Positions 1 through 15,423 of a DNA stretch of 15,423 nt are shown in pieces. The position numbers and the translations under genes were made by a program. Below the pieces are notes generated by a model that worked only from the letters and a program-made list of their open reading frames with translations, did not search any database and had not been told where the DNA came from. This stretch comes from Candidatus Sumerlaeia bacterium (GTDB taxonomy: Bacteria > Sumerlaeota > Sumerlaeia > SLMS01), in contig JBBQYG010000091.1 in NCBI GenBank assembly GCA_038208905.1, positions 1 to 15,423 of the forward strand. Reading direction: 5' to 3'. Numbering within the stretch: the stretch's first letter is position 1; every line of letters starts with the position of its first letter.

Positions 1-174
1 GAGCGTCTTGCCGAGGAACACCAACACCCAGCAGGAGAGTGTGGCGATCATCAGCGGGATGTTGGCCTTTCCCTGAGCTACGATGTAGATCATCAGGGCA
101 ACGAACGGGACCAGCCCACCAACGACGAGTGTCATTCCCAGTGGCCTGCGATTCTTCTCGATCCAGGGTGTCAT
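1..174 (-). CDS. Small membrane protein, 3' end truncated by window edge
   Basis: Manual translation from ATG 174: MTPWIEKNRRPLGMTLVVGGLVPFVALMIYIVAQGKANIPLMIATLSCWVLVFLGKTL..., open to base 1. Two hydrophobic TM-like segments after a basic N-terminus; starts 15 nt after the def stop. Not in the ORF track. Confidence 0.65.
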   Translation of the reverse strand, partial: MTPWIEKNRRPLGMTLVVGGLVPFVALMIYIVAQGKANIPLMIATLSCWVLVFLGKTL

Positions 175-189
175 GCGATTCGCTTTCTG

Positions 190-777
190 TCAGCGCGGCC
201 CGGCTGTGGCCGTCTCCGCGGGGGATTCCGACTGCTTCTTAATCCGGTTTAGCGCCCCGGCCATGCGCTGGCGCTGGGACTCGGGCAGGCGGTCGATGAA
301 CAGAATGCCATCCAGGTGATCCAGCTCGTGCTGAAAAACGCGCGCGGCGAGACCCTCCAGCCACTCCGTTCTCTCCTCCCACTCAAGCGTGCGGTATGCC
401 ACCCGGATGCGGAGCGGCCGAAAAACATCGGCCTCAAGCTCGGGAATCGAGAGACAGCCCTCGTTGTAGTCGCCGTCCTCCGGCGAACTATCGAGAATCG
501 TGGGATTAATGAAGACGTGCAGCTCGCGCTTGGCGGGGTCCTTGACGCGCTTGCCGTTCTTGCGCGGTGCGTCGCCGGCCTGGGCCCAATCGGCAAGGAA
601 GAAGCGGCGCAGTTCGCCGATCTGGTTTGCGGCAAGGCCGATGCCGCTGGCTTCGTACATGGTCTCTGCCATGTCCTCGACCAGCGCGTGAAAGCCCGCG
701 TCGATCTCGCCCTGGGCAAATTCGCGCGCCCGGGTGCGCAGGACGGGATCGCCGTAGATGCGTAGGAGGAGGCCCAT
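190..777 (-). CDS. def: Peptide deformylase
   Basis: All three PDF motifs present: GIGLAANQIG, EGCLS, QHELDHLDG; N-terminal YGDPVLR. ATG 777 preferred over TTG 807 (GGAGA upstream). Confidence 0.96.
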   Translation of the reverse strand: MGLLLRIYGDPVLRTRAREFAQGEIDAGFHALVEDMAETMYEASGIGLAANQIGELRRFFLADWAQAGDAPRKNGKRVKDPAKRELHVFINPTILDSSPEDGDYNEGCLSIPELEADVFRPLRIRVAYRTLEWEERTEWLEGLAARVFQHELDHLDGILFIDRLPESQRQRMAGALNRIKKQSESPAETATAGPR

Positions 778-838
778 TGTGGCGAAACATTCTCCGAATT
801 CTTTCAATTGGACCGGGCTTGCGGCGCCAGTCGGGGAA

Positions 839-2266
839 TCAGGCTTTAACTCCGCTGGGTGTCAGCAGGAATTTCCGCCAGTCGCCGCCCGCGGAACTCC
901 GCCGCCACCGGGCGATGAAGAACCCGTCGGTGCCGTGGAGCGAGGGGAGCAGCGTCACCGAGGACCCATCCGCCGACCGCGTCGCGTCGAACTTGGCATC
1001 CTTGAACACGCCTGGAAGCGGGTCCGGAGCGAAGTCGGGAAACTTCTCGCGCATCCACTCCACCACGCCCGCGGTTTCCTCCTCCTCGAAACTGCACGCG
1101 GCATAGACCAGCAGGCCGCTGGGGCGAACGCGGGGAGCGTATTGCGCGAGGCACTCGCGCTGCTGGGCGGTGGCGAGGGCAATGCGTTCCCTCAGCGACC
1201 CGCGCCAAGCGCTGGCGGGATCGCGCCTGAGCCGACCGAGACCAAGGCACGGCGCATCGACCAGCACGGCGTCGTAAACCGCCGCGTCGGGGAGCGAATC
1301 CCCGGGCATCACCTTGATCGCCGTGGCGCGCGCGTCCGCCGCGCGGGGGGCCAGCTTCTCCAGCCGCGCCTGATCGTTGTCGCTCGCGTCGATGCGCGTG
1401 GCCTCGGGAAAGCGCGCCGCGATATTGAGCGCCTTGCCACCGGCCCCGGCACAGGCGTCCAACACGCGCGCCTTCTCGGGCAGGCCCGCCAGCGCCTCCA
1501 CCACAAGCTGGCTTCCCTCGTCCTGGATTTCGTAGCAGCCCAGCTCCAGCCCCTGCACATTTTGCAGGTTCAGCTTCGACCGCAACCGCACGCCGAGCGG
1601 CGCATGGGGGGCGGTCAATGCAAGCGGCTCCGGCCGGCCCGCGTTCAGCGAATCGATCAGCGCCTGCCGCGAGCGGATGATCGGATTCGCGCGCAGGTCC
1701 AGCGGCGCCGGCGTTCCCATGCTTCGCGCCAGGCCCGCGGCAACATCCTGGCCGAATCGACGGGTCCAGCGATCGAGCAGAAACGGTGGAATGGAAGTTT
1801 CGAGCGCAAGGTCGCCCGGAGCGCCATCGGATTGCTTCGCCACGAACGCGGCGAACCCGGCGAGGTTGTCGGCCTCGCCGCCCGCGGCTTCGAGGAGCGC
1901 GATCGACGCAGGCGCATCCGCGCCGCAGTCCTCCACCAGCCAGCGGATCATCGCGAGATTCGCCTCACGTTCGGGTGTGACGCCTGGCACAATGGCCTCG
2001 TCCTGAAACACTGAACGCGGCGCCTCGCCGCGCCACGTCGCTGTCAGCATCAAAGTCCGCACGCGCATGCGCATCCAGGCAAACAGCGTCGCGCCGAGGA
2101 AGGCCCTGGCGGCGCCGCGGACCTCCTTGTGCTTCCTCAAGTATCCCGCAAGAAAGTGGTCGCTCGGGGCGTCGGAACCCAGCGACGCGGCATAAAGCGC
2201 CCGCAGATGCCCGCGCAGGGCATGGTGCTCCGGGCTGGTTGGGATCGGTCGTTGGGTTGTCATCAT
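839..2266 (-). CDS. RsmB/NOL1/NOP2/Sun-family SAM-dependent RNA m5C methyltransferase
   Basis: IQDEGSQ, VLDACAGAGGK (SAM binding), VLVDAPC (motif IV Cys), LVYAACS (motif VI Cys), C-terminal HGTDGFF. Start at ATG 2266 overlaps the era stop (ATGA). Confidence 0.92.
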   Translation of the reverse strand: MMTTQRPIPTSPEHHALRGHLRALYAASLGSDAPSDHFLAGYLRKHKEVRGAARAFLGATLFAWMRMRVRTLMLTATWRGEAPRSVFQDEAIVPGVTPEREANLAMIRWLVEDCGADAPASIALLEAAGGEADNLAGFAAFVAKQSDGAPGDLALETSIPPFLLDRWTRRFGQDVAAGLARSMGTPAPLDLRANPIIRSRQALIDSLNAGRPEPLALTAPHAPLGVRLRSKLNLQNVQGLELGCYEIQDEGSQLVVEALAGLPEKARVLDACAGAGGKALNIAARFPEATRIDASDNDQARLEKLAPRAADARATAIKVMPGDSLPDAAVYDAVLVDAPCLGLGRLRRDPASAWRGSLRERIALATAQQRECLAQYAPRVRPSGLLVYAACSFEEEETAGVVEWMREKFPDFAPDPLPGVFKDAKFDATRSADGSSVTLLPSLHGTDGFFIARWRRSSAGGDWRKFLLTPSGVKA

Positions 2267-3207
2267 GGCTTGGTCTTTCGCGGCTTCCCGCGCTTGGGGG
2301 GAGTCAGGCCAAACATACGCAGGTCGGAATCGTTGCGGCGCCATTTCTCCCGCGTCTTGACGAACAGTTCCAGATACACCGGCGCGCCGCAGAGCGCCTC
2401 GATATCGCGCCGCGCCGCGGTGCTGATCTTCTTCAGCGTCGCGCCTCCGTTGCCGATCACGATCCCCTTCTGGGAGTCGCGCTCGACGTAAACGACGGCG
2501 CGTATATACCATTTCCCCTCGGCGCGCTCGGTGAACTCCTCGATCAGGACGGCTGTCGAATAGGGGAGCTCCTCATGCAGGAACTGAAACGCCTTCTCGC
2601 GAATCATCTCCTGGGAAAGATAGCGCAGGTCGCGGTTCGTCAGGATGTCCGTGTCGTAGAGCGGCGGTCCCTCGGGCAGGTGCGCCCCGATCGCGGAGAG
2701 GAGGCCATCGAGGCCCTTCTTCTCCCGCGCGGACACGCCGAGGATCGTCGCGTAGCGCTTCTTCATTTCGGGCGGCAGATGCTCCCCCGCCCACGATCCC
2801 GCGTCGACGCGCGCGTGGGATCCGTCGATCTTGTTGACAACGAGGATGATGGGACCGCGCACGCTGGCAACGGCGCGCACGACTTCGTCGCCCGCGGGTT
2901 CCTTGTCTGCGACGTCGACCAGGTGGATGACGACCTCCACGCCGCTGATGCCCTCTGTCACGTTGGAGTGCAGGCACTCGTTCAGCCTGTCGTCGGGCGT
3001 CACAAGGCCGGGCAGATCGACAAACACGATCTGGCGGGAGTCATCGGAGTAGATGCCGGAGAACTTGTCCCGCGTGGTCTGGGGCAGCGCGGAAACGGCG
3101 GCGAGCTTGGCCCCCACGATGGCGTTGAGCAGTGTGGACTTTCCGGCATTGGGCTTTCCGAGCAGGGCGGCAAAGCCCGCGCGGAAGGGAGTTTCAGGTG
3201 GTGGCAT
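2263..3207 (-). CDS. era: GTPase Era
   Basis: G1 GKPNAGKST, G2 PQTTR, G3 DLPG, G4 NKID, then EELPY and KH-domain SQKGIVIGNGG. Start ATG 3207 (MPPPETPFRAGF) overlaps the 3' end of ybeY. Confidence 0.96.
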   Translation of the reverse strand: MPPPETPFRAGFAALLGKPNAGKSTLLNAIVGAKLAAVSALPQTTRDKFSGIYSDDSRQIVFVDLPGLVTPDDRLNECLHSNVTEGISGVEVVIHLVDVADKEPAGDEVVRAVASVRGPIILVVNKIDGSHARVDAGSWAGEHLPPEMKKRYATILGVSAREKKGLDGLLSAIGAHLPEGPPLYDTDILTNRDLRYLSQEMIREKAFQFLHEELPYSTAVLIEEFTERAEGKWYIRAVVYVERDSQKGIVIGNGGATLKKISTAARRDIEALCGAPVYLELFVKTREKWRRNDSDLRMFGLTPPKRGKPRKTKP

Positions 3208-3718
3208 GGTTTCCGTGTGTGCGCGGAATGACGACGGAGAGACGCGGCGCGCGGATGCGCGACATCGCCTCCAGAATGCGATCAGTCTCCGCCCACATGG
3301 CGCGCTTGCGCGCCGGAACATCGTGGTCGTAGCCGAGCAGGTGCAGCAGCCCGTGAACCAGGAGGAGCGCAACCTCCTGATCCGTCGTGCGCTCGAAATC
3401 GGGCGCCTGGCGAGCGCACACCGGCAGGCACACGGCGATGTCCCCCAGATGAATGGTGTGTGCGCGAGGCGCGCGCTTTGGATCATCGAGCGCGGGAAAG
3501 CTCAGGACGTCGGTCGCGTGGTCTTCGCCAAGGTGAGTGCGATGGAGTTCCGCCATGCGCGAGGCGGAGCAGAAGAGCACCGAGACTTCCGCAAGGGGGA
3601 GCGAGCGCAACTCCAGCGCGCCAGTCAGCAGCTTGCGTGTATAGACGGCCAGCTCCTCGCGCGGCGAGCGCAGGCCGGGGCGGTGAAACGCCACGTGGAC
3701 AGTGGGGTGGGCGCTCAT
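3194..3718 (-). CDS. ybeY: rRNA maturation endoribonuclease YbeY
   Basis: TDVLSFP, LGDI and the metal-binding HGLLHLLGYDH signature; adjacent to era as is common. Confidence 0.95.
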   Translation of the reverse strand: MSAHPTVHVAFHRPGLRSPREELAVYTRKLLTGALELRSLPLAEVSVLFCSASRMAELHRTHLGEDHATDVLSFPALDDPKRAPRAHTIHLGDIAVCLPVCARQAPDFERTTDQEVALLLVHGLLHLLGYDHDVPARKRAMWAETDRILEAMSRIRAPRLSVVIPRTHGNHATT

Positions 3719-4224
3719 GTGGTGGTCTTCCTAAACTTGTGGGGCAGGGAATAGCGCGCCTGATCCACCCACGCGTAGTGCCCCCACTGATCGCTCGACA
3801 CGCGCAGCAGCGGCGCCCCGTCGTCCGCCGCGACGCGCAATGCGTCGGCGAGTGTCTGCGTGTCGTCCACCGAGACGCCATGCTCGCCCAGGCCGGCGCG
3901 AATCTGCGACTCGGAGAGGTAGCCGCCGACCTCCTCCAGCAGGCACGCCGCCGCCTCCGGCAAGGTGAAGCGCTGCCAACTGATGCGCACGCCCTGACGC
4001 GCCGTGGGAAGGTCCACCATGAGGACCTCGCGGATTGCGTCGATGCGGCGCGACAGCGACTCCATCCGCGCCTCCACGACGGAGAGGTCGCGCATCAGAG
4101 CCTCGCGCTGGGCATGAAGGGTGGACTTCTCCCGGAACAACTCCGACTGCCGCGCGCGGAGCAACTCCACGGCGGCGTCGATGGTCTCCTTGCTTTGCGG
4201 TTGGTCGAAATCCTGATCGTTCAT
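3715..4224 (-). CDS. Hypothetical protein: N-terminal coiled coil plus C-terminal winged-helix-like (HARE-HTH-like) segment
   Basis: ATG 4224 with GGGGA upstream; stop overlaps the ybeY start (ATGA). Heptad-rich LRARQSELFREK...LSRRIDAIREVL, then FTLPEAAACLLEEVGGYLSESQIRAGL resembling HARE-HTH helices. The domain call is by eye. Confidence 0.75.
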   Translation of the reverse strand: MNDQDFDQPQSKETIDAAVELLRARQSELFREKSTLHAQREALMRDLSVVEARMESLSRRIDAIREVLMVDLPTARQGVRISWQRFTLPEAAACLLEEVGGYLSESQIRAGLGEHGVSVDDTQTLADALRVAADDGAPLLRVSSDQWGHYAWVDQARYSLPHKFRKTTT

Positions 4225-4304
4225 GGCGCGTTCCCCGTTCTGAGGATTCGAATCGATCCTCTGCCCGCAGGCCCCCTCCACACAAGGCGAAACGCCAAAC
4301 GGCC

Positions 4305-5993
4305 TCAGAAGATCATCCAGGACGCATCGCCCGGAGCACCCAGAAGGAAGGACACGTGGCCCACCGTGGCGGGTGCGTTTTCCTCTGCGTCATACATCGC
4401 AAGAAAGCTGACAGCCTTGGGCATTGCCGTATCGCGAAAGGGCGCAACGAAGCGCGGGGCGACGCTCTGGTAAACCAGCGTGGCCTCCACCGTGACGGCT
4501 CCATCGGCGGCGGAGATGTCGAACTCATAGGTGACGACGTCGGCGCCGGTTCCCTCCACCGCCGCATCCCGATTGAAGTTGGGATCGGTGGCCGCATCGC
4601 CGATAATCGCCGTGCTGGCGGCGTGGGAACCCGTGGACAGATAGCCGCGAGGCGGCAGTCGGTTGTCCTTCAGGTAGGACGCCGCCCCCATGAGCGATGT
4701 AGTCACGGCGCCGCCGAGGTCGGCGATGATCGGCTCGTACACCTGCACGTCCGCGGGATTGGCGATCAAGTCGTGGTGGGGCTCAAACGGATCAGACAAT
4801 CCCACGATCTCGCCGTCGGGATTCCACGCGCCCGATTCAAATAGCACGTTCCCGCCCGCGTCACGCGCCACGAACTTCAGCCACGCCCGCCGCGCCGGAT
4901 ATCCCGTCGGGAACTTGTGACCCGCCAGATTCTCCAGCCGCACGGCCACCCGCGCCTTGCCATCGTCGGCGTCGAGTTCCGCGACGCTCACGTTCACCGT
5001 GCGCGTGCGCAGCTGATCGAGAGTGCGCTCGATCGTGCGGTCGAACTGCTCCTCCGATGCTGTCAACCCCAAGCCGTCGATGTTATTCTTCAACAGGCTC
5101 AGCATGAAAGCGTTCCCGCCCACAAAGTAGTGCTTGTAGAATGGCGTGTGCTCGACGCCGGGCGGGAAGCTGGAGATAACCACCGGGTCGGTGGTGATCG
5201 GCATGTGGCAATCCTGGCAGCTCTGGATCGAGGCCGGCTGGGAGAACACGCTGTTTTTCCACTCCAGATACGGCGTCTGCTCCGGGAACTGGCCTAGAAT
5301 AGTTCCCAGATCGTCCACGATGGGAGTGAAGAGCGTGTGGCACGTCGCGCACACTTCCGACTGCGTCTTGTGGGCGCCGTATTGTGGCGTGTAGTTCAGC
5401 GCGCTCTGCATCGCAAACTGGTAGATGTCCTCCGTCGCGTAGGGGCCAAAAATCACGCGCTCGTCTGTGATTTCGTAGCCGCCATTCCAGCTTTCCGGCG
5501 TGCCCAGATTGTCCGGCTGGATCTGGTGGCACAGCGTGCAGCTCACGCCGTCGCGGGCCAGCGGCGATACCTCGGCCTGTGCGAGGGAGAAGCTCGTCGC
5601 GCCGTCGTGGATCGCCTGGGTCCTCGCCATCGGCGCATGGCATGTCAGGCAGGAATCCTCGATCTCAGCCTTTCGCCCGGGGCGAAGCGCCACTTCGCGC
5701 TCCAGCGTGGCTTGAAAGTACGGATCCGTGAATGAATTCGCCATCATCGTCGAACGCCAATCCTGGGGAGGAGAGAGGTCGTTTCCCTCCTTGTCGCGCA
5801 GGACCTCGCCATCGGAGGTGTGACAGAACTCGCAATTCCCGGAGCCGGCAAAAAGCGACGACTGCGCCATTTCGAGCGGGAGGCCGGCCCCCTGCTTGGG
5901 ACCCGGCACGCGCGCGACGAATGCCGTGGCCGTGGCCACGAGGCAGGGGACCGCGGCGATGCGTAGGACCTGGGCAAGGCGATGGCGGATCAC
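4305..5993 (-). CDS. Secreted pentaheme c-type cytochrome with C-terminal beta-rich domain
   Basis: Five CxxCH motifs (CEFCH, CLTCH, CTLCH, CATCH, CQDCH), GHKFPTG motif, signal-like N-terminus from GTG 5993, which overlaps the upstream stop (GTGA). Ends ...GDASWMIF. Confidence 0.92.
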   Translation of the reverse strand: MIRHRLAQVLRIAAVPCLVATATAFVARVPGPKQGAGLPLEMAQSSLFAGSGNCEFCHTSDGEVLRDKEGNDLSPPQDWRSTMMANSFTDPYFQATLEREVALRPGRKAEIEDSCLTCHAPMARTQAIHDGATSFSLAQAEVSPLARDGVSCTLCHQIQPDNLGTPESWNGGYEITDERVIFGPYATEDIYQFAMQSALNYTPQYGAHKTQSEVCATCHTLFTPIVDDLGTILGQFPEQTPYLEWKNSVFSQPASIQSCQDCHMPITTDPVVISSFPPGVEHTPFYKHYFVGGNAFMLSLLKNNIDGLGLTASEEQFDRTIERTLDQLRTRTVNVSVAELDADDGKARVAVRLENLAGHKFPTGYPARRAWLKFVARDAGGNVLFESGAWNPDGEIVGLSDPFEPHHDLIANPADVQVYEPIIADLGGAVTTSLMGAASYLKDNRLPPRGYLSTGSHAASTAIIGDAATDPNFNRDAAVEGTGADVVTYEFDISAADGAVTVEATLVYQSVAPRFVAPFRDTAMPKAVSFLAMYDAEENAPATVGHVSFLLGAPGDASWMIF

Positions 5994-7540
5994 TGAAGAC
6001 TCCAGACGTCGCCTTCCGGATACTGGATGGTCAGGTAGCGGTCGATCTCGACGTTGGTGAGAATCTGCTCCTTCTTGTCCGGCCACACGACGCGAAGCGT
6101 TTCGATGACAGCGGCGGCGCCGAGCCCGAAGTGCACGGGAAGATCGCTCTGGTTGAACGTGCCCGCGTTGGTGTTGGCCTCGCGGCGCAGGGTGCGCTCC
6201 TGCGGGGTTCCCTTGTGGATCGTGGCATAGAGCGTCGCCCCGATCGCCGTGGTGTTCTCCTTCCGCCCGCGCAGGCGCACTTGCAGCCAGTGATTTCCGT
6301 TGGCGGCTGCGTTGCTGACATACAGGCGCTCGGGAAACGAGGAGTTCGTGGCAGTGATCAGGTCCATGTCGCCGTCGCCATCGATGTCTCCCCAGGCACT
6401 GTCATAGCCACCCTCGTTCTCCCACAGGAGTCCCTCCGCATCGGTCACATCGACGAAGGCCCAGTTGCCATCGTTGCGATAGAGCGCCATCGCCTGATTC
6501 AACGTTCTCGCCAAGTGATCGTGGAAGAAAAAGTCCAAGTCGCCATCGTTGTCATAGTCGACCGCCTTGCTGCCATTGAGGTCGGCGCCGTTATTGGCGA
6601 AGGGCTGGCTGCCAAGGACCGTCGCGACATCGCTCCACGCTCCCCCGCCATCGTTGCGGAAAATCCGGGTGGGATTGCCGTCGGCCCCGGTCACATAGAG
6701 GTCCAGATCGCCGTCGTCGTCGAGATCGACGAACTCCGTGCCATAGCTATTCGCGAGGTATTGCGTGCCGTTTGAATCGGCGATATCGACGAAGGTCAAT
6801 GTGCCATCGGGGACGAGGCGATTCTCGAAGAAATTGTTCCGTATGTTCCCGCCCTGGATGCAGGTGGATATATAGATATCCAGATCGCCGTCGCCGTCAT
6901 AGTCGCCGACAGCCATGCCATAGGCCTTGGTGCCAAAGTCCACTTGCAACCCCGCGGCCGCGCCGACCGGGGTAAAGCTTCCGTCGGAATTCTGGATGTA
7001 GATCTCGTGCCGCTCGGGGCCCTCCATGCCGATGATCAGGTCCAGGTCGCCATCGTTGTCGATGTCGTTCCACGCCACGTTCTGGTGGAAGCCGGGCTCG
7101 TTGATGGTGGAGGCACTGACATCCACGAATCCAAGCGGGTGATCGTTGCGGAAAAGGTCGCCGCGTGCCGAACGGGGATTCGCCTGGCCGAGGAATACAT
7201 CCACGCGGCCGTCGCCGTTGTAGTCGCCCCACGCGGCGCTCCACCCGGTGGTGTCGCTGGCGACGGGGCCCAACTGCGGGGTAACGTTGGTGAAGGCAAG
7301 TGTCTGTGTGGAGGTGCTGTCGTTCCTGAGCAGTCGGCGCGCGTCGGCGCTCCCCTGCACCAGCACATCAAGGTCGCCATCGGCGTCGTAGTCGCCGAGC
7401 GAGATGCTGATGCCGTTCAAGTTCTGAGTGCCCAGAACGGCGCTCGGCGCGCGCTCGAAAGTCTGGGCCGAGGCTGTTGCAAGCCCTAGCCCCGCCAGAA
7501 TCCCCAACAAGTGCCGCAGCCCCAATGATCCAAAATCCAC
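5990..7540 (-). CDS. Secreted FG-GAP/VCBS beta-propeller protein with C-terminal ASPIC/UnbV domain (CRTAC1-like)
   Basis: Seven DxD/NxDGxxD repeats (DYDADGDLD, DYNGDGRVD, DIDNDGDLD, DYDGDGDLD, DLDDDGDLD, DYDNDGDLD, DIDGDGDMD); NHWLQVRLRG...AIGA...QSDLPVHFGLG...VVWPD matches ASPIC/UnbV. GTG 7540 follows GAAGGGGG; signal peptide ...LGLATASA|QTF. Ends ...EGDVWSLQ. Confidence 0.92.
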   Translation of the reverse strand: MDFGSLGLRHLLGILAGLGLATASAQTFERAPSAVLGTQNLNGISISLGDYDADGDLDVLVQGSADARRLLRNDSTSTQTLAFTNVTPQLGPVASDTTGWSAAWGDYNGDGRVDVFLGQANPRSARGDLFRNDHPLGFVDVSASTINEPGFHQNVAWNDIDNDGDLDLIIGMEGPERHEIYIQNSDGSFTPVGAAAGLQVDFGTKAYGMAVGDYDGDGDLDIYISTCIQGGNIRNNFFENRLVPDGTLTFVDIADSNGTQYLANSYGTEFVDLDDDGDLDLYVTGADGNPTRIFRNDGGGAWSDVATVLGSQPFANNGADLNGSKAVDYDNDGDLDFFFHDHLARTLNQAMALYRNDGNWAFVDVTDAEGLLWENEGGYDSAWGDIDGDGDMDLITATNSSFPERLYVSNAAANGNHWLQVRLRGRKENTTAIGATLYATIHKGTPQERTLRREANTNAGTFNQSDLPVHFGLGAAAVIETLRVVWPDKKEQILTNVEIDRYLTIQYPEGDVWSLQ

Positions 7541-7568
7541 GTGCTTTCCCCCTTCATGGGCAAGGCGG

Positions 7569-7599
7569 ACAATAGTCACCGGCTCCCCGAAAGTGTCAA
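7569..7599 (-). promoter_or_regulatory. Candidate sigma70 promoter for the FG-GAP and cytochrome genes
   Basis: Perfect -35 TTGACA (7599-7594) followed by GACTAT (16-nt spacer) or TATTGT (19-nt spacer), about 30 nt upstream of GTG 7540. The -10 match and spacing are imperfect. Confidence 0.45.
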
Positions 7600-7853
7600 C
7601 CGTTCCGGTCATGCAATTGAACGCGATTCCCGCCCACCTTCTTGGCGAGACACATGGCATTGTGGGCCGGGTGAAGCAAATGGCTGGCGGCCCCGCATTC
7701 TGGCGAAAGCCCGGCCACGCCAAAGCTCGCTGCAACCCGGATGGCCCCCCACTCTGCCGACATGCTCACCAGCTCAAGGCATTGCCGGATGCCTTCGGCC
7801 AGTGCCAAGGCGACCGCCGCGGTGAACGCGGCGCCCGAGATCGATTCTGGCAC
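7596..7853 (-). pseudogene. Degenerate C-terminal fragment of a GGDEF (diguanylate cyclase) domain
   Basis: ALALAEGIRQCLE...IRVAASFGVA...LLHPAHNAMCLAKKVGGNRV matches the GGDEF C-terminal consensus (LAERIR...VTASFGVA...LLxxADxAMYxAKxxGRNRV). SGAAF sits where GGDEF is expected; the N-terminal half is missing and an in-frame TGA lies 5 codons upstream. Confidence 0.75.
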
Positions 7854-7884
7854 CGTTTCCCTGAATCACCGCCCTTCTGAATGT

Positions 7885-7918
7885 AAACAAACGCTCCACC
7901 AGAGCGGGAGCCTCCCGC
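7885..7918 (-). terminator. Possible intrinsic terminator downstream of the CotH gene
   Basis: Minus strand: GCGGGAG-G-CTCCCGC palindrome overlapping a CGCTC-TGGTG-GAGCG hairpin, followed by TTTGTTT, about 40-70 nt after the stop at 7957. Confidence 0.35.
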
Positions 7919-7956
7919 CGGCGACGCCAACGCTGGGCGATCAGGGGGGCACCGCC

Positions 7957-10251
7957 TCAGAAGACCTTCCAGTTCGCCGGCGGCGCGGCCGGCACGTTGG
8001 TCGCCCCCGGGGTCATTCCCGGCAAGGTCACGATTCCCGCCCCGCCATCGGGGAGTCTCCCCTGGGAAACATTGGCCGTCTGCGCCGGGTAGGTCAGCGT
8101 ATCGATCGGCTGGACCTGATTCGCGTCGTTGTCGAAGATGCCGATGGACTCGCCCCCGGCGCTCAGTGCGAACGCCGCATGCAACGGACCCTCAAGCGGC
8201 TCGTTGTCGCACCACACCAGCAGGAAGCCCTTCGCCGGGATCATCGTCCCCGCGGGGAACTGCCACTTGGTCCGATTCAGCAGGTTGTCTGTGAGGTAGA
8301 GCCCCGTCAATTCCACCGCAGTGGCTTCGCCGTTGTAGATTTCCACCCAGTCATCGAAGTCCCCGGCTTCGTCCTGGGGGCCTGCGGAGTTGGATGCCAG
8401 GAACTCGTTGATAAACAGGCGCGGCGGCACGCGGGGCTCTCCCCCGCCACAATCGCCGGTGGTTCCATCGTTGATTGCCAGCGGCGTCGGGTTGCACATC
8501 GTCACCAGCCCATCGCCGCCATCGGGAACCCGCCCAAAGGAACGATTGTTGGTGAGCGGCGTGTAGGTCAGGTGATCGACCAGTACCCGGCCATTGGCCT
8601 CGTCCATGAACAAGCCCAGATTCTCGCCGGTTACCCCAAGTGCAAACGGCGCGTGCAACGGGCCCTCCAGCGGCTCGTTGTCGCACCACACCAGCAGGTA
8701 GCCCTTCGAGGGAATCGTGGTCCCCGCGGGGATCACCCACTTCAGCGGATCCAGCACATCGTCGGTCAGGTGCCAGCCGGAGACATCCACCGCCGCGTCC
8801 TCGTCGTTGTAGAGTTCAATCCAGTCCTCGAAGTCCCCAGCCTCGTCCTGGTTCGAGGCCGTATTGCTGGCAAGGGCCTCGTTGATAGACACGCGCGGCA
8901 GTGGAAGCGTCGGCGAGACGAAGCCTCCGATCTGGGACACGATCGACGCGCTCCGCGCGTTCATGTAGGGCTTGAGGCCCATCGTGTGATAGTCGCTGCC
9001 GTCATAGCTCGATGGGCTCGCGATGCCTGTGGCAAAGAAGGGTGAATGCTCCCCGCTGGTTGACTGCGTTCCCACCGTTCCGCCGCTTTCAATGGTGCCA
9101 TCGAAGTAGGGCAGGATCTGCGCGTGCCAGATGTCCAGCTTCGCCTGGTTCGCGGGGAGCACCAACAGCGCCGCCGCCGCCAGCAGATAGCGCCGGTACT
9201 GCGCCCGCCACGGGCTGTGGTCGAAGATCGCGCTGACCAGCGGCGCCGGCGTACTGCCAAAGCCGCCATTTCCCCACGTCGAGAAATTCCGCGTGGACCA
9301 GTTGCGCCCGAAGTAGTCCATTCCCAGGGAGTTGTCATAGTCGAAGGGGATGAATTCGAACCGGTTGGTATTCGGATTCCGGTACATGTAGTAGTTGTTG
9401 GCGCCATACCAGTAATCGTCCCACGATCCCACAGCCACATCCGCCGCAAGCGATCGCAGGAAGTTGTCGGTATTCAACGACGACTCGAGCTGCGTCAGCC
9501 GCTGCGCCGCCGTGGTATCGTTCAGCAAGCGGATGAAGTCCACCAAGTCTGTATAGACAGAGAGGGGATCGTTGTTCCCTTCATCATAGACCTGGCCACC
9601 GCCATACGTGGCATAGTCCTCGCCGGGGATCTTTGCCAAATCAGCCTTTCCGCCTCCGGCGTTGAGGCACTTGTAGAGGTTGCCGGTCTTGGTGCCGAAC
9701 CAGGAATCGGCAAATTCCTCGTCGATGTGCTCGGTGTGGACCTGTATGCTCCAGAAGTCGCCGTTGATATAGAGCGCCACGAAATGCGTTCGGGGCGCCG
9801 GCAAGCCCATCTGGCGAAGGATCTCGTGCGACATGCGGCGACGCAGGAAGGTGGGATCGTTGTGCTCGCCGTTCAGGTCGATGGACTCCAGCCCGTGAAA
9901 CGAGCGGCCGGGAACGAAGTCGTTGAAATCCAACTTCCACGACTTGCGCGTTGCCGAGCGCGTGAACTGGCCACCGCGCGGGCGAAAGCCCACATCGGCA
10001 ACCGTCTCGTCGATTACGGAATTCCGCCACCGGATCGTCGCATTCTTGTCCACATCGGCAAAGGGATCGGCAAGAAGGTCGGCGAAGTCCGTCGGCTCGA
10101 CCGTCACATCCACGCGCGCCACCTCTCCATCGCGGAAGACATTCGCGGCGGCATCCGCATAGTCCGCGTCGTTGGGCGGCGGCGTCCATGCGCCCGCCAC
10201 ACCGGCCAACATTGCCGCCACACCGCCCGCCACTGCTCGGAATCCCGCCAT
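7957..10251 (-). CDS. Secreted CotH-family kinase fused to two tandem lamin-tail domains (LTD)
   Basis: CotH motifs RGGQFTR, KSWKLDF, DPTFLR, APRTHFVALYING, GNLYK, WDDYWYGANNYYMY, FIPFDYDNSLG; two LTDs (INExLASN...DWIELYN / DWVEIYN...IPxKGYLLVWCD / GFLLVWCD...GRxPDG). Strong RBS GGAGGAG; signal peptide ...LAGVAGA|WT. Ends ...PPANWKVF. Confidence 0.93.
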   Translation of the reverse strand: MAGFRAVAGGVAAMLAGVAGAWTPPPNDADYADAAANVFRDGEVARVDVTVEPTDFADLLADPFADVDKNATIRWRNSVIDETVADVGFRPRGGQFTRSATRKSWKLDFNDFVPGRSFHGLESIDLNGEHNDPTFLRRRMSHEILRQMGLPAPRTHFVALYINGDFWSIQVHTEHIDEEFADSWFGTKTGNLYKCLNAGGGKADLAKIPGEDYATYGGGQVYDEGNNDPLSVYTDLVDFIRLLNDTTAAQRLTQLESSLNTDNFLRSLAADVAVGSWDDYWYGANNYYMYRNPNTNRFEFIPFDYDNSLGMDYFGRNWSTRNFSTWGNGGFGSTPAPLVSAIFDHSPWRAQYRRYLLAAAALLVLPANQAKLDIWHAQILPYFDGTIESGGTVGTQSTSGEHSPFFATGIASPSSYDGSDYHTMGLKPYMNARSASIVSQIGGFVSPTLPLPRVSINEALASNTASNQDEAGDFEDWIELYNDEDAAVDVSGWHLTDDVLDPLKWVIPAGTTIPSKGYLLVWCDNEPLEGPLHAPFALGVTGENLGLFMDEANGRVLVDHLTYTPLTNNRSFGRVPDGGDGLVTMCNPTPLAINDGTTGDCGGGEPRVPPRLFINEFLASNSAGPQDEAGDFDDWVEIYNGEATAVELTGLYLTDNLLNRTKWQFPAGTMIPAKGFLLVWCDNEPLEGPLHAAFALSAGGESIGIFDNDANQVQPIDTLTYPAQTANVSQGRLPDGGAGIVTLPGMTPGATNVPAAPPANWKVF
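7985..8892 (-). repeat. Intragenic tandem duplication encoding the two lamin-tail domains (period 474 nt)
   Basis: Identical 30-mer AGCGGCTCGTTGTCGCACCACACCAGCAGG at 8195-8224 and 8669-8698; CTCGTTGATA at 8404 and 8878; both pairs are offset by 474 nt. Confidence 0.85.
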
Positions 10252-10521
10252 TCCCTTGCTCCTCCATAGGTTCCGCGCTGTGCGCGCAACAGTGCAAACG
10301 ACTACACATGGAAGGGTGGGTCAATGGGGGGATTTGGAGCGTAAGCAGGTTTTGGTCAACCAGATGAAGGCTACACAAATTCGGCAAGCCGGCATCCATC
10401 TGGGCAGGCAACTACCCAATTGTTGAGGATTCCTCTTGCCCGAACCACATCTGTGGGCACATCCTCCGACTGCGCTGTCCATTTCCATGGCTGATCGCAC
10501 ATCCCACTCAAAGGTCGCACC

Positions 10522-12009
10522 ATGAAATCAAAGACGAAATTTTCGAGCATCGCTCTGTTGGCAGCAGCGTTGACGCTGACGGCGGGGACGGCTGGCGCTG
10601 CACCCTTCGCATCTCAAATCACCGTAAGCAGCACCAGCGTCGAGGTTGGCGACGGGCTGACGATCGCCTACTTCATCAATGAAGCCGGATCGACGGTCAC
10701 CATCGAGGTTCTTAGTAGCACAAACACAATCCTCGCGACATTCGCGGGAACCGCAACCGTCGGCGCCAACTCTGTCGTCTGGAACGGCACGGCAGACAAC
10801 GCCTCGGGCGCAGCGGTTGGCGCCGGATCCGGCCGCAAGGTCCAGATTACCGCGGCAAAGACGGCGGCCGCTGGCTGGGCTGAGATCGCCTCAAACCGGT
10901 CAGTCGGCAATTTTGGGGCTCCTGCTACGCTGAACACCCTGTTCGCTGGGTTTTCCGGCAGGGACGTCCATTCTTTCGATGATCCCAATTCGCCGCGATT
11001 CGGAATCGTCGTTTCCTCCTCCAGCTTCCTTACTCCTGCGCACTATGGATTCATCCCCTTCAATCCGGATTTGTCGGTCTATGGTGGCGGCGACGGTCTT
11101 ACGGCGCGCGTCATGAAGCACCCCGCTGATCCCCTCGTCGCGACCATTGGCGCAGTGACCAGCAATCAGGCCACCTGGGGCGTGGAGGCTGACCCCGACA
11201 ATTCTGAGAACCTGTATGTCTTCGGTCAGGGACTTCCCGATGTGACCTACGCAGACAACGCGGCTGCTGGCTCGGGTTTTGCCGACTTGACCAGTATCAG
11301 CCCGAATGCCGCAACTGCCAACTATCGCGGCGGCGCCGTCCAGACCTATGCCAGCGTCAAATTTGCGTACTTGGCTTCCGGCAATTCTACCATAACTCGG
11401 CGCCAGATTGACGGGACCAATCAGATTCTGCTCACACCCAGCGACAATATCCTCGGGCTGACCGCGACGAATCTCTACAGCCGCGAGGTCCTGTTCGACG
11501 CCGCCGGCAACCTCTACTGGGTTTCCCGTTTCGCCGCCAACGCCGCAACAGGCAATGGCCGCCTCTTCCGCTGGTCCGCTGCCTTGGCATCCGCTGCCGT
11601 TGCGGCCTCGTTGACTGAGGCCAATGCCGACTGGGTGGTGACGCTTCCCTCGACAGGTGCCGATGAGGTAACTGATGCCATCATTGCGCCGGATGGCAGT
11701 GTTTTCCTTGTCGCTGAGTCGGGCATCTATGCTGTCGGCAATACGTCGGACGCAACAAAGACGATCACTCTGACCGCCAGCGAGAAGGTGCTGGATTTCG
11801 CGGCGCTTTCTGGCGGCTTTGTCCTCGGCCCGCTTGGCGGCGCTGATATGGATTTCGCGGGCAATATCATCGTCTGTGAAAACGGAAACGAGCAGATCCG
11901 CACCTACACCCCCGGCGGCAACACGAGCGTCGTCGTCCCCGCGCCCTCCGCGCAGGCCTTCGACATCGTCATGCTGTCTAGCAGCCAGAACTGGGAAATG
12001 TACAAGTAA
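10522..12009 (+). CDS. Secreted protein with N-terminal FlgD-type Ig-like domain and putative beta-propeller; function unknown
   Basis: Classic Sec signal MKSKTKFSSIALLAAALTLTAGTAGA|APF; IAYFINEAGSTVTIEVL...GANSVVWNGTADNASGAAV resembles FlgD_ig; propeller-like blades (LFDAAGNLYW, IAPDGSVFL, MDFAGNIIV). Ends ...SSSQNWEMYK. Confidence 0.85.
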   Translation: MKSKTKFSSIALLAAALTLTAGTAGAAPFASQITVSSTSVEVGDGLTIAYFINEAGSTVTIEVLSSTNTILATFAGTATVGANSVVWNGTADNASGAAVGAGSGRKVQITAAKTAAAGWAEIASNRSVGNFGAPATLNTLFAGFSGRDVHSFDDPNSPRFGIVVSSSSFLTPAHYGFIPFNPDLSVYGGGDGLTARVMKHPADPLVATIGAVTSNQATWGVEADPDNSENLYVFGQGLPDVTYADNAAAGSGFADLTSISPNAATANYRGGAVQTYASVKFAYLASGNSTITRRQIDGTNQILLTPSDNILGLTATNLYSREVLFDAAGNLYWVSRFAANAATGNGRLFRWSAALASAAVAASLTEANADWVVTLPSTGADEVTDAIIAPDGSVFLVAESGIYAVGNTSDATKTITLTASEKVLDFAALSGGFVLGPLGGADMDFAGNIIVCENGNEQIRTYTPGGNTSVVVPAPSAQAFDIVMLSSSQNWEMYK

Positions 12010-12045
12010 GACTGTCGTCCCAGCGGCCTGTCGCTTCGATGAAGC

Positions 12046-12083
12046 CTACGCCTCCCACTCCGGTGGGAGGCGTAGATGTTTTT
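12046..12083 (+). terminator. Rho-independent terminator
   Basis: Perfect 13-bp stem CTACGCCTCCCAC / GTGGGAGGCGTAG with TCCG loop, followed by ATGTTTTT, 36 nt after the TAA at 12009. Confidence 0.88.
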
Positions 12084-12233
12084 ACCACCCCAATTCGGCC
12101 CGGTTGCGCACGCTCATTCCGCCCGTAGCAAAGCCGATCGGGGATCGGCATTCCCGGAAATACCCGTTGACCCTCCGCCTCCTGACCGGCGAAGGATTGG
12201 CGAATCAGCCCTCTCGCGCAGGTTCCCCTCCTC

Positions 12234-14123
12234 ATGGCCAAGACGCCCGACGCGCCCTATCAGGTGATCCCCCTCAAGTACCGCCCCCAGGTATTTTCCA
12301 CCGTGGTCGGGCAGCGGTCCGTGGTGCGCCAGTTGCAGACGGATATCCGCGACAATCGCATCGGGCACGCCTATCTGTTCACGGGTCCGCGCGGAGTCGG
12401 CAAGACGTCGATCGCGCGCATTCTGGCCAAGGCCCTGAACTGCGTGAAGGGGCCCACGCCGGACCCCTGTGGCGAGTGCGTCCATTGCCGCAGCATCGCC
12501 AACGACTCGGACTTTGACGTGATCGATGTGGACGCGTAGTCCTACACCAAGAAGGAGGAGACGATCGAGCTGCTTGAGGGGATCGACCGGGCCACCTTCG
12601 ACGCGCGATACAAGGTTTATATCATCGACGAAGTCCACATGTTCTCCACGCACTCCTTCAACGTGCTGCTCAAGCGACTGGAGGAGCCGCCCCCCGGCGT
12701 GGTGTTCATCCTGGCCACGACGAATCCGGAGAAGATTCCCGAGACCGTGATCTCGCGCTGTCGTCGCCTCGAATTCGACCGCATGGACACCACGGTGATC
12801 GTGGACCGCCTTCGCGATATCGCGGCGCGCGAGGGCGTGACCTTTGCCGATGGCGAGGCGGACAAGGTGCTGGAGGCCATCGCGCTGGCCAGCGAGGGCG
12901 GCATGCGCGACGCCCAGGTGGCGCTCGACCAGTTGATCTCCCTGAGCGATGGCACGGTGACCTTCGAGACCACGCGCCAGCTCCTCGGCGTGGTGGAAAG
13001 CGACCAGCTCCTCGCGCTGCTCAATGGACTCGTCCAGCGCGATTCCACCGCGTGCCTGCTGCTGATTCAGGACCTGGTGGACAAGGGCCGGGACCTACAC
13101 CGCTTCATCAAGACATTCACCGCCTTCCTCCGCGATGCGATGCTGCTAAAGGCCAACGCCCCGGTGGAGCTGCTGAAGGTGTCCCGGGCAAATCCCGAGA
13201 AGCTCCGCGCGGCGCTGGAGGGCCTTTCGCTCCCCGCGCTGATGAATTTCGTGCAGCAGTTCCTCGATCTGGAGGAGAAGATGCGCGGCGCGGCCCCCGC
13301 GCGATTCGTGCTGGAGTTCGCCGTGCTCAAGCTGACGGCGATCCACCCGCGCTTCGTCCTCGACGCGCTGGACAAGCCCACGCTCGACCGCGTGGCCCCG
13401 GCCCCCGCCACCGAGCCGAAACCAGCACCCACGCCCGTTGCCAGCGCACCGGCAAGCCAATCGATGGAGCGCGTCAGCGAGCCCGCAGGTTCGGGGGGGT
13501 ACTCCCCCACCGCTTCGCGCGCCGCGGCACCGATCCTCCACGATGGCAGCCACGCCAACGCGGCGCTGGAACTCCCCGACATCGAAGTGGACGAGCCATC
13601 GCCGTCCGTCGTGTATCCCGCCCCCGAAATGGTGACGCTGTCGCGCGCCCGCGCATTCGACGACGGTGCCCTGAACCGGTTCCGCGAGGAGACCGACCTG
13701 CGCCTCCCCGCGCACCTCCGCGTGATGCGCGCGGCGACGGCCCGCCTCGATGGGGAGGGCATGTTGACGCTGCTCCTTTCCGCCAACGATGGCGTCGTGC
13801 GCCAGTCCCTCGAACGCCCCGAGATCGCTTCGATCTTCCGCGCTGTCGCCGCCGAAGTCCTCGGCGACGGCGTCCGCATTCGCATCGAGGTAGCCGCGCC
13901 GGAACCCTCCGAAAGCGCCGACCGCGACGCGTATCCCGATATGCCACCCCTGTTTGACGACGAGGAGGAGTCGGTGTCGCCCCCCGGCAAGCCCGCTGCC
14001 ACGGAGCGTATGAGCTTCACCGAGGCCCTGATGCGGTTCCCTGACTTCCGCGCGGCCATCGACCTCGTCAGAAACCATTGCGGCGTCGATCCCCACCTCT
14101 TTAATGGCGAACGCATTTCGTAA
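12234..14123 (+). CDS. dnaX: DNA polymerase III subunit gamma/tau, interrupted by one in-frame TAG at codon 102 (12537-12539)
   Basis: KYRPQ, HAYLFTGPRGVGKT (Walker A), Zn module CVKG...PCGECVHC, DVDA*S, YKVYIIDEVHM (Walker B), LEEPP, SRC, GGMRDA. ORF-track pieces 12234-12539 and 12639-14123 are in the same frame and the intervening codons are open. It may be a pseudogene, a readthrough case or a sequence error. Confidence 0.93.
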
Positions 14124-14147
14124 TTCGCCACGACCACAGGAAACCGC

Positions 14148-14459
14148 ATGTTCGACCCCGCCATGATTCAGAAGCTCCAGAAGGACCTCCACAAGCGCAT
14201 CGACCGCATGAAGGAGGAGATGAAAACAAAGTACGTCGAAGGATCTGCCGGCGGCGGGGTGGTGACGGTTGTCAGCAACGGGAACTCCGAGATCACGGAA
14301 GTCCGCATCAAGGCCGAGGCTCTGGACCCCGACGATCCCGAAATGCTTCAGGATCTCGTCCTCGCCGCGACCAATCAGGCCCTCGAGAAGGCCCGCAAGC
14401 TGAACGAGGACAGCGTCAGCGAGATCACCGGCGGCATCAAGCTACCCGGCTTCTTCTGA
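14148..14459 (+). CDS. ybaB: YbaB/EbfC nucleoid-associated protein
   Basis: VEGSAGGGVVTV, LDPDDPEMLQDLVLAATNQA, GGIKLPGFF; canonical dnaX-ybaB-recR synteny. Confidence 0.95.
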   Translation: MFDPAMIQKLQKDLHKRIDRMKEEMKTKYVEGSAGGGVVTVVSNGNSEITEVRIKAEALDPDDPEMLQDLVLAATNQALEKARKLNEDSVSEITGGIKLPGFF

Positions 14460-14470
14460 TCGGGAGCCAA

Positions 14471-15073
14471 ATGGCCCTCCCCCTTCCCATCGAACGACTC
14501 ATCGCCGAGTTCGCGCGCTTTCCCGGCGTCGGGCGCCGCAGCGCCGAGCGCATGGCGCTCGACTTGGTGACTGCCGCGCCGGGCCGCGTGGGTGGCCTCA
14601 TGGACGCGCTTCGCGCCGTGGAGAACGAGGTGGCGCTCTGCGAGCGCTGCGGCTACTTTTCCAGTGGCGGCGAATGCCTCGTCTGCTCCCAGCAACGCCA
14701 GCGCGAAATCCTCCTCGTGGTGGAGAAGCCCCTGGATGTGGTGGCGTTCGAGAAGGCCGGCGGATTCCGCGGCGGCTACCACGTGCTGGGGGGCCACCTC
14801 TCGCCGCTCAAGGGAATCGGCCCCGCGATGCTCAGGCTCGATAGCCTCTTCGAACGCCTCGCCAACCCCGAAGTGAGCGAACTCATCCTTGCCACCTCGC
14901 CCAGCGTGGAGGGCGACGCGACGGCGCTGTACATCGCGCGCCATGCCGAGCGCGACGGCCTCGCGGTCACTCGCCTCGGACGCGGCATGCCCATGGGCGC
15001 CTCGCTGGAGTTCGCCGACTCCGGCACGCTGCGCATGGCGCTCGAGGGGCGCCGCTCCCTCGACGGCCGATGA
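14471..15073 (+). CDS. recR: Recombination mediator RecR
   Basis: HhH PGVGRRSAERMA, C4 zinc finger CERC...CLVC, Toprim VVE, YHVLGGHLSPLKGIGP, ATSPSVEGDATA. Confidence 0.96.
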   Translation: MALPLPIERLIAEFARFPGVGRRSAERMALDLVTAAPGRVGGLMDALRAVENEVALCERCGYFSSGGECLVCSQQRQREILLVVEKPLDVVAFEKAGGFRGGYHVLGGHLSPLKGIGPAMLRLDSLFERLANPEVSELILATSPSVEGDATALYIARHAERDGLAVTRLGRGMPMGASLEFADSGTLRMALEGRRSLDGR

Positions 15074-15423
15074 ATCGCGACCTGCATACCGCCAAGAGCG
15101 ACACCGTTCTGGCCCACCTGCCAGTGCGGCGGAAACGCGCGGGCCTTGCCCTTGCCGAGGGGGAGCGCGTGGCCGCGATGGCGCTGGATGGCGCGTGGGA
15201 GGCACTGCTCCTGTTCATGCGGGAGGACTTTGCCGGCACCAGCGTCGCGCAGCAATTCCACGAGGCCGCCGGTGCCCGGAAGATTCGCGTGATCCATTGC
15301 AATGCCGGGGCGATGGAGAAGCTCAGCGACTGCGAAACGCCGCCCCCCGTGGGTGTGCTTGTACGCCCCCCCGGCGTGACGGCGCTCCCCGATTCGAGCC
15401 GCATCCTCGTGCTCGATGGCGTC
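15070..15423 (+). CDS. TrmH/SpoU-family RNA methyltransferase, 3' end truncated by window edge
   Basis: Manual translation from ATG 15070 (ATGA overlap with recR): MNRDLHTAKS...GLALAEGERVAAMAL...MEKLSDCETPPPVGVLV...RILVLDGV, open to the window end. The AEG, KLSDxETP and LVLDGV pattern fits the SpoU N-terminal region. Not in the ORF track. Confidence 0.82.
   Translation, partial: MNRDLHTAKSDTVLAHLPVRRKRAGLALAEGERVAAMALDGAWEALLLFMREDFAGTSVAQQFHEAAGARKIRVIHCNAGAMEKLSDCETPPPVGVLVRPPGVTALPDSSRILVLDGV

Follow-up and report, generated by a model that had tools for sequence, protein, structure and literature searches.

A short tryptophan-containing C-terminal tail on unrelated exported proteins of a Candidatus Sumerlaeia bacterium: a candidate sorting or docking signal

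Several described systems place an address label at the C-terminus of exported proteins. The type A C-terminal domain of the type IX secretion system (T9SS; TIGR04183, PF18962) is found, like the tail studied here, at the extreme C-terminus of unrelated Sec-exported enzymes and adhesins, but it is a folded domain of 70-100 residues that is read by PorV/SprA and cut by PorU, whereas the tail comprises about 11 residues that are predicted to be disordered. The LPXTG/sortase, PEP-CTERM/exosortase, GlyGly-CTERM/rhombosortase and MYXO-CTERM/myxosortase systems likewise put a C-terminal tag on many unrelated exported proteins of a single lineage. Such tripartite signals combine a motif, a membrane helix and a basic cluster with a dedicated membrane enzyme, whereas the tail has neither helix nor basic cluster.

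Very short C-terminal address labels are also known, i.e. the beta-signal of outer membrane proteins (OMP), which has a C-terminal aromatic residue and is read by BAM, and the peroxisomal PTS1 tripeptide. The tail shares with both its tiny size, its place close to or at the C-terminus and its aromatic or hydrophobic end. It differs from both, which are strictly terminal, in that 25 of 61 tails are not, and from the beta-signal in that its pattern (W, x, hydrophobic, aromatic) lacks strand-like alternation. The WxL cell-wall binding domain of Firmicutes carries a W-x-L motif near its C-terminus. WxL domains and dockerins mediate C-terminal, non-covalent surface docking of exported proteins, a role that may also be proposed for the tail, but they are folded modules of 60-180 residues, and no Pfam family covers the tail in the 44 carriers scanned.

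A further parallel is offered by the TcpF/CofJ signal of type IVb pili (readers TcpB/CofB). In PMC10120004, the disordered export signal of TcpF is described as being read by the minor pilin TcpB; like the tail, which is predicted to be disordered, it is a short linear peptide on a Sec-exported folded protein. The reading of this signal by a pilin serves passage through a secretin, and the cargo and pilin genes are linked; for the tail, pilin genes adjoin 5 of the 7 best members but only 6 of 72 overall. The TcpF-type signal is N-terminal in the mature protein, is removed upon secretion and has a single cargo in each system, whereas the tail is C-terminal, occurs on about 72 proteins and is only a candidate for pilin binding. 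More generally, the choice of folded cargo to cross the outer membrane by type II secretion (T2SS) and related machines is presented as poorly understood in PMC10120004 and PMC12369372.

In this work, we focused on a window of 15,423 nucleotides, i.e. positions 1 to 15,423 of contig JBBQYG010000091.1 (assembly GCA_038208905.1) of a Candidatus Sumerlaeia bacterium, for which a first-pass annotation had pointed out four secreted proteins with similar C-termini. The four genes and their tails are the following.

4305..5993, minus strand: multihaem c-type cytochrome gene (Pfam), 562 aa from the likely start, with a signal peptide
4308-4337 (stop 4305-4307), minus strand: the end ...APGDASWMIF of the cytochrome tail ...GAPGDASWMIF, a weaker member
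5990..7612, minus strand: FG-GAP / UnbV_ASPIC protein gene (Pfam), 540 aa
5993-6019 (stop 5990-5992), minus strand: the end ...PEGDVWSLQ of the FG-GAP tail ...YPEGDVWSLQ, directly behind the ASPIC domain, with a final Q, a weaker member
7957..10251, minus strand: CotH kinase-like gene with two lamin-tail domains (CotH-LTD; Pfam), 764 aa
7960-7989 (stop 7957-7959), minus strand: CotH-LTD tail ...AAPPANWKVF
10522..12009, plus strand: gene of a secreted protein of no confident family, 495 aa, with weak SGL-propeller and FlgD_ig matches
11977-12006 (stop 12007-12009), plus strand: tail of this fourth protein, ...SSSQNWEMYK, the best in the window, with one residue beyond the aromatic

All four C-termini were found in the window sequence exactly at the stops claimed, and the start of the cytochrome gene and the stop of the FG-GAP gene upstream of it overlap at 5990-5993. 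Pfam agreed with the labels cytochrome, FG-GAP/ASPIC and CotH-LTD, but the name 'FlgD-Ig' proposed for the fourth protein was not upheld: this match (E 0.0097) falls under the family cut-off, and the SGL match is equally weak. Signal peptides had been attributed to all four proteins; signal-peptide-like N-termini were indeed recovered, in the FG-GAP protein only when an internal start is used. Here and below, gene calls and signal-peptide calls come from our own heuristics and not from a standard gene caller or SignalP.

The window tails were scored with a position matrix built from 68 tails outside the window, against a null of 33,160 truncated proteins. The fourth protein reached 21.3 bits and CotH-LTD 15.8 bits, and none of the 33,160 nulls scored as high as either. 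The FG-GAP and cytochrome tails reached 7.1 bits each (null fraction 6.3e-4) and are for this reason considered weaker members. With the same matrix, none of the nine remaining called genes in the window scored above -9.8. None of 2000 random gene sets contained four tail genes in a row, and among random signal-peptide-like sets 0.2% did. The window tails thus exceed chance, and the best explanation is that they are copies of one short linear C-terminal motif.

Genome-wide, this motif spans about 11 residues, P-P-S-S-[V/A]-x-[D/N]-W-x-[L/M/I/V]-[Y/F/H/Q], with the stop directly behind it or separated from it by one polar residue, rarely by two, and a sequence logo confines conservation to this stretch. 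It was found (at least 8 bits) on 72 of 3316 called proteins, vs 1.2 expected from truncated nulls, i.e. on about 2% of the proteome or one protein in fifty; the tail of the fourth window protein ranks 8 among these 72. The regular-expression scan suggested earlier revealed the same enrichment, with 53 of 3316 proteins matching vs 1-8 after the proteins were cut back by 10-50 residues. At position -4, tryptophan is 2.2-fold more frequent than background (101 of 3316 proteins). The tails have no membrane helix or basic cluster and end 0-2 residues past the aromatic. One or two extra, mostly polar, residues beyond it occur in 25 of 61 tails (about 40%), which speaks against a reader dependent on a free carboxylate in a fixed position (PDZ or PTS1-type).

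The tail is restricted to exported proteins, and nearly all carriers are Sec-exported. Among tail proteins whose N-terminus is known, 55 of 69 passed a strict signal-peptide rule vs 547 of 3031 other proteins (odds ratio 17.8, Fisher p 9e-28), so that the enrichment foreseen in the first-pass annotation was borne out; in most of the 14 failing the rule, a signal peptide is visible by eye. The carriers themselves are diverse. With the last 12 residues removed, they form 58 BLAST components, including 52 singletons, and they range over unrelated families of enzymes, lectin-like modules and adhesin-type repeat proteins. Pfam families among the 40 carriers scanned were GH18, GHL10, reprolysin, trypsin, PAD, GSDH-cadherin, LTD, F5/8-C and FG-GAP, and 21 of the 40 had no family. 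Some carriers contain choice-of-anchor D, Q and Z domains (NCBIfam), which elsewhere accompany tripartite sorting signals.

Structure was modelled for L031, a tail protein encoded beside a pilin gene. In its AlphaFold2 model, residues 271-300 lie behind a beta-sandwich core, have a pLDDT below 50 and form no secondary structure, and the tail is therefore predicted to be a flexible, disordered extension. A protein atlas search with L031 returned only matches below 0.9 and no useful family. An OMP beta-signal was also considered and rejected, since the carriers are soluble multi-domain proteins of enzyme, lectin and repeat families and not beta-barrels, the aromatic is followed by further residues in 25 of 61 tails and the L031 tail is predicted to be disordered.

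Known signals and their machinery were then sought. The comparison with the NCBIfam sorting-signal models that the first-pass annotation had proposed gave no match to the tail: none of 44 tail proteins (the four of the window and 40 others) matched TIGR04183 or any sorting-domain model at E <= 0.05, and the PEP-CTERM and LPXTG models gave no match in these 44. No Pfam domain covered the tail in any of them, and no WxL or dockerin family appeared in their Pfam results. As for the machinery, exosortase (PF09721) was not found in G000 (93.9% complete), with a control match in Methanocaldococcus jannaschii, and sortase (PF04203) was not found in the genome, with control matches in three Gram-positive genomes. 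None of four tail-using genomes, i.e. G000, G005 (a single contig, 96% complete), G061 and G065, gave a match to the T9SS translocon domain SprA_N (PF14349), which was matched in the Flavobacterium control G066 (5e-130). PF18962 was not found in the genome either, in a search that gave no control-genome match. Hence no known signal matched the tail, and sortase, exosortase and the T9SS translocon are absent from the genomes searched.

The tail is conserved in orthologues, as would be expected under selection. In the CotH-LTD orthologues of the phylum and in those of L031, the W-x-hydrophobic-aromatic end is kept while the linkers vary in length and sequence, and the protein P0186, 64% identical to the FG-GAP protein, ends in ...DAWTLQ. 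The tail also sits in the place of known sorting domains. It is absent from the 150 best FG-GAP/ASPIC representatives of other lineages, which agrees with the earlier view that its tryptophan is not part of the core fold; 39 of these 150 carry T9SS-type ends (by motif) and two more are PEP-CTERM-like. When 13 representatives were scanned, 6 of 8 motif-picked ends tested reached the TIGR04183 cut-off. In three CotH orthologues, a dockerin-like module replaces the tail.

The distribution of the tail was assessed with a locus scan using the pattern T-x-V-x-D-W-x-L-Y-stop. Of 80 loci, 49 end long ORFs, and all 49 are in metagenome-assembled genomes (MAGs) labelled Sumerlaeota, Hinthialibacteria or 'Omnitrophota', or without a name. 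The link to Sumerlaeota, put forward in the first-pass annotation, is sustained by named homologues of up to 67% identity, which are labelled Candidatus Sumerlaeota, and by 18 real tail loci in Sumerlaeota-labelled MAGs. The idea of a lineage-specific tag had to be given up, since the tail also occurs in the phylum-level group of Hinthialibacteria OLB16, where 15 of 21 true-stop matches end ORFs of at least 150 aa, with signal peptides visible where the N-terminus is present. The tail is therefore present in two phyla. It is not universal within the phylum of the window: in family f8, none of 95 signal-peptide-like ORFs carries it (four genomes, 400 kb). In 200-kb samples of four genomes, 1-3 tails each were found among 108-148 genes (nulls 0-0.1), which fits presence with low power.

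Per-genome counts of the DNA pattern RAYTGGNNNNTNTWYTRR against a reversed control were also obtained, but negative controls showed the reversed pattern to be an unclean null confounded by base composition (38 vs 7 in Flavobacterium, 30 vs 12 in a cyanobacterium). These counts were consequently not used to class genomes, presence was judged instead by ORF-end checks and sampled DNA, and the distribution within the phylum is only suggestive. Nine 'D-W-E-L-Y-stop' matches in a Pirellulaceae control belong to a non-coding repeat (ORFs of 11-33 aa) and were discarded as tails. A literature search, including the topics Sumerlaeota, Hinthialibacter and type II secretion, retrieved no description of the tail; in the main texts, a term search found neither 'C-terminal' nor 'sorting' in PMC9324843, and neither 'C-terminal' nor 'outer membrane' in PMC8092238. 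The tail looks like an undescribed address label for surface or exterior proteins.

The neighbourhood of tail genes was surveyed, and the sole family recurring within two genes of them was one of GspG-like prepilins, as identified with Pfam and NCBIfam. The genome encodes four secretins, one true GspG and 37 pilin-like genes. A pilin gene adjoins 5 of the 7 best tails and 6 of the 20 best, vs 0 of the 52 others; counted from the pilin side, a tail gene is at most one gene away for 6 of 37 (P 0.017) and at most two genes away for 9 of 37 (P 0.009). In the OLB16 phylum, a pilin starts 30-140 nt past the tail stop on the same strand in 5 of 15 real loci vs 0 of 15 chance loci, and in the phylum of the window 6 of 30 best-pilin loci had the same tail-then-pilin order. 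The best-matching tail genes adjoin GspG-like pilin genes in both phyla.

This linkage is partial. Away from tail genes lie 28 of the 37 pilin-like genes, 66 of the 72 tail genes have no adjacent pilin, and none of the four tail genes of the window has one. The GspG-like family is expanded to 16-75 genes per genome, and family f8 has 29-75 of them despite the missing tails in its sampled ORFs, meaning that the pilin family does not depend on the tail. The C36 secretin, the only one of the four to be profiled, is present in 59 of 61 genomes including those of tail-poor families and does not discriminate. A complex prediction, run without controls, between the soluble part of a pilin (C34_3575-4225, residues 38-216) and the last 34 residues of its neighbour L031 scored 0.02 vs a mark of 0.32 and was counted neither for nor against binding.

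Taken together, we infer from sequence comparison that the tail may act as a sorting or docking signal. In the scheme that we consider somewhat favoured, it would be a post-Sec recognition tag for delivery to, or docking at, the surface or exterior, most likely read by a T2SS or type IV pilus (T4P)-like machine. About 2% of the bacterium's proteins would bear the motif behind a flexible and variable linker; after Sec export, the tail would mark folded periplasmic proteins for surface or exterior delivery or docking, a role for which homologues in other lineages have T9SS C-terminal domains, PEP-CTERM signals or dockerins instead; and a type II secretion or type IV pilus-like component would read it. 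A T2SS/T4P-like reader, i.e. a pilin or another part of such a machine, is favoured because of the four secretins, the GspG, the 37 pilin-like genes and the pilins beside the best tails in both phyla. Outer-membrane export or surface-layer attachment, as proposed earlier, is likewise a putative role. Only tentatively can one go further and regard the tail as a general, transferable linear code of about ten C-terminal residues, by which GspG-like pilins or another periplasmic part would take about 2% of the proteome through a secretin.

If the tail is such a tag, a linear signal common to dozens of unrelated cargo proteins would make cargo choice testable with peptides and reporters, the secretomes of two uncultured polysaccharide-degrading phyla would become predictable from sequence, annotation pipelines would gain a missing sorting-signal model, and a small portable export or display tag might be available for biotechnology. 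Should the export code hold, T2SS/T4P-like machines would for the first time have a simple linear signal, one that replaces T9SS or exosortase systems in two uncultured phyla. Even as a docking or processing signal, the tail would mark a large coherent set of surface and secreted proteins.

Among the alternatives, the tail could be a retention tag rather than an export tag. Proteins exported by another route would be held non-covalently on a pilus-like fibre of GspG-like pilins, on the outer membrane/LPS or on an S-layer, as dockerin, SLH or WxL modules do. The dockerin-like modules at the exact tail site in CotH-LTD orthologues, the best tails on small lectin/CBM-like proteins encoded beside pilin genes, the great expansion of the pilin family (16-75 per genome) and the choice-of-anchor domains of the carriers are all consistent with it. 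We nonetheless regard it as rather unlikely: four to seven core residues are few for anchoring a protein stably, an unsystematic look found no scaffold protein with repeated receptor modules, and the pilin linkage is partial, with f8 having pilins without tails.

The tail could also be a cleavage and attachment site, which a PorU- or sortase-like transpeptidase of the periplasm or outer membrane would remove, joining the protein covalently to a lipid or glycan. This would fit with the tail occupying the site of T9SS and PEP-CTERM signals, both of which are cut off as an anchor takes their place, and the small polar S-S-[V/A]-x-[D/N] stretch ahead of the tryptophan could be the cleavage region. 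We hold this to be improbable, since the tail has no membrane helix or basic cluster by which a precursor would stay close to a membrane enzyme, searches for sortase, exosortase and the T9SS translocon were negative, and no candidate enzyme was identified.

PDZ proteases read short hydrophobic or aromatic C-termini, and a protease of the Ctp/Prc or DegS/DegP type might recognize the tail, predicted to be exposed and disordered, in order to mature or degrade carriers or to sense envelope load. Such a quality-control signal is very improbable: a carboxylate-anchored PDZ pocket would not tolerate the extra, mostly polar residues of 25 of 61 tails, and a degron on 2% of the proteome that is conserved among orthologues and replaces sorting domains would be hard to explain.

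Finally, that there is no signal and the shared ending merely reflects chance, an artefact of composition or gene calling, or the final strand of a C-terminal domain that the carriers have in common, is hardly credible and was rejected, for although the motif was defined post hoc by the first-pass annotation and the window includes two weak tails among its four (7.1 bits), 72 tails were observed vs 1.2 expected, the enrichment persists against truncated controls, and conservation is limited to about 11 residues on 58 unrelated carrier groups, in a tail that is predicted to be disordered, is conserved in orthologues and recurs in a second phylum.

Translation of the window yielded the four C-termini and stops that the first-pass annotation had reported for proteins sharing a short Trp-containing ending, hereafter the tail. 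Three of its domain labels were confirmed by Pfam, and the FlgD-Ig label of the fourth protein proved sub-threshold. The four genes are as follows:

Stop at 4305, minus strand: multihaem cytochrome (named by Pfam), ending ...GAPGDASWMIF
Stop at 5990, minus strand: FG-GAP/UnbV_ASPIC protein (named by Pfam), ending ...YPEGDVWSLQ
Stop at 7957, minus strand: CotH protein with two lamin-tail domains (CotH-LTD; named by Pfam), ending ...AAPPANWKVF
Stop at 12009, divergent from the other three: fourth protein, ending ...SSSQNWEMYK, with sub-threshold SGL and FlgD_ig matches only

The first three genes form one minus-strand operon. The stop codon of FG-GAP overlaps the likely start of the cytochrome gene by four bases (5990-5993) and CotH-LTD lies upstream, which suggests a three-gene operon of tail carriers with translational coupling. 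The nine other genes called in the window have housekeeping functions (def, rsmB, era, ybeY, dnaX, ybaB, recR and others), and the earlier claim that the tail is absent from such proteins held for all nine (scores of -9.8 bits or lower). One of them, dnaX (12234-14123, plus strand), contains an in-frame TAG at 12537-12539 (...DVIDVDA*SYTKKEET...), past which the frame stays open to 14123. This TAG lies near the place where DnaX proteins have Asp-Ala-Ala-Ser, and an error in the assembly, readthrough or codon recoding in this essential gene could explain it.

The assembly of the whole genome, G000 (4.24 Mb, 301 contigs, 93.9 % complete), gave 3316 genes with a purpose-built codon-usage caller, whose calls in the window look correct. 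Counted from the end of these proteins, Trp was in excess at two positions only, reaching 2.2 times background at -4 (101 proteins) and 1.5 times at -5 (71 proteins). The regular expression proposed with the first-pass annotation matched 53 proteins in a genome-wide scan, versus 1 to 8 after the same proteins had been trimmed by 10 to 50 residues. With a 12-column position matrix, 72 of the 3316 proteins reached at least 8 bits, versus 1.2 expected from truncated nulls. Taken together, these three results establish that the shared ending is real. The tail logo, drawn from 61 regular-expression matches, has P at -7/-6, S at -5/-4, V or A at -3, D, E or A at -2 and N, D or G at -1 before the Trp, which is followed by a variable residue, then L, M, V or I and finally Y, F, H or Q (each in decreasing order). 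Nothing follows this aromatic position in 36 tails, while 23 carry one further residue and two carry two.

The window tails were scored with a matrix from which the window proteins had been excluded. The fourth protein (21.3 bits) and CotH-LTD (15.8 bits) reached values attained by none of 33,160 nulls, and FG-GAP and cytochrome obtained 7.1 bits each (null fraction 6.3e-4 each); on these scores, the former two are strong members and the latter two weak ones. Four adjacent tail genes occurred in 0 of 2000 random gene sets and in 0.2 % of signal-peptide-like sets.

The predicted enrichment among signal-peptide proteins was clear. A strict signal-peptide rule, positive in 602 of the 3100 G000 proteins with a known N-terminus, was positive in 55/69 tail proteins versus 547/3031 others (odds ratio 17.8, p 9e-28), and most of the 14 rule-negative tail proteins have a signal peptide by eye. 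Without their last 12 residues, the 72 tail proteins fell into 58 BLAST components, 52 of them singletons. Pfam families were sought in 40 carriers and included GH18 chitinase, GHL10, Golvesin_C, F5/8 type C, LTD, FG-GAP, reprolysin-like and trypsin-like peptidases, arginine deiminase, GSDH with cadherin-like repeats and EEP nuclease/phosphatase; 21 of the 40 had no family, and in none did a Pfam domain extend into the tail.

Relatives of the window proteins were compared at the tail position. CotH-LTD orthologues in the phylum end, for instance, in ...SAWKLN, ...LGWMIQ, ...DGWAVW, ...EGWILH, ...NVWALH, ...GGWTMY or ...SSWILI, after linkers of differing length. In three of them (L003, L005 and L011, from genomes G051, G035 and G057, respectively), dockerin-like calcium-binding repeats replace the Trp tail; dockerin-type docking is therefore also present in this phylum. 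Among the best 150 FG-GAP/ASPIC representatives related to the window protein, none has the tail: 39 have T9SS type A-like ends by motif (of 13 representatives scanned, 6 of 8 with T9SS-like ends met the TIGR04183 cut-off) and two relatives have PEP-CTERM-like ends. Since ASPIC relatives end in these other ways, the Trp lies outside the ASPIC fold, contrary to the possibility, raised earlier, that homologues elsewhere carry it within their core domain. One 64 %-identical relative ends in ...DAWTLQ, resembling the window protein. Orthologues of L031, the best-scoring tail protein of G000, retain S-V-x-[D/E]-W-x-hydrophobic-aromatic, followed by at most one further residue. In an AlphaFold2 model of L031 (7-row alignment, mean pLDDT 64), a beta-sandwich core weakly resembling lectin/CBM jelly rolls is followed by 30 final residues with pLDDT under 50.

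None of 44 carriers matched an NCBIfam sorting-signal model at E <= 0.05, and release 20 contains no model that matches the tail. The carriers contain choice-of-anchor D, Q and Z domains, as well as regions common to myxosortase- and rhombosortase-dependent proteins (NCBIfam). As stated in the first-pass annotation, the tail has neither a TM helix nor a basic cluster. Exosortase and sortase were not found in G000, control genomes being positive, and SprA_N was not found in G000 or in three further tail-using genomes (G005, G061, G065) and was present in the Flavobacterium control. Literature searches, including term searches in genome papers of these phyla, returned no published description of the tail.

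A DNA pattern for T-x-V-x-D-W-x-L-Y-stop was searched in one genome per species, giving at least 121 stretches, of which 80 were examined. It ends a long ORF in 49 loci (48 open across the 600-nt flank, one of 107 aa), labelled Sumerlaeota/Sumerlaeales (18), 'Omnitrophota' (4), Hinthialibacteria OLB16 (1) or unlabelled (26). The other 31 loci, from named Bacteroidota, Proteobacteria, Firmicutes, archaea and others, were rejected as tails: their ORFs do not exceed 68 aa, and they are therefore chance matches. In the phylum-level group of OLB16 (26 sampled genomes, larger and none in common with the sample of the window's phylum), 15 of 21 true-stop matches end ORFs of at least 150 aa with ...V-x-[D/N]-W-x-[L/I/M]-Y, and signal peptides are visible wherever the N-terminus lies within the sequence. 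The proposed link to Sumerlaeota thus stands, and its restriction to a single lineage does not. Nor is tail use universal within the window's phylum, as family f8 had tails on 0 of 95 signal-peptide-like ORFs (400 kb, four genomes), versus 55/602 in G000. In a genome of family f6 (G004, locus L208), giant paralogues of 1488 and 2534 aa end in ...PAMWMVR and ...PAMWVVR, which may be a tail variant closing on Arg. A conserved repeat of about 30 nt in the negative-control Pirellulaceae MAG (G068, L308-L317; at least 10 copies) would encode ...FTNLEDWELY-stop; with ORFs of just 11-33 aa, it was rejected as a protein tail and is a non-coding DNA repeat.

Stated most cautiously, Sec-exported proteins of two uncultured phyla share a genuine C-terminal tag, disordered and about 11 residues long, which is maintained by selection and sits in the position of known modules for surface sorting. 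In our view, it is most likely a label for export or docking that would act once the protein has passed Sec. Recognition by a PDZ or PTS1-like pocket with a fixed carboxylate is disfavoured by the frequent extra residue past the aromatic. A type II secretion or type IV pilus-like machine is the best candidate reader of such a label, albeit still a weak one. The closest characterised precedent is TcpF, whose export signal is recognised by the minor pilin TcpB (PMC10120004).

The sole recurrent family within two genes of tail genes was a prepilin-type protein of 200-250 aa (N-terminus ...GFTLIELLIVVAIIAILAAIAVPNFLEAQTR, conserved end ...YDPTNGTxSxGDI...), which matched N_methyl above cut-off and GspG/PilA models in part. 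Named homologues (up to 67 % identity) of a pilin beside a tail gene carry the labels Candidatus Sumerlaeota, Sumerlaeia and Sumerlaeaceae. This GspG-like family is strongly expanded, with 16-75 profile matches in each of the 41 phylum genomes sampled; most of its genes are solitary, surrounded by unrelated genes. G000 encodes 37 pilin-like genes (e.g. C34:3575-4225, C44:7486-8100 and C49:11151-11747), a true GspG, a GspH-like gene and four secretins, and the one secretin profiled across genomes was present nearly everywhere (59 of 61 genomes). About 30 of the 37 belong to a single subfamily, whose members have an almost identical N-terminal helix.

Among the 72 G000 tails, a pilin gene lies immediately beside 5 of the 7 best, 6 of the 20 best and none of the 52 others, and the overall proximity enrichment is modest (P 0.017 within one gene, P 0.009 within two). 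In the OLB16 phylum, a same-strand pilin starts 30-140 nt past the tail stop in 5/15 real loci versus 0/15 chance loci, and the same order occurs in 6 of 30 best-pilin loci across the window's phylum. The lead is limited, because the majority of pilin genes and of tail genes in G000 are not adjacent to each other, no pilin lies beside any of the four window tail genes and family f8 retains 29-75 such pilins yet lacks tails (0/95). In G000, a pilM-N-O-P-Q-type operon that includes a 724-aa secretin (C12:34124-39702) is located two small genes upstream of a same-strand 992-aa Golvesin_C/fn3 tail protein (C12:28991-31969).
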